Shown: one piece after another, positions 1 to 64,000 of the stretch
How the letters are laid out: each line of letters begins with the position of its first letter
Numbering within the stretch: position 1 is the stretch's first letter
From: a virus
Taxonomy: Duplodnaviria > Heunggongvirae > Uroviricota > Caudoviricetes
Length of the DNA: 64,000 bases
Direction: 5' to 3' (one strand)
IMG/VR virus record: IMGVR_UViG_2576861193_000002
The notes under the pieces: model-generated
Told to the model about the DNA's origin: nothing
Seen by the model: only the letters and a program-made list of their open reading frames with translations
Databases searched by the model: none
Position numbers and translations under genes: made by a program

Positions 1-98
1 ATCTGCGAACCCTGTCTGACTGCCTGAATACCGATGAATGGCCAGCTATTAAGACATTATCACTGCCCCGCTGGGCTAAGGAATATGCAAATGACTAA
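1..98 (+). CDS. recE: RecE (exonuclease VIII) C-terminal fragment; gene continues upstream of window
   Basis: Open frame from window edge ending ...[20 protein letters not shown]-stop; stop overlaps recT ATG; Rac recE-recT synteny. Confidence 0.55.
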
Positions 99-900
99 GC
101 AACCACCAATCGCAAAAGCCGATCTGCAAAAAACTCAGGGAAACCGTGCACCAGCAGCAGTTAAAAATAGCGACGTGATTAGTTTTATTAACCAGCCATC
201 AATGAAAGAGCAACTGGCAGCAGCTCTTCCACGCCATATGACGGCTGAACGTATGATCCGTATCGCCACCACAGAAATTCGTAAAGTTCCGGCGTTAGGA
301 AACTGTGACACTATGAGTTTTGTCAGTGCGATCGTACAGTGTTCACAGCTCGGACTTGAGCCAGGTAGCGCCCTCGGTCATGCATATTTACTGCCTTTTG
401 GTAATAAAAACGAAAAGAGCGGTAAAAAGAACGTTCAGCTAATCATTGGCTATCGCGGCATGATTGATCTGGCTCGCCGTTCTGGTCAAATCGCCAGCCT
501 GTCAGCCCGTGTTGTCCGTGAAGGTGACGAGTTTAGCTTCGAATTTGGCCTTGATGAAAAGTTAATACACCGCCCGGGAGAAAACGAAGATGCCCCGGTT
601 ACCCACGTCTATGCTGTCGCAAGACTGAAAGACGGAGGTACTCAGTTTGAAGTTATGACGCGCAAACAGATTGAGCTGGTGCGCAGCCTGAGTAAAGCTG
701 GTAATAACGGGCCGTGGGTAACTCACTGGGAAGAAATGGCAAAGAAAACGGCTATTCGTCGCCTGTTCAAATATCTGCCCGTATCAATTGAGATCCAGCG
801 TGCAGTATCAATGGATGAAAAGGAACCACTGACAATCGATCCTGCAGATTCCTCTGTATTAACCGGGGAATACAGTGTAATCGATAATTCAGAGGAATAA
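91..900 (+). CDS. recT: RecT ssDNA-annealing recombinase (Rac prophage)
   Basis: ORF 34..900; in-frame Met at 91 gives 269 aa [14 protein letters not shown]...; RecT family. Confidence 0.9.
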
Positions 901-956
901 TTCAGGCTGGCGGTGTAATGCACCGCCAACTTGAAATATTTTTTATGAGAAAAATT

Positions 957-1151
957 ATGAGATATGACAATGTTAAACCATGTCCATTTTGTGGTTGTCC
1001 ATCAGTAACGGTGAAAGCCATTTCAGGATATTACCGAGCGAAGTGTAACGGATGCGAATCCCGAACCGGTTATGGTGGAAGTGAAAAAGAAGCACTCGAA
1101 AGATGGAATAAACGAACCACTGGAAATAATAATGGAGGTGTTCATGTATAA
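957..1151 (+). CDS. ralR: Lar/RalR restriction-alleviation protein
   Basis: 64 aa MRYDNVKPCPFCGCPSV..., Cys-rich; internal start of ORF 918..1151. Confidence 0.8.
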   Translation: MRYDNVKPCPFCGCPSVTVKAISGYYRAKCNGCESRTGYGGSEKEALERWNKRTTGNNNGGVHV

Positions 1152-1353
1152 AATTACCGCCACTATTGAAAAGGAAGGTGGCACTCCTACTAACTGGACA
1201 AGATATTCAAAATCTAAACTAACGAAATCAGAATGCGAAAAAATGCTCTCAGGTAAAAAAGAAGCAGGCGTTTCCAGAGAGCAGAAAGTAAAACTGATAA
1301 ATTTTAATTGCGAGAAACTTCAGTCCTCGAGAATTGCATTGTATTCAAATTAA
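1144..1353 (+). CDS. ydaC: Rac small protein YdaC/RcbA
   Basis: 69 aa MYKITATIEKEGG...; internal start of ORF 1072..1353. Confidence 0.7.
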   Translation: MYKITATIEKEGGTPTNWTRYSKSKLTKSECEKMLSGKKEAGVSREQKVKLINFNCEKLQSSRIALYSN

Positions 1354-1431
1354 AACTTCATAGCTGATTATTAATAATCAACATCGGGCGTCAATTTCAG
1401 TCTAACATTGGCGCCTGCCAGAGGTGATGCG

Positions 1432-1647
1432 ATGGCACAAGTAATCTTTAATGAAGAGTGGATGGTTGAATACGGCCTGATGCTTCGCACTGGTCTGGGG
1501 GCCAGACAAATTGAAGCATACCGCCAGAACTGTTGGGTGGAGGGCTTCCACTTCAAACGAGTATCTCCTTTAGGTAAGCCAGACAGCAAACGAGGGATTA
1601 TCTGGTACAACTATCCAAAGATAAATCAGTTTATCAAAGACTCATGA
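1432..1647 (+). CDS. xisR: Rac excisionase XisR
   Basis: 71 aa [15 protein letters not shown]...; directly upstream of intR. Confidence 0.7.
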
Positions 1648-1648
1648 T

Positions 1649-2884
1649 ATGTCTAAATTACCAACAGGTGTCGAGATTAGAGGTAGATACATTCGCATCT
1701 GGTTCATGTTTCGAGGAAAACGATGTCGGGAAACATTAAAAGGCTGGGAGATTACAAACAGTAATATTAAAAAGGCCGGAAATTTAAGAGTGCTGGTAGT
1801 TCATGAAATAAACTCCGGTGAATTTGAGTATTTAAGACGTTTTCCCCAGTCCAGCACTGGGGCAAAAATGGTGACAACGAGAGTCATAAAAACGTTCGGA
1901 GAGCTTTGTGATATCTGGACAAAAATTAAAGAGACAGAGTTAACAACAAACACAATGAAGAAAACGAAATCACAATTAAAAACACTCAGAATAATAATTT
2001 GTGAAAGTACCCCGATATCACATATTCGTTATAGCGATATCTTAAACTACCGGAATGAACTGCTGCATGGAGAAACGCTTTACCTGGATAATCCAAGATC
2101 CAACAAAAAAGGAAGAACCGTGCGCACAGTTGATAACTATATCGCCCTGCTCTGTTCGCTGTTGCGTTTTGCGTATCAGTCGGGATTTATATCAACCAAA
2201 CCATTTGAAGGAGTAAAAAAATTACAGCGAAACAGAATAAAGCCTGATCCGTTATCTAAAACAGAATTCAATGCATTAATGGAAAGTGAAAAAGGACAGA
2301 GCCAGAACTTGTGGAAATTTGCCGTTTACTCAGGACTTCGTCACGGGGAACTGGCAGCTCTGGCGTGGGAGGATGTGGATCTCGAAAAGGGAATAGTGAA
2401 TGTCAGAAGAAACCTGACGATACTTGATATGTTCGGTCCCCCAAAAACAAATGCCGGGATCCGAACAGTAACACTACTGCAGCCTGCTCTTGAAGCACTG
2501 AAGGAGCAATACAAACTGACCGGGCATCATCGCAAAAGCGAAATCACCTTTTATCATCGGGAGTACGGCAGAACCGAAAAGCAAAAACTGCATTTTGTTT
2601 TCATGCCCAGGGTGTGTAACGGAAAACAAAAACCTTATTACTCGGTAAGCAGTTTGGGGGCAAGGTGGAATGCAGCAGTAAAACGTGCTGGTATTCGCCG
2701 CCGTAATCCGTACCATACGCGGCATACTTTTGCCTGCTGGCTGTTGACGGCAGGAGCGAACCCGGCATTTATAGCCAGCCAAATGGGGCATGAAACTGCG
2801 CAGATGGTGTATGAAATTTACGGTATGTGGATTGATGACATGAACGACGAACAGATAGCCATGTTGAATGCGCGGTTATCGTAG
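1649..2884 (+). CDS. intR: Rac prophage tyrosine integrase IntR
   Basis: 411 aa; C-terminal catalytic region (NPYHTRHTFACWLL ... MVYEIY) typical of tyrosine recombinases. Confidence 0.9.
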   Translation: MSKLPTGVEIRGRYIRIWFMFRGKRCRETLKGWEITNSNIKKAGNLRVLVVHEINSGEFEYLRRFPQSSTGAKMVTTRVIKTFGELCDIWTKIKETELTTNTMKKTKSQLKTLRIIICESTPISHIRYSDILNYRNELLHGETLYLDNPRSNKKGRTVRTVDNYIALLCSLLRFAYQSGFISTKPFEGVKKLQRNRIKPDPLSKTEFNALMESEKGQSQNLWKFAVYSGLRHGELAALAWEDVDLEKGIVNVRRNLTILDMFGPPKTNAGIRTVTLLQPALEALKEQYKLTGHHRKSEITFYHREYGRTEKQKLHFVFMPRVCNGKQKPYYSVSSLGARWNAAVKRAGIRRRNPYHTRHTFACWLLTAGANPAFIASQMGHETAQMVYEIYGMWIDDMNDEQIAMLNARLS

Positions 2885-2935
2885 TTGCAAAGTTTGCCCC
2901 CAATTTGCCCCACTTAGTACCAGAGAACTGAAATA

Positions 2936-3871
2936 ATGCAAGAAAATCAACAAATTACAAAGAAAGAACAATACAACCTGAACAAATTACAAAAACGTCT
3001 GCGTCGTAACGTGGGCGAAGCCATTGCTGACTTCAATATGATTGAAGAAGGCGATCGCATCATGGTTTGCCTCTCCGGGGGTAAAGACAGCTATACCATG
3101 CTGGAGATTCTGCGCAATTTGCAGCAAAGCGCGCCAATCAATTTTTCGCTGGTGGCTGTTAACCTCGATCAAAAGCAACCGGGCTTCCCGGAACACGTTC
3201 TGCCCGAGTATCTTGAAAAGCTGGGCGTTGAGTACAAGATTGTTGAAGAGAATACTTACGGTATCGTGAAAGAGAAGATTCCAGAGGGCAAAACCACTTG
3301 CTCACTGTGTTCTCGCCTTCGTCGCGGTATCCTTTATCGTACCGCAACGGAACTGGGGGCGACGAAGATCGCGTTGGGTCACCATCGTGACGATATCCTG
3401 CAAACGTTGTTCTTAAATATGTTCTACGGCGGTAAGATGAAAGGTATGCCTCCGAAACTGATGAGCGATGATGGCAAACATATCGTTATTCGTCCGCTGG
3501 CCTACTGCCGCGAGAAAGATATTCAGCGATTTGCCGATGCAAAAGCGTTCCCGATTATTCCGTGCAACCTGTGCGGTTCACAGCCTAACCTGCAACGTCA
3601 GGTGATTGCTGACATGTTGCGTGACTGGGATAAACGTTATCCAGGGCGTATCGAGACGATGTTCAGCGCGATGCAGAATGTGGTGCCGTCGCATCTGTGC
3701 GATACCAACCTGTTCGATTTCAAAGGCATCACCCACGGTTCTGAAGTGGTTAACGGGGGTGATCTGGCGTTTGATCGCGAAGAGATCCCACTACAACCGG
3801 CGTGCTGGCAGCCAGAAGAAGATGAAAATCAGTTGGATGAGTTACGGCTGAATGTGGTTGAAGTGAAATAA
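2936..3871 (+). CDS. ttcA: tRNA 2-thiocytidine biosynthesis protein TtcA
   Basis: 311 aa; PP-loop SGGKDS motif and CxxC pairs. Confidence 0.92.
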
Positions 3872-3875
3872 CCAG

Positions 3876-3957
3876 GATAGCGCCCGATGCGCAAGCGTAT
3901 CGGGCTACTCTTATGGAGGCCGGATAAGACGCGGCCAGCGTCGCATCCGGCAATCCC
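3876..3957. repeat. REP/BIME-type extragenic palindromes between convergent ttcA and dbpA
   Basis: GCCGGATAAGACGCGGCCAGCGTCGCATCCGGC-type imperfect palindromes. Confidence 0.5.
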
Positions 3958-3999
3958 GAATAAGATGTTTACTCTTGCACCCGGCAATTCAACATTTCA

Positions 4000-5373
4000 T
4001 TATTTTAATAACCGCACCCGGCACGTTTTTCCTTTAATCTTCCCGCCCTGTAACTGTTTCCATGCTTTATGAGCAACAGCCTGACGGACCGCGACATAGA
4101 CATGCGCCGGATGCACGGCGATTTTGCCAATATCTGCGCCATCAAGCCCGATATCTCCTGTCAGTGCACCTAATACATCACCCGGGCGCATTTTGGCTTT
4201 TTTCCCGCCATCGATACACAACGTTGCCATTTCTGCTTCCAGCGTCGCAATGGAACTATTAGCTGGCGGCGTTTGCCAGTTAAGTTTTATCTGCAACATG
4301 TCAGAAATGATATTGGCCCGCTGTGCTTCTTCCGGAGCACAGAAACTGATCGCCAGACCGCTATTTCCTGCACGAGCTGTACGACCGATGCGATGTACAT
4401 GAACTTCAGGGTCCCACGCCAGCTCAAAGTTCACCACCAGCTCAAGCGATTTAATATCCAGACCACGCGCAGCAACATCAGTCGCGACCAGTACACGGGC
4501 GCTACCGTTAGCAAAACGTACCAGGGTCTGATCGCGATCGCGTTGCTCCAAATCGCCGTGTAATGACAATGCACTTTGCCCTACTTCATTCAGCGCGTCG
4601 CAGACAGCCTGGCAATCTTTTTTGGTATTGCAAAACACCACGCAAGAGGATGGCTGATGCAAGCTTAATAACCGTTGCAACAGAGGAATTTTGCCTTTGC
4701 TGGATGTCTCATAAAATTGTTGTTCAATGGGTGGCAAAGCATCTGTTGAGTCAATTTCAATCGCCAAAGGATCGCGTTGCACTCGTCCGCTGATTGCAGC
4801 GATGGCTTCCGGCCAGGTTGCCGAAAACAGAAGCGTCTGTCGAGATGCAGGCGCAAAACGGATGACATCATCAATGGCATCGCTAAATCCCATATCCAGC
4901 ATGCGGTCGGCCTCATCCATCACCAGCGTATTCAACGCATCCAGTGATACCGTGCCTTTTTGCAGGTGATCCAGCAAACGCCCCGGCGTTGCCACGATAA
5001 TATGCGGCGCATGTTGCAACGAATCACGCTGCATACCGAACGGTTGACCACCGCACAACGTCAAAATTTTGGTATTTGGCAGAAAACGCGCCAGCCGACG
5101 CAATTCACCTGCCACCTGATCCGCCAGTTCACGCGTAGGACACAGCACTAAAGCCTGGGTTTGAAATAGCGACGCATCAATTTGCTGTAACAAGCCGAGG
5201 CCAAAAGCCGCCGTTTTGCCGCTGCCGGTTTTCGCCTGCACGCGAACATCTTTTCCGGCAAGGATCGCCGGAAGCGCGGCGGCCTGCACCGGCGTCATGG
5301 TTAAATAACCCAACTCATTAAGGTTCGTGAGTTGGGCGGGAGGCAAAACATTCAGGGTAGAAAAAGCGGTCAC
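4000..5373 (-). CDS. dbpA: ATP-dependent RNA helicase DbpA (DEAD-box)
   Basis: 457 aa; Walker A AKTGSGKT, DEAD box VMDEAD, SAT, HRIGRTAR motifs. Confidence 0.92.
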   Translation of the reverse strand: MTAFSTLNVLPPAQLTNLNELGYLTMTPVQAAALPAILAGKDVRVQAKTGSGKTAAFGLGLLQQIDASLFQTQALVLCPTRELADQVAGELRRLARFLPNTKILTLCGGQPFGMQRDSLQHAPHIIVATPGRLLDHLQKGTVSLDALNTLVMDEADRMLDMGFSDAIDDVIRFAPASRQTLLFSATWPEAIAAISGRVQRDPLAIEIDSTDALPPIEQQFYETSSKGKIPLLQRLLSLHQPSSCVVFCNTKKDCQAVCDALNEVGQSALSLHGDLEQRDRDQTLVRFANGSARVLVATDVAARGLDIKSLELVVNFELAWDPEVHVHRIGRTARAGNSGLAISFCAPEEAQRANIISDMLQIKLNWQTPPANSSIATLEAEMATLCIDGGKKAKMRPGDVLGALTGDIGLDGADIGKIAVHPAHVYVAVRQAVAHKAWKQLQGGKIKGKTCRVRLLK

Positions 5374-5402
5374 AATCTATTCTCGTGGTCATCGACGCAA
5401 AG

Positions 5403-5576
5403 TTAGCAGGCGCGTATCCTCGCAGATCTACGCTCACGATGCGACAATTTAATCGGTTCTTCATCGGGTGGTGGGTCAGGCATGGGTTGCGGGCGAGGGA
5501 TCGGATCGGGCACTGGAACAGGATCGCCAGGAATCGGTTCAGGGACAGGAATTTGCAAATAAATAAGTGTCGTCAT
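5403..5576 (-). CDS. small proline-rich hypothetical protein (57 aa)
   Basis: MTTLIYLQIPVPEPIPGDPVPVPDPIPRPQPMPDPPPDEE...; GAGGG RBS before ATG; below ORF-track size cutoff; coordinates approximate. Confidence 0.3.
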   Translation of the reverse strand: MTTLIYLQIPVPEPIPGDPVPVPDPIPRPQPMPDPPPDEEPIKLSHRERRSARIRAC

Positions 5577-5632
5577 ATTTCCCTCTGGTCATTGGGTGGA
5601 CTCTTAAAGGGTAGACGCTGATAAATAACAGG

Positions 5633-5662
5633 CAAAAAAAAGCCGACTCATCAAAGTCGGCG
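5633..5662 (-). terminator. rho-independent terminator downstream of zntB (possibly bidirectional)
   Basis: GCCGACTcatcaaaGTCGGC hairpin flanked by A-run on plus strand, T-run on minus. Confidence 0.5.
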
Positions 5663-5850
5663 TCGTACGAATCAATTGTGCTATGCAGTAATTCAAAAAA
5701 GGAAGTAAGACAATATGGAGCGCAACGCCCATCGCTTGACGTTGCATTCACCTGCAAGAGAGATATTGCCCTGAATGGGTAGAGAGTTTATTGACTTCGC
5801 TCAAACTTTGCGGCGTTTTTGTATACAGACAGCCGGAAAAATTGCTTTTG

Positions 5851-6855
<1,005 letters not shown>

Positions 6856-7088
6856 TTATTTTGTAGTCTAGCCTTCTGGCCCTGTTACGCAACATCTCAT
6901 CACCCCATTACCCTGAAATGATTAATAAAATTCTGTCTAAATTGAATACAAAAAGCAAAATGCTTTTCCGTATACAAACCGTGTGAAGTGTTAAATAGCG
7001 TCTATCATTATCAGAATTATCTGATCATATGACGTGGCTTTTTTGCGATCGGATAGCAACAAAAATTGATAAAAATAACGGGATCTCA

Positions 7089-7139
7089 ATGATTACGCAC
7101 AACTTCAATACCCTGGACTTACTCACCAGTCCTGTCTGG
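7089..7139 (+). pseudogene. dgcM: 5' fragment of diguanylate cyclase gene dgcM (codons 1-17), separated from rest of gene by prophage
   Basis: ATG then MITHNFNTLDLLTSPVW, frame ends 2 codons into prophage DNA; reading frame resumes at 62966 (VWIVSPFEEQ...). Confidence 0.6.
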
Positions 7140-7140
7140 A
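7132..7140. repeat. left junction repeat (candidate att core) CTGTCTGGA
   Basis: Same 9-mer at 62961-62969; both lie in dgcM reading frame. Confidence 0.5.
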
Positions 7141-7209
7141 ATGGTTAGCACTATTAATAATAATTTATAAAACAGTATGTTATAGTGCTTTTGTTTTTGG
7201 TTTTGGATA

Positions 7210-7232
7210 TTTGGTCACTATTTGGTACACAA
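7210..7232. repeat. 23-bp direct repeat TTTGGTCACTATTTGGTACACAA (candidate integrase arm-type site)
   Basis: 22/23 identical copy at 62798-62820 just upstream of int start. Confidence 0.45.
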
Positions 7233-7262
7233 AAAGAAACGAGGCGTTAGCCTCGTTTCGCG
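7226..7262 (-). terminator. terminator after tail-fibre gene (end of late operon)
   Basis: GAAACGAGGC-ttag-GCCTCGTTTC hairpin followed by T-run on minus strand. Confidence 0.45.
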
Positions 7263-7288
7263 CGGCGATGTTCTTCGCACATCACCTC

Positions 7289-9478
7289 TTATTCTTCGCT
7301 TCCGGTCAACTGCCGGACAAGCTCTTCAAGTTTTGTGATCCGTTCATCCATGACGGCAATGTTAGCTCGTAGGCTGGCATTCTCCCCTTCCAGTTCGGTG
7401 ACGCGGTTATCTGTTTCGTGTGCCACCTGGACAAGTAAGCCAGTCACTGCGGCATAATCAACATTGAGGTAACGCGATTCTTCGCGTAGCTCGTTGCCAT
7501 CAATGGTCGGCCCCTGCAACTCTTTGCCGTAATGAGTAAACGATCCAACAGCCTCCGGTAGCGCCTCCATAACCTCCTGAGCGATAACACCAGCGTAAGG
7601 CAGGCCGTTTTCCTTAAGGGTATAAGTGTACCCGTTCATTTTGCGGATGGCTTCAGTTGCGTTATTTATAACCTGAATGTTGTCTTTAAGGTCGCGATCA
7701 GATGATTGATTTACTGATAAGCAAGTAACGCTTCCAGACGCTTTAATATTTGTCACATCAAGTCTGTCGTTTGCAAAATTATATGAGATTGCTGTGCTTG
7801 TGCTTCCGGCATCATCATAATTGCTTTTATGAATAAACCAGTTTCCGCCATTAGCAATAAGGGTATAAGCTGGCGTGTTAGCCGGGCGATCTGTTTCATC
7901 AAATCTTATTGCAGGGTTAGCACTATTTATTTGCAAAGGTTTTTCAAGCGTTGATTTCAGTATCGCACTATCTACAATTAAATTACCTTCTGAGTTAAGG
8001 TTTAGATATTTTGAATCACCAGTTGAACCATTGTATACAAACCTTATTGTTAATTGACTTTTCCCTTCTGATAAAGTCTGAGCATACATATAAGCTGCAA
8101 GACGCAAATCGTCGTTAGTTGACAATAGTCTTGTGCGGAGGATTCCACTAGATGTGCCTACGTCTGTCGAATCACTATATTTATCAAGAAATAGACTATT
8201 AAGCTGAGGGCTATTATCCCTGCCCAACCCTAGATTAGTTCTGGCATTATCAAGGCTTGTCGCACCAGTGCCGCCTTGAGCAACGGCTAACGGTATCCAT
8301 TTTTTTTGCGTATCGCTGTAACAACCCCACGATGAGGCAGATAAACCAAGTCGCATAGAGTTGTCAGCGTTATATATCCATGTTTCGCTGCCCCACTCAC
8401 TAACCCTTTCGGTTGATACCATTTTTTTCCATGCGCTCCAACCTTGCCCGCCATACGACCTTCTGTAACTAATTTTCATATCGTTAAACAAATAATAGGT
8501 CTGCATGCACCCTTCTGAATCACCTGCGCCAGTTTTTTGCACTAACAATGAACCAGCAATCTGTATGGGGTAATTTAATTCAGGTTTTGCGTTTGCTGAT
8601 AATACTTGATGATAAAATCCTGCTGCGCTTCCTTTTAAGTCATCAAGATTCTGTCTATCGCTAAGGGTAGTTTTTGCATCATGCATAACCATTAGGTTTT
8701 TTCTGGCTTCTGCTGCGTTTCCAGCACCAGTACCGCCATACATAACGCCTAACTTAAGTGCCCCGGCGGTTGAATAAGCACCCCACCCAGCGTTATTAAC
8801 GAAGATGTAATTTTTATTTTCTCCGTCCCGCAACTGAGTTTCTTTTGAGGAACCACCATTTTGAAGCAAGCGATTTACTTCATCCTTGCGTGCGTGGCGT
8901 GTCCAGTTCTGGCCTGATGCTGCGACCCATGTATAAGTATAAAGTGATCGCGTAGACCAACCGACAAAGACGCCAGCATATGAAGGCGACGCATCCCGCT
9001 GACAGATAAATCCACTCAAAAATGATTCGCCAGCCGCTACGGAAGGAAAGCCCTTAGTCGTTTCCTTTATGCGCAAAAAGCCAACGTAAGAAGACGGATC
9101 GCCTGATATATCGACGCAATCTCGCGGCTCTGGACCCAAGCCAATATTGCTGCCATCTATTGCGCTTGATATTTCATCTTCCTTTTCCTGATAAAAACGA
9201 AGTGTTTCAGCTACATCCTGGGCAAGCCCATCAACTGAGATCGAATCAGAAAGCAGAATACTAAATTTTGTTCCGGCAGGGATGGCGGGGTTAGCCGCTG
9301 GCGTTACTGACAGTTCAGTACCGCTTTTAATTTCTGTGATGGTAAAGATCTGCACCGGATTGCCGATTGCAATGAGCGTGCAACCTACACGAATGAGAGA
9401 AAGCGGCGCGGAAAAGTTTGTTCCCGTGCCTGTAACAGTATTGCCATTAATGGCAATTGTTCCAGTTGTGTAAATCAT
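7289..9478 (-). CDS. side tail fibre/tailspike with C-terminal intramolecular chaperone (peptidase S74-like) domain
   Basis: 729 aa; C-terminal ...DLKDNIQVINNATEAIRKMNGYTYTLKENGLPYAGVIAQEVMEALPEAV... then coiled coil, resembling fibre self-cleaving chaperone domains. Confidence 0.75.
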   Translation of the reverse strand: MIYTTGTIAINGNTVTGTGTNFSAPLSLIRVGCTLIAIGNPVQIFTITEIKSGTELSVTPAANPAIPAGTKFSILLSDSISVDGLAQDVAETLRFYQEKEDEISSAIDGSNIGLGPEPRDCVDISGDPSSYVGFLRIKETTKGFPSVAAGESFLSGFICQRDASPSYAGVFVGWSTRSLYTYTWVAASGQNWTRHARKDEVNRLLQNGGSSKETQLRDGENKNYIFVNNAGWGAYSTAGALKLGVMYGGTGAGNAAEARKNLMVMHDAKTTLSDRQNLDDLKGSAAGFYHQVLSANAKPELNYPIQIAGSLLVQKTGAGDSEGCMQTYYLFNDMKISYRRSYGGQGWSAWKKMVSTERVSEWGSETWIYNADNSMRLGLSASSWGCYSDTQKKWIPLAVAQGGTGATSLDNARTNLGLGRDNSPQLNSLFLDKYSDSTDVGTSSGILRTRLLSTNDDLRLAAYMYAQTLSEGKSQLTIRFVYNGSTGDSKYLNLNSEGNLIVDSAILKSTLEKPLQINSANPAIRFDETDRPANTPAYTLIANGGNWFIHKSNYDDAGSTSTAISYNFANDRLDVTNIKASGSVTCLSVNQSSDRDLKDNIQVINNATEAIRKMNGYTYTLKENGLPYAGVIAQEVMEALPEAVGSFTHYGKELQGPTIDGNELREESRYLNVDYAAVTGLLVQVAHETDNRVTELEGENASLRANIAVMDERITKLEELVRQLTGSEE

Positions 9479-9612
9479 CGCAATGACTCCATTTTGTTAA
9501 TTAACGGAATAATTCTACCATTTTGTGATCTGTGTTGCATTTTATGCTTATACAAAATGTATATTATAATAAACAAAGCAACAAATACACACAATCTGAG
9601 TGGGGTGTACTA

Positions 9613-9831
9613 ATGAAAATGGTAACAATTATCGCTGTTGCGGCTATTCTGGTTGGTTGCGCTGACACTAATCGACACAACGGTCATTGTGCAACTAGCG
9701 CATACGGTGTCTGCTATGAAAGATGGGTTGATGGTGTAATGGTTCCTGCCGGGGAAATTTGTCGGGTGTATGATGGCACTGATGGCCATAGTGGCAAGAC
9801 TAGAGATTGCGGAAGTAAGGAGTGGTATTAA
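9613..9831 (+). CDS. small Cys-rich lipoprotein (candidate superinfection-exclusion / receptor-masking protein)
   Basis: Internal Met of ORF 9532..9831: MKMVTIIAVAAILVGC lipobox; 6 Cys in mature part; opposite strand to adjacent tail fibre. Confidence 0.55.
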   Translation: MKMVTIIAVAAILVGCADTNRHNGHCATSAYGVCYERWVDGVMVPAGEICRVYDGTDGHSGKTRDCGSKEWY

Positions 9832-10766
9832 TGGGTGCAGGTATATATATTGGGCTGAATGACGGACGCCCTGCAATGGAAATAACAAGCGGGTTGCGTG
9901 CGTTCTCACACGCTGGAGATTTCAATATTCAAAAGGCCGGGTTTTTGCAAAGTTTTTCCATAAAGGATTTAACTGGCGGAGATAAGTTTTTAATCCCAAA
10001 GGCAGGCGCTTACGCGTTTGAGCTTGACCGGGGCGTTGAAACATATTTTATATCAGGCTTTAGTGCTTCTGGTGGCACGGCAAGGATTTCAATTAGTGGT
10101 GAGAACGCATATTCTGATAGGATCACTAATTTTAGCGGTAGCGTGTTTGAGATAGCAAAGGCGTCTACTGGTGAGGGTATATTAGTTGCAGATAGCACAG
10201 GTTTTGCATCGATAACGACTAACGATACATTGATGTCATGTTTATGGGTTGGAAGTGTTAGCTTTACTGGGTCTTACACTATGCCAGTTGCTGGCGTTCC
10301 TTTCGGTAACTGGAGCAATAGCGGAGTTTCAGTTGAGTTTGACGGAAACAATAAATTGATCTGTACAAACACAAACACCTCTTCCACTGGTGACACATAT
10401 GGATCTGTGGCGATGAATTTGGCTATTTTTAGCAAATCACCGCCATCACCTGGCGACGGAATAACCATCATCAATAAAAATAATCAATGCGTGTTTTCAA
10501 CAAAACAAAGGCCATTGGTTGTTAAGGGATTTATAACGTTATCTAATAGTTATCAGAATATTGGTGACGCATTCTTCCCAATATTGAGATGCGGCTTTAA
10601 TACCAGAGCCATTAAAGCATACAAGGAGCTAAGATACAAAGGCATTATGATGTACAATGGGCAGGTGAAAAGCGGAACAGGATCAAGGATTGTCAGGTAT
10701 GAAATAGGTAACAGGCCGGATTTCTGTATAGGTATGAAGCTACCTTATTTGCCAGCAATTTATTAA
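9831..10766 (+). CDS. hypothetical Gly/Ser/Thr-rich beta protein, translationally coupled to lipoprotein
   Basis: AAGGAG RBS, ATG overlapping upstream stop (TAATG); 311 aa; no recognised motif. Confidence 0.5.
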   Translation: MGAGIYIGLNDGRPAMEITSGLRAFSHAGDFNIQKAGFLQSFSIKDLTGGDKFLIPKAGAYAFELDRGVETYFISGFSASGGTARISISGENAYSDRITNFSGSVFEIAKASTGEGILVADSTGFASITTNDTLMSCLWVGSVSFTGSYTMPVAGVPFGNWSNSGVSVEFDGNNKLICTNTNTSSTGDTYGSVAMNLAIFSKSPPSPGDGITIINKNNQCVFSTKQRPLVVKGFITLSNSYQNIGDAFFPILRCGFNTRAIKAYKELRYKGIMMYNGQVKSGTGSRIVRYEIGNRPDFCIGMKLPYLPAIY

Positions 10767-10806
10767 TAAAATTAGTTGCCCCAACCATTTGGCGGGGCAA
10801 CAGTTA

Positions 10807-13800
10807 TTACCAAACACCAATAATAATTTTACCACCACTAGGAAGATTTACCGTAATGCCGTTATTGTTAATAATTACCCGTCCGTCACTATTGCGTACA
10901 TCGAAATTTTGATTGCCTTTAACAATGACGTTACCCCTTACGGTGACTTCGTTGAATTGCGCCCATCCATCTTTGTTAATCATCCAACCTTTTGAGTCTT
11001 GAACAAATACGGTTGACTGGATTTGCTGCGCTATTTTTGCAGTACCGATAGATCCGTCTTTAATAAACGCTTCTTTAACATACATTGCATCATTGGTGGT
11101 ATAGAAAGGTGATGTGTATGTGCCGTTTGCTGCGGTCATCAACACGAAGCGGTCAACGAGGAAAATACACTGCGATTGAACGTTAGTGCCGCTACCAGTC
11201 AGCCCAAGAGACATACCTGTTGCATACTTCATGCCGTTGTTGTCGGTTGCCAGCTTGATAGAGTACGTCGCATCAACATTACCTTTGAAGTCGGTTAACG
11301 CTTTCGACGTCGTCTGTATCGCTGTTGTGTTCCCGTTAACGGTCACTGTTAGCTGATCGATTTTGCTTGATAATGCCTCGTCAGCCGTCGCCATTGCCTG
11401 CGACCATTCTGTAATATTTGAGTTTACAGAATCGAAAGACGCTGAGATCTGGCCAAATTTTTCCGCGCTTGATGCTTCATGCGTAGAAAGTGCCGTTGAC
11501 ACCTCTGATACCTTCGAATTAATCGTACTGGTAAGCGATGAGTTAAGACTACTGATTGCGTCAGTACGGGCCTTCGTTTCGTCTGCAATAGCCTTATCAA
11601 TACGGGTTACGTTACTTGTCACCTTACTATCAAGCGTGGAAATTGATGCGTTCACTCCGCTGATAGCCTGGGCGCGGGCGCTTGATTCGTCGGCAATAGC
11701 CTGATCCAGCCTGCTAACTTCAGATTCAGTGTTGTTTTCAAGCGTGCTAATACTTGCATTCACTCCACTGATAGCTTCAGTTCTTGCGCTTGTCTCATCT
11801 GCAATGGCTTTATCAAGACGGCTTATTCTTGAATCCGTTTTCTTGTCTAGCGCTGACACTGAGGCATTTACTCCGCTGATAGCCTCGCTGCGTGCGCTGG
11901 TTTCGTCTGCAATTGCCCTATCAAGGCGGTTGACGCTTGCTTCCGTCTTCCTATCAAGATCGGTGATCGATGCGTTTACGGAGCTAATGGCTTCCGCTGT
12001 GGCTTTTTTCTCCTCTGCTATAACATTGTCAATACGGTCAATTTGCGCGTTGGTTTCTTTGCGGCCTTTCTTGTATTGGGCCGTGAGAGTAACCCGCGTG
12101 TTGGTTTGAGCAATAGAGTTGTTGATAAGTGCGATTGAGGCGTTTTGCAGACTTGCTTTAGTCTGATTTATTTCGTCGCTGTTTTTGTCAACGTTATTTT
12201 CAACAGTGCCAAGCTCCGCGCTGATGCCCGATATTGCCTGTGCACGGGCGCTTGATTCATCTGCAATTGCCTGATCAAGACGTTTAACGCTGGCGTTTGT
12301 GCTATTTTCAAGCGTTGTTAAATCAGCTTTAACCTCTGTTATTGCGGCGCTTCTTGCCTGCGTTTCATCTGATATTGCTTTATCAAGACGGGAAACGCTC
12401 GCGTCAGTTTTGCTTTCAAGATTGCTTATTGAGGCGTTAACGTCGCTAATGGCCTGGGTGCGGGCACTGGTTTCATCTGCAACCGCTTGATCCAGTCTGC
12501 TTACTTCTGATTCTGTATTGTTTTCAAGTGTGCTAATACTTGCATTCACGCTACTGATAGCGTCTGTGCGTGCTTTTGTTTCGTCTGCTATCGCTTTATC
12601 AATGCGGTTAATGTTGCTTGTAACTTTGCCGTCAAGCGTGGAAATTGAGGTATTCACGCCGCTGATGGCTTCAGTTCTTGCACTGGTTTCATCTGCAATT
12701 GCCTGATCCAAGCGTTTTACGCTGGCGTCAGTTTTCTTGTCTAGCGTTGAAATACTTGCATTTACGTCGCTGATGGCTTGAGTCCGCGCGCTAGTCTCGT
12801 CAGCGATTGCTTGATCAAGGCGGTTAACGCTTGCGTCAGTTTTCTTATCAAGATTGCTTATTGAAGCGTTTACACCGTTAATAGCTTCAGCGCGGGCGCT
12901 GGCCTCGTCAGCTACTGCGCGCTGCACGTTAGAAATCTGACCTTTAAGGTTGGAGTCCATCGTATTCATTTCTGCTGTGATGGTTTCCAGTGATTCCGCT
13001 GTCGCTTTTTTCTCTTCAGCGATAACGTTGTCAATGCGGTCGATTTCCGCTTTAGTCTCTGTCCTGCCTTTCTTGTACTGAGCGGTAAGAGTTACGCGCG
13101 TGTTTGTCTGTGCAAGTGAGTTATTAATAAGAGCAAGTGACGCGTTTTGCAGGCTTGCTTTTGCTTGCGCCAGTTCGCTGCCAACTTTTTCGCTGGACAC
13201 TTCTAATGAGTCAATTCTTGCCTCATGCTGTCCAATATCATCGGCGTTTTCCTCAACCTTTTTATAAAGATCTTCCGTTTCTTTTTTCAGTGTGTCCGTA
13301 TCAGCTTTTATGGCCCCTGTTTCTGTGATTAGGCCGTCCGTATCAATCCTCAAATCGTCAGTGATGTTTGTCAGGTTGTCCGTGTCAACCCTCAAATCGT
13401 CAGTGATGTTTGTCAGGTTATCAGTTGCAGTTTTGAGGTTGTCGGTAGCAGTTTTAAGGTCATTTGTAGCGCTTTCGATAAGATCAGCGCGGTCGCCAAG
13501 ATCTTTAATGTCGCTAATCATCCCCTTAAACTGTTCTGAATTAATTACGTCTTTTGTGACGTAGTCGCTAATTTCATCGAAGTTTTCAGTTGGTTTGCCT
13601 GATGCCTCAACGAAATCTGACACGCCAAAAGCGTTACGTGTACGAATATAAACGTAATAGGTGTGCCCCGTGTTCATGCCGCCAAAAGTCCACTGATAGC
13701 CGCGCCCGGTAAACTGCGCTGATGTGGTTACTTTTGATGGATCTGTGATCTGGTTTTCACCTGCGAAGTAAAATTCGTATGCTGTATCAGTGGTCAGGGT

Positions 13801-15990
13801 TGTTTTGCTAATCGGATACACTGTTGCCTGGAAAACACCAGGAACCCAATTAACGCCGACCGGGGCCGCTGGTGCACCAATAACCAGGTCCACAATACTT
13901 TCCGCACCCTTCATGCCAGTGTCATTACGCCCGCGAATACCAAGCGTGTAGCTGCCAGTATCAAGGCCATAAAACTCATAGCGGTAATTCGTTGTTTCAT
14001 AAGTTGCCACCACGCGGCCTTCGGCGTTATATACGCGTATTTCAAAGGTCAGGCGATGCGTTGTCGTCTGTGTTTCCCATGTAGCGCGACATTGAACAGT
14101 TTCAGAACCAACATTTAACACCTTCAGGTTTTCAATGTTCGGCACGCGGAAGTGATTAAGCGTGTCGTTGTTTACCTCAAAGATTGCGCCTTCATCGACT
14201 ACAGCCTGTTTATGTGGGTCATGCTGTGCTGCCTCGATGGTGTACACGCTGTTGTTTTCAGTTTCTGCTACGCTGATGATTCGGCACAGGACGGGTTTTG
14301 CTGCGTCAGTTGATACAGCAAAAACAGTTCCGTTACGAATCCACGCGGGGGCGGCTGCAAGGGTGATATTGTTTCCGTTAACTCCGGTGATCTGGTGTTT
14401 TTTAAACTTGCCATCACTATCAAGTAAACTAATGGTATCGCCTGCGGCGATGTATTCCGAATCAACCTTATCTACCGTTATCACCTTGCCATTATTCGCC
14501 ACGATACGACCGCCAAAACGAGCGCCTGCGCGGTTATTGTCGAGTATCTCGATAATATCCCCAGGGGTGAAGTGAATTGCGTCGCGGGCCATTTTAAACG
14601 TGAATTTTGATGGTTCGCGTTTTGCTGTTTCTATCAGCCACTTGCCAGCGCGGTATGCCTGCCCGCGTGAAGTGCAACCGAAAGCCTCTAGCGTGGTTTC
14701 GTTATAACCATCGCGGGCGATCAATTCATCATCTGCCACGTATTCTTTTGATTGCTCCCAACCGTTTTCCGGGTCAGTCCATGACACGATAACTGCGTTG
14801 TAAGATTCTGCACGGGCAATACTTGAACGAGTAAACGCGCCATCAACAACGTTAGCATTCGTGATGGTAGCAATTGGATCTTGCGGTGCATCAATCATCA
14901 CCGTAAGGCGCTGCCCATCCCATAACGCGATACCACGGAACATGCCTGCGATATTGTCCAGTAAGTCGCGGGCGCTCATTTGCTCAGTTATGTAAGCATT
15001 AAGCGTCATGCGAGGTTCAAAGCCGCCGTAACCGTCGTTTACCAACTGGTCGCAGTATTGAGAAAGCGTATATAATGCGCCGTCGTCAACATCAATGTAA
15101 CCAGCATGACGTGCAAGCCCGAAACGTTCATTTTTAACCAGATACCGGAATAGCCACGCAGGGTTATTGGTGTACGCTTTTTTAAATCCACCTAGCCATA
15201 AACCTGAATACGTGCGCGTTTCAGGGTTATAGTTGTCAGGCACATCAACAATCAGTCCGCGCAGATGATAGGTGCGGGTAGGTGTATCAGTATACTGGTC
15301 ATGGTCAATTACAGCACCAGCTACAGCGGTATGAGGGTAAGACAGGTTATCGTCGATTATTTCGCTGTAGCTACTCCACCGCGTATCATTACGAAGAAGA
15401 TCGCTTTTGCTGTCTGCTGTTACGCGACGAACGCGAATATCAAACGGCTTTTCATCCGGCGCTTTGATAATGTGAGCTTCCAGATATTCACCGCTTTGTT
15501 TACCGGGACCAATGTGTATACCTTTAACCGGCGACCACGTAGAAGATGATGACGGTTTAACATCAACCACCAACATAACGGATGTATTATATTGATTGCC
15601 CTCATCATCTGACTGAACAAGAGCATCAACGCCAAGATTTAACCTTACGCGGGTAACGTTTGGATCTGAAACAGTCCTTATTATTGGCGTGTCGTGAGTT
15701 ACCTTTGCGTTGACAATAACGGTTGATTCGATGGCATTAAAACCATTAATCGGCGATTGGTCAGCCGTGCCGTTGCGCCAGGCTATACTAATCCCAGGAA
15801 TTGATGTGTTTCCGTTTGCGTCAGTGATAGGCGTGTCATTAAGCATTACGTTGTTTAATGGCGCATTCTGGTTAACTACTCCAAAAATTGGTCCTTCACT
15901 TAGAATATCTAAAACCCGATAAAATTGTTTATGAAACAAATTATCATTAAGCAAAGTTGGTGTTTTTGCTTTACCGCCGCCACTAGACAT
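10807..15990 (-). CDS. central tail fibre / host specificity protein J-like with ~650-aa tandem-repeat coiled-coil insertion
   Basis: 1727 aa; N-terminal ~850 aa resembles lambda J as recalled (YHLRG..V.NYNP.TR.YSG.W.G); aa ~870-1520 are 29-30 aa repeats (SARTQAISDVNASISTLDKKTDASVNRLDQAIADET). Confidence 0.85.
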   Translation of the reverse strand: MSSGGGKAKTPTLLNDNLFHKQFYRVLDILSEGPIFGVVNQNAPLNNVMLNDTPITDANGNTSIPGISIAWRNGTADQSPINGFNAIESTVIVNAKVTHDTPIIRTVSDPNVTRVRLNLGVDALVQSDDEGNQYNTSVMLVVDVKPSSSSTWSPVKGIHIGPGKQSGEYLEAHIIKAPDEKPFDIRVRRVTADSKSDLLRNDTRWSSYSEIIDDNLSYPHTAVAGAVIDHDQYTDTPTRTYHLRGLIVDVPDNYNPETRTYSGLWLGGFKKAYTNNPAWLFRYLVKNERFGLARHAGYIDVDDGALYTLSQYCDQLVNDGYGGFEPRMTLNAYITEQMSARDLLDNIAGMFRGIALWDGQRLTVMIDAPQDPIATITNANVVDGAFTRSSIARAESYNAVIVSWTDPENGWEQSKEYVADDELIARDGYNETTLEAFGCTSRGQAYRAGKWLIETAKREPSKFTFKMARDAIHFTPGDIIEILDNNRAGARFGGRIVANNGKVITVDKVDSEYIAAGDTISLLDSDGKFKKHQITGVNGNNITLAAAPAWIRNGTVFAVSTDAAKPVLCRIISVAETENNSVYTIEAAQHDPHKQAVVDEGAIFEVNNDTLNHFRVPNIENLKVLNVGSETVQCRATWETQTTTHRLTFEIRVYNAEGRVVATYETTNYRYEFYGLDTGSYTLGIRGRNDTGMKGAESIVDLVIGAPAAPVGVNWVPGVFQATVYPISKTTLTTDTAYEFYFAGENQITDPSKVTTSAQFTGRGYQWTFGGMNTGHTYYVYIRTRNAFGVSDFVEASGKPTENFDEISDYVTKDVINSEQFKGMISDIKDLGDRADLIESATNDLKTATDNLKTATDNLTNITDDLRVDTDNLTNITDDLRIDTDGLITETGAIKADTDTLKKETEDLYKKVEENADDIGQHEARIDSLEVSSEKVGSELAQAKASLQNASLALINNSLAQTNTRVTLTAQYKKGRTETKAEIDRIDNVIAEEKKATAESLETITAEMNTMDSNLKGQISNVQRAVADEASARAEAINGVNASISNLDKKTDASVNRLDQAIADETSARTQAISDVNASISTLDKKTDASVKRLDQAIADETSARTEAISGVNTSISTLDGKVTSNINRIDKAIADETKARTDAISSVNASISTLENNTESEVSRLDQAVADETSARTQAISDVNASISNLESKTDASVSRLDKAISDETQARSAAITEVKADLTTLENSTNASVKRLDQAIADESSARAQAISGISAELGTVENNVDKNSDEINQTKASLQNASIALINNSIAQTNTRVTLTAQYKKGRKETNAQIDRIDNVIAEEKKATAEAISSVNASITDLDRKTEASVNRLDRAIADETSARSEAISGVNASVSALDKKTDSRISRLDKAIADETSARTEAISGVNASISTLENNTESEVSRLDQAIADESSARAQAISGVNASISTLDSKVTSNVTRIDKAIADETKARTDAISSLNSSLTSTINSKVSEVSTALSTHEASSAEKFGQISASFDSVNSNITEWSQAMATADEALSSKIDQLTVTVNGNTTAIQTTSKALTDFKGNVDATYSIKLATDNNGMKYATGMSLGLTGSGTNVQSQCIFLVDRFVLMTAANGTYTSPFYTTNDAMYVKEAFIKDGSIGTAKIAQQIQSTVFVQDSKGWMINKDGWAQFNEVTVRGNVIVKGNQNFDVRNSDGRVIINNNGITVNLPSGGKIIIGVW

Positions 15991-16549
15991 ATAGACCCCC
16001 TGTTTCGTGTAATTTCGTGTATCCTGCGCCAGCTTTATTTAGCTCTTCAATCATGAATGACCGCCACGCGACGGCGGCATTAATAGCCATTTCAAGTCCA
16101 CCGCACGCTATAACGCTAAATGATTTACTAACTCTTTTGTCGTTATCAGCGGTGATACGTGCTCTAATAGATCTCCCTTCTGCGTGCCAACATATCCCAA
16201 ATGGCAATCCGCTCTCCCTTGTCGCGCGACCTATGGTCATATTTCTGGCGTTACCTTTTTTATCTGTTACGCGTATGTTATTGAATTTATTATTAAGCCC
16301 ATTACCATCAATGTGATCGATGATCTCACTGCGTTTTAATTTTCTGCCACTGCATAATTCGTAAACAATCCGGTGAGCATAATAGCGACGGCCCTTCCAT
16401 GTGATTTTCCAGTACTTATTGCCGCTTTTTGCCGCTACTATTTTTCCTGCCGCATCGCCAGTCCTCGCCGTTCTGCTGTTAGCGGTGACTTTCCACCTTA
16501 AACATGAAGGAGAATCTTCATCATAAACAAACAATTCAGACCAGTTCAC
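15983..16549 (-). CDS. HNH homing endonuclease with AP2 DNA-binding domain
   Basis: 188 aa; EIIDHIDGNGLNNKFNN HNH motif; inserted between tail genes I and J. Confidence 0.8.
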   Translation of the reverse strand: MNWSELFVYDEDSPSCLRWKVTANSRTARTGDAAGKIVAAKSGNKYWKITWKGRRYYAHRIVYELCSGRKLKRSEIIDHIDGNGLNNKFNNIRVTDKKGNARNMTIGRATRESGLPFGICWHAEGRSIRARITADNDKRVSKSFSVIACGGLEMAINAAVAWRSFMIEELNKAGAGYTKLHETGGLYV

Positions 16550-16561
16550 TGTAACCCCCTA

Positions 16562-17092
16562 TTAACTTACAACGTCTAAGGCGTCTCTGTTGTTACTTGT
16601 ATCTATGCCTAACGATCCGACGTTTGAACCTATTTTCATTTCACCCAACAGGATCGGCACTGGCCTACCCTGGCCTACCTTGTTTTCAATGCTGGTGTAG
16701 GTGTTGTTAGATATGGTGTTATCTTGTGCGCTTTCTGCTGATGTCTTTATCTTCATATTGCGAGACATGAAGATCGAGAACGCAACACTAACAACCGAAA
16801 CACCGATCAAAATCCAGCCTACAACGCCAATTCCTGCAATACCACCTTCCACCACTGGCGCAACAATGACTGTAGTCCCATCCGGGTATTTACTGTTAAC
16901 CGCTGCTGGCGCGGTCTTTTCGTCATAATCTTTCCCGGCAATTCGTAAGCGCAATGGTGTGTTTAAAAACGCCTTCTTGAACTCCTGATTCTGTGCGGTC
17001 AATAAGCCAAGTCCCTGCGCTGGCGTATCAACGTTTAAACACACCTTGCCGTAATATCTTCGAAGATTGCCCGTAAATCTAAATTTGAGCAT
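16562..17092 (-). CDS. tail tip assembly protein I-like
   Basis: 176 aa; position after K-like gene; Gly-rich TM segment; start uncertain (overlaps K). Confidence 0.6.
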   Translation of the reverse strand: MLKFRFTGNLRRYYGKVCLNVDTPAQGLGLLTAQNQEFKKAFLNTPLRLRIAGKDYDEKTAPAAVNSKYPDGTTVIVAPVVEGGIAGIGVVGWILIGVSVVSVAFSIFMSRNMKIKTSAESAQDNTISNNTYTSIENKVGQGRPVPILLGEMKIGSNVGSLGIDTSNNRDALDVVS

Positions 17093-17766
17093 TTGTCAGA
17101 TCTCCATATTGAATGCGTTTGTCTAACATAAGCGGGCCGCATTTGCTCGCGGCGGCTTAATAGTCCGGCATTGTCATGATGCAAAACGGTGTTATCTCCC
17201 AGGTAAATCATCGCGTGACATGGGTCAGCACCCTTAAACGGCTGACGGATAATCACGTCACCCGGCTGAATGCTTTGCGCGTCAACCATGAAAAACCCGT
17301 TCAATGGCAGGTTTTTTATATACAGGTTTTCCCCACGCAGCCACCACCCATCGTGGCGTTCAAAGTCCGGTAGATCCACGCCGCAAAGGTGATAGGCGTC
17401 ACGGAAAAGCGAGTAGCAGTCTGTTTTACCGTGCTCAAATTTACGACCTAACAGGTGAGCTACAGGGCGGAACTTTCTTACCCTGCCACCGGAACATAAA
17501 AACCACGGCAGGCCGGAAATAACTTGCTGTTGTCGATCCCGTGCTGACAATACTAATGAATTGTCAGTATGGGAGTGAAAAACTGCAGTTATAACGCCTA
17601 ATTCGTCAGCTTTGATATAATCGTCAGGCGAGATTTTAAAGCTGTTGTGAGGCGTTTCAGACACGTTTAAGCATGGGTAAAAATAATCGTTATCTATCAC
17701 CAGCCCGCACACCTCCTCTTCCTGGTGGGCTGCTGCATAGCGAATCATTTTATCTTCAAGTGCCAT
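17035..17766 (-). CDS. tail tip assembly protein K-like (NlpC/P60 + JAB/MPN)
   Basis: Internal start MALEDK... of ORF 17035..17862; HSH..D motif and Cys/His peptidase signature. Confidence 0.75.
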   Translation of the reverse strand: MALEDKMIRYAAAHQEEEVCGLVIDNDYFYPCLNVSETPHNSFKISPDDYIKADELGVITAVFHSHTDNSLVLSARDRQQQVISGLPWFLCSGGRVRKFRPVAHLLGRKFEHGKTDCYSLFRDAYHLCGVDLPDFERHDGWWLRGENLYIKNLPLNGFFMVDAQSIQPGDVIIRQPFKGADPCHAMIYLGDNTVLHHDNAGLLSRREQMRPAYVRQTHSIWRSDKCSNLDLRAIFEDITARCV

Positions 17767-17768
17767 AA

Positions 17769-18473
17769 TTAACCCACCTTGCTCGATCCAGGAAAACATG
17801 AAATTGGTAACGGATTCGGGCGCGGAAAACGCAAACGGCAACCGCTTAGGCGGTGGCTGCATTTGTCCATCCTTGGATCGTTGGTTGATTCGTCTTTATC
17901 GGTAGCTACAGGGCCGCCACTATATCCGCAACCGTCGCCGCGATACTGCCACTGGCAAACGTCAGCGAGAATTGTGCGCCCAGGGATAACAGCTTTATCA
18001 GCATCAATTGGCGTTGACAGTTCATATTGCACCTGGTCGGCTGTTTCTTCGCTCATCGCCTCAACGACGTAAAAAGATACAGCCTCAATAGATGGATCTG
18101 CATCTGGGTTGCCGTTGGGGAAGTTGATAGCGTCCAGGTATTTTACTTCCACCTGGCGGCGCGTAACCTTCATTCCTCGAAGGTCGTTAAAATCGTTATT
18201 CATCCCAGTGATTAGCCCGCCAATGTTGGCTACTACCATTTGGGGGCGTGAGTAAACGCCTTCGTTTTTCATTTCGAAGCCAGTCGCCTCGATTGGGTAG
18301 CTGTTGTAGGCCACTCCCTTCCAGATAACCGGGCCGTAATAGCCATTCGCGCCGGAATGGAAGCGGATAATCTCGCCACCCAGGGGCGTGAGGTCTAATT
18401 CAAACAAGTCAATTACCGCACCGACTCCGGCATCCACGGAATCAATAATCATTTCTGTAGGTATGCTGCGCAT
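17769..18473 (-). CDS. minor tail protein L-like
   Basis: 234 aa; CQWQYRGDGCGYSG Cys cluster as in lambda L. Confidence 0.8.
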   Translation of the reverse strand: MRSIPTEMIIDSVDAGVGAVIDLFELDLTPLGGEIIRFHSGANGYYGPVIWKGVAYNSYPIEATGFEMKNEGVYSRPQMVVANIGGLITGMNNDFNDLRGMKVTRRQVEVKYLDAINFPNGNPDADPSIEAVSFYVVEAMSEETADQVQYELSTPIDADKAVIPGRTILADVCQWQYRGDGCGYSGGPVATDKDESTNDPRMDKCSHRLSGCRLRFPRPNPLPISCFPGSSKVG

Positions 18474-18525
18474 TTTATCACCTTGTAATTTGTGATCGAC
18501 GTCACGCTAAATCATACCAAAACGG

Positions 18526-18554
18526 TTGATAGCGCTTTTTACAATATGTATATT
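18526..18554 (+). promoter_or_regulatory. sigma70-like promoter for plus-strand moron cassette
   Basis: TTGATA-17 bp-TATATT; overlaps palindrome TACAATATgtATATTGTA. Confidence 0.4.
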
Positions 18555-18570
18555 GTACTCAAAAGGAAGC

Positions 18571-18756
18571 ATGGTTAACAAAATGGCGCGGAGGTGTGAG
18601 ATGGTTGATAAGGTGTGGAGGTTGAAGGTATTCCTGGCGGATGGCAGGGAAATGACTGTAGCTCTGTATAAGGATGAAGGCGAGGCACTTACTGACGCGC
18701 TTTTACTCGCTGAAGACGAACGCGTTTTGGGGTACAGGATCGAACCCGTCAAATGA
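18571..18756 (+). CDS. moron hypothetical protein
   Basis: Internal Met of ORF 18526..18756; alternative start 18583. Confidence 0.4.
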   Translation: MVNKMARRCEMVDKVWRLKVFLADGREMTVALYKDEGEALTDALLLAEDERVLGYRIEPVK

Positions 18757-18768
18757 GGGTTTAACAAA

Positions 18769-19119
18769 ATGCAAAAATACAGCTTAGATGTGTGGACTGA
18801 TAAATGTGAATGGGAATGCATGGGCCTATTTGACACATATGCTGCGGCGCGTGATGAAGGTCGCGAATTACTTCTCTGTTGGTCTAACGCTCGTGATTTT
18901 GATATTACTCCGGTCCAAGTACCGGATAAGGTGGAAGAGATGAACCCTAAAGATATTGATGTTAGCTTCAATGTTAACTTTGCTGACTCTATGGATCAGT
19001 CTTGCCCTGGTGAAATACACGCAAAAGGTTTCCCCGCTGACGATCCAGAAGCAAAACGCGAATACGAAAAAGCGGCAAAAGATTTCTGTATCGACAATTT
19101 GTCTGCGTTCGATAAATAA
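18769..19119 (+). CDS. moron hypothetical protein (116 aa, acidic)
   Basis: ORF with GAGGG RBS; no recognised domain. Confidence 0.5.
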   Translation: MQKYSLDVWTDKCEWECMGLFDTYAAARDEGRELLLCWSNARDFDITPVQVPDKVEEMNPKDIDVSFNVNFADSMDQSCPGEIHAKGFPADDPEAKREYEKAAKDFCIDNLSAFDK

Positions 19120-19128
19120 GGCGGCAAC

Positions 19129-19377
19129 ATGGGGCGGCGCAATCACGGTGATTATGTGTACACGTTGAAACAGGCCGCCCGCCTCATCGGTTATCATGAG
19201 CACGAATTTATTGATTTGCTGATCGAGCGCGGGATTTTGTATCAGGTTTGTTTAACGCTGTACCCGAAAGCTAAGTACCTACAAGAAAAGTTATTCATCA
19301 TTATGACGGATGAAAACCAGGTCAATCACTCATTCGTCACTGATAAAGGCGTTAATTATCTGCGTGATAACTTATAG
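19129..19377 (+). CDS. moron hypothetical protein, possible HTH
   Basis: 82 aa; YTLKQAARLIGYHEHEFIDLLIERGIL helix-turn-helix-like. Confidence 0.45.
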   Translation: MGRRNHGDYVYTLKQAARLIGYHEHEFIDLLIERGILYQVCLTLYPKAKYLQEKLFIIMTDENQVNHSFVTDKGVNYLRDNL

Positions 19378-19530
19378 GTGACAGATTATAAAATAGAAGT
19401 TTTGGCGCTAATAATAATGGGACTGATAGTATTTGGCGTTCACGCTGTCGATTGGGACTGGGCGGCGATAGCCAATAACATGGCGCACGCTCACCCAATG
19501 AGTTTGATGTACATTAACTACTGACAAGAA

Positions 19531-19560
19531 AAACCCCGCACGAAGCGGGGTTGTTTTTAT
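19531..19560. terminator. bidirectional rho-independent terminator closing moron cassette
   Basis: AAAAACCCCGCacgaaGCGGGGTTGTTTTTAT: GC hairpin with A-run 5' and T-run 3'. Confidence 0.6.
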
Positions 19561-19754
19561 ACATCATCAACCAAAAATAAAACTTCCTTCCCTTCCCTGG
19601 ATCTGCACCCCACGTACCCATCACCCATATCATGTAGATACCAGGTATCGCCATTGTCAGCCTTTACAGTAAGGTCGTTGATCTCGTAGTCGTCAAATAA
19701 TGTAAAAGCGTCAGTTTTGTCCACTACACAAGTCCCGTACATATTAACCCCCAC
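19557..19754 (-). CDS. hypothetical small protein downstream of M
   Basis: 65 aa; start overlaps M stop; stop lies in terminator. Confidence 0.35.
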   Translation of the reverse strand: MGVNMYGTCVVDKTDAFTLFDDYEINDLTVKADNGDTWYLHDMGDGYVGCRSREGKEVLFLVDDV

Positions 19755-20107
19755 TAGCTGACAACTTGCTCAAATGTTGCGTTTAGCGTGTATACAGGCC
19801 CGTCCTTTGTCATACTCCAGCTACGGCAAACAAAAAGCCTTTGCACGCCATCCATAGACGGCGACCAGTAAAAAGCCTCGACAGCGCCGCGCGCCCTCAA
19901 GAATGCTTCTGCCTGGATCGCTACGTTCCCACCATCACCGCATCCTGCACTACTGCCTTTAAAGACCAGGGTGTAGCTATCAAGCAACGTGTTAATCCCT
20001 TTCGCCTGGCGCTGTTCATAACCATCACCAAGTTTAATGACAGATACGTTTGGTTCCCTGGTCACGCTGTAGCTTCTTTGCGGCGTCCATCTGAAAACTT
20101 CTGGCAT
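19754..20107 (-). CDS. minor tail protein M-like
   Basis: 117 aa; C-terminal ...TFEQVVS resembles lambda M ...EFEQVVN as recalled. Confidence 0.75.
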   Translation of the reverse strand: MPEVFRWTPQRSYSVTREPNVSVIKLGDGYEQRQAKGINTLLDSYTLVFKGSSAGCGDGGNVAIQAEAFLRARGAVEAFYWSPSMDGVQRLFVCRSWSMTKDGPVYTLNATFEQVVS

Positions 20108-20140
20108 GATTCCCCCTATAAGTTACATATTGCATACATC

Positions 20141-20181
20141 TTTACGCGCTTCTACGCGAAAAATGAGAAATTCATCACAAG
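20141..20181. repeat. conserved ~40-bp element (copy 1) upstream of M
   Basis: TTTACGCGcttCTACGCGAAAAATgAGAAAtTC; second copy at 32856-32893 upstream of portal. Confidence 0.5.
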
Positions 20182-20276
20182 AATTATAACCAGTTTACAA
20201 AATGGCTTCACATAAGGCGTGACAAGATGTATATAGTAAGCAAGAAGAAAAAGCAGTACCGACAAAGGGGGGCAAT

Positions 20277-20432
20277 ATGGAACGCTATGTGGTTGTGATG
20301 CTGAACAAAGCATTCGAACAGGTGGAAGTTGCGATTGTGAAGGGCTTTGATGATGCATTCAAATACGGTCAATTTATGATGAATGCGAAGGAAAATGAGT
20401 ACCGTGATTTCTTCCTAAAAGTAGTCAACTGA
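20277..20432 (+). CDS. small hypothetical protein (51 aa)
   Basis: AAGGGGGG RBS then ATG; MERYVVVMLNKAFEQ...; coordinates approximate. Confidence 0.3.
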   Translation: MERYVVVMLNKAFEQVEVAIVKGFDDAFKYGQFMMNAKENEYRDFFLKVVN

Positions 20433-20452
20433 TTGATTGCGTGGGGTGAGTT

Positions 20453-20707
20453 ATGAAATTGGTAATGATTGGCAAAAACCTGAAAGCTCAGAAAAACGCG
20501 CCGGAACATGTAGTTAAAAAAGCAAAGGAACTTTTGAACGCGTTTTTAAACAAGAATGCGTCACCCAAAAAATTGAAAGACGGTTACGGCTACGCCTTCC
20601 GCGCCAATTTAGACTGGCGAGTCTATAGCCAGGATCTGAAGGAGTGGGTGATTGTTGAACACCATAAATTCAATGAATTGTCTGGCGTTCGCGGTTGCCA
20701 TAAGTAA
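20453..20707 (+). CDS. hypothetical basic protein (84 aa)
   Basis: GGGGTGAG RBS; MKLVMIGKNLKAQKNAPEHVVKKAKELLNAF... Confidence 0.5.
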   Translation: MKLVMIGKNLKAQKNAPEHVVKKAKELLNAFLNKNASPKKLKDGYGYAFRANLDWRVYSQDLKEWVIVEHHKFNELSGVRGCHK

Positions 20708-20794
20708 GGCGGGATATGGATGACGATAAATTCACCCGGCGGGAGATCTGGAATATTTAGTTGGTGATTTTCGTGAGGGGATATATCTCGCGGA

Positions 20795-21754
20795 ATGGTC
20801 GGATATAAAATGGGTGTGATTATGGCGCGAAAAATGACACATGAAGAACATATTGCAGATATAGCAAATGTCAATCCTCGTGTTGATATTTTAGGAGAAA
20901 TTACAGGCTGCAATGATAAGGTGTCGTGTCGTTGCAGAGTTTGTAACCACAAATGGCGTACTACGCCGCACAGCCTTAAGGCTGGCAGGGGCTGCCCCGA
21001 ATGTAAAAGAACAAAGATAGCACGAATAAAACAACTATCACATAACGATCATGTTGCTGCAATTGCTAATGTTAATCCATTTGTTGAAGTGCTAGAAAAA
21101 ATTGTTAATGTAAAGAAAAAGATCGCATGTCGTTGTAATAATTGCAAAAACATATGGATGACTACGCCAAATGATCTCAAAAACGGTCACGGCTGTCCGA
21201 AATGCTCTGGCGTAGCGAAGCTGTCACATGAAGAGCAGATTGCAGCTATTGCGAAAGTTAACCAAAATGTTGATGTAATAGGCAATATTGTTAATGACAA
21301 AACAAAAGTATCATGCCGCTGCAAGGCTTGCGGTCATGTGTGGTCGGCTACGCCTAACGACCTTAAAAATGGGCGCGGCTGCCCGAAATGCGCGAAACGA
21401 GGGTTTTTATCCCACGAACACGGAAAACTTTACATCATGGTTGATGATCTTGAAGTGCCAACAATGATGAAAATCGGCGTGAGCGTTAAGGAGAACGAGC
21501 GAAGAAATAAAGTATTAAAAAGCGCACATAAAGCAGGTGTCAGAATCCCTGATTTGTATGTCGTGAAAACGTGGGTGGGGCCAACTGAAAAAGTACAAGA
21601 ATTAGAAAGCACGATGCATAAGGCTTTTAGCAATTATAAAATTAACTTCCCTGTAAAATTTGATGGCAGTAATGAATTTTTCTACTACAGGCCGGAAGTA
21701 TTCAGCATGGTAGAAAGTACATACAGTGATATTGTAAATAAAAATGCGGCATGA
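20795..21754 (+). CDS. triple zinc-ribbon + T5orf172 (GIY-YIG-like) domain protein
   Basis: Three ~57-aa repeats each with CRCxxC...GxGCPxC; C-terminus GKLYIMV..MKIGVS..ERRNKVL...ESTMHKAF...NEFF matches T5orf172 pattern. Confidence 0.6.
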   Translation: MVGYKMGVIMARKMTHEEHIADIANVNPRVDILGEITGCNDKVSCRCRVCNHKWRTTPHSLKAGRGCPECKRTKIARIKQLSHNDHVAAIANVNPFVEVLEKIVNVKKKIACRCNNCKNIWMTTPNDLKNGHGCPKCSGVAKLSHEEQIAAIAKVNQNVDVIGNIVNDKTKVSCRCKACGHVWSATPNDLKNGRGCPKCAKRGFLSHEHGKLYIMVDDLEVPTMMKIGVSVKENERRNKVLKSAHKAGVRIPDLYVVKTWVGPTEKVQELESTMHKAFSNYKINFPVKFDGSNEFFYYRPEVFSMVESTYSDIVNKNAA

Positions 21755-21794
21755 ATATTCAGCCCACCACCATTAGTGACGGGCTTATTCTTAG

Positions 21795-24002
21795 TTATCT
21801 TTTTCGTGGCTGTATAATCCCCCCGGGGCGCGTGCTCTGCTCCCTCACAACACCCATAGCAACCTTCTTCATCGTCTCTTGCAGTTTGGCGCTGTCCTGC
21901 TCGGTCCATCCGTTCTCGGCTGTTATGTTGATGGTAACAGGCATGTTGATGCCGCCACCGCCGCCAATGTCGCGATTTGGTATTACCCTGCCGTTGTCAC
22001 CCGGAATCATGTACTGCTCGCCGTTTCGAGATTGGAAGATCTCTGGCTTGCCGTGCTCGCCAACCCTATAAAGATTATTGCTATTAACCGCACCGCCGTT
22101 ATAACGAGCGCCAGCAAGCCCAAGCGCCTTAGCCCCAGCCACACCAGTGGCAAGACTCGTGCCCCCCACGGTCGCCGCTCCGCCCATCGTGGCAACGTTT
22201 GCCAGGTATGCAGGAGTGGCCCACGCAGATCCTAATGCAGTAGCCTCGGCTAGTGCTTTAGCTGTTGCCGCAGCGCTGGCGGCCTCACCGATCAATTGCT
22301 GTTTAACCCATTCAGCCCCCATTTGAACAAGTGTACCGATAACGGAGGAAAGGATTGTATTGCCAATGTTAGCCAGCGCCTGCTGCCAACTTTGAGTGCC
22401 GTTAACCAGGCCCACAAGCGCATTTGTTGCAGATCCTCCCATTGCATCAACGGTATCACCCAATAGTTTGTAGCTCATTGACTGTGCTTTATATCGCTCC
22501 CATTCAATGGAGATCATTTCTTGTGCGTGCGCTCTTTCTTGCTCCTTCATGTATTGCTCGGTAGCGCCAAGATCTTCCAGCATTTGCTTGCGTATGGTCC
22601 ATTCATTTTGCGCCTGCTGTATTGGGTCCAGCTCGCCGCGCTTCTGATCCAGTGATGAAATCATTTTGTCCCATTTTTCTTGCAGCCTATTGATCGGGTC
22701 GTTAATTTCTGCTAGAGTTTCGCGCAATTCATCACCAATTCCCTTCATTGCGCCTTTGTATTCAAGCATGGTTATTTTCCCGGCTTTAAAGGCTGCATCT
22801 ATGGCTTTTTGTGATTCAAGCGCTTTGCGCATTGCTGCTGAATCTTCGTTGTATGCATCTGAAATGCGCACACCCTGTTCCGCAAGGCGCTCGGCTTCTG
22901 ATTTGCCGGATTTTTTACCTTTGCCTTTATTACCCTTGCCACCAGGTTGAGGCTTAAATGTTATGCGACTTACACCAGCTTGCCCCGTGGGGAGAGTGGA
23001 AACAAATGGCTGTTCTCCATCGCCAAACCATCCAACCTGTTTTGCTTGAGCGCGGAACAAACTAAGCCCAGGCACTATACCCTCAAACGCCCCAGCCAAT
23101 AGCCACAATTTGTCAGTTAATGACGTGCTGTCGCTCGCCAGGGACTTAAACCAGCCGGATAATATTTGGACTTCACTAGAGATAGCTTGTATACCAGTAA
23201 CCACCAAATCGGACACGCCAAGCGTTTGATTTAGCGTGTCGATTAGCAGATCGAAGTTGTTTTTTAGCTCGTTAAATGCCTGATCTGTTGTTGTTGGCAG
23301 CTTTGCGAAGTCCTTCTCTATGTCTTCTGCGCCAGCAAGAATTGCGTTGGTAACATCCTCAGCGGTGAGCTTACCATCAAGCATTCTTGCGCGAAGTTCA
23401 CCCATCGAGATTCCCATTTGTTTGGATACGCGCCGCCACACCTCTGGCATGTTTTCAAGTACAGAGTTGTATTCTTCCGCGCGAACAATGCCGCCCGTCA
23501 GTGACTGCCCTAACTGGCGAAGTGCGTTTGACATTTCATCTGATGAGCTACCACCGATACGCCCTATTTTTTGAAGCGAGTCGGTAAGCTGCAATACCTG
23601 CTGACTTGTCGCACTGGTATCCTGAAGGCTGGCCTTCAGGCTTTCCCACAGCTTCCCGGTGCTTTGAACGCTCATCCCTGTACGATTCGATATCTGAATA
23701 ATCCCGTCAAAATTCGATTTTGCGTCAGCAATGCCACTCGACAGGCGCGTCACCCTGGCACGAAGCAGATTTACGTTATCCGCGATCTCCAGGAATTTTT
23801 TTGCAGCCATAACCATCATCCCAATGTTCACAGCTTTAGATAAATTACTTATTGTGGTGTTAAGTGACTTTACTGATTTATCGGTGCGTTTAGCGCCTTG
23901 CTCGATTTTATCAAACGAGTCTTCAGCCTTGCGTTGAGCTACAAGTAACCGTTCGGTTTTTGCGTCAACGGTATATTCGATCGTGCCTACATTTGTGGTC
24001 AT
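21795..24002 (-). CDS. tail tape measure protein
   Basis: 735 aa; alpha-helical, Gly/Ala-rich C-terminal segments; between G/T and M. Confidence 0.85.
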   Translation of the reverse strand: MTTNVGTIEYTVDAKTERLLVAQRKAEDSFDKIEQGAKRTDKSVKSLNTTISNLSKAVNIGMMVMAAKKFLEIADNVNLLRARVTRLSSGIADAKSNFDGIIQISNRTGMSVQSTGKLWESLKASLQDTSATSQQVLQLTDSLQKIGRIGGSSSDEMSNALRQLGQSLTGGIVRAEEYNSVLENMPEVWRRVSKQMGISMGELRARMLDGKLTAEDVTNAILAGAEDIEKDFAKLPTTTDQAFNELKNNFDLLIDTLNQTLGVSDLVVTGIQAISSEVQILSGWFKSLASDSTSLTDKLWLLAGAFEGIVPGLSLFRAQAKQVGWFGDGEQPFVSTLPTGQAGVSRITFKPQPGGKGNKGKGKKSGKSEAERLAEQGVRISDAYNEDSAAMRKALESQKAIDAAFKAGKITMLEYKGAMKGIGDELRETLAEINDPINRLQEKWDKMISSLDQKRGELDPIQQAQNEWTIRKQMLEDLGATEQYMKEQERAHAQEMISIEWERYKAQSMSYKLLGDTVDAMGGSATNALVGLVNGTQSWQQALANIGNTILSSVIGTLVQMGAEWVKQQLIGEAASAAATAKALAEATALGSAWATPAYLANVATMGGAATVGGTSLATGVAGAKALGLAGARYNGGAVNSNNLYRVGEHGKPEIFQSRNGEQYMIPGDNGRVIPNRDIGGGGGINMPVTINITAENGWTEQDSAKLQETMKKVAMGVVREQSTRPGGIIQPRKR

Positions 24003-24010
24003 GATTGCTA

Positions 24011-24080
24011 CTCCAGTTTTGTGATCTGTGTCTCTATTTTATACAAAATGGCTTTACTTCAGCGACTCCATTTTGTATAA
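24011..24080 (+). promoter_or_regulatory. regulatory region with perfect 12-bp inverted repeat TATACAAAATGG-N16-CCATTTTGTATA
   Basis: Upstream of plus-strand lipoprotein moron; TTTTGTGATCTGTGT box shared with 9518-9535. Confidence 0.45.
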
Positions 24081-24319
24081 GGAAGCCATAGGGAACAGTT
24101 AAGAAATCAAACAAAAACGAGGTGAATTATGAAAAGTTTAATCAACAAAATTCTGGTGGTTGCCATTGCTCTTGCAATCTGTGTGCACATGACCGTGCTT
24201 TACTGGCAAGCTCCAAATGCAATGCTCATGATGCAGATCGCAGGTCAAAAGGCGTTCATCCCTGGCTGGGGTGCGCTGGATGCTTTAATCCGCTGGTTTA
24301 TGGCTTAAAGGTGCTAATT

Positions 24320-24694
24320 ATGAAAAACGTATTAAAAGCCGCGCTGATTGGTGTTATTGCTCTGTCGCTCGCTGGGTGTGCAAGATCAACTGATTTTGTT
24401 AGGTTGGCTGATAATAAGTTGCAGGCTGGAATGACTTGCGAGCAGGTTACTAAAATCATGGGTGAGCCTCAAAGGATTGAGTATGACGGTAAGTACAGCT
24501 ATCACGTATGGTGGTCGGTAACAAGTACGGTAGGTTTTACATACATGGATGTTGAAGAGTTATCCCCTTCAAGGGTTATAGCGAAGTTTGATAATTGTAT
24601 TCTGAAAGAATGGAAAGATCGCAGCAAGGCGAAGACTGTATATGGCACAATTACTCACAGCTCACCAGGCGCTGCCGTCAAAGATTTCAATTAA
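24320..24694 (+). CDS. moron lipoprotein, possibly BamE/SmpA-OmlA-like fold
   Basis: Internal Met of ORF 24122..24694: MKNVLKAALIGVIALSLAGC lipobox; GMTCEQVTKIMGEP motif. Confidence 0.55.
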   Translation: MKNVLKAALIGVIALSLAGCARSTDFVRLADNKLQAGMTCEQVTKIMGEPQRIEYDGKYSYHVWWSVTSTVGFTYMDVEELSPSRVIAKFDNCILKEWKDRSKAKTVYGTITHSSPGAAVKDFN

Positions 24695-24700
24695 AGAAAG

Positions 24701-24727
24701 GCCCGGCTAATTCCGGGCTTTTTGTTC
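24701..24727 (+). terminator. rho-independent terminator after lipoprotein moron
   Basis: GCCCGGctaattCCGGGC + TTTTTGTTCTTT. Confidence 0.55.
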
Positions 24728-25399
24728 TTTGGATTTTTTTAGTCTTTCCAGCACCTCCATAGCCTCCCTCATTCCATCGTCATAAGCCTTTTTATCAAGC
24801 AATACATTTGGTCGTTTTTGTTTGTTTCTTGCTTCTTGCGGCGTTTTGGCGCGTACTGCGGCCCTGTATCCGGTCATTGTCATGCCCCATGCTTCTGATT
24901 CAGATAGCCCCAGGTGAGCAACGGCGGAGTAAACATATTCAAGGATGTCGAATGTTGGCTTGTACTCGCCTTCCTGGGTTGTGACCGTGTCTTCTTCTGG
25001 ACCGTCACCAATTAAACCGTGATACATACAGTGTTGCGCCAGTGTGATAACGTCGCTGGTGGGCATCAACCCAGGTTTTAGTCTCAACTTACCCGAAGGA
25101 GTGAAGCTGCATTCGCCCAATAACGGGCCTATTTCGTCCTCTGAGCAACATTTCAGGACGTGGATGGACGTTTGCACTAACTCACCATAACAACGCGCCA
25201 TAATGCGATTGCGGAGGTCTGGATCCGTTGGCAAACGCTGTGGGTATTTACCACCGTGCACAGTTGCGAAGTATTCAACTAATTCCCTGTCACTGCCGAC
25301 CTTAGCCATTGCAGCAAAGCAGGGGTTAAACACATACCGCCTGCCATCAACCACAACCGCAAATTGTCCTGTTCGAACATGGATCATAACTGTCACCAT
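24707..25399 (-). CDS. tail assembly chaperone (G/GT-like)
   Basis: 230 aa; position between major tail and tape measure genes; basic C-terminus. Confidence 0.5.
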   Translation of the reverse strand: MVTVMIHVRTGQFAVVVDGRRYVFNPCFAAMAKVGSDRELVEYFATVHGGKYPQRLPTDPDLRNRIMARCYGELVQTSIHVLKCCSEDEIGPLLGECSFTPSGKLRLKPGLMPTSDVITLAQHCMYHGLIGDGPEEDTVTTQEGEYKPTFDILEYVYSAVAHLGLSESEAWGMTMTGYRAAVRAKTPQEARNKQKRPNVLLDKKAYDDGMREAMEVLERLKKSKEQKARN

Positions 25400-25440
25400 A
25401 AAATAAAGGGGCCAAATGGCCCCGATGTTAATATTTACTG

Positions 25441-25917
25441 TTACACTGACGGAACGTCACCTACCGTGACCTTGCCAGCGCTTTCGCATTCAATGGACCA
25501 GGTGGACACATCATCGTTAGGGTCTTCTTCTTTGAATGAAGTGCAAAGGAACGGACCCTCAGTTACGTCAACCGGGGAAACAAGTTTAAGCCACACATAA
25601 GGTTGTGATCCGGTAGTTTCACCGGGGCTGACAACGTGGCGCTTCAGTTCTTTTTGGTTGTGGATTGCTTCGGTGCGGGATACGCCGTCACCAGAGAAAG
25701 AAACAGATTTGTAAGTTACCAATGATTCTTTCGTGTAGTCTGCTGATTTGTCAGCGGTGGCGTCTGCGGTTTCCCATTCTACGGAAAGCGATTTACCACG
25801 CATCATGCCTAACGCTTTATATGCTTCGTCATTAGGTTTCGCATTAGGGCAAGCGATAGCAAAGAATACAGCCACGTCGCGGCCCAAGAATGCGCCTTTT
25901 TCGCAAGTCTGAGACAT
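25441..25917 (-). CDS. major tail protein
   Basis: 158 aa; position upstream of chaperone/tape measure. Confidence 0.6.
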   Translation of the reverse strand: MSQTCEKGAFLGRDVAVFFAIACPNAKPNDEAYKALGMMRGKSLSVEWETADATADKSADYTKESLVTYKSVSFSGDGVSRTEAIHNQKELKRHVVSPGETTGSQPYVWLKLVSPVDVTEGPFLCTSFKEEDPNDDVSTWSIECESAGKVTVGDVPSV

Positions 25918-25929
25918 GTTTGTTACCTC

Positions 25930-26316
25930 TTATCTGGATATAATGGTTTGGAAAGCTACGGTAAAAATAAAGCGCCCTTCTCTCGTCTGCATTGCAGGAA
26001 TAGCGCCAACTGGCTTCATGTGTGTAATTTTATCAGTTTTATACTCTGTTATCATACTTTGCCGTATTGCGTCGGCGAGATCTTCCACTTCACTGATATT
26101 TGCGTCATTGCGCGCTGAAATAACCAGGATGCGGAAGTAGTCACGGGTTACCGCTTCTTCACCAGCCGCGCCGCCGTTTTGCTGTATGACAATATATCTG
26201 CTGTTATTCGAATTGGATCGCTCATTCCAGAAACGGGCCTGCAAAATATAACCTTCGTCGTACCCGTGGGATTTAATCCAATCCCTTATTTCGTCGTATA
26301 CTTCGCTGCGTTTCAT
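25930..26316 (-). CDS. tail terminator / tail completion protein
   Basis: 128 aa; synteny. Confidence 0.5.
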   Translation of the reverse strand: MKRSEVYDEIRDWIKSHGYDEGYILQARFWNERSNSNNSRYIVIQQNGGAAGEEAVTRDYFRILVISARNDANISEVEDLADAIRQSMITEYKTDKITHMKPVGAIPAMQTREGRFIFTVAFQTIISR

Positions 26317-26792
26317 GATTGTTTCGTCCAGTACCCAAGTTTAATCGTGTTCCAGATTTCATTGAAATTATCTGGTTCCTCGAACGCCTTGCGCAAAAAT
26401 TCCGGTTCCGCGTTCGGATCCCAGTAATAACCTTTCCCAGTACCGCCGCCGAACTCAATTACCTGTTTCGGTCCGAAATCTGAAAGGTTATTGGTTTTCC
26501 CGAAATGCTCGCGCGGCTGTCCCATTAATGTACCTGGCATGTCATGCACCCACTCAGCATAGCGGGCGGTATATCCAACCCTGAGACAAAGGCCGTTACC
26601 GTTTTTCTCAACTGTCTGGTACATACTGTTAATTAAAAACCCTGTATCAACTGGAGTCATTCCAGACGCAAGGCCAGAGGCAACATTGCCAACCATCCAT
26701 AGCACTTCATAAGTTTTTTTATCTGCTATATTCCTGATCTCTTCCGTCATTTTCATGCGGACGCGCCTGACGCCTTTTAGCGGCATAATCAA
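26313..26792 (-). CDS. HK97 gp10-like head-tail joining protein
   Basis: 159 aa; synteny and family resemblance. Confidence 0.55.
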   Translation of the reverse strand: MIMPLKGVRRVRMKMTEEIRNIADKKTYEVLWMVGNVASGLASGMTPVDTGFLINSMYQTVEKNGNGLCLRVGYTARYAEWVHDMPGTLMGQPREHFGKTNNLSDFGPKQVIEFGGGTGKGYYWDPNAEPEFLRKAFEEPDNFNEIWNTIKLGYWTKQS

Positions 26793-27178
26793 CCCCCTGT
26801 CACGATCTTATAATCCGGCGTGTCGTTAAACATGCTCATGTCCCATTCAACGACTCCGGTTATAAAGTTGGCCCCAGCCGCCAGCGGGTCAGCAATAGTA
26901 GTGGTGTCACCAGTGGCAAGCATCCAGCCTTTTTCCGGGCGCTGTACTGGCTGCATATCGTGAAGCAGTTCGGTATATACGGTTATTGTGTTGCTAACCT
27001 CATTCCCGTTTGCGTCTGTTGCGGTTCCGTCAGTGCGTTCCCATGCACAATCAATCAGGTATGGCGTTCCGTATACGTCGGAGTTTGTCCAGTCGTCACG
27101 CGTCACGGGGTAAATGGTGGCCAACGCTTTGTAGCTGAATCTCGCGATCTTACTCATAGCCATAGCTCCATTTAACAA
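26789..27178 (-). CDS. head closure / head-tail adaptor protein
   Basis: 129 aa; synteny. Confidence 0.5.
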   Translation of the reverse strand: MLNGAMAMSKIARFSYKALATIYPVTRDDWTNSDVYGTPYLIDCAWERTDGTATDANGNEVSNTITVYTELLHDMQPVQRPEKGWMLATGDTTTIADPLAAGANFITGVVEWDMSMFNDTPDYKIVTGG

Positions 27179-27335
27179 TTTTCGGATGGGTTTTCGCCAC
27201 GCGCGGGCAAAGAATCACCCATTCTCCAGCGTCATTAAGATATGCCGCCACCTGTCGCCCGGTATCAGTCTGCACCCATACGCGGGTAAACAGTTTTGGT
27301 AATAGCGGATCCGGTAATGTCAGGTCATTCCACAT
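27150..27335 (-). CDS. small head-tail connector-region protein
   Basis: 61 aa ORF between adaptor genes. Confidence 0.35.
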   Translation of the reverse strand: MWNDLTLPDPLLPKLFTRVWVQTDTGRQVAAYLNDAGEWVILCPRVAKTHPKIVKWSYGYE

Positions 27336-27337
27336 TG

Positions 27338-27724
27338 TTACATCCTCCCGCTTTTACCTATCCACAGCCCAGCGTGTGCGGTGTTTTCTGGATCCGGCGG
27401 AATCAGTTCTGCTGTGCAATGGTGTTTGTCCAGTGAGTAAAGCAACGAATAGGCTGCCTTCCATTTCTTATTGAAATCGACATAGCGGTAAGACTGGCTT
27501 GCACCGTTCGTGCCTGTGTGTGAGGAAACGTATTTATTCGCCTGTGTGAGTCCTAACAGTCCGATCAGATAAAGTTGAATTAATGTTGCAGTGGGGGCCG
27601 GATAGTTAGCATCAAGGCATTCGTTAACGCTGTTTGCCTGCTCCACCAGCAAGGATAAAACCACGTCTGGTATTTCAATTCCCTGACTTTCAAGATATTC
27701 CCGCGCCTGTTGTGTAGTAACCAT
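27338..27724 (-). CDS. gp6-like head-tail connector protein
   Basis: Internal start MVTTQQAREYLE...; first gene after capsid. Confidence 0.5.
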   Translation of the reverse strand: MVTTQQAREYLESQGIEIPDVVLSLLVEQANSVNECLDANYPAPTATLIQLYLIGLLGLTQANKYVSSHTGTNGASQSYRYVDFNKKWKAAYSLLYSLDKHHCTAELIPPDPENTAHAGLWIGKSGRM

Positions 27725-27744
27725 TTTGTTTTCTCCACATACAA

Positions 27745-27772
27745 AAAAAATCCCCGGCATTGCGCCGGGGAG
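27745..27772 (-). terminator. terminator/attenuator after major capsid gene
   Basis: CCCCGGCgcaatGCCGGGG hairpin + T-run on minus strand. Confidence 0.5.
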
Positions 27773-27789
27773 TTACAGGAAACGTTATA

Positions 27790-28842
27790 TTAGGAATTTT
27801 TGCCGTAAACGACTCCGGAACGGCCCAGCATGTCGCAGGTGATTTGTAAACCTTCGGCAGACATGATTTTGAAATTGTAGTTATCGGTAGGCATGGTGCG
27901 CGGTACAGGTACTACGCCAGTAGTCATACCGATCAGCGGGGTGATAACGTCACGACGGCGCTGATAAGCAATGATTTCGTTGCCTTTCAGTGCAAAGGTC
28001 TGGCGGATTTCACCAACCGGGGCGAACGGCATAACCGTATTGAGCACGCTGCCAACTACAGCACCGTTAACGATGTGCGGGCGGGCCAGGTTAGCCATGA
28101 TTTCAGGTGATACCCACATAACATCATATTTAGCAACGAAGTTATTGCGGGCCAGAACACCAAATTCACCAATGGTGAAGAAGTCGATCAGTGCGTCAAA
28201 TTTTGCAGTGGTCAGGTCAGTGGTCATGGTTAGTTGTTGGGTGTTTTTGTGGTTTTTAATACCCATAGCTTTATGACCATCAACCGCGATGTTTTCGTTA
28301 CCTTCCAGGTAGAAGTTAACGCGTTTTTTGTTGAATTTTTTCAGTTTCAGGCGCTGACTGTCCAGGGCGAGGTCAATACCTACAGTATTTAAGCCCTGAG
28401 CTAAACGCCAGTTAACACCGTAACCAGCTGCGAACATCGGGATCGGGTCGCCATCGCTGCCGTATTCGGTGTGATCAAAGCCGTGTGGCGCCTGACCATC
28501 CATAGACATTACGACTTCATCGTTGATGTCGCCGGATACGCTGTACATTTTCAGCGTTTTACCGATAGGCAGTACGGTTTGCACACCCATCAGGTCGTTG
28601 ACGATCTCAATACCGATTTCCTCGGTGTTCAGTTCGATGATCTGGTTATCAATTTCTTTCCAGAACTCTTTTGCGAAGCCACCAACAGCGTTACAGGCAA
28701 GCATTTCAGAAGTCATGTTTGCTTTGTTTGCTGCAATCATGGCGTCATGCTGAGCGTTGAAGATATTGCGCTGCGCCCACAGTTCGCTCCAATGACCCTG
28801 CATACGGGCGTTGGTAGCAAGGTTTTCTTTAGTAAAGTACAT
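27790..28842 (-). CDS. major capsid protein
   Basis: 350 aa; position after decoration and scaffold genes, followed by terminator. Confidence 0.8.
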   Translation of the reverse strand: MYFTKENLATNARMQGHWSELWAQRNIFNAQHDAMIAANKANMTSEMLACNAVGGFAKEFWKEIDNQIIELNTEEIGIEIVNDLMGVQTVLPIGKTLKMYSVSGDINDEVVMSMDGQAPHGFDHTEYGSDGDPIPMFAAGYGVNWRLAQGLNTVGIDLALDSQRLKLKKFNKKRVNFYLEGNENIAVDGHKAMGIKNHKNTQQLTMTTDLTTAKFDALIDFFTIGEFGVLARNNFVAKYDVMWVSPEIMANLARPHIVNGAVVGSVLNTVMPFAPVGEIRQTFALKGNEIIAYQRRRDVITPLIGMTTGVVPVPRTMPTDNYNFKIMSAEGLQITCDMLGRSGVVYGKNS

Positions 28843-28859
28843 GTTTTTCCCCTTTTAAA

Positions 28860-29282
28860 TTAAGCGACGCGAACGCGGATAAAGTCTTCCGCTTCCAGTC
28901 TTACGTCTTCCTGGCAGAATGCAATGGTTTTTGCCGATCCGCCGTCCACAGCAGAAGACAATTTAGCGCCATCTGACGCAAGGGCAATGGCTGCGCCTTT
29001 GGTGTAGGTTGCAGCAGGAACACGAAGAGCAAACTCACGCCCCTGTTCCACATAATCAGCAACAACCGTAGCATTAGCTGCGATTGCATCTGCAATGGTT
29101 TTACCTTCATGGAATGCTGGGTTAACGATATACAACTGCTCATTGTCAACATCAGCAGTGACCGCTTTAACGAATTTACCGCCCTGCAGTTTAACCAGTT
29201 CACCTGGTTTTAATTCAGCACCAGCGAGGCGGGTTTCGGTGATGGACTTGCCATCAATATTTACACGACGAAAACGAAACAT
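28860..29282 (-). CDS. head decoration protein (D-like)
   Basis: 140 aa Ala/Val-rich; directly upstream of capsid gene as in lambda D-E. Confidence 0.55.
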   Translation of the reverse strand: MFRFRRVNIDGKSITETRLAGAELKPGELVKLQGGKFVKAVTADVDNEQLYIVNPAFHEGKTIADAIAANATVVADYVEQGREFALRVPAATYTKGAAIALASDGAKLSSAVDGGSAKTIAFCQEDVRLEAEDFIRVRVA

Positions 29283-29298
29283 TGTGATCCCCTTTTAA

Positions 29299-38951: not shown

Positions 38952-39150
38952 TCAACATTTCTTCTTCCAGGTTAGCCGGACGTTTACGAAATACCCCGGC
39001 AAAAACCAGATCGTCGAGTAGGTCTTCACGCTTAAATAACCACTCTTTCATTATCACCCCGTCGTCACTGCGATACACGACGCCGTTTTTAAGAAAATAA
39101 AAAGTACTGGTGTTTGTCTGGAGGTATAGATCTTCGTAAACGTCCATGAT
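38899..39150 (-). CDS. hypothetical protein (Q-lysis island)
   Basis: Internal start MDVYEDLYLQ... of ORF 38899..39273. Confidence 0.4.
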   Translation of the reverse strand: MMDVYEDLYLQTNTSTFYFLKNGVVYRSDDGVIMKEWLFKREDLLDDLVFAGVFRKRPANLEEEMLIEVFQNENQGKLFPGER

Positions 39151-39151
39151 G

Positions 39152-39394
39152 TTAACCCTCGACCACTTCCAGCCCGCGCCCCTTGTCGCCAACGAAGTCG
39201 CCCAGGCTGAACGTATACGACCACGCCGGATTAATGTAGTGATCATCAGCGCCAGCGGCAATGAGGTCAGCACCGTTAATCATGCAAGTGACATTATCAC
39301 TATGAACGACGTCAACCACCTTACCAACAACCTGTTTCAATGACGGGTATCCGTGATCGTGCAAAAATTTGACTTTCATTAATCTGTCTCCCAA
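39152..39394 (-). CDS. hypothetical protein (Q-lysis island)
   Basis: 80 aa ORF. Confidence 0.4.
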   Translation of the reverse strand: MGDRLMKVKFLHDHGYPSLKQVVGKVVDVVHSDNVTCMINGADLIAAGADDHYINPAWSYTFSLGDFVGDKGRGLEVVEG

Positions 39395-39654
39395 CGTTCA
39401 ATACTGATTAAAAAATCCCGGATAGCGTGGCGCTCGTCGCGCGTTGGTTTGCGTTTCCGGTAGATCATGAAATCGAACCATGCTTTTTCCTGCTCAAAAT
39501 CCAGGTCGTAAGCAAGCGCCTCAATGTATCCGCATTCGTGATACTGGTACGCCACGCCAGCACGAACAAAAAAGCGGGTTTTATCCCGCTTGTGCTCATA
39601 GATACGCATATTTACCCCGTTATGCAGTTGTGTAGCTGTCAACCAGCTTTTCAT
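39379..39654 (-). CDS. hypothetical protein (Q-lysis island)
   Basis: 91 aa ORF. Confidence 0.4.
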   Translation of the reverse strand: MKSWLTATQLHNGVNMRIYEHKRDKTRFFVRAGVAYQYHECGYIEALAYDLDFEQEKAWFDFMIYRKRKPTRDERHAIRDFLISIERWETD

Positions 39655-39850
39655 CTTTCATTCTGGCAAGCTGTGCGATGTTCATCGTGTAGCCGCCATC
39701 AGAGAAAAGCAATTCGGCCGCAGCGCGACGAAAAGCAATATCATCATGGTTACGTGTCCATGTAGCGATCACAACGCGTTTCCCGTTAGTGGCGAACATA
39801 GACAATTCATTATCAACAACGTCGATAGCCTGCCAGATTTTTAATTCCAT
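39620..39850 (-). CDS. hypothetical protein (Q-lysis island)
   Basis: 76 aa ORF. Confidence 0.4.
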   Translation of the reverse strand: MELKIWQAIDVVDNELSMFATNGKRVVIATWTRNHDDIAFRRAAAELLFSDGGYTMNIAQLARMKDEKLVDSYTTA

Positions 39851-40206
39851 GATTTATCCCCGTAGATCTTGAATAGTTCGCGTTCTTCCAGATCTTCAAA
39901 TATCCCTATGTGCAGGTCACGCAGGCGGCGCATTGTGCGGAATCGTGGCCTGAACTCCTGGCTGCGTTTAATATACTTGCCACCAATTGAATAGATATGG
40001 CCGTATGAGTACCATCTATTCCCCACCCATATTTCATATTCCTTGCCTTCGTAATTGAATTTTATCGTTAGCTCGCCGACTTCAACTATTAACCCTTTGT
40101 CAATAATGTCATTGAGCATTTCGTCCCATTCTTTGAGGAATGGTTGTTGATAAAAACCAAAAAGCGTATTCACAGCATGGCAGAGGTAATCAATGATTAT
40201 TTGCAT
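39841..40206 (-). CDS. hypothetical protein (Q-lysis island)
   Basis: 121 aa ORF. Confidence 0.45.
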   Translation of the reverse strand: MQIIIDYLCHAVNTLFGFYQQPFLKEWDEMLNDIIDKGLIVEVGELTIKFNYEGKEYEIWVGNRWYSYGHIYSIGGKYIKRSQEFRPRFRTMRRLRDLHIGIFEDLEERELFKIYGDKSWN

Positions 40207-40210
40207 ATTG

Positions 40211-40423
40211 TCACCACATCATATAATAAACGTTCTCGTCAGCTAACATGTCAGCTACATCCTGCGTCATATGTCTGGCATTAAGGAAATAGTCATCACT
40301 ATGCCATTCCCTTACAAGCATGCGCGCCCATTTACGGCGCTGGCGCTTATTGCGTCGCAGATCATCAAAAGCCTTTAATGCTTTGTCATATGCCCTTACA
40401 AGGCGCTTACGGTTACTTTTCAT
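40211..40423 (-). CDS. hypothetical basic protein (Q-lysis island)
   Basis: Internal start of ORF 40211..40459; Arg/Lys-rich. Confidence 0.4.
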   Translation of the reverse strand: MKSNRKRLVRAYDKALKAFDDLRRNKRQRRKWARMLVREWHSDDYFLNARHMTQDVADMLADENVYYMMW

Positions 40424-40685
40424 CGCTATGATCCTGTAAACAGTCGTTATAGCCTTCAATGTATCCGGTTAATCCTGTATTACTTACTGACCATTCAGCC
40501 GAACGGCGTTTGATGGCCTTGTCCATAGTCATTTTGTCGCCTGGTCCGCCTGGCTCAATGTATTTTCTTAAATCCCTTGCTATCCACGCCCTTAATTGTT
40601 GCGTATCACCGCACAACCGCGCGGATAATGTCAGGTCATTAACCAGTTTTGCAAATAGATGTTCCTTTAATTTAGGCTTCATCAT
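40413..40685 (-). CDS. hypothetical protein translationally coupled to Q
   Basis: 90 aa; start overlaps Q stop. Confidence 0.45.
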   Translation of the reverse strand: MMKPKLKEHLFAKLVNDLTLSARLCGDTQQLRAWIARDLRKYIEPGGPGDKMTMDKAIKRRSAEWSVSNTGLTGYIEGYNDCLQDHSDEK

Positions 40686-41404
40686 TCACCCCGCGTCACT
40701 CGTTTAATTTCGTTGTCAGCCCGCGCCTCTTCTTTGAACAATTCGGCAATGGCGTCTTCATAGAAAGCCCGGTATTTCTTCCACCATGTTGATCGGCTTA
40801 CTGGAAAAACAAGCTGATTAACCGCCTGCCGAACAAGATCTACTGGGAAACGCGAGTACCCGCGCCCGCCGCAGTGCTGGCACGTTTTGAATACTGGCAT
40901 TTCCGCAGCTTCACTGGCTGCTTTATCCGGTACTTCGCCACGGCCCTTGCACTGTTTACAATGATTGAGAACTTTTCCATGCCCCTTGCATTTTTTGCAA
41001 AGGTGTTTTTCTCCGTAGTCGTCAAACGTAAATTTATATCCGCCGCACTCCATACAAGTTTTTTCCGTAGCGGCACTCTGGCAATAATCCCGAAACGCGA
41101 AAACGGCGACAAGAATAATGAGATCATTGCGTTGTGCCTCGTCCAGTTCCATAACGTATTTATAGTCTTTTGCCATAGCCTTTAAACGCTCTATAAGCAA
41201 AACTACGGCCTTATGTTTTTCGGCTTGTGATAGTTCCATCTTTCCCAGAAAAGCGCTATAACCAAGCTCTACGCGCGATTGCGCCATACCTGCGGCAGTT
41301 AGTGCATCCGTGGTATTAAGCGCATCCGGGGATGTGCCACGGCTTTCATCTGACAAACGCGGTGATTTTGGGAAGTGGAATTTAAGAATAGATTCCAGAT
41401 TCAT
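40682..41404 (-). CDS. antitermination protein Q (zinc-binding, 82/21-type)
   Basis: 240 aa; CxxC clusters (CMECGG, CKKCKGHG, CKQCKGRG, CQHCGGRG). Confidence 0.8.
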   Translation of the reverse strand: MNLESILKFHFPKSPRLSDESRGTSPDALNTTDALTAAGMAQSRVELGYSAFLGKMELSQAEKHKAVVLLIERLKAMAKDYKYVMELDEAQRNDLIILVAVFAFRDYCQSAATEKTCMECGGYKFTFDDYGEKHLCKKCKGHGKVLNHCKQCKGRGEVPDKAASEAAEMPVFKTCQHCGGRGYSRFPVDLVRQAVNQLVFPVSRSTWWKKYRAFYEDAIAELFKEEARADNEIKRVTRGE

Positions 41405-41586
41405 TATTTGCCCCCGTAACGAGCAATAAGGCGTTTACGATCAGAAATAGACTGGACTAACTTCCTCTCAAGCTCTTTCAATGCAAGCAATTCGCGCATA
41501 TGAAAAGCCTGGATTTGTCGGACTGTAGCTAAATCATGCTCGTCGCGCTGAATATCTATTTGCAGATCTTTAATTTCGTTTTTCAT
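41404..41586 (-). CDS. small coiled-coil hypothetical protein
   Basis: 60 aa ORF between rusA and Q. Confidence 0.4.
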   Translation of the reverse strand: MKNEIKDLQIDIQRDEHDLATVRQIQAFHMRELLALKELERKLVQSISDRKRLIARYGGK

Positions 41587-41990
41587 TGCTCACCCCACAT
41601 ATTCGTCGCGTATTCGTCAATATCCGGTAGCAGATCTCCGTGTTCGCGGATCTTAATAAACAAGCGTCCGCCTTTTACCTTCCGGCAGCGAACAATTTTT
41701 ATCGAGTCGATTTGCCCGTCATCCTCCCAGAATCCGGCATAAGTAAGGCTATCAAAAAGGCATTTAGGGATATTATCCAGATCTCTGATCCGGTTATCCG
41801 GCGGCGCGGCATAAATGGCGATTGCCAGTCGGCAAGGCAGGTTAATATTTAAATTTAATAGCTCGATGATGTCTCTTACTTGTTCCCTGTATTCTTTTCC
41901 AACCTTGCTGATATGGTGAAAACCTCGCGAATGTCGGTAATAGCGGTTATTCGATGGCGGGTAAGGTAGGCTAAATGTATATTCGTTCAT
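41583..41990 (-). CDS. rusA: Holliday junction resolvase RusA
   Basis: Internal start MNEYTFSLPYPPSNNRYYRHSRG...; RusA family signature. Confidence 0.8.
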   Translation of the reverse strand: MNEYTFSLPYPPSNNRYYRHSRGFHHISKVGKEYREQVRDIIELLNLNINLPCRLAIAIYAAPPDNRIRDLDNIPKCLFDSLTYAGFWEDDGQIDSIKIVRCRKVKGGRLFIKIREHGDLLPDIDEYATNMWGEQ

Positions 41991-42003
41991 GCTGCCTTTC
42001 TCC

Positions 42004-42480
42004 TTACTTCCCGTGATTTGGATGAAAACCATATTTAATTTCAGCTTCTTGTCTCGCTTTGATTGCGTCCTCCATTCTGTCGAATCTGCCTAAACTAATA
42101 CATTTATAATTTACCCAAATTTGCGAATGCCATTTCTTGCGCTCTTTATCCCAATAAACACCAATATAACCACTGGTATTGTTTTTGTTTTTTGGTCTAT
42201 TCTTCGCGTTCTCCTTGCCTAACACCAATCTAAAATTATTAAGCCTGTTATTGCTAGGGTCGTGATCCAAATGGTCTATCTCGTACCCTTCCTGGATCGG
42301 GCCGTTGTGCATTTCCCAAATAATACGGTGAGCTTTATACCATCTACCAAAAAGCCTAACGCGTATGCGACCAGTATCATTTGGACACCCAGCAATACTA
42401 CCGGCTTTCATTCTACCGCGTGACTTTTTCCATATCAGGTTAATACCATCGTAACAAAACCATTCGTGCCAGTTCATCAT
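42004..42480 (-). CDS. HNH homing endonuclease with AP2 domain
   Basis: EIDHLDHDPSNNRLNNFRLV; inserted between ninG and rusA. Confidence 0.8.
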   Translation of the reverse strand: MMNWHEWFCYDGINLIWKKSRGRMKAGSIAGCPNDTGRIRVRLFGRWYKAHRIIWEMHNGPIQEGYEIDHLDHDPSNNRLNNFRLVLGKENAKNRPKNKNNTSGYIGVYWDKERKKWHSQIWVNYKCISLGRFDRMEDAIKARQEAEIKYGFHPNHGK

Positions 42481-42495
42481 GCAATACACCCCCAA

Positions 42496-43110
42496 TCATG
42501 CGCATTGCGCTCTCTCCTTCCTTAATGTGTCTAATTTACGCTGATATATATTTATTATTTCTTTGCATTCTTCGATCGTCCATTTGTGAGTCTCGTTATT
42601 ATTTTCTAATGCCTCCACCCTTTCTAATCCTATTTTTTTTATTAAATTTATTCTGTATAACTCAACATTGCCGTCTAATACCTGATTGCAATGTCGGCAT
42701 TGTAGGTTTACGTTATCCTCGTTAAATCGAAGGTGTCCGGCTGCCGCTACTGTGCGCCAGTGTCCAGCATCAGCGCCGCATTGTTCGTAATAATAAGTCC
42801 CGCAAGATATACACGGCTGTCCTGCGTCACGCTCGCGTATATAAGCGTTAAAAACGTTTTGCGCCTGTTTAATCCAGTAGCTGCGCGGATTTAACTGCTT
42901 CCGCTTCCGGTTGCGTTCTTCCCGCTGGCTATCACGGTGTTTCTTCCGCTCCATAGCCTTCATAGCCTTTTCGCGATCGCGGCATAGCTGATCAAACTTC
43001 AGTTCTTCCAGACAATCATCGCTGCACCACGTTTGATTGTGATATTTAGGCTCAAAAAAAACGCCGCAGCACTTGCAACGGCGTTTTATGGGTTTTTTAG
43101 GGTTTTGCAT
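42496..43110 (-). CDS. ninG: NinG/Rap recombination protein
   Basis: Internal start MQNPKKPIKRRCKCCG...; PRSYWIKQAQ, CISCG, RTxAAA, NLQCRHCN resemble lambda NinG as recalled. Confidence 0.8.
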   Translation of the reverse strand: MQNPKKPIKRRCKCCGVFFEPKYHNQTWCSDDCLEELKFDQLCRDREKAMKAMERKKHRDSQREERNRKRKQLNPRSYWIKQAQNVFNAYIRERDAGQPCISCGTYYYEQCGADAGHWRTVAAAGHLRFNEDNVNLQCRHCNQVLDGNVELYRINLIKKIGLERVEALENNNETHKWTIEECKEIINIYQRKLDTLRKERAQCA

Positions 43111-43124
43111 AAAAACCACCCCGA

Positions 43125-43301
43125 TTATTTTTGATTTTCTGTTTCGTTCAGCCTTTCGGCGTGTCCGGCCCTTAGCCAATGATCTAAACATTCGTTGCAC
43201 TCGTTGCAGTCTCCTTTCTTCGTGCTGCATACATTGCACATTGCACGCATGACGCTCTCTCTTTCATAGTCGTCATGCCATTGGTAATTATCAAAAGGCA
43301 T
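43125..43301 (-). CDS. ninF: NinF-like small Cys-rich protein
   Basis: 58 aa MPFDNYQWHDDYERESVMRAMCNVC...; AGGAG-like RBS; below ORF-track cutoff. Confidence 0.45.
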   Translation of the reverse strand: MPFDNYQWHDDYERESVMRAMCNVCSTKKGDCNECNECLDHWLRAGHAERLNETENQK

Positions 43302-43379
43302 AATGCTCTCTCCTTTTCAGGTGATTTCTACGCATTTCAGCGCTGCCGGATTTTTAAAGAGCATCTTGCTTGTTTGAAG

Positions 43380-43458
43380 TATACAAAATGGATACATCAG
43401 AACAAGGTGAATAGCGCCATTATGTGATCCACATCACGCAATGACGCCATTTTGTAAA
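43380..43458. promoter_or_regulatory. intergenic regulatory region with TATACAAAATGG / CCATTTTGTAAA and TGTGATccacATCAC palindrome
   Basis: 12-mer shared with 24039, 24067, 50996. Confidence 0.4.
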
Positions 43459-43460
43459 TT

Positions 43461-44219
43461 TCAGTCCGGTAAAACGCGGTCATGGTTAGCCATGAATACA
43501 GCACGGGCAAAGCCGCGCGGAGTTAGTGAGCGTATCATCTTTGTTCGTTTCGTCCTGCCTCCTGTTTTCGCCCACCCAGGGTTATCACCAGAGTTAAGAT
43601 CCACAGGTCTGAAAAGCGGCTGTTTAAATCCGTTACCGCACCAAATACAAGTTTTCTTCGTGTACGCGTCTCGCGGCGGGTAAACATCAGGGAAAGCAGG
43701 ATGTTTGTCATCTTCAGGCAGGTAGCCACCGTAAGCGCACGGGTTGAAGATAAAATCAGGTTTACGCCATAGCGTTGACAGTGCGCCCACAGGATTTTCC
43801 ACCATCCACGGCACGTTGTGCATATCCGCCAGTTTTTCTACCAGTTTTGCGCTATTCGCCGCCTTCACCTGGAAGTCAGGATCTTTTTTCCGTTTATCAG
43901 CGAACCAGCGAGCGCCAGACACGGCGAGATCGTCGCACGGAGGCCACCCCATGATAATGTCAGGCTCTGGATAAACAGACAATTCAGGTGAGAACATTAC
44001 CAGGAAATGGCTGTCAATCCATACGTTAACGTATTCAATATTCGGATGAATGATTTTAACGCCTTCATAATCGCCGTGATTTGCGCCGTCATAGTTGAAG
44101 CAATAGCACTTATATCCTGCTTCCGCCCAATCTTTAACGGCGTACCCACTGCCGTCGTACAGCGACCAAACGACCCAATTTCTAAGCCAATTATTTAACC
44201 AATGTTTACCCCTTCTCAT
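43461..44219 (-). CDS. putative DNA cytosine-C5 methyltransferase-like protein
   Basis: 252 aa; LYDGSGY (motif I-like), GWPPC (PC motif), MVENPVGAL (ENV motif); short for a full enzyme. Confidence 0.5.
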   Translation of the reverse strand: MRRGKHWLNNWLRNWVVWSLYDGSGYAVKDWAEAGYKCYCFNYDGANHGDYEGVKIIHPNIEYVNVWIDSHFLVMFSPELSVYPEPDIIMGWPPCDDLAVSGARWFADKRKKDPDFQVKAANSAKLVEKLADMHNVPWMVENPVGALSTLWRKPDFIFNPCAYGGYLPEDDKHPAFPDVYPPRDAYTKKTCIWCGNGFKQPLFRPVDLNSGDNPGWAKTGGRTKRTKMIRSLTPRGFARAVFMANHDRVLPD

Positions 44220-44761
44220 TTTCTACCCTCAAACGTAAAATATCGGCGCATGATGATAGTGATCACCGTTACCGCCGCCATTTTTGAGATGAATTGCATT
44301 GCTGATATTTCCGGCATGAATGCCATAAACGATAGCGTCGGGAAAATTAACGCATCGCCAATGGCGGACGCTATATTTGCAGGCCAGCGCTTAGAATCGA
44401 AATCACCAGGCAAAACCAGGTAAACACCGCCAGAAATAAGCGCACCAGAAACAACAGCGACAAATGACGCAATTGCCACCATTCCCGCATCGTAATTTAT
44501 CATTACCGTTATTGCGCCAGCGGCGGCGCATGTTGTAGCAGACCACTTAAGACCGCCGTCATATAACAGAAAATCGCGGATCATCATATTGACACACACA
44601 GCGGCTACCGTGGTGATCGGAATTACCCACGGGCCGCAATGGTTAACAATAAGGTTGATGATCACGAAAACGGCGACATAAACACAGGCCAATAACCTGT
44701 CAATTGTCACCTTTTTCATTTGGGTCATACCTCTTATCGCGAATAGCTTCAGATCTGTCAA
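44216..44761 (-). CDS. integral membrane protein (5-6 TM)
   Basis: 181 aa hydrophobic. Confidence 0.5.
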   Translation of the reverse strand: MTDLKLFAIRGMTQMKKVTIDRLLACVYVAVFVIINLIVNHCGPWVIPITTVAAVCVNMMIRDFLLYDGGLKWSATTCAAAGAITVMINYDAGMVAIASFVAVVSGALISGGVYLVLPGDFDSKRWPANIASAIGDALIFPTLSFMAFMPEISAMQFISKMAAVTVITIIMRRYFTFEGRK

Positions 44762-45146
44762 AATTCAAATCAAGCCGAGTTGAAATACAACCACATTGAG
44801 GATTAAGAGCAGTGAACTGTTTTTTCTTTTGCTCTTCCTCATGATCGTTTAATATCTGCTCAGCTTTTAGTGCGCTGTAGCTAATCAAATCAACCAGACT
44901 ATCTGTTGGGTCGCTCCCATTGACCAAAATGGCCTCTAAACGCGCCTCCTTGAGACAAATCAACAGATCCCATACATCAAGTGGGGTTAAATTTGTCCCC
45001 TTTTTAGCGTTGTAAATAGTGGCTATTTTTGGCGCTGACTTTTCCTCTTTTCTGTCGTACCCGTTTTGTTTACCCCTTTGCTCTATTGTTTCCGCTGCAA
45101 GTCGTAATAAATCTGCCGCACTAGTCATTATCTTCACCTCTTGCAT
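44700..45146 (-). CDS. hypothetical protein
   Basis: 148 aa ORF. Confidence 0.4.
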   Translation of the reverse strand: MQEVKIMTSAADLLRLAAETIEQRGKQNGYDRKEEKSAPKIATIYNAKKGTNLTPLDVWDLLICLKEARLEAILVNGSDPTDSLVDLISYSALKAEQILNDHEEEQKKKQFTALNPQCGCISTRLDLNFDRSEAIRDKRYDPNEKGDN

Positions 45147-45660
45147 ATAGCTCTTTACGTGTTATCTGCGTGAAAATACATTCATGTCTGCACCGTGGAT
45201 GCCAGATCAAAAACAAGCTACCCTTATTGTTTCCGCTTGCTGGTTTCCCTGTCGCAGCATTGATAAACGCCAGCCGCCCGCGCGTGATTAATCGGCACTC
45301 GTTTGCCGTCTCCACGCCGTTCATGAACCAGCTAACAGAAATGTCAGCGGGCAATAACATTACGCAACCGATATGGTTTCTGCTGTGTTCAAGCGCCGCT
45401 TTATCAACGAATGGCCCCGGATTCGAATATGGCGGATTCATCCAGACATATTCGCCAGGCATTGCCACCGCTCCCCACGGATAATGCAGCGTGTCCATTT
45501 CTTCTGTTATATACCGAGGAACTAGCGCATTTTCCTTGTTTGCCGCCACGTCAGCGACAAATTCAAACTCGCGGTCCATTCCTCTGAAAACTGGTTTAGG
45601 CGTCTGCCATAGATCTTTAATTTCCTTAGGAGTGTGGCTGCCTCCAAAATCATTTTTCAT
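45121..45660 (-). CDS. DNA N6-adenine methyltransferase (phage Dam-type)
   Basis: 179 aa; NPPY motif (MNPPYS). Confidence 0.8.
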   Translation of the reverse strand: MKNDFGGSHTPKEIKDLWQTPKPVFRGMDREFEFVADVAANKENALVPRYITEEMDTLHYPWGAVAMPGEYVWMNPPYSNPGPFVDKAALEHSRNHIGCVMLLPADISVSWFMNGVETANECRLITRGRLAFINAATGKPASGNNKGSLFLIWHPRCRHECIFTQITRKELYARGEDND

Positions 45661-45669
45661 TACGCCCCC

Positions 45670-45960
45670 TTAGAAATAATCTTGTTCCGTCCCCCAACGG
45701 TTGTTTAAATACCCAACCAACCAGATAAAACGCTCAATGCTGATTAGCGGGGCAACCTTGCGATAATGCTTTTCTAATATCAGCCGCGTGGCTTTATCGC
45801 TGTAGCCGTTTCTTTCTACCTCCGCTTTGCAGGCAGAAAGCGCTGCTCGTGCGGCAGTTTTTACGGCGTTAAATTGCGGCTCTGACAGGTTGAATAAAGC
45901 CATTTTATAAATCATCAGTAGAATCAGCGAAAAAGAACCCAACAAATACACTAAAAGCAA
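45670..45960 (-). CDS. hypothetical protein
   Basis: 96 aa ORF; start ambiguous. Confidence 0.4.
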   Translation of the reverse strand: MLLVYLLGSFSLILLMIYKMALFNLSEPQFNAVKTAARAALSACKAEVERNGYSDKATRLILEKHYRKVAPLISIERFIWLVGYLNNRWGTEQDYF

Positions 45961-46147
45961 TAATGACCCTTAACATATAAAGCGCATCATCAGGTGATGG
46001 CATTTCTGGTAGTTCCCATGTAACAAAAGACACACCGCATAAAATTCCAATAAAAACAGTGGCTATACATGAAAATACGAAAAAAGAACAAAATAACCAG
46101 CCCACAATGAAGTCAATAAGTGCACGCATCATTTTAAACGTCCTCAA
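45905..46147 (-). CDS. small membrane protein
   Basis: 80 aa, two hydrophobic segments. Confidence 0.4.
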   Translation of the reverse strand: MRTFKMMRALIDFIVGWLFCSFFVFSCIATVFIGILCGVSFVTWELPEMPSPDDALYMLRVIIAFSVFVGFFFADSTDDL

Positions 46148-46337
46148 TCACACCGCCTTGCACGCGTTCATTAATGTCCCATGTGTGAGATTTGCATACT
46201 TCTTGATAATAGTGATCCGGCCTGCTGCCGAAATACCATTTACCACCCATATAAAAGTAAACGCCCGAAAAACTTCCGGGCGCTGCCTTTGTTGCTTCTT
46301 CTGGAATCTTCCAATCTTTATACTGTTTAAACTTCAT
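46134..46337 (-). CDS. hypothetical protein
   Basis: 67 aa ORF. Confidence 0.4.
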   Translation of the reverse strand: MKFKQYKDWKIPEEATKAAPGSFSGVYFYMGGKWYFGSRPDHYYQEVCKSHTWDINERVQGGVIEDV

Positions 46338-46518
46338 ACATTAACACCGCCTTTTTAAGTTCGCTTAATTCAAAGTGCATAAGACGAAAATGCTGTACAC
46401 CACCAACAATACTGACCTGATAAATATCACCAACGCAGTTATAGTAATAACAACCAAGTTGACCGATTCCGGCTAATTTAGCGTTATCCGGTATCATGTA
46501 TTCGCCAACCTTTTTCAT
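46327..46518 (-). CDS. hypothetical protein
   Basis: 63 aa ORF. Confidence 0.4.
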   Translation of the reverse strand: MKKVGEYMIPDNAKLAGIGQLGCYYYNCVGDIYQVSIVGGVQHFRLMHFELSELKKAVLMYEV

Positions 46519-46616
46519 AGATCACCTCATATGGTATTCAATAAACCACCTGATAAACAGGCATAAGGCAATAAAACCCCAGCAAATGCACATGAATAGT
46601 AGCGGATCGTCCATAG

Positions 46617-46925
46617 TTAAGCCTCGAATAATGCGTAGTCGAATTTGCCCAAATATCTTTCAAGACTGACTATCTCAATGCCATCAGAGCACCGCTTCCA
46701 CACAGACACCTGGTTTTCATTTTCCCGGAAGTGCATATTAGAAAGAACTTCATCGGCTGGATAGCTTTTCCCGGCGACGTAGGCATCGCTACCTACGCCG
46801 CCCTCAACGCAATAAAGCATTAATTCGCGAGCCATCTTGCTTTCCTCAGTGCTGTAAACCTTTGATTTCAGTTTACAAAACGGATACGCAATCACAACAC
46901 AAAATGTATATTTATGTGATCGCAA
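46617..46925 (-). CDS. hypothetical protein
   Basis: 102 aa ORF. Confidence 0.4.
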   Translation of the reverse strand: MRSHKYTFCVVIAYPFCKLKSKVYSTEESKMARELMLYCVEGGVGSDAYVAGKSYPADEVLSNMHFRENENQVSVWKRCSDGIEIVSLERYLGKFDYALFEA

Positions 46926-46933
46926 TCACGCTG

Positions 46934-47554
46934 TTAATGCAGTACACGTTTTTCCGGTTCCGGCATTGGCTGTGCGTTTTTCCGTGCATCATTAAGCACA
47001 GCGATAGCCGCCTGTACGCCTAAATCATTTGCACGCATATTATTTCCAACCATTTCGCCGTAAAACAATGGCATGATCGCCTTTACGTCTTCCTCTTTGT
47101 GACCTTCATCAATACACTTCTGCAATGCTTTAGCCTCAAATATTTCTTTCATTACGCTGCGCATAGAATACAATGCAACGCTACCCATATGATTTTCATC
47201 TAACGGGAAGATAACAGCGCTTCCGAACGCCAGCGGGTCAATTTCTTCCGGAACTGGTACGCGACCAAATTCCTCTTCCATTCGTTTTACGAAAGTAAGG
47301 CAGAAGACATAACGAGCTACAGCCGTTTTTTCTTCAGCGTTTAAAGACACATAATCGCGGATCGATGCGTCCATCATAATATCAACAATGTGTAACGCCA
47401 GATTCAAATCAGCGTCATACGCACCAGCATCCATATCTTTCAATACTTCGTGATAATCCTTCGTTTCCACTTCATGCAAACTTGCGTCTTCAGTGTAGCG
47501 AGTGATTAACATGCCTTCGCTGCCGAGTGAATAAGCTGTTTTGATGTCGTTCAT
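46934..47554 (-). CDS. hypothetical protein
   Basis: 206 aa ORF. Confidence 0.45.
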   Translation of the reverse strand: MNDIKTAYSLGSEGMLITRYTEDASLHEVETKDYHEVLKDMDAGAYDADLNLALHIVDIMMDASIRDYVSLNAEEKTAVARYVFCLTFVKRMEEEFGRVPVPEEIDPLAFGSAVIFPLDENHMGSVALYSMRSVMKEIFEAKALQKCIDEGHKEEDVKAIMPLFYGEMVGNNMRANDLGVQAAIAVLNDARKNAQPMPEPEKRVLH

Positions 47555-47567
47555 GATATTTATCCTT

Positions 47568-47900
47568 TTATAGTGGGGGATGCCATTTCATTTCAGTTTC
47601 TGGATTGAACGGGTTTCCTTCGCTTGAAAGGAATAAATCACGCGCCCGTTTTAGCTCTTCCTGGCTTATTTCAACTTCATCAATCTGACCGAACGATCCA
47701 GGCATCATCCGTTTTAAATCAGATAGCGGGCGCATAAGGCCGCAACCACGCAACAACATATCTAACGCGAACTGCCGCCGCCCTGCCGCATCATTAAAGC
47801 GCCGAGAATAAGGAACAACCACAATCCGGCGCTCGAACTCAATAAATAGCGATAGCTTGTTAGTTTCTGCATCATATGCTTTATGTAATTTAATTTTCAT
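47568..47900 (-). CDS. hypothetical protein
   Basis: 110 aa ORF. Confidence 0.45.
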   Translation of the reverse strand: MKIKLHKAYDAETNKLSLFIEFERRIVVVPYSRRFNDAAGRRQFALDMLLRGCGLMRPLSDLKRMMPGSFGQIDEVEISQEELKRARDLFLSSEGNPFNPETEMKWHPPL

Positions 47901-48081
47901 TTAACACCTCGACATATTGTTCAAGATGCCATTGACCCACCTCATCATCTTCCTCGTCAAATAATGTTACCTGGCCACCAGGCCCAAAAGAAAAGGCAGC
48001 TATGATAAATTTATACCCATACCACGTTCGGATCTTTTCGCCGCCTTTTAAATCTTTAACTTTTACCAATTTTATAGCCAT
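47890..48081 (-). CDS. hypothetical protein
   Basis: 63 aa ORF. Confidence 0.4.
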   Translation of the reverse strand: MAIKLVKVKDLKGGEKIRTWYGYKFIIAAFSFGPGGQVTLFDEEDDEVGQWHLEQYVEVLNEN

Positions 48082-48344
48082 ACGCCGTACATCCCATTCA
48101 GTCCGGCGAACAATTTCCGCCAGTGGTCTTCAACATAAGCCAGGAAAGGCTTAACGCGAACATTGCGTGCCTTAAGTTCAATCTTATCGAAGAAGATCGG
48201 CTCTATAATTGTCCCATCAAGGTATCTGACCAGGATCGGGCGCTCAATTTCTATATGTGCTTTGTTAAGCACAACAAGCCCAGGATCACTACGATATGCA
48301 GGCAAAACAACAAGATCGCCAGCTTTTGCATTCCACGGAGTCAT
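48072..48344 (-). CDS. hypothetical protein
   Basis: 90 aa ORF. Confidence 0.4.
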   Translation of the reverse strand: MTPWNAKAGDLVVLPAYRSDPGLVVLNKAHIEIERPILVRYLDGTIIEPIFFDKIELKARNVRVKPFLAYVEDHWRKLFAGLNGMYGVWL

Positions 48345-48581
48345 AACATCACCCCTTTACCAATAAGGCTAATCACCGCAGCCAGTGCGCCACAAAATAC
48401 AACCACAAACAGGAAGCAAATAATGCAAAACGCGACCGTCACAATATCCTTACCGACTTTCATGATTAACCTCACATGTTAGTAATGAGTTTAATGATCG
48501 CTACCGTGATATAAAGCGATACGCTGAGATACAGCACAGCGATAGATAAAGCCGCAAGCAATGCGGCAATTTTTGCAAGGT

Positions 48582-48806
48582 TCATTTGCCACCCTCCGCA
48601 ATGAACTTATTAAGCCACTTGTTGTTAGCCAGGCGTTCGGCATCTTCGCCGAATGATTTGCGGTTAATTAATTCCTGGCGAGTAGGCTGAGGCCACTTAT
48701 CCGTCCACCCGGCAGACGTATCGAACTCATACAGGCCGCCATCAAAAGTAACGTAGTCATCTGCTGTGTCAGGCATTTCTTTATCAACTTCTTTTTCTTC
48801 GATCAT
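48582..48806 (-). CDS. hypothetical protein
   Basis: 74 aa ORF. Confidence 0.4.
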   Translation of the reverse strand: MIEEKEVDKEMPDTADDYVTFDGGLYEFDTSAGWTDKWPQPTRQELINRKSFGEDAERLANNKWLNKFIAEGGK

Positions 48807-48820
48807 GATTTAATACCTCA

Positions 48821-49108
48821 TTAATCGTTAATAACCTGACCCATACGCCCGCGATATTTGCGCATACGTGGATCGACATATTCAGGCCAGTGCATATCCG
48901 GTTTTCTTTGCAGTGGGTAAAAACTTGCCTGCCAGTTGTCTAACCATATTTGTTTTGCGTACAGGTCACTAAATCTTTTCGCCATCCGATCCGCTGCCGT
49001 GCCGCATAAAAAAAGCCCATGATCTATTTGATCACGGGCTTCTTTTAATACTTGCTCTTTTGTTCGTGGTGGCGGTGGCGGTTTTAGATAATAACTCATC
49101 GCTAACAC
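48821..49108 (-). CDS. hypothetical protein
   Basis: 95 aa ORF. Confidence 0.4.
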   Translation of the reverse strand: MLAMSYYLKPPPPPRTKEQVLKEARDQIDHGLFLCGTAADRMAKRFSDLYAKQIWLDNWQASFYPLQRKPDMHWPEYVDPRMRKYRGRMGQVIND

Positions 49109-49115
49109 ATTGATT

Positions 49116-49535
49116 CTAAAAAGGAATATCGTCGTCGAAGTCCATCGGCGGCGGATTATTCCCGTTATTATTCTGCTGCTGCGGCGGCGCTTTCTGCTGC
49201 TGGCCTTGCTGCTGGCCTTGTTGGTTAACGTTCATAAATTCGAATTCGTTAACCGCCACTTCTACCGCCGTCCCCTTCGTGCCATCGTTCCGGTCAAACT
49301 GCCGAACATCCAGGCGACCGCTTACCACTATCTTTCCACCCTTGCGGATATGTGGCGCTAATTTTTCCGCACGCTCACCAAATACCAGACAAGTGATCCA
49401 CATTACCCGTTTATTATCACCGTAGCCATTCGTAACAGCCAACGGAAAACTACCAATCGCTTTCCCGTTTTGCGTGTAGCGAACTTCCATATCATTCCCG
49501 ATATTACCGCCCAGTGTGATTAAATTTAAACTCAT
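49116..49535 (-). CDS. ssb: single-stranded DNA-binding protein
   Basis: 139 aa; OB-fold, Gln/Gly-rich linker, acidic tail DFDDDIPF. Confidence 0.85.
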   Translation of the reverse strand: MSLNLITLGGNIGNDMEVRYTQNGKAIGSFPLAVTNGYGDNKRVMWITCLVFGERAEKLAPHIRKGGKIVVSGRLDVRQFDRNDGTKGTAVEVAVNEFEFMNVNQQGQQQGQQQKAPPQQQNNNGNNPPPMDFDDDIPF

Positions 49536-50176
49536 TAACCCATCTCCCCGTTAAGCTCCGCCTTGCGGATCCCATATACATCTTGCGCTTTCTGCCGTTG
49601 CTCTGAATTTTCAGGTAACAGCTTCCAACATTTACCGAATATTTCCCTTAGTGTTTTTTCGTCCTGAGCTTTCGCTGCCGCATCACAAAAACGTGCTAAC
49701 ACTTCATCAGGATTTGGTGGCGCTTTCTGCTGTTGTGGCTGTTGTTTTGGTGGGTTTTTCTGTTGGCGAGGCTGCTGGCCCGTCTGCTTACTGAAAGCAT
49801 CAGTATCCGCGTCTTTCGCATCATCTATGCAGAATAAGCCATTCAAGGCATATTTCCGCGCGTAACTTGACGTTGCTCCTGTTATTTGTCCCGCCGTCAT
49901 CCCTTTTAGCTCCAGCTCCTCCCTTGCGAATGCAGTTGCTGAAATTGAATCCTCACCGTCACTCACTGTTGCCGTAGCTTTCACGTAATAGCGATCACCG
50001 ATCAAAACAATATCATCACTGACCATCAACGTGATATTTTGAAGCAGTGGCTTAACCGCCTCTAAAATATCCTCCGCTGAGCGATAGCTGTACTTCCCGA
50101 AATTATTGTATTGCCCCTTTGGAGCGTTCAACGTTTGCTGAATCGTCCACAGCTTTTTGTGTAACTCTGTTTTCAC
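49535..50176 (-). CDS. erf: Erf-family ssDNA annealing recombinase
   Basis: 213 aa; LNAPKGQYNNFGKYSYRSAEDILEAVKPLL...IVLIGDRYYVKATAT resembles P22 Erf as recalled. Confidence 0.8.
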   Translation of the reverse strand: MKTELHKKLWTIQQTLNAPKGQYNNFGKYSYRSAEDILEAVKPLLQNITLMVSDDIVLIGDRYYVKATATVSDGEDSISATAFAREELELKGMTAGQITGATSSYARKYALNGLFCIDDAKDADTDAFSKQTGQQPRQQKNPPKQQPQQQKAPPNPDEVLARFCDAAAKAQDEKTLREIFGKCWKLLPENSEQRQKAQDVYGIRKAELNGEMG

Positions 50177-50325
50177 TCTTTGATCTCCTTCGCTGTTAGC
50201 ACTACATACAAGGCTTTATTTGCGGCGCTCCACATTTCGGCATCGTGAAGCATTTCCGCTACCGCAAGTTTGAATTGAAGCGCCTCAATGACCATAATGT
50301 CACCTCCGATTATTTACATTTTGTA

Positions 50326-50616
50326 TTAATGGTAACGGACTTTATCAAGGGGTTTTTCCCCTAACTGGCGTGGTTGCGTTGCGTGGTAGTAGTTGCCGCT
50401 TTCATTTTCCGTATACCATTTTACCGCTCCTTTGCGACGTTCTTTAATGCCATTGGGTTTGCATCTTTCCTCGTTTGCAAAGCGAATGGCTTTATCCACA
50501 TTGTCAGTTTTATTGATTGCAGGTGATGATTTTCTTTCGTTTTCTCTTTTTATTCTTCTGCGTTCCCTGGCATTCAGTTTACTGTCACATTTGCCGTACA
50601 TGATTGTAACCGTCAT
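50326..50616 (-). CDS. N-like transcription antiterminator
   Basis: 96 aa; N-terminal arginine-rich motif KLNARERRRIKRENERK; first gene after PL-like promoter. Confidence 0.5.
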   Translation of the reverse strand: MTVTIMYGKCDSKLNARERRRIKRENERKSSPAINKTDNVDKAIRFANEERCKPNGIKERRKGAVKWYTENESGNYYHATQPRQLGEKPLDKVRYH

Positions 50617-50672
50617 GATCTGATCTCCTTATATCCTTGATGATACTTGATAAAAAATCATCTTCGTTAATT

Positions 50673-50710
50673 GCCGCACTTCCAGCGGCTGACCAGATTT
50701 TTAATGAGCG
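50673..50710 (-). promoter_or_regulatory. candidate nutL (boxA-like CGCTCATTA + boxB-like hairpin)
   Basis: Minus strand: CGCTCATTAAAAAT then GCCGCuggaaguGCGGC stem-loop, between promoter and N-like gene. Confidence 0.35.
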
Positions 50711-50965
50711 GCTTAACATCTTTCAACTAATCCCGCAATCATCGCCGTTTCCGGTGTGACCCTGCTCACTCCAAGCAAGCTGACTCGTCGCCTTGCGTGC
50801 GGTTTCGTGGGGGATGTGACGCTTTAGACACCCCATGCGCCTTGTTATCAGTGCCGCTTTCGGTCCCCCATCGGGGAGTTACTCCACGGTTGACAAGGTG
50901 TTAAGCCTGATTTTTAAAGTACCAGGAAGGTGCTTTTTGTTTCCTGCCTCCTTCCTTTGACTCGA

Positions 50966-50994
50966 AATATACGCCACGTAAAACATCGAGTCAA
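50966..50994 (-). promoter_or_regulatory. PL-like early promoter
   Basis: Minus strand TTGACT-17 bp-TATATT; CCATTTTGTATA motif abuts -35. Confidence 0.45.
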
Positions 50995-51087
50995 TCCATT
51001 TTGTATACTTTTTTAAAATATTTTATATGACATTGATATTTAAACAATAAATAACGTTTTCTGTTTACGTTTTGGTGTTTTCCAGGC

Positions 51088-51112
51088 AAAGAAAAGCCGC
51101 CATCCGGCGGCT
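51088..51112 (-). terminator. terminator after repressor gene
   Basis: GCCGCCatccGGCGGC hairpin + T-run on minus strand, just after cI stop. Confidence 0.45.
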
Positions 51113-51117
51113 AGTGT

Positions 51118-51765
51118 TTATGGCAGGTTTACGATCTTCGCATCCACTACCACGCCTAAGATTTTTGATTCTGGATTCATAGGGATCGGCGGATACAGCG
51201 GATTCAGCGAACGCAAAAGTTTTCTACCTCCATCAATAATCAACTGTTTAAACGTCGGTATCTGCCCTTCCTCCAATTGGGCTATAACCAGTTTTCCGTC
51301 AATAGCTGGCGCGTGCGGATCGACAAGTATCATCGTCCCAGCTGGTATACTCAATCCTTGCGGCGCGTTCATTGATTCGCCTTTAGCTACCAGCCAATAA
51401 CTATCATCTGAACAAATAACGCTAGTAGTAACGTGTGGTAATGTTGATCGCCTTGCATCTTCCATATTGTTTACTACATCCTTCCAGTCAACAACCGGGT
51501 AACTGCCTAAATCACGCGGTGGCGCTCCAGGCAACGTGTTAGAAACAGAATCATCAATGACCATTCCATCATGTGTGACAGTGAACTGCCGACGCCCAAG
51601 CGCCCGCATAATCCGCGCAATGTCTTCAAGATTTGGCTCGCGGCGACCGTTAAGCCAGTGTGACAAGCCGCCTTTTGTGATCCCCATGAGATCTGCCAAT
51701 GAGTCCTGACTCATGCCCTGCGCCCGCATGAGTTGTTTTGCTAAGTCATACCATTTTGTTTTCAT
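51118..51765 (-). CDS. CI-like repressor (HTH + S24 LexA-like autopeptidase)
   Basis: 215 aa; N-terminal HTH; C-terminal S24 domain with GESM and catalytic Lys region. Confidence 0.85.
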   Translation of the reverse strand: MKTKWYDLAKQLMRAQGMSQDSLADLMGITKGGLSHWLNGRREPNLEDIARIMRALGRRQFTVTHDGMVIDDSVSNTLPGAPPRDLGSYPVVDWKDVVNNMEDARRSTLPHVTTSVICSDDSYWLVAKGESMNAPQGLSIPAGTMILVDPHAPAIDGKLVIAQLEEGQIPTFKQLIIDGGRKLLRSLNPLYPPIPMNPESKILGVVVDAKIVNLP

Positions 51766-51834
51766 GTCGCTACCCTATAATCTAAAAAATTTTGATGCAA
51801 GTCACAAAATGTAATTTTCAATCCTTGACCTGTT

Positions 51835-51862
51835 AACGCCATTCTGTAAACTTGCAGACAAG
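51835..51862 (+). promoter_or_regulatory. PR-like promoter divergent from repressor gene
   Basis: TTGACC-16 bp-TAAACT; overlaps GCCATTCTGTAAAC operator-like motif. Confidence 0.3.
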
Positions 51863-51930
51863 GTAAGTCCATAGTTGCAATGATGCAAGGAAAAAGATAA
51901 GGGAAAGCACAAAAGGCACATACCTTAAAA

Positions 51931-51963
51931 GCTCTTTAAAAATCCGGTGTCGCTGCGAAGCGA
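51931..51963 (+). promoter_or_regulatory. candidate nutR (boxA-like + GNRA hairpin)
   Basis: GCTCTTTAAAAAT then UCGCU-GCGA-AGCGA stem-loop; parallels candidate nutL. Confidence 0.3.
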
Positions 51964-52071
51964 AAAACAAATATCACGCAACGGCGGGATCTGTTCAGCG
52001 GTCAGTCACTGCTATCTAATGCTAATTGGATACCCGCCAGCGCGTTCACTCTAACCATAGGAGAAAGAAAC

Positions 52072-52317
52072 ATGTATTACGTTCGCAAGGCTTTTGATAT
52101 TCGCCTGAATAACAATGATCATGTGCAAAAACTCATCTTAATTGCACTGGCAACAAAGGCCGGATGCAACGGCAAAAGCGAAGTAACGCCGGAAGAAATC
52201 GCTGAAATGTGCGAAATTCCGTTACGTGACACTATCTCTGCACTGCATCAACTGAAAAGAAGCGGCCTAATCAGTCAGCTGCCAGGTTTCTTCTGTGTTT
52301 ATAAGTTAATGTTTTAG
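52072..52317 (+). CDS. winged-helix DNA-binding protein (early regulator)
   Basis: 81 aa; AGGAGA RBS; first gene of rightward operon. Confidence 0.5.
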   Translation: MYYVRKAFDIRLNNNDHVQKLILIALATKAGCNGKSEVTPEEIAEMCEIPLRDTISALHQLKRSGLISQLPGFFCVYKLMF

Positions 52318-52323
52318 TTCGTC

Positions 52324-53325
52324 ATGAGGTTAATGCTTATGAGTATGCGGCTAATGGTAGAAGTCTTCCATACTGAGGTCGGCAACCCAATGCACAAACT
52401 GGTGCTGTTAAAGTTGGCTGATAACGCTAACGATAACGGAGAGTGTTACCCTTCTTACCAGCACATAGCGAAGCAATGCGAAATAAACAAAAGCACGGCA
52501 ATGAGAGCAATCGAGGCTCTTTGCAAAAAAGGTTTGTTACTAAAACAGCCTCGATATTTAATCGGAGGGAAAGAACAAACGAGCAATTTCTATGTAATCG
52601 TTTTACCTTCACTGTCAGGTAGTGGCACAAAGCAACCGGGGGTAGTGGCAGAGAGCAACCAGGGTAGTGGCACAAAGCAACCGGGGGTAGTGGCAGAGAG
52701 CAACCCTAATCAGTCATATATAACCAGTAAAGAGAACATTAAAGATATACCCCCTTGTATCCCCCCAGAAGAAAAACATGTCAATCAGGATGGCGTAAAC
52801 GAAGCGGCATTGCGTTGCCTTGCCTTCTACAACGACAAGGCAGGATGCAAATATCGTGATGCAAAACCATTCATCGAACTACTGACAGAAACAAAAACAC
52901 GTAAAGCGTATACGGAGGATGAGATCACATTAGTGATTGAGTGGGCTTTAACTCAATGGCGTAACCGTGGTGGAACACCTAAGCCTATCAACATTTGCAG
53001 GGTAACTAAGTTTGATGGGTATCTTGCTGATGCTGAACAATGGCGCAAGCTGTCAGCCACTGCAAACGCTGCCGACGTAGTGGAAGCATTTAACAGCACG
53101 TTTGATGGCCTGTTGCCACCTACTGAACTGGATCGGGATCTTGAACGAAAGATCTATGCGTTCACTGACTACCTGAAAGACAAAAGCATTAACGGCTTTG
53201 TCGCCTACTTCGAAACGTTCAAAAACACGGCTTCAGATTTTTACTTAGGCAATGGCTTTACTGCGACACTTGATTTCCTGCTTAAACCAAAAACGCTACG
53301 TGATACACGCGCTGGCGCTCTTTGA
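52324..53325 (+). CDS. replication initiator O-like protein
   Basis: 333 aa; N-terminal winged-helix; internal linker encoded by iteron repeats. Confidence 0.6.
   Translation: MRLMLMSMRLMVEVFHTEVGNPMHKLVLLKLADNANDNGECYPSYQHIAKQCEINKSTAMRAIEALCKKGLLLKQPRYLIGGKEQTSNFYVIVLPSLSGSGTKQPGVVAESNQGSGTKQPGVVAESNPNQSYITSKENIKDIPPCIPPEEKHVNQDGVNEAALRCLAFYNDKAGCKYRDAKPFIELLTETKTRKAYTEDEITLVIEWALTQWRNRGGTPKPINICRVTKFDGYLADAEQWRKLSATANAADVVEAFNSTFDGLLPPTELDRDLERKIYAFTDYLKDKSINGFVAYFETFKNTASDFYLGNGFTATLDFLLKPKTLRDTRAGAL
52619..52705. repeat. four ~19-bp iterons inside O-like gene (candidate origin)
   Basis: GTAGTGGCA(CAA/GAG)AGCAACC four times at 22-23 bp spacing; coordinates approximate. Confidence 0.5.
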
Positions 53326-53457
53326 CCAACCACGATCCGAAAAAACCCAAAATAACACGCAAAACAAGCTCGCTAGCGAGATAAATCGCATGTAGTGCTA
53401 CACTTGCATGCCTTTTGCGATTAGCTCGTTAGAGAGCGTTTTAGAGAGGATTTCAAA

Positions 53458-53559
53458 ATGGACGGTAAACGCGTTTTCGCCCTGGCTTTTGCCATCGCCG
53501 CTGCAATAGCTGTTAACGTCGCCTTGTTCGGCGGTTTGTTCCTTCTCGTTAATCCATAA
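53458..53559 (+). CDS. small hydrophobic peptide (33 aa)
   Basis: GAGAGG RBS; MDGKRVFALAFAIAAAIAVNVALFGGLFLLVNP; below ORF cutoff. Confidence 0.25.
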   Translation: MDGKRVFALAFAIAAAIAVNVALFGGLFLLVNP

Positions 53560-53678
53560 CCTACCTACCAGTCTGTAAATCAAAAATTAGCCACCTGAGA
53601 GCGTCTATAACGCAATAAGACACTGCAACCTGTGCAAACTGGTTACGCGGTGGGATTTTTGCGTTGTAGAGCGTTTTA

Positions 53679-55760
53679 TTGATTGTATATATGCAAAAGC
53701 AAATTACTAAATACGAGGTATTAATGATGTCTAGATATTTTGTATCGATAAGAGGAAGTAAATTTTTTGCAAAAATTGATGAAGGAATGGTGTTTATGCG
53801 GAAGCGTAAATATCAAACGTGGGATCGTTGTGGTAAAAAAAGCGAGTTTGTACGCGCGGTGGCCGGTGGCTATTGGAAGGAAATAACAGCGGCGGAAGCT
53901 GGCGATTTTAAGTACGCTGATTGCAGCCAGTGCGCGGAGAACTGGCCTGAATTATTTGATTATCATCCTGATGGGTATCTGATTAGCAAGGTTAAGCGGG
54001 GTACGGGAAAGAGTTTAATTAAACCTGGCGGTATAATTCGCGGAACAGTAAGTTCTCAGGGAAATTTATATATTGGTATAAATGGTCATTATTATCAATT
54101 ATCTCGCGTAGTATATGAAATGTTTAACGGCCCTATTCCTGATGGTTACGTGATAAAGAATGATAATAAGTCATGCACAAAAATAGAAAACCTGAAATTA
54201 ATATCACGGAACGGAAAAATAACAAAGCATAATGTTATTGGTAAAAGCGGAATCAGAGGTGTTTATTGGAATAAGAAAAATAATAAATGGATGGCAAATG
54301 TTAGTTACGATTATTTAGGTTGTTTCGATAATATCAACGACGCAATAAACGCGTGTATCATGGGTGAAATTAAACGTTACGGCAGGCAAATGAACCACTT
54401 CCCTGATTATATCTCACCAGAGGAAGAGGAGCGCATTAAACAGCGTTATTATGAAGGTGACGAAATGAAACAGATCAAAATTAACACTAAACCTCCTGAA
54501 CCTGAATTTAAATACAACACATTCAGGTTTAAAAAGCGCGATATTAGAATCAACGGAAACAATTATATAAGCCTGGTAGATCTATTCCGGGCGATGGGTG
54601 GAAGTAGTAGCGAGCAGTTCAGGCAGCAGATCGACAAATTCGAAGATGTTCCGGTGTTTGATTATTTCCTTAACCGTGGCGAGGACTACGAAGACGAATA
54701 CTTTGCACCTCCGTTAATGGCGCAAATGTTCGTACAGCGGTTGGGCAACGCTTGCGACGGCGTGGAACTGCTTAACACTTACATTGCATATTGCAACGTC
54801 ATGGCGGCAGCAGATGACCAGGCTGATAGCGGGCAGGTGGAAGACCTGAAAGGCCAAGTGAAAGCGGCTTGCGGCAAGATCAAGGAACTGGAACAGGAGA
54901 ACAGGGAAAAACAATCGACTATCGATCAAATCACTCGAGATAAAGCGCAAGCAACGTTGTACGACCTCAATAGCTATTACCGAAAATATATCGACGAGTG
55001 CGCTGAACGCATGAGGGTTGAACATCAACGCGACAACATGGAGGGGCAGATCAGCGAATTGCAGGGACTGCTTAACGTGGCAAGAGAGGATCGCAATAAC
55101 TATCAAGATCGGGCGAACTACTGGAACCATCAATATAACCAGGCAAATAAAGCATTTGGGGAGGAACAGGATAAACGCCAGAAATTAGAAAGAGAAAACG
55201 ACAACCTGGTAAAAACTAATTGCGAACTACGCCAAAAACTCAACGCTGCAAATGACGAAGACGCAAAAGCGAAAGCTGCGGCAGACAAACAAACAATCAA
55301 CGACCTTCGCGCAGATCTGGAGGAAGCAAAAGAAACAATCAATGCGCAACAACAGGAGGCACGCAACAAGGCTCTGGCTATCAAGGGATATCAGCTTAAA
55401 GTGGCAGAACTTGAGGACGATAAACGGGAACTGCAAAACAATCTGAATATCTTGCAAACTGGTCATAATATCCTGCTGGATCGCTACAACAAGCTAACTG
55501 CTCGCAACATGCGCCGCCGCGCAGCACAAAAACGGTATATGGGTGATCTGCACAATAACCACGTAACTGATACGCTTGAGTGGATGCAGGCAATAAAAGG
55601 TGCTGGCGACTATTACAAACAACGCCAACAGCGCAACCAGGAGCGTTATCGTAAGCTGATAATGGCATTGCAAGACAAAGTAAAAGAATTGCTGTACCGC
55701 CTCGATAAAAAGCCAGAAGGCGGATTCTTTAGCAAGGTTAAAGGTTTATTTAACCATTGA
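53679..55760 (+). CDS. multidomain protein: degenerate HNH-AP2 module + KilA-N/Bro-N-like domain + ~300-aa coiled coil
   Basis: 693 aa; AP2-like SGIRGVYWNKKNNKWMANVSY; HNH His positions replaced; FRFKKRDIRINGNNYISLVDLFRAMGG; heptad-rich C-terminus; start uncertain. Confidence 0.55.
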   Translation: MIVYMQKQITKYEVLMMSRYFVSIRGSKFFAKIDEGMVFMRKRKYQTWDRCGKKSEFVRAVAGGYWKEITAAEAGDFKYADCSQCAENWPELFDYHPDGYLISKVKRGTGKSLIKPGGIIRGTVSSQGNLYIGINGHYYQLSRVVYEMFNGPIPDGYVIKNDNKSCTKIENLKLISRNGKITKHNVIGKSGIRGVYWNKKNNKWMANVSYDYLGCFDNINDAINACIMGEIKRYGRQMNHFPDYISPEEEERIKQRYYEGDEMKQIKINTKPPEPEFKYNTFRFKKRDIRINGNNYISLVDLFRAMGGSSSEQFRQQIDKFEDVPVFDYFLNRGEDYEDEYFAPPLMAQMFVQRLGNACDGVELLNTYIAYCNVMAAADDQADSGQVEDLKGQVKAACGKIKELEQENREKQSTIDQITRDKAQATLYDLNSYYRKYIDECAERMRVEHQRDNMEGQISELQGLLNVAREDRNNYQDRANYWNHQYNQANKAFGEEQDKRQKLERENDNLVKTNCELRQKLNAANDEDAKAKAAADKQTINDLRADLEEAKETINAQQQEARNKALAIKGYQLKVAELEDDKRELQNNLNILQTGHNILLDRYNKLTARNMRRRAAQKRYMGDLHNNHVTDTLEWMQAIKGAGDYYKQRQQRNQERYRKLIMALQDKVKELLYRLDKKPEGGFFSKVKGLFNH

Positions 55761-55841
55761 AGCCGTATAACCACGCAATTTATGTCGTCGTGGCGTCAAT
55801 TTCCTGAATGAATATACATTCAGTAAACCGGAGAATATACA

Positions 55842-56525
55842 ATGAGTGACTTAATGGTTTTTGATGCTGTTAAGATGAATAGTCTTGAAATTGCAGAATT
55901 AACGGGAAGTGATCACAAGGATATTAAACGGAGTATTTACAGACTGATTAAGAAGGGAATAATTCAAAATTCGCCAATGGCGAAAGTTGAGAATAAACAA
56001 TCACTTAGCCCTAATAGATTTTCTGATGTTTACGTCTTTGAGGGCGAGCAAGGAAAACGAGATAGTATCATTGTCGTTGCTCAAAACTGCCCTGAATTTA
56101 CGGCGCGGCTTGTTGATCGCTGGCAGGAACTTGAAAAACGGGTACAGCAAAACTCTCCTGCAATTCCTCAAACATTAAGCGAAGCGTTGCGCCTTGCTGC
56201 CGATCTTGCTGAGGAAAAGGAACGGCTTGCGCTGGTTAATAAGGAACTTGCGCCAAAAGCGGCTGTATGTGACGCGATAGTCAAAAACGATATGCACCGC
56301 ACGGCTTCAGAGGTAGCTAAACCGCTGGGAATGTCAGCCGTAAAATTAAACAGAAAACTTTCGGCTGTTGGTGTTTACGATCTTCGCTGTCGCCGCCGTG
56401 TATTCAGTCAGTGGTTTATTGATGAGGGGTACGGTGAAATGAGGGTAACTCACGATGGATATGAGCAGGCTGTATTCACTGCTAAAGGACAAGTATGGAT
56501 CACTGAGCTTTTAACTTGTAACTAA
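55842..56525 (+). CDS. antirepressor-like protein (Rha/Ant N-terminal + KilAC-like C-terminal)
   Basis: 227 aa; domain architecture typical of phage antirepressors. Confidence 0.6.
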   Translation: MSDLMVFDAVKMNSLEIAELTGSDHKDIKRSIYRLIKKGIIQNSPMAKVENKQSLSPNRFSDVYVFEGEQGKRDSIIVVAQNCPEFTARLVDRWQELEKRVQQNSPAIPQTLSEALRLAADLAEEKERLALVNKELAPKAAVCDAIVKNDMHRTASEVAKPLGMSAVKLNRKLSAVGVYDLRCRRRVFSQWFIDEGYGEMRVTHDGYEQAVFTAKGQVWITELLTCN

Positions 56526-56559
56526 GTATACAATTTGTTATTCGCGAGGAAATGACACT

Positions 56560-57678
56560 ATGTCACAAAGAAAGATCAGCGATGAACAGCTAATCGCTGA
56601 ATATAACAACGGTTTAACGTACAAGCAGATCGCTGAAAAATATGGCATGTCAAAACGCAACGTCGAACGCCTGGGCGCAAAACTGGCGAAACGCGGTTTA
56701 TTATCAACGCGCCGCGCTCCTGGTTTTGGTGTCAATGGCGAGTCGTTGCTAGTCGATAAGAACGGCAATGTGATCATGCGTTGGATTAAAACAGCCCGTG
56801 ACCGCGACGAAATGGAACAGTTAATGGAAGCGGCCCGCGACGCTTTCACGGATGAAATACCACGCGCGGAGGCTGTGCCAGTGCCTGAAATTGATTTTCA
56901 AAAAAGCCTGGCCCTTTATCCGGTGTTTGATCTGCATATCGGGGCTCTTGCCCATAAAGCTGAATGCGGTGAGAGCTACGACACTGGGATCGCTGAACGC
57001 GTGCTAAATAACTTCTTTGATTATGCTGTTGGCGCTGCTCCTATGAGTGAAAAAGCAGTCTTACTTCTCGGTGGCGACCTGCTTCACACTGACGGATTGT
57101 TACCAGTGACGCCATCAAGCAATCACGTTCTTGATTGCGATTCGCGCTACGCAAAACTTGTTTATGTGGCGATCCGGTCTGTCCGGCGGGCGGTCGGAAA
57201 GATGTTGCTAAATCATAAGGATGTGGAAATCCAGGTGTTATCAGGGAATCATGACCAGTCTGGTATGATTTGGCTACGTGCGGCGCTGGCGGCTTTTTAC
57301 GAAGATGAACCGCGCGTGACGGTTGATGTGTCACCTGCTATTGTCCACCACACACAGTACGGCAAAACATTCCTTGCTTACCACCACGGGCACACTATCA
57401 AAAAGCCGGAAAATTTATTGTCTGCTTGCGTCTCTGACTGGCGGGAAGACTTTGGCAAGTCTGCTGCGGTTTACGCTCATTGCGGGCACTGGCACCATCA
57501 ACGGCTAATCGAATCATCGTTAGGCGTTGTTGAGTATCACGGCACGTTAGCGGGTAAAGACGCTTACTCAACTAATGGCGGCTGGCGGTCGCGGCGTCTG
57601 GCAGCGGTTATTATTTACAGCCAGGATCATGGGGAGATCGGGCGCTTTGTTTATTACCCTGAATTTTCCATTTTGTAA
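56560..57678 (+). CDS. calcineurin-like metallophosphoesterase with N-terminal HTH
   Basis: 372 aa; FDLHIG, GGDLLHTD, GNHD, GHWHH motifs; N-terminal LTYKQIAEKYGMSKRNVERL. Confidence 0.55.
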   Translation: MSQRKISDEQLIAEYNNGLTYKQIAEKYGMSKRNVERLGAKLAKRGLLSTRRAPGFGVNGESLLVDKNGNVIMRWIKTARDRDEMEQLMEAARDAFTDEIPRAEAVPVPEIDFQKSLALYPVFDLHIGALAHKAECGESYDTGIAERVLNNFFDYAVGAAPMSEKAVLLLGGDLLHTDGLLPVTPSSNHVLDCDSRYAKLVYVAIRSVRRAVGKMLLNHKDVEIQVLSGNHDQSGMIWLRAALAAFYEDEPRVTVDVSPAIVHHTQYGKTFLAYHHGHTIKKPENLLSACVSDWREDFGKSAAVYAHCGHWHHQRLIESSLGVVEYHGTLAGKDAYSTNGGWRSRRLAAVIIYSQDHGEIGRFVYYPEFSIL

Positions 57679-57696
57679 ACATGAGGTAATGACATA

Positions 57697-64000: not shown

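Follow-up and report, generated by a model that had tools for sequence, protein, structure and literature searches.

An optional prophage gene joins a catalytically degenerate HNH_3-AP2 module to a KilA-N-type fold and a coiled coil and may encode a non-cutting DNA-binding protein

Introduction

Does a prophage gene whose homologues are labelled 'HNH endonuclease' or 'hypothetical' in the databases still encode an enzyme that cuts DNA and, if not, what has its product become? The question is raised by an ORF at 53679..55760 (+ strand) of the window analysed here, the whole 64,000-nucleotide stretch taken from IMG/VR record IMGVR_UViG_2576861193_000002 (Caudoviricetes). The initial annotation of this ORF had proposed a catalytically degenerate HNH-AP2 module, followed by a KilA-N/Bro-N-like domain and a long coiled coil, and had read the whole as a domesticated endonuclease remnant.

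Results

A single continuous gene

Counted from TTG 53679 the ORF has 693 aa, the length given in the initial annotation, but this start lies 15 codons too early. A Shine-Dalgarno sequence (GAGG, 53715-53718) stands upstream of tandem ATG codons at 53724 and 53727 (together 53715..53729, +), with a duplex energy of -7.2 kcal/mol that is comparable to those of the adjoining genes, and in the alignment the homologues start with M[AS]RYF, in agreement with these two codons. Both observations favour ATG 53724 or 53727 (678 or 677 aa) as the most likely true start, rather than the TTG. The likely coding sequence (53724..55760, +; 678 aa plus the TGA stop) is one continuous gene and not two adjacent ones, since there is one ORF and the homologues are mostly full length, with uninterrupted ORFs of 598-688 aa in nearly all of the 48 clusters that make up the family. 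An internal start at Met248, prompted by the conserved GAAGGTGA, found no support: its Shine-Dalgarno sequence is weak, with only -4.4 kcal/mol, and ranks ninth in strength among the 34 in-frame start codons of the gene. Gene callers sometimes choose internal Met residues as the start, as in homologues P0001 and P0052.

The HNH_3-AP2 fold is kept and its catalytic residues are lost

Amino acids 70-225 of the protein are an I-HmuI-type HNH_3 plus AP2 module. The HNH_3-type domain (53931..54218, +; aa 70-165) matches the Pfam profile with an E value of 1.2e-9 and has the beta-beta-alpha-metal fold. The AP2-type DNA-binding domain (54237..54389, +; aa 172-222) gives a partial match to PF00847 in the window protein (19.9 bits, against a gathering score of 33.3). 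In the family alignment, which consists of the window protein and 28 full-length homologues, the AP2 profile matches at E<=0.1 in 21 of the 29 members (best 1.7e-6), the AP2 signature residues are invariant, and fold comparison recovered the AP2 arrangement of a helix with a three-stranded sheet packed against it. The phrog_99 'HNH endonuclease' profile covers amino acids 27-292 of the ORF (E 6e-34). The predicted structure of the N-terminal part is of moderate quality (pLDDT 70, pTM 0.40), and the fold of aa 70-225 is still that of I-HmuI and AP2.

Three HNH_3 paralogues lie on the minus strand of the window, at 42004..42495, 36642..37163 and 15983..16549 (Pfam HNH_3 E 2.4e-18, 5.2e-14 and 1.6e-9, respectively). 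The N-terminal ~200 aa had been said to parallel three HNH-AP2 endonucleases. The homology is supported by tblastn, in which the window protein matches the paralogue at 42004..42495 (E 6.5e-18), and by phmmer (2e-20). Of the three, Pfam detects AP2 in the paralogue at 42004 only.

Pairwise alignment with the three paralogues confirmed that the HNH histidines are replaced. The degenerate motif VIKNDNKSCTKIENLKLIS (54150..54206, +; aa 143-161) aligns to IDH[LI]D..NN..NLR of the paralogues and of an enzyme of phage JKT1. The paralogue motif, IDH[LI]D..NN..N[FLI]R, corresponds to VIK--NDNKSCTKIENLKL in the window protein, so that the general-base His is gone; replacement or deletion has likewise removed the structural Asn and the metal-binding Asn. 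The same was seen throughout the family, whose consensus at this motif is IENADDSCAKIENLKLIS: IDH[LI]D of the paralogues aligns with I[EKIN]--N.D in every member, and NN/DN aligns with C[AT]/SC, leaving no H-N-N/H arrangement in the aligned members. The [KA][ED]N position is occupied by SER in the family consensus; in the window protein it coincides with a gap of 2 residues that precedes an Asn. In all, the DH...N...N residues are gone in the window protein and in 28 of 28 aligned full-length homologues, and are intact in the three window paralogues and the phage enzyme. The family therefore differs from the free-standing HNH_3-AP2 homing endonucleases of phages (I-HmuI-type; PF13392 and PF00847; phrog_99) in being without the catalytic His and both Asn.

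Despite this loss, dN/dS points to purifying selection on every domain. The ratio is 0.22-0.37 for the whole gene, 0.26-0.38 in the dead HNH region, 0.32-0.40 in the AP2 region, 0.05-0.10 inside one variant of the KilA-N-fold domain described below and 0.11-0.17 in the C-terminus, for homologues compared at a dS of about 0.65-1.05. A dead HNH domain that is still constrained, with the catalytic residues missing family-wide, agrees with the remnant of a domesticated endonuclease that had been proposed.

Extensions on both sides of the module

Canonical HNH_3-AP2 enzymes have neither the 69-aa N-terminal nor the 450-aa C-terminal extension carried by the window protein. The N-terminal one (53724..53930, +; aa 1-69) is family-specific and consists of a small beta-rich domain followed by an invariant YADCSQCAE motif. 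At the other end, the canonical HNH-AP2 enzymes terminate in ...YGFHxNHG, equivalent to aa ~225 of the window protein, and here a conserved acidic linker begins (54399..54509, +; aa 226-262), almost invariant in the family alignment as FPDYISPEE.ERIKQRYYEG.EMKQI.I.T.

The linker leads into a domain (54510..54818, +; aa 263-365) that fold comparison assigns to the KilA-N/APSES fold. Domains of this kind are found at the N-terminus of P1 KilA (PF04383) and in fungal Mbp1/Swi4, and homology between the KilA-N and APSES groups was reportedly proposed by Iyer, Koonin and Aravind in 2002. Unlike in KilA, the domain of the window protein is internal, and its likeness is one of fold: the PF04383 profile matched none of the 29 aligned members at E<=0.1, nor the window protein at the looser E<=1. 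Bro-N (PF02498) had no Pfam match in the 29 members, and Bro-N proteins appeared in the BFVD fold search at E 0.4-0.6 only. Of the KilA-N/Bro-N-like region suggested earlier, the KilA-N half thus stands at the level of fold and the Bro-N half is unsupported. An exhaustive HMMER search with a profile of the domain returned family members and two repetitive proteins, the latter judged spurious, so that it has no sequence relatives beyond its own family. Two allelic variants of the domain occur within otherwise similar genes, with a mutual identity of 26-31%, and the gene is mosaic among homologues. Such mosaicism, together with the two variants, points to a possible specificity module.

A heptad-regular coiled coil follows (54819..55469, +; aa 366-582), of variable length among homologues and with indels visible in their alignment. 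Pro is absent between aa 361 and 663, where EKRQDN make up 55% of the composition; heptad a/d occupancy exceeds the 95% null in 40% of the 28-aa windows over aa 366-655, against 10-14% elsewhere, and the register is unbroken over 408-505 and over 506-589. The ~300 aa of coiled coil claimed earlier shrink to a heptad-regular stretch of ~220 aa, as the final ~95 aa form a basic, conserved region and not plain coiled coil. Profiles of SMC, Rad50, JetC and further coiled-coil families match aa 367-662 weakly with their coiled-coil arms, at 10-22 bits against cut-offs of 350-1087; this likeness is compositional only, and Pfam found no ATPase head domain around the coiled coil in the window protein or the 29-member family.

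The best conserved section, with dense invariant columns, is aa 583-678, which is basic and ends in a short amphipathic tail. Its helical region (55470..55703, +; aa 583-660) carries the motifs RYNKL.AR..RRAAQKRYM and RYRKLI.ALQDKVKELLYRL, has the lowest dN/dS of the gene (0.11-0.17) apart from comparisons inside one KilA-N variant, and had no relative in PDB or PHROG searches. The tail, DKKPEGGFFSKVKGLFNH (55704..55757, +), consists of a helix breaker and, after it, a short segment that is basic and amphipathic; it is conserved in the family as KKPE.G[FL][FW]SK[VI]K..F.H. The hydrophobic moment of the tail (0.42-0.46) and its mean hydrophobicity (0.17-0.25) may be set beside those of the MinD membrane-targeting sequence (0.45 and 0.04 by the same calculation), a likeness that is suggestive only. 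The moment lies at about the 75th percentile within its own protein and is not exceptional.

Sequence searches of the PDB with profiles built for the N-terminal extension, for the mid domain and for the C-terminus gave no significant match. Searches with the N-terminal 262 aa and the C-terminal 307 aa found truncated family members only, and aa 248-678 gave nothing but coiled-coil noise against Pfam, NCBIfam, PADLOC and PHROGs. PADLOC 2.0 defence models yielded for the protein only 'HEase' (E 7e-4) and JetC/LmuB coiled-coil noise.

A rare gene on an optional insertion

The gene sits on a 2150-bp insertion (53679..55828, +) that related prophages lack. The boundaries are clean, and three E. coli prophages that are syntenic apart from it, L007, L011 and L012, do not have it: homology to them ends at 53678 and returns at 55829 in L007 and L011, and the left junction is identical in the empty-site prophages. 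The empty site reads ...GTAGAGCGTTTTA up to the point of insertion and CGGAGAAAATACAATG after it; from there it is 15 nt to the downstream Rha/Ant start. Presence and absence at a precise site in syntenic genomes is the pattern of a free-standing homing endonuclease gene. That the operon carries the gene only as an optional insertion had been overlooked in the initial annotation.

The placement in the early rightward operon was borne out, the gene following CI, a Cro-like gene and an O-like initiator and preceding Rha-Ant, exonuclease and DnaB. Its transcription is most likely from the early rightward (PR-type) prophage transcript, in which case the protein would probably act after induction or infection and not as core replication machinery. 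A consensus promoter/terminator scan, which was crude and gave counts at chance level, found none inside the insertion or flanking the gene, which makes expression in the lysogen improbable. Rfam gave no match over 51700-56600. The motif GAGCGTTTTA, which abuts the insertion junction, has 10 matches versus 5.5 expected (at least 10 in 4 of 100 shuffles), an enrichment that is only nominal as the motif was picked after the junction had been seen. A search of the insertion for inverted repeats at its ends gave no more than a 7-mer, which we judged to be chance.

The same ORF recurs in another prophage backbone, unrelated to the first, where it adjoins eutB and stands downstream of the integrase and not in a replication module. 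The flanks of the insertion were not carried along. Free-standing HNH genes are numerous in the prophage lineage.

The family is rare. It comprises 48 clusters, of which 28 can be aligned with the window protein over its whole length, and includes truncated copies (P0046, P0048, P0052-P0056). Megablast and blastn of the gene found nothing in 50,697 phage records or in 5,426 complete E. coli genomes, and pattern and tblastn scans of GTDB species representatives and IMG/VR gave no confirmed match. Against phages, tblastn reaches the HNH-AP2 part only, at 30-38% identity. A longer match in phage ZH5 (query aa 78-429) was discarded as an artefact that spans a 153-aa endonuclease gene and runs into a capsid gene.

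Discussion

On balance, we regard the protein as a domesticated homing-endonuclease derivative that would bind DNA and no longer cut it. An I-HmuI-type HNH_3-AP2 ancestor would have lost the general-base His and both Asn before the family diversified, with its DNA-recognition scaffold kept after the catalytic loss and fused, presumably, with the family-specific N-terminal domain, the KilA-N/APSES fold, the ~220-residue coiled coil and the basic C-terminus with its amphipathic tail. The cutting residues are lost yet selection is kept, and a second domain of DNA-binding type and a coiled coil are present, for which reason binding without cutting is the most likely activity. The coiled coil would give at least a dimer, so that several DNA-binding modules, the dead HNH-AP2 and probably the KilA-N fold, would be displayed together. 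Specific DNA sites could then be occupied or bridged uncut, by a roadblock, a regulator or a DNA organiser, with the C-terminal region docking on a partner or a membrane. On this reading it is an accessory protein that binds DNA, does not cleave it and is probably dimeric.

There is precedent for homing-endonuclease modules as non-cleaving silencers, which supports the DNA-binding reading. CapR, of the Vibrio cholerae satellite PLE, is a DNA-binding repressor derived from a homing endonuclease of the T5orf172/GIY-YIG lineage, with a small Zn-finger-like domain (PMC8096241). The window protein resembles it by functional analogy only, as a recognition module without nuclease activity that would bind specific sites for a mobile element; unlike CapR it comes from HNH_3-AP2, retains the dead nuclease domain and has added the KilA-N fold and the coiled coil. 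The anti-CRISPR silencers CasPR, found in Bacillota, combine CapR and AP2 domains (bioRxiv 10.64898/2026.02.23.707548). They are prophage-encoded and use an AP2 domain, as in HNH homing endonucleases, for non-cleaving site-specific binding, again a functional analogy for the window protein, but they have CapR domains and are without HNH, KilA-N or coiled coil.

Could the protein be an accessory weapon in conflicts among phages or between phage and host, serving superinfection exclusion, anti-defence or defence? The dead module would then recognise and block a site in a host gene or in a competitor phage, for instance the allele upstream of Rha/Ant that has not been invaded. We think this unlikely. 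A single-gene optional insertion in two unrelated backbones, strong mosaicism with two divergent KilA-N alleles, of a kind typical for specificity-determining modules, a lineage abounding in free-standing HNH genes and the CapR and CasPR precedents all fit it; the PADLOC result, a weak 'homing endonuclease' match with coiled-coil noise, and the failure of the consensus scan to find a promoter or terminator of its own weigh against it. It is a narrower form of the non-cutting DNA-binder explanation and compatible with it. Less probable in our view, and in itself unlikely, is a homing endonuclease turned into a non-cutting site blocker that silences or excludes competitors lacking the insertion. 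Here the dead HNH-AP2 would still recognise the site at which its ancestor homed, the junction upstream of Rha/Ant left un-invaded in sibling prophages, or some other locus relevant to conflict; a second specificity would come from the KilA-N allele, which can be exchanged, and the dimeric coiled coil and the membrane- or partner-binding tail would clamp or sequester the target DNA. If true, both the architecture and this use of a selfish-element nuclease would be new in E. coli prophages, with CapR and CasPR as parallels of independent origin.

The position between the O-like initiator and the exonuclease and DnaB genes in the main context invites another reading, in which the N-terminal modules bind phage DNA, and the coiled coil and amphipathic helix anchor it at the inner membrane or a host structure, as a tether or replication organiser. 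The tail after the KKPEGG break, with its MinD-like moment and hydrophobicity, and the C-terminus as the most constrained part would agree with it. The gene is dispensable, however, being absent from three related prophages whose replication genes are the same, the second backbone places it after the integrase, and the tail metrics are undistinctive, so that we find such a tether quite unlikely. An active homing endonuclease with a non-canonical active site would make the polymorphism a sign of ongoing homing, and free-standing homing endonuclease genes do yield precise intergenic presence and absence. The HNH scaffold is kept, and the family-invariant C67, C70, H81 and C151 could make a new metal site. 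Against this, every member is without the general-base His and both Asn, the 450-aa non-nuclease extension is more strongly constrained than the HNH part, and no flanks were co-transferred to the second backbone; an active enzyme is very improbable. A decaying remnant, or a pair of genes, adjacent or fused, that do not work as a single protein, might account for the truncated copies and for the internal Met starts of some gene callers, but it is hard to reconcile with unbroken ORFs in almost all of the clusters, a dN/dS far under 1 in each domain at a dS of about 1, and the weak ribosome-binding signal at Met248, and we consider it extremely improbable.

The 'HNH endonuclease' label is probably wrong as to activity, and two thirds of the protein lack annotation. 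The combination of a dead HNH_3-AP2 module, a KilA-N fold and a coiled coil is new. If binding without cutting holds, E. coli prophages would provide an independent case in which recognition modules of homing endonucleases serve again as site-specific binders. The gene is single and optional, and nature supplies empty-site controls, so that its role can be tested in a well-studied host by deleting or expressing it; the KilA-N alleles, together with the mosaic build of the gene, suggest a specificity module worth mapping.

A single gene with a likely downstream start

The maximal ORF runs from 53679 to 55760 (+) and encodes 693 aa from a TTG, as initially annotated. Fifteen codons downstream of this TTG, tandem ATGs (53724/53727, +) are preceded by a GAGG SD (53715-53718, +) with a duplex energy of -7.2 kcal/mol, similar to those of the neighbouring genes; in the family alignment, the homologues begin with M[AS]RYF and have invariant positions within the first 24 residues. 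The tandem ATGs are likely to be the real start, in which case the product has 678 (or 677) aa, and residue numbering follows the 678-aa form. An internal start at Met248 was not supported by SD comparison. The homologues form 48 clusters (43-100% identity), nearly all of 598-688 aa, every source-named cluster being labelled E. coli, and they cover all domains of the protein without interruption. Nei-Gojobori estimates against four homologous genes gave an overall dN/dS of 0.22-0.37 at dS 0.65-1.05, and values below 0.55 in every domain with estimable dS. The full-domain homologues and this constraint bear out a single gene. Since segment-wise dS within single gene pairs ranged from 0 to saturation, the gene is a recombinational mosaic. 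Truncated copies of the family were also found.

An HNH-AP2 body that has lost its active site

ORF residues 27-292 match phrog_99, "HNH endonuclease" (PHROGs, E 6e-34), and Pfam recognised HNH_3 above the gathering score (E 1.2e-9) and, partially, AP2. The three HNH paralogues to which the N-terminus had been likened are all present in the window with an intact HNH_3 (42004..42495, 36642..37163 and 15983..16549, all -), the nearest being 37% identical (tblastn E 6.5e-18). Canonical HNH_3-AP2 enzymes terminate at ...YGFHxNHG, equivalent to aa ~225 here, and the window protein is therefore a complete HNH-AP2 body extended by 69 aa at the N-terminus and 450 aa at the C-terminus.

The motif is I-D-H-[LI]-D-x-x-x-x-[ND]-N-x-x-x-N-[LFI]-R ... 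[KA]-[ED]-N in all three paralogues and in an enzyme of a Klebsiella phage; to it, V-I-K-N-D-N-K-S-C-T-K-I-E-N-L-K-L-I-S-R-N-G-K aligns in the window protein and I-E-N-A-D-D-S-C-A-K-I-E-N-L-K-L-I-S-R-S-E-R in the family consensus. In the window protein and in 28/28 aligned homologues, a deletion or replacement has removed the general-base His, the structural Asn pair is C-A/C-T in the same proteins, and the metal-binding Asn is unconserved across them, so the loss predates diversification of the family. Replacement of the HNH histidines, noted initially for this protein, thus extends family-wide, with the paralogues intact. Four residues, C67, C70, H81 and C151 (YADCSQCAENW...H...SC motif), are invariant in the family and missing from the paralogues with a canonical HNH_3; a structural metal site formed by these residues is possible, in a part of the model that is of low confidence (pLDDT <50 at aa 63-70).

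Middle domain, coiled coil and C-terminal region

The proposed KilA-N/Bro-N-like domain was retained in part. No KilA-N or Bro-N profile matched any of the 29 family members. When 1.84 billion representatives were searched exhaustively with a domain profile (HMMER), only the family itself came up, apart from two spurious matches to repeat proteins. Among predicted viral structures, the named top matches were KilA-N proteins, and the KilA-N call therefore holds at fold level only. Homology of the APSES and KilA-N domains was reportedly proposed by Iyer, Koonin and Aravind in 2002 (cited in PMC8096241). The domain occurs as two alleles, 26-31% identical to each other and 78-95% identical within each, both embedded in otherwise similar genes.

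Residues 366-655 contain no proline and 55% E/K/R/Q/D/N. Heptad a/d occupancy exceeded the 95% null in 40% of 28-residue windows here and in 10-14% elsewhere, and the register is unbroken across aa 408-505 and again across aa 506-589. By heptad regularity, the coiled coil, initially put at ~300 aa, spans about 220 residues (aa 366-582), the last ~95 residues being instead a conserved basic region (RRAAQKRYM, RYRKLI.ALQDKVKELLYRL) and the best-conserved stretch of the whole sequence (dN/dS 0.11-0.17). For this half, profile searches gave nothing above threshold; the weaker matches were to the coiled-coil arms of proteins such as SMC, JetC and LmuB, with no ATPase heads.

An optional single-gene insertion

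The prophage in the window is of E. coli type and is integrated beside dgcM. A leftward CI-like repressor (-) precedes the rightward genes (+) Cro-like, O-like initiator, 33-aa hydrophobic ORF, window gene, Rha/Ant, HTH-exonuclease (phrog_704), DnaB and NinB, an order that confirms the placement in the early rightward operon. A homologue occupies the same place in six other loci (L001, L002, L003, L008, L010 and L014), which have three different initiator types upstream of it. The Rha/Ant-exonuclease-DnaB module is common to three complete E. coli genomes lacking the gene; homology to these empty-site genomes ends at 53678 in all three and restarts at 55829 in two (L007 and L011). The insertion so delimited measures 2150 bp and lies 15 nt upstream of the Rha/Ant start codon. 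Another element, unrelated and beside eutB, has the ORF alone (72-74% nt identity), downstream of the integrase, and the flanks are not shared. The gene was not found in 5,426 complete RefSeq E. coli genomes, GTDB species representatives, IMG/VR or the phage collection. A crude scan for consensus promoters and terminators found none within or adjoining the insertion, so read-through from the early rightward promoter would be the simplest reading of its transcription.

An imperfect 28-nt direct repeat (53416-53443 and 53651-53678) ends in (T)AGAGCGTTTTA; both copies directly precede an SD/start, and the second ends exactly at the insertion junction. For the 10-mer AGAGCGTTTTA, the window has 10 matches against 5.5 expected, a nominal enrichment (10 was reached in 4/100 shuffles). 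The 3' end of the insertion contains a palindrome, CTGAATG-AATATA-CATTCAG (55804-55823), and a copy of the start region of Rha/Ant, identical at 13/15 positions (55810-55824 versus 55833-55847; GAATATACATTCAGT versus GAATATACAATGAGT), which may have been left by an earlier junction.

A putative domesticated endonuclease

These results fit a domesticated homing endonuclease that would have kept its recognition scaffold and lost its chemistry. It is joined to another fold of nucleic-acid-binding type and to a coiled coil that would oligomerise the protein, and its gene is present as an optional insertion on its own. We slightly favour non-cleaving, multivalent, site-specific DNA binding. The initial observation is confirmed and its interpretation partly supported. 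The endonuclease-remnant part of it holds: the catalytic residues are gone, and the dead HNH region shows a dN/dS of 0.26-0.38. An active non-canonical nuclease is unlikely, and so is a functionless remnant.

Homing-endonuclease reuse has precedents in PLE CapR (PMC8096241) and in the CapR+AP2 CasPR silencers (bioRxiv 10.64898/2026.02.23.707548), with which the window protein has the idea in common, but not the architecture; roadblock silencing of a competitor or a defence is possible but unproven. The same applies to a DNA-membrane tether. The C-terminal tail, KKPEGG-FFSKVKGLFNH, has a hydrophobic moment and hydrophobicity near those of the MinD membrane-targeting sequence in the same calculation, values unexceptional within the window protein, and its putative membrane binding is a lead rather than a finding. 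The main practical value of the gene is as a tractable, naturally polymorphic test case, and the domesticated-endonuclease reading would correct the "HNH endonuclease" annotation of the family.

Neighbouring genes

The initiator position (52324-53325, +) holds one of three gene types (HTH_36 O-like, Lin1244_N or a 211-aa protein) when the window is compared with L002/L003/L007/L010 and L008, prophages that are otherwise syntenic, an instance of module swapping at one fixed site. Between initiator and insertion lies the highly hydrophobic 33-aa ORF MDGKRVFALAFAIAAAIAVNVALFGGLFLLVNP (53458-53559, +; GAGAGG SD), without a Pfam or PHROG match. All related prophages (L001-L003, L007, L008, L010), whether they have the insertion or not, keep this ORF intact at 85-97% identity; it could encode a small membrane peptide or toxin. 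The 372-aa protein at 56560-57678 (+) has an HTH at its N-terminus and contains motifs like those of metallophosphoesterases (GGDLLHTD, GNHD, GHWHH). Pfam calls no domain in it, whereas PHROGs assigns it to phrog_704 "DNA repair exonuclease" (E 5e-139), and every relative retains it between Rha/Ant and DnaB. Besides the three in the window, small, intact homing-type HNH_3 genes lie at differing positions in the relatives (L008 12808-13266, L014 13789-14247, L011 534-1001), a scatter suggestive of active endonuclease traffic within this prophage lineage. A 1727-aa ORF of the leftward late arm (10807-15990, -) lies directly downstream of the HNH gene at 15983-16549, overlapping it by 8 nt.

What the first reader, a model, noticed from the sequence alone, without database searches (positions are those of the whole stretch)
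56560..57678. HTH-fused calcineurin-like metallophosphoesterase in the replication operon
Motifs D-x-H, GD, GNHD and GHxH sit behind an N-terminal HTH, immediately upstream of the DnaB-type helicase. This is not the lambda NinI-type phosphatase and may have a replication-associated or anti-defence role.
Basis: partly seen in the sequence, partly recalled or inferred. Interest (0 to 1): 0.4.

Follow-up and report, generated by a model that had tools for sequence, protein, structure and literature searches.

The report
Phage HTH-fused Mre11-like phosphoesterase
This prophage gene encodes a DNA-binding domain fused to a probably active Mre11/SbcD-like metal-dependent phosphoesterase; it belongs to a very large phage family (phage T1 has an orthologue) that databases already label "DNA repair exonuclease" but nobody has tested, so it is real but ordinary.

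Summary
ORF 56560-57678 (+, 372 aa) has a basic N-terminal helix-turn-helix (aa 8-44). Behind it is a complete metallophosphoesterase (MPE) core: D124-L-H-I-G, G172-D-L-L-H176, G229-N-H-D, H276, G309-H-W-H312. dnaB starts 18 nt downstream.

The catalytic residues are 94-100% conserved in 150 diverse relatives. Two AlphaFold models (pLDDT 83 and 88) match the MPE fold. Mre11/SbcD and PolD-DP1 are the only PDB families shared by both top lists. Motif II (GDLLH) is the same variant as in T. maritima Mre11. Lambda NinI is unrelated.

The gene is not new:
- It is phrog_704 "DNA repair exonuclease" (E 5e-139).
- It is 97.8% identical to mEp554 gene 11 and 57% identical to phage T1 CPTT1_064.
- It occurs in 2,037 of 50,697 phage records.
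- It is persistent in 508 of 522 Drexlerviridae.

Adjacency to DnaB is specific to the mEpimmI prophage lineage. Elsewhere the gene lies beside NinB/NinG, PNK, RecE-like, primase, polymerase or lysis genes, and never beside Rad50/SbcC.

Most likely it is a DNA-tethered Mn-dependent nuclease for phage DNA processing. That function is inferred, not shown. A host-DNA-degrading anti-defence role, as shown for mycobacteriophage Gp48, is the main rival. Interest is low to moderate.

The parts
56546..56551 (+). Shine-Dalgarno sequence GAGGAA, 8 nt upstream of the ATG
   Evidence: Read directly from the sequence.
56560..57678 (+). Complete ORF, 372 aa: HTH-fused metallophosphoesterase, a member of phrog_704
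   Evidence: ORF listing. phrog_704 E 5.2e-139 over aa 4-368. 97.8% identical to mEp554_11. 57% identical to T1 CPTT1_064.
56581..56691 (+). N-terminal tri-helical helix-turn-helix, aa 8-44 (basic; LuxR / sigma-70 region 4-like)
   Evidence: AF2 helices at 8-16, 21-27 and 32-44. Weak Pfam HTH hits that are stronger in relatives. Profile hits to RhlR, GerE and FixJ HTH domains at E 0.1-1.7. Net charge +7 over aa 1-57.
56713..56730 (+). Flexible linker, aa 52-57
   Evidence: pLDDT below 50.
56737..56850 (+). Conserved beta-hairpin (aa 60-77, with invariant W75) plus helix (aa 79-97) preceding the catalytic core
   Evidence: AF2 secondary structure. W75 invariant and K77 at least 90% conserved. 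Retained even in the few relatives that lack the HTH.
56905..57654 (+). Metallophosphoesterase catalytic core, aa 116-365
   Evidence: AF2 model mostly above pLDDT 90. Foldseek hits to Mre11, PolD-DP1 and other MPEs, probability 1.00.
56929..56943 (+). Motif I, D124-L-H126-I-G128
   Evidence: Invariant. D 149/149 and H 150/150 in representatives.
57073..57087 (+). Motif II, G172-D173-L-L-H176 (the Mre11-type GDLxH variant)
   Evidence: Invariant. Aligns to T. maritima Mre11 'GDLLH'. H176 is 146/151 in representatives.
57124..57147 (+). Family-specific conserved loop, H189-x-L-D192-x-D194-S-R196, between motifs II and III
   Evidence: D192, D194 and R196 invariant, H189 at least 90% conserved. 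141-145 of 151 in representatives. Function unknown; a candidate substrate-binding loop (inference).
57244..57255 (+). Motif III, G229-N230-H231-D232
   Evidence: G, N and H invariant. N and H 149/149.
57385..57387 (+). Motif IV, H276
   Evidence: Invariant. 149/149.
57484..57495 (+). Motifs V/VI, G309-H310-W-H312
   Evidence: Invariant. H310 142/149 and H312 148/149.
57697..59112 (+). Context: DnaB-type replicative helicase, 18 nt downstream and probably co-transcribed
   Evidence: PF03796 E 1.3e-75 and PF00772 E 8e-12. At +1 in 20 of 20 mEpimmI-lineage loci. No + strand terminator-like site between the genes.

Best explanation
The gene encodes a catalytically competent enzyme with a two-metal (probably Mn2+) phosphodiesterase centre. 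Structurally it is closest to the Mre11/SbcD and PolD-DP1 nuclease branch of the MPE superfamily. A basic N-terminal helix-turn-helix is joined to it by a flexible linker.

The most likely mechanism is as follows. The HTH tethers the enzyme to double-stranded DNA. The MPE core then cleaves DNA phosphodiester bonds at ends, nicks or secondary structures. It works alone, without a Rad50/SbcC ATPase, and serves phage DNA replication and recombination by processing ends or intermediates. In this mEpimmI-type prophage it is transcribed with the O-like initiator and the DnaB helicase from the early rightward operon.

Shown here: the fold, the intact active site, the conserved fusion architecture, the operon position, and membership of phrog_704. 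Inferred: DNA as the substrate, the metal identity, and the biological role.
For: - **Active site.** All six MPE motifs are invariant or nearly so across the family.
- **Fold.** Two independent AF2 models, of proteins 32% identical, have pLDDT 83 and 88. Both put Mre11/SbcD and PolD-DP1 in their top Foldseek lists, and Mre11 has the best target-normalised TM-scores in the second search (0.41-0.47). The other top families change between the models.
- **Motif II.** GDLLH is the same variant as in T. maritima Mre11.
- **Independent curation.** The phage T1 record annotates the 57%-identical orthologue as 'exonuclease, HHpred 99% to E. coli SbcD 4LTY'.
- **Architecture.** An N-terminal module of at least 45 aa is present in 144 of 151 sequences. 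It is net basic in 69% of them, and it is more variable than the core (0.37 against 0.53). A DNA-binding domain fused to a phosphodiesterase points to DNA as the substrate.
- **Neighbours in independent lineages are DNA-metabolism genes.** These include DnaB, NinB with NinG/Rap, a RecE-like exonuclease, PNK phosphatase with a kinase, Dam methylase, primase-helicase, DNA polymerase A and RecT.
- **Core status.** The gene is persistent in 508 of 522 Drexlerviridae (PMC13164509), as expected for a basic DNA-metabolism function.
- **Precedent.** A stand-alone phage MPE, mycobacteriophage A10ZJ24 Gp48, has DNase activity in vitro that depends on the motif residues (PMC12287305).
Against: - No biochemical or genetic data on any member of this family were found.
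- Foldseek E-values (5e-7 to 1e-5) separate Mre11/DP1 from non-nuclease MPEs by only about one order of magnitude. The non-nuclease hits include Vps29, GpdQ, LpxH and purple acid phosphatase. In the second model a purple acid phosphatase ranks first by E-value.
- The protein lacks the Mre11 capping domain and has no Rad50/SbcC partner.
- It matches no SbcD or Mre11 sequence model in NCBIfam or Pfam.
- The gene context is not fixed. In Kagunavirus the gene lies among tail genes next to an Imm-like gene.
- In some phages it sits beside nucleotide kinases, which could point instead to nucleotide metabolism.
Confidence: 0.5

Rival explanations
1. Host-takeover or anti-defence DNase. Like mycobacteriophage A10ZJ24 Gp48, the enzyme attacks host chromosomal DNA early in lytic growth. 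This shuts down host gene expression, including the induction of defence genes, and releases nucleotides.
For: - Gp48 is a stand-alone phage MPE with non-specific DNase activity. It is toxic to the host and is needed to overcome M. tuberculosis defences (PMC12287305).
- Its relative D29 gp66 also sits immediately upstream of a DnaB-like gene.
- In N4-like phages the homologue lies among early and middle genes.
- Downstream PNK and dNMP-kinase genes fit nucleotide salvage.
- The family is overwhelmingly phage-borne.
Against: - The Gp48/gp66 clade is a different family: phrog_547, no HTH, motif II GDISS, and hhalign E 0.03 with probability 1.5%.
- The gene is a persistent core gene in Drexlerviridae, not a variable accessory gene, and it sits at the end of the operon just before the lysis genes.
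- It also occurs in temperate phages.
- PADLOC gives no hit. PADLOC models defence proteins, not anti-defence proteins, so this says little.
Confidence: 0.2
2. Small-molecule phosphodiesterase. The enzyme hydrolyses nucleotides or cyclic nucleotides, for example 2',3'-cNMP as reported for D29 Gp66, cAMP, or cyclic-oligonucleotide immune signals. The HTH serves regulation or localisation.
For: - Non-nuclease MPEs are also significant Foldseek hits: GpdQ, LpxH, SMPDL3A, purple acid phosphatase and 5'-nucleotidase.
- D29 Gp66 is cited as a 2',3'-cyclic nucleotide phosphodiesterase (reference quoted in PMC9038960).
- Neighbours include nucleotide-metabolism genes: dNMP kinase, dATP/dGTP diphosphohydrolase and thymidylate synthase.
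Against: - A conserved DNA-binding fusion (144 of 151 sequences) has no obvious use for a soluble small-molecule enzyme.
- Motif II is the Mre11 type.
- Only the nuclease families recur in both fold searches.
Confidence: 0.15
3. Nucleic-acid end-healing enzyme. It acts as a 3'-phosphatase or 2',3'-cyclic phosphodiesterase on broken RNA or DNA ends, working with the adjacent polynucleotide kinase/phosphatase to repair damage inflicted by host nucleases.
For: - A HAD-type PNKP phosphatase (PF25109, phrog_415) and a P-loop kinase (phrog_139) lie at +1 and +2 in 21 loci across several lineages.
- The same triad is described in Pantoea phage AAS23 and across Drexlerviridae.
- From general knowledge, not tested here: bacterial Pnkp uses an MPE-fold phosphoesterase domain for end healing.
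Against: - The PNK pair is absent from the window prophage and from most other lineages, including T1, where PNK is encoded far away.
- No RNA ligase was seen nearby.
- The linkage may simply reflect shared ancestry within the T1-like phages.
Confidence: 0.1
4. Protein Ser/Thr phosphatase of the lambda NinI (PPP) type, or a transcription factor whose enzyme domain is inactive.
For: - In Pseudomonas and Microbulbifer prophages the gene occupies a nin-region position after NinB and NinG, where lambda carries NinI.
- NCBI labels one close relative an 'Rrf2 family transcriptional regulator'.
Against: - hhalign against NinI gives probability 0.15%.
- The protein lacks the GDxxDRG motif, and no PPP phosphatase appears in either Foldseek top 50.
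- All catalytic residues are invariant, so the domain is not degenerate.
- The Rrf2 hit is sub-threshold (19 bits against a cut-off of 30) and covers only the HTH.
Confidence: 0.04

Closest known systems
phrog_704 'DNA repair exonuclease', e.g. phage T1 CPTT1_064 (Orf16), mEp554_11, Klebsiella phage KP36 gp63 and Pantoea phage AAS23 gp38
   Same: It is the same family and the same architecture over the full length. phrog_704 E 5e-139. 97.8% identical to mEp554_11. 57% identical to the T1 protein.
   Different: Nothing structural differs. Only the context differs: here and in other mEpimmI prophages the gene is directly upstream of dnaB, whereas in T1-like phages it lies between Dam methylase and the lysis cassette. 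No member has a tested function.
Mre11 / SbcD nucleases (T. maritima Mre11 2Q8U/4NZV, M. jannaschii Mre11 4TUG, E. coli SbcD 6S6V)
   Same: MPE fold with all metal ligands. Motif I is DxH[LI]G and motif II is GDLxH, with the extra histidine. These are the top or near-top Foldseek hits for two divergent family members.
   Different: - No capping domain.
- No Rad50/SbcC partner in any of 103 loci.
- An added N-terminal HTH, beta-hairpin and helix.
- A family-specific HxLDxDSR loop.
- Sequence identity only 12-14%, and no hit to SbcD or Mre11 sequence models.
PolD small subunit DP1 (3'-5' proofreading exonuclease; 5IHE, 8PPT, 9F2A)
   Same: An MPE-fold DNA exonuclease that recurs in both Foldseek top lists. 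Some metagenomic relatives carry the label 'DNA polymerase II small subunit'.
   Different: No OB-fold domain and no DP2 catalytic partner. The phages concerned use host, family-A or N4-type polymerases.
Cluster A mycobacteriophage MPE: A10ZJ24 Gp48 and D29 Gp66 (phrog_547)
   Same: A stand-alone phage MPE with no ATPase partner. Gp48 has shown phosphodiesterase and DNase activity. D29 gene 66 lies immediately upstream of a DnaB-like gene, the same gene order as in the window.
   Different: A different family: about 200 aa, no HTH, motif II GDISS, a clear PF00149 hit at 3e-11, and hhalign against the window family at E 0.03.
Lambda NinI (PPP-type Ser/Thr phosphatase)
   Same: A phage-encoded MPE-superfamily protein. 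In some lambdoid prophages the HTH-MPE occupies a comparable nin-region position.
   Different: No specific similarity (hhalign probability 0.15%). NinI has the PPP motif set and hits PF00149 at 2.6e-17. NinI has no HTH.

Membership tests
Metallophosphoesterase (calcineurin-like) superfamily | Conserved metal-binding motifs DxH / GD / GNH[DE] / H / GHxH in order | tested here: met
   D124xH126, G172D173, G229N230H231D232, H276 and G309H310xH312. Invariant in A1 and 94-100% conserved in 150 representatives.
Metallophosphoesterase (calcineurin-like) superfamily | Beta-alpha-beta-alpha-beta sandwich fold matching solved MPE structures | tested here: met
   AF2 pLDDT 83 and 88. Foldseek gives 101 and 27 PDB hits at E<=1e-3, and all 50 listed in each search are MPE-fold proteins.
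Metallophosphoesterase (calcineurin-like) superfamily | Match to Pfam PF00149 / PF12850 above the gathering score | tested here: not met
   No hit for the window protein at E<=1. Only 12 of 75 relatives touch PF00149, best E 4.4e-4. The family is too divergent for the sequence model, so membership rests on motifs and fold.
phrog_704 (phage 'DNA repair exonuclease') | Full-length profile match | tested here: met
   E 5.2e-139, aa 4-368 against profile positions 2-387 of 390.
Mre11/SbcD nuclease family | Motif II of the GDLFH type, with a catalytic histidine three residues after the aspartate | tested here: met
   GDLLH176. H176 is invariant and aligns with T. maritima Mre11 GDLLH.
Mre11/SbcD nuclease family | Closest structural neighbour among MPEs | tested here: inconclusive
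   Rank 1 for the window model (6x1y, E 5.4e-7) and ranks 2-3 for the second model, where the TM-scores are the best. The margin over other MPE families is only about 10-fold in E-value.
Mre11/SbcD nuclease family | C-terminal capping domain following the nuclease domain | tested here: not met
   The protein ends 7 residues after the last core strand, and the model shows no further domain.
Mre11/SbcD nuclease family | Rad50/SbcC-type ABC ATPase partner encoded alongside | tested here: not met
   No recurrent or large neighbour within 5 genes either side in 103 loci is Rad50/SbcC-like. Those annotated are helicase, primase, polymerase and RecT.
Mre11/SbcD nuclease family | Match to SbcD or Mre11 sequence models (NCBIfam/TIGRFAM) | tested here: not met
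   No such hit at E<=1. The profile against PDB sequences reaches only E 0.35-0.68 for T. maritima Mre11.
Mre11/SbcD nuclease family | Mn2+-dependent exo- and endonuclease activity on DNA | not testable with these tools
   Requires biochemistry.
PPP-type phosphatase (lambda NinI) | GDxxDRG and GNHE motifs, and profile similarity to NinI | tested here: not met
   Motif II is GDLLH and motif III is GNHD. hhalign probability 0.15%. No PPP enzyme appears in either Foldseek top 50.
Cluster A mycobacteriophage MPE (phrog_547; Gp48 / Gp66) | Profile or sequence match to the clade; compact protein of about 200 aa without an N-terminal domain | tested here: not met
   D29 gp66 is phrog_547, not phrog_704. 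hhalign E 0.033, probability 1.5%. The window protein has a 115-aa N-terminal extension.
PolD DP1 | OB-fold plus MPE domain, with a DP2 partner | tested here: not met
   The N-terminal region is an HTH, a hairpin and a helix, not an OB fold. No DP2-like neighbour was found.

The most novel reading that the evidence does not exclude
The HTH-MPE could be a self-sufficient, DNA-tethered nuclease that phages use as a weapon or as a helicase partner. In one version it degrades or nicks host DNA to blunt inducible defences, as Gp48 does in mycobacteriophages. In the other it works physically with the downstream DnaB-type helicase as a nuclease-helicase pair. The second version is suggested by the same MPE-then-DnaB gene order arising independently in mEpimmI coliphages and in Cluster A mycobacteriophages with unrelated MPE families. 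Either way, an Mre11-like core would have replaced Rad50 with an HTH tether. That would assign a function to a family persistent in Drexlerviridae and present in thousands of phages.
Probability: 0.15. Interest if true: 0.6.

Novelty: new member of a known kind. Interest (0 to 1): 0.3.

Why it matters
The family is very common. It occurs in about 4% of sequenced phage records, forms 4,359 clusters at 50% identity, and is persistent in T1-like phages that are widely used in phage therapy and are notorious laboratory contaminants. Even so, it carries only a predicted label.

Showing what a partner-less, HTH-tethered Mre11-like enzyme does would assign a function to thousands of genes. The candidates are end processing for recombination-dependent replication, host DNA degradation, and counter-defence. 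It would also show how the Mre11 catalytic core can work without Rad50.

For this particular window the result is mainly a clean annotation. The gene is an ordinary member of that family in an mEpimmI-type prophage integrated next to a GGDEF-domain gene, which fits the ydaM attachment site reported for this phage group.

Tried and rejected
**Database searches that found nothing useful**
- Pfam, NCBIfam, PADLOC and PDB sequence searches with the single protein gave only sub-threshold HTH hits.
- A family profile against PDB sequences gave only E 0.35-0.68 for T. maritima Mre11.

**Hypotheses tested and rejected**
- DnaB adjacency as a conserved functional linkage. It holds in only 1 of 22 lineages, with one Pseudomonas prophage carrying DnaB at -5.
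- A helicase-loader role. The gene is widespread in phages that have no adjacent DnaB, and the prophage already has an O-like initiator plus a DnaB-type helicase. From general knowledge, that pairing matches phage P22, which needs no separate loader.
- Membership of the NinI family.
- Membership of the Gp48/Gp66 family.
- The 693-aa HNH and coiled-coil neighbour as a Rad50-like partner. It has only HNH and AP2 domains, it is absent from mEp554, and it is unique among 103 loci.

**Literature that gave nothing on this family**
- The mEpimmI paper is silent on this gene.
- The phage Tn-seq preprint and the retron paper have no data on it.
- The T1 genome paper (PMID 14972552) is not held.
- Searches for escape mutants, virion proteomics and T1 host-DNA degradation found nothing specific.

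**Other**
- Promoter and terminator scans did not exceed shuffled expectation.
- Plasmid hits are only 4 records of 44-50 kb, which I take to be phage-like replicons.
Full report
**1. Observation**

The ORF lies exactly where reported: 56560..57678 on the + strand, ATG start, 372 aa. A GAGGAA ribosome-binding site sits 8 nt upstream. The motifs are DLHIG at aa 124, GDLLH at aa 172, GNHD at aa 229, H276 and GHWH at aa 309.

The next gene, 57697..59112, starts 18 nt after the stop codon and is a DnaB-type helicase (PF03796 E 1.3e-75, PF00772 E 8e-12). Upstream on the same strand are:
- a small O-like wHTH ORF (52072-52317);
- an O-like replication initiator (52324-53325);
- an HNH endonuclease with a coiled-coil tail (53679-55760);
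- a Rha/KilAC antirepressor-type gene (55842-56525).

No + strand terminator-like site lies between 55842 and 59112, although the scan as a whole did not exceed shuffled expectation.

**2. Setting**

The region is the right arm of an mEpimmI-type temperate coliphage. The protein is 97.8% identical to gene 11 of phage mEp554, whose gene order is the same: cI, O, antirepressor-like gene, this gene, DnaB, NinB, integrase.

The published description of this phage group reports that type I integrases insert at ydaM (PMC11893012). That fits the integrase at 61570-62784 and the adjacent gene at 63023, whose translation shows GGDEF-type motifs. The paper does not mention the present gene.

Only 35 of 5,426 complete E. 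coli genomes carry the gene at 85% DNA identity or more. PGAP almost always calls it a 'hypothetical protein'.

**3. Is it a metallophosphoesterase?**

Sequence models barely detect it.
- Pfam gives no PF00149 hit for the window protein, and only 12 of 75 relatives graze that model, best E 4.4e-4.
- NCBIfam, PADLOC and PDB sequence searches give nothing beyond weak HTH matches.

Three other lines settle the question.
- All metal-binding and catalytic positions are invariant in a 75-sequence alignment that combines an enteric clade (58-94% identical) with a marine, N4-like clade (about 28% identical). They are 94-100% conserved in 150 representatives drawn from 4,359 clusters at 50% identity.
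- AlphaFold2 gives confident models for the window protein (pLDDT 83) and for a 32%-identical vibriophage-clade member (pLDDT 88). Both have the MPE sandwich.
- Foldseek against the PDB returns only MPE-fold proteins in both top-50 lists, at probabilities of 0.77-1.00.

**4. Which kind of MPE?**

For the window model the best hits are:

| PDB family | Entries | E-value |
|---|---|---|
| T. maritima and M. jannaschii Mre11 | 6x1y, 4nzv, 2q8u, 4tug | 5e-7 to 5e-6 |
| PolD-DP1 proofreading exonuclease | 9f2a | 1.6e-6 |
| Vps29, GpdQ, SMPDL3A, LpxH | various | about 1e-5 |

For the second model a purple acid phosphatase is nominally first (2.5e-6). Mre11 entries follow at 3e-6, and within that search they have the better TM-scores (0.41-0.47, against 0.38-0.40 for the phosphatase). 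After them come DP1, human Mre11, E. coli SbcD and then 5'-nucleotidases. The families common to both lists are Mre11/SbcD and DP1, and both are DNA nucleases.

Two more points agree.
- Motif II is GDLLH, and H176 is invariant. The family profile aligns it to GDLLH of T. maritima Mre11. This is the Mre11 variant, not the GDxxDRG of PPP phosphatases.
- The curators of the phage T1 record annotated the 57%-identical orthologue CPTT1_064 as an exonuclease with 99% HHpred probability to E. coli SbcD.

Lambda NinI shows no specific similarity (hhalign probability 0.15%), yet it hits PF00149 at 2.6e-17.

The protein is still not a member of the Mre11/SbcD family proper. It has no capping domain, it matches no SbcD or Mre11 sequence model, and no Rad50/SbcC partner is found near it in any locus.

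**5. Architecture**

- The N-terminal 57 residues form a tri-helical HTH that is net basic (+7, against -10 for the rest).
- A low-confidence linker follows (aa 52-57).
- Next comes a conserved beta-hairpin with invariant W75, then a helix, then the core.
- An N-terminal module of at least 45 aa is present in 144 of 151 sequences. It is less conserved than the core (0.37 against 0.53) and positively charged in 69% of cases.
- Its sub-threshold sequence matches are to sigma-70 region 4, LuxR/GerE, LysR and Fis-type HTH domains.
- A family-specific conserved loop, H189-x-L-D192-x-D194-S-R196, lies between motifs II and III. Its role is unknown.

**6. Distribution and context**

The protein belongs to phrog_704 'DNA repair exonuclease' (E 5e-139). 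tblastn finds it in 2,037 of 50,697 phage records. These include T1-like Drexlerviridae, Klebsiella Webervirus, Guernseyvirinae, N4-like vibriophages and roseophages, and Campylobacter and Flavobacterium phages.

I collected 103 loci and grouped them into 22 lineages at 70% identity. DnaB is at +1 only in the mEpimmI lineage (20 of 20 loci) and at -5 in one Pseudomonas prophage. Elsewhere the context is as follows.

| Phage group | Neighbours of the gene |
|---|---|
| Pseudomonas and Microbulbifer prophages | follows NinB and NinG/Rap |
| Webervirus-type phages | precedes a HAD-type PNK phosphatase and a P-loop kinase |
| Other siphoviruses | follows a RecE-like exonuclease |
| T1-like phages | between Dam methylase and the lysis cassette |
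| Kagunavirus | in a small island among tail genes, next to an Imm-like gene |
| N4-like phages | among early and middle genes |

The large neighbours I annotated are SF2 helicases, a primase-helicase, DNA polymerase A, a primase and a RecT-like annealase. The common theme is the DNA replication, recombination and nucleotide-metabolism module, with no fixed partner.

A recent pangenome study found the 'DNA repair exonuclease' module persistent in 508 of 522 Drexlerviridae (PMC13164509). In that family it behaves as a core gene.

**7. Function**

I found no experimental work on any member of this family.

The nearest characterised analogue is the stand-alone MPE of Cluster A mycobacteriophages.
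- A10ZJ24 Gp48 is expressed early.
- It has motif-dependent phosphodiesterase and non-specific DNase activity.
- It fragments host DNA and is required to overcome M. tuberculosis defences (PMC12287305).
- Its relative D29 Gp66 is cited as a 2',3'-cyclic nucleotide phosphodiesterase.
- D29 gene 66 lies immediately upstream of the DnaB-like gene 65, the same order as in the window.

The two MPEs are nevertheless different families: phrog_547 against phrog_704, no HTH in Gp66, and hhalign E 0.03.

Putting the anatomy together, I consider a DNA-tethered, Rad50-independent, Mn-dependent nuclease that serves phage DNA processing the most likely function (about 0.5). The supporting features are a DNA-binding tether, an intact Mre11-like active site, core status in T1-like phages and DNA-metabolism neighbours.

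The rivals are:
- a Gp48-like host-DNA or anti-defence DNase (about 0.2);
- a nucleotide or cyclic-nucleotide phosphodiesterase (about 0.15);
- an end-healing enzyme working with PNK (about 0.1).

A NinI-like protein phosphatase, or a regulator with a dead enzyme domain, is essentially excluded.

**8. Verdict**

The gene is, however, an ordinary and nearly identical member of a very large phage family that is already catalogued and predicted to be SbcD-like. Its position next to dnaB is a lineage-specific arrangement. Its interest lies in the family being abundant and untested, not in this particular copy.

Noticed in passing
window 53679-55760 (+): A 693-aa ORF with HNH_3 and AP2 domains and a coiled-coil tail of about 400 aa, with only weak JetC-like matches. 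It is unique among 103 related loci and absent from the same position in mEp554. It is probably a mobile homing-endonuclease-type insertion in the replication operon.
   Followed up: partly
window 52618-52705, inside the O-like gene 52324-53325: A perfect 45-bp direct repeat in 2 copies, which also reads as a 23-bp unit in 3.9 copies. It encodes the duplicated peptide GSGTKQPGVVAESN. These are probably origin iterons lying within the initiator gene, as in lambda O.
   Followed up: partly
window 52072-52317 (+): An 81-aa ORF that looks like a stand-alone N-terminal wHTH of a replication initiator (phrog_4617, E 8e-9). It sits directly upstream of the full-length O-like gene and is conserved in 18 mEpimmI loci.
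   Followed up: no
window 59156-59716 (+): A 186-aa ORF immediately after dnaB, conserved in 19 mEpimmI loci. It has no significant hit in Pfam, PHROGs, NCBIfam or PADLOC.
   Followed up: no
L107 (mycobacteriophage D29) 3883-5355, minus strand: Phosphoesterase gp66 lies immediately upstream of the DnaB-like gp65, the same MPE-then-DnaB order as in the window. The two MPEs belong to different families, so this is either convergence or coincidence.
   Followed up: partly
window 61570-62784 (-) and 63023-63952 (+): A tyrosine integrase sits at the right prophage end, next to a gene whose translation shows GGDEF-type motifs. This fits the ydaM attachment site reported for mEpimmI phages with type I integrases.
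   Followed up: partly
Pantoea phage AAS23 gp38 (literature): A family member, described as 70% identical to KP36 gp63, was detected by LC-MS/MS in purified virions (PMC8004638). It could be packaged with the virion or be a contaminant.
   Followed up: no
L079 7168-8324; cluster 10 (21 loci, 5 lineages) and cluster 8 (21 loci, 3 lineages): A split polynucleotide kinase/phosphatase, made of a HAD PNKP phosphatase and a P-loop kinase, lies directly downstream of the HTH-MPE gene in Webervirus-type phages.
   Followed up: partly
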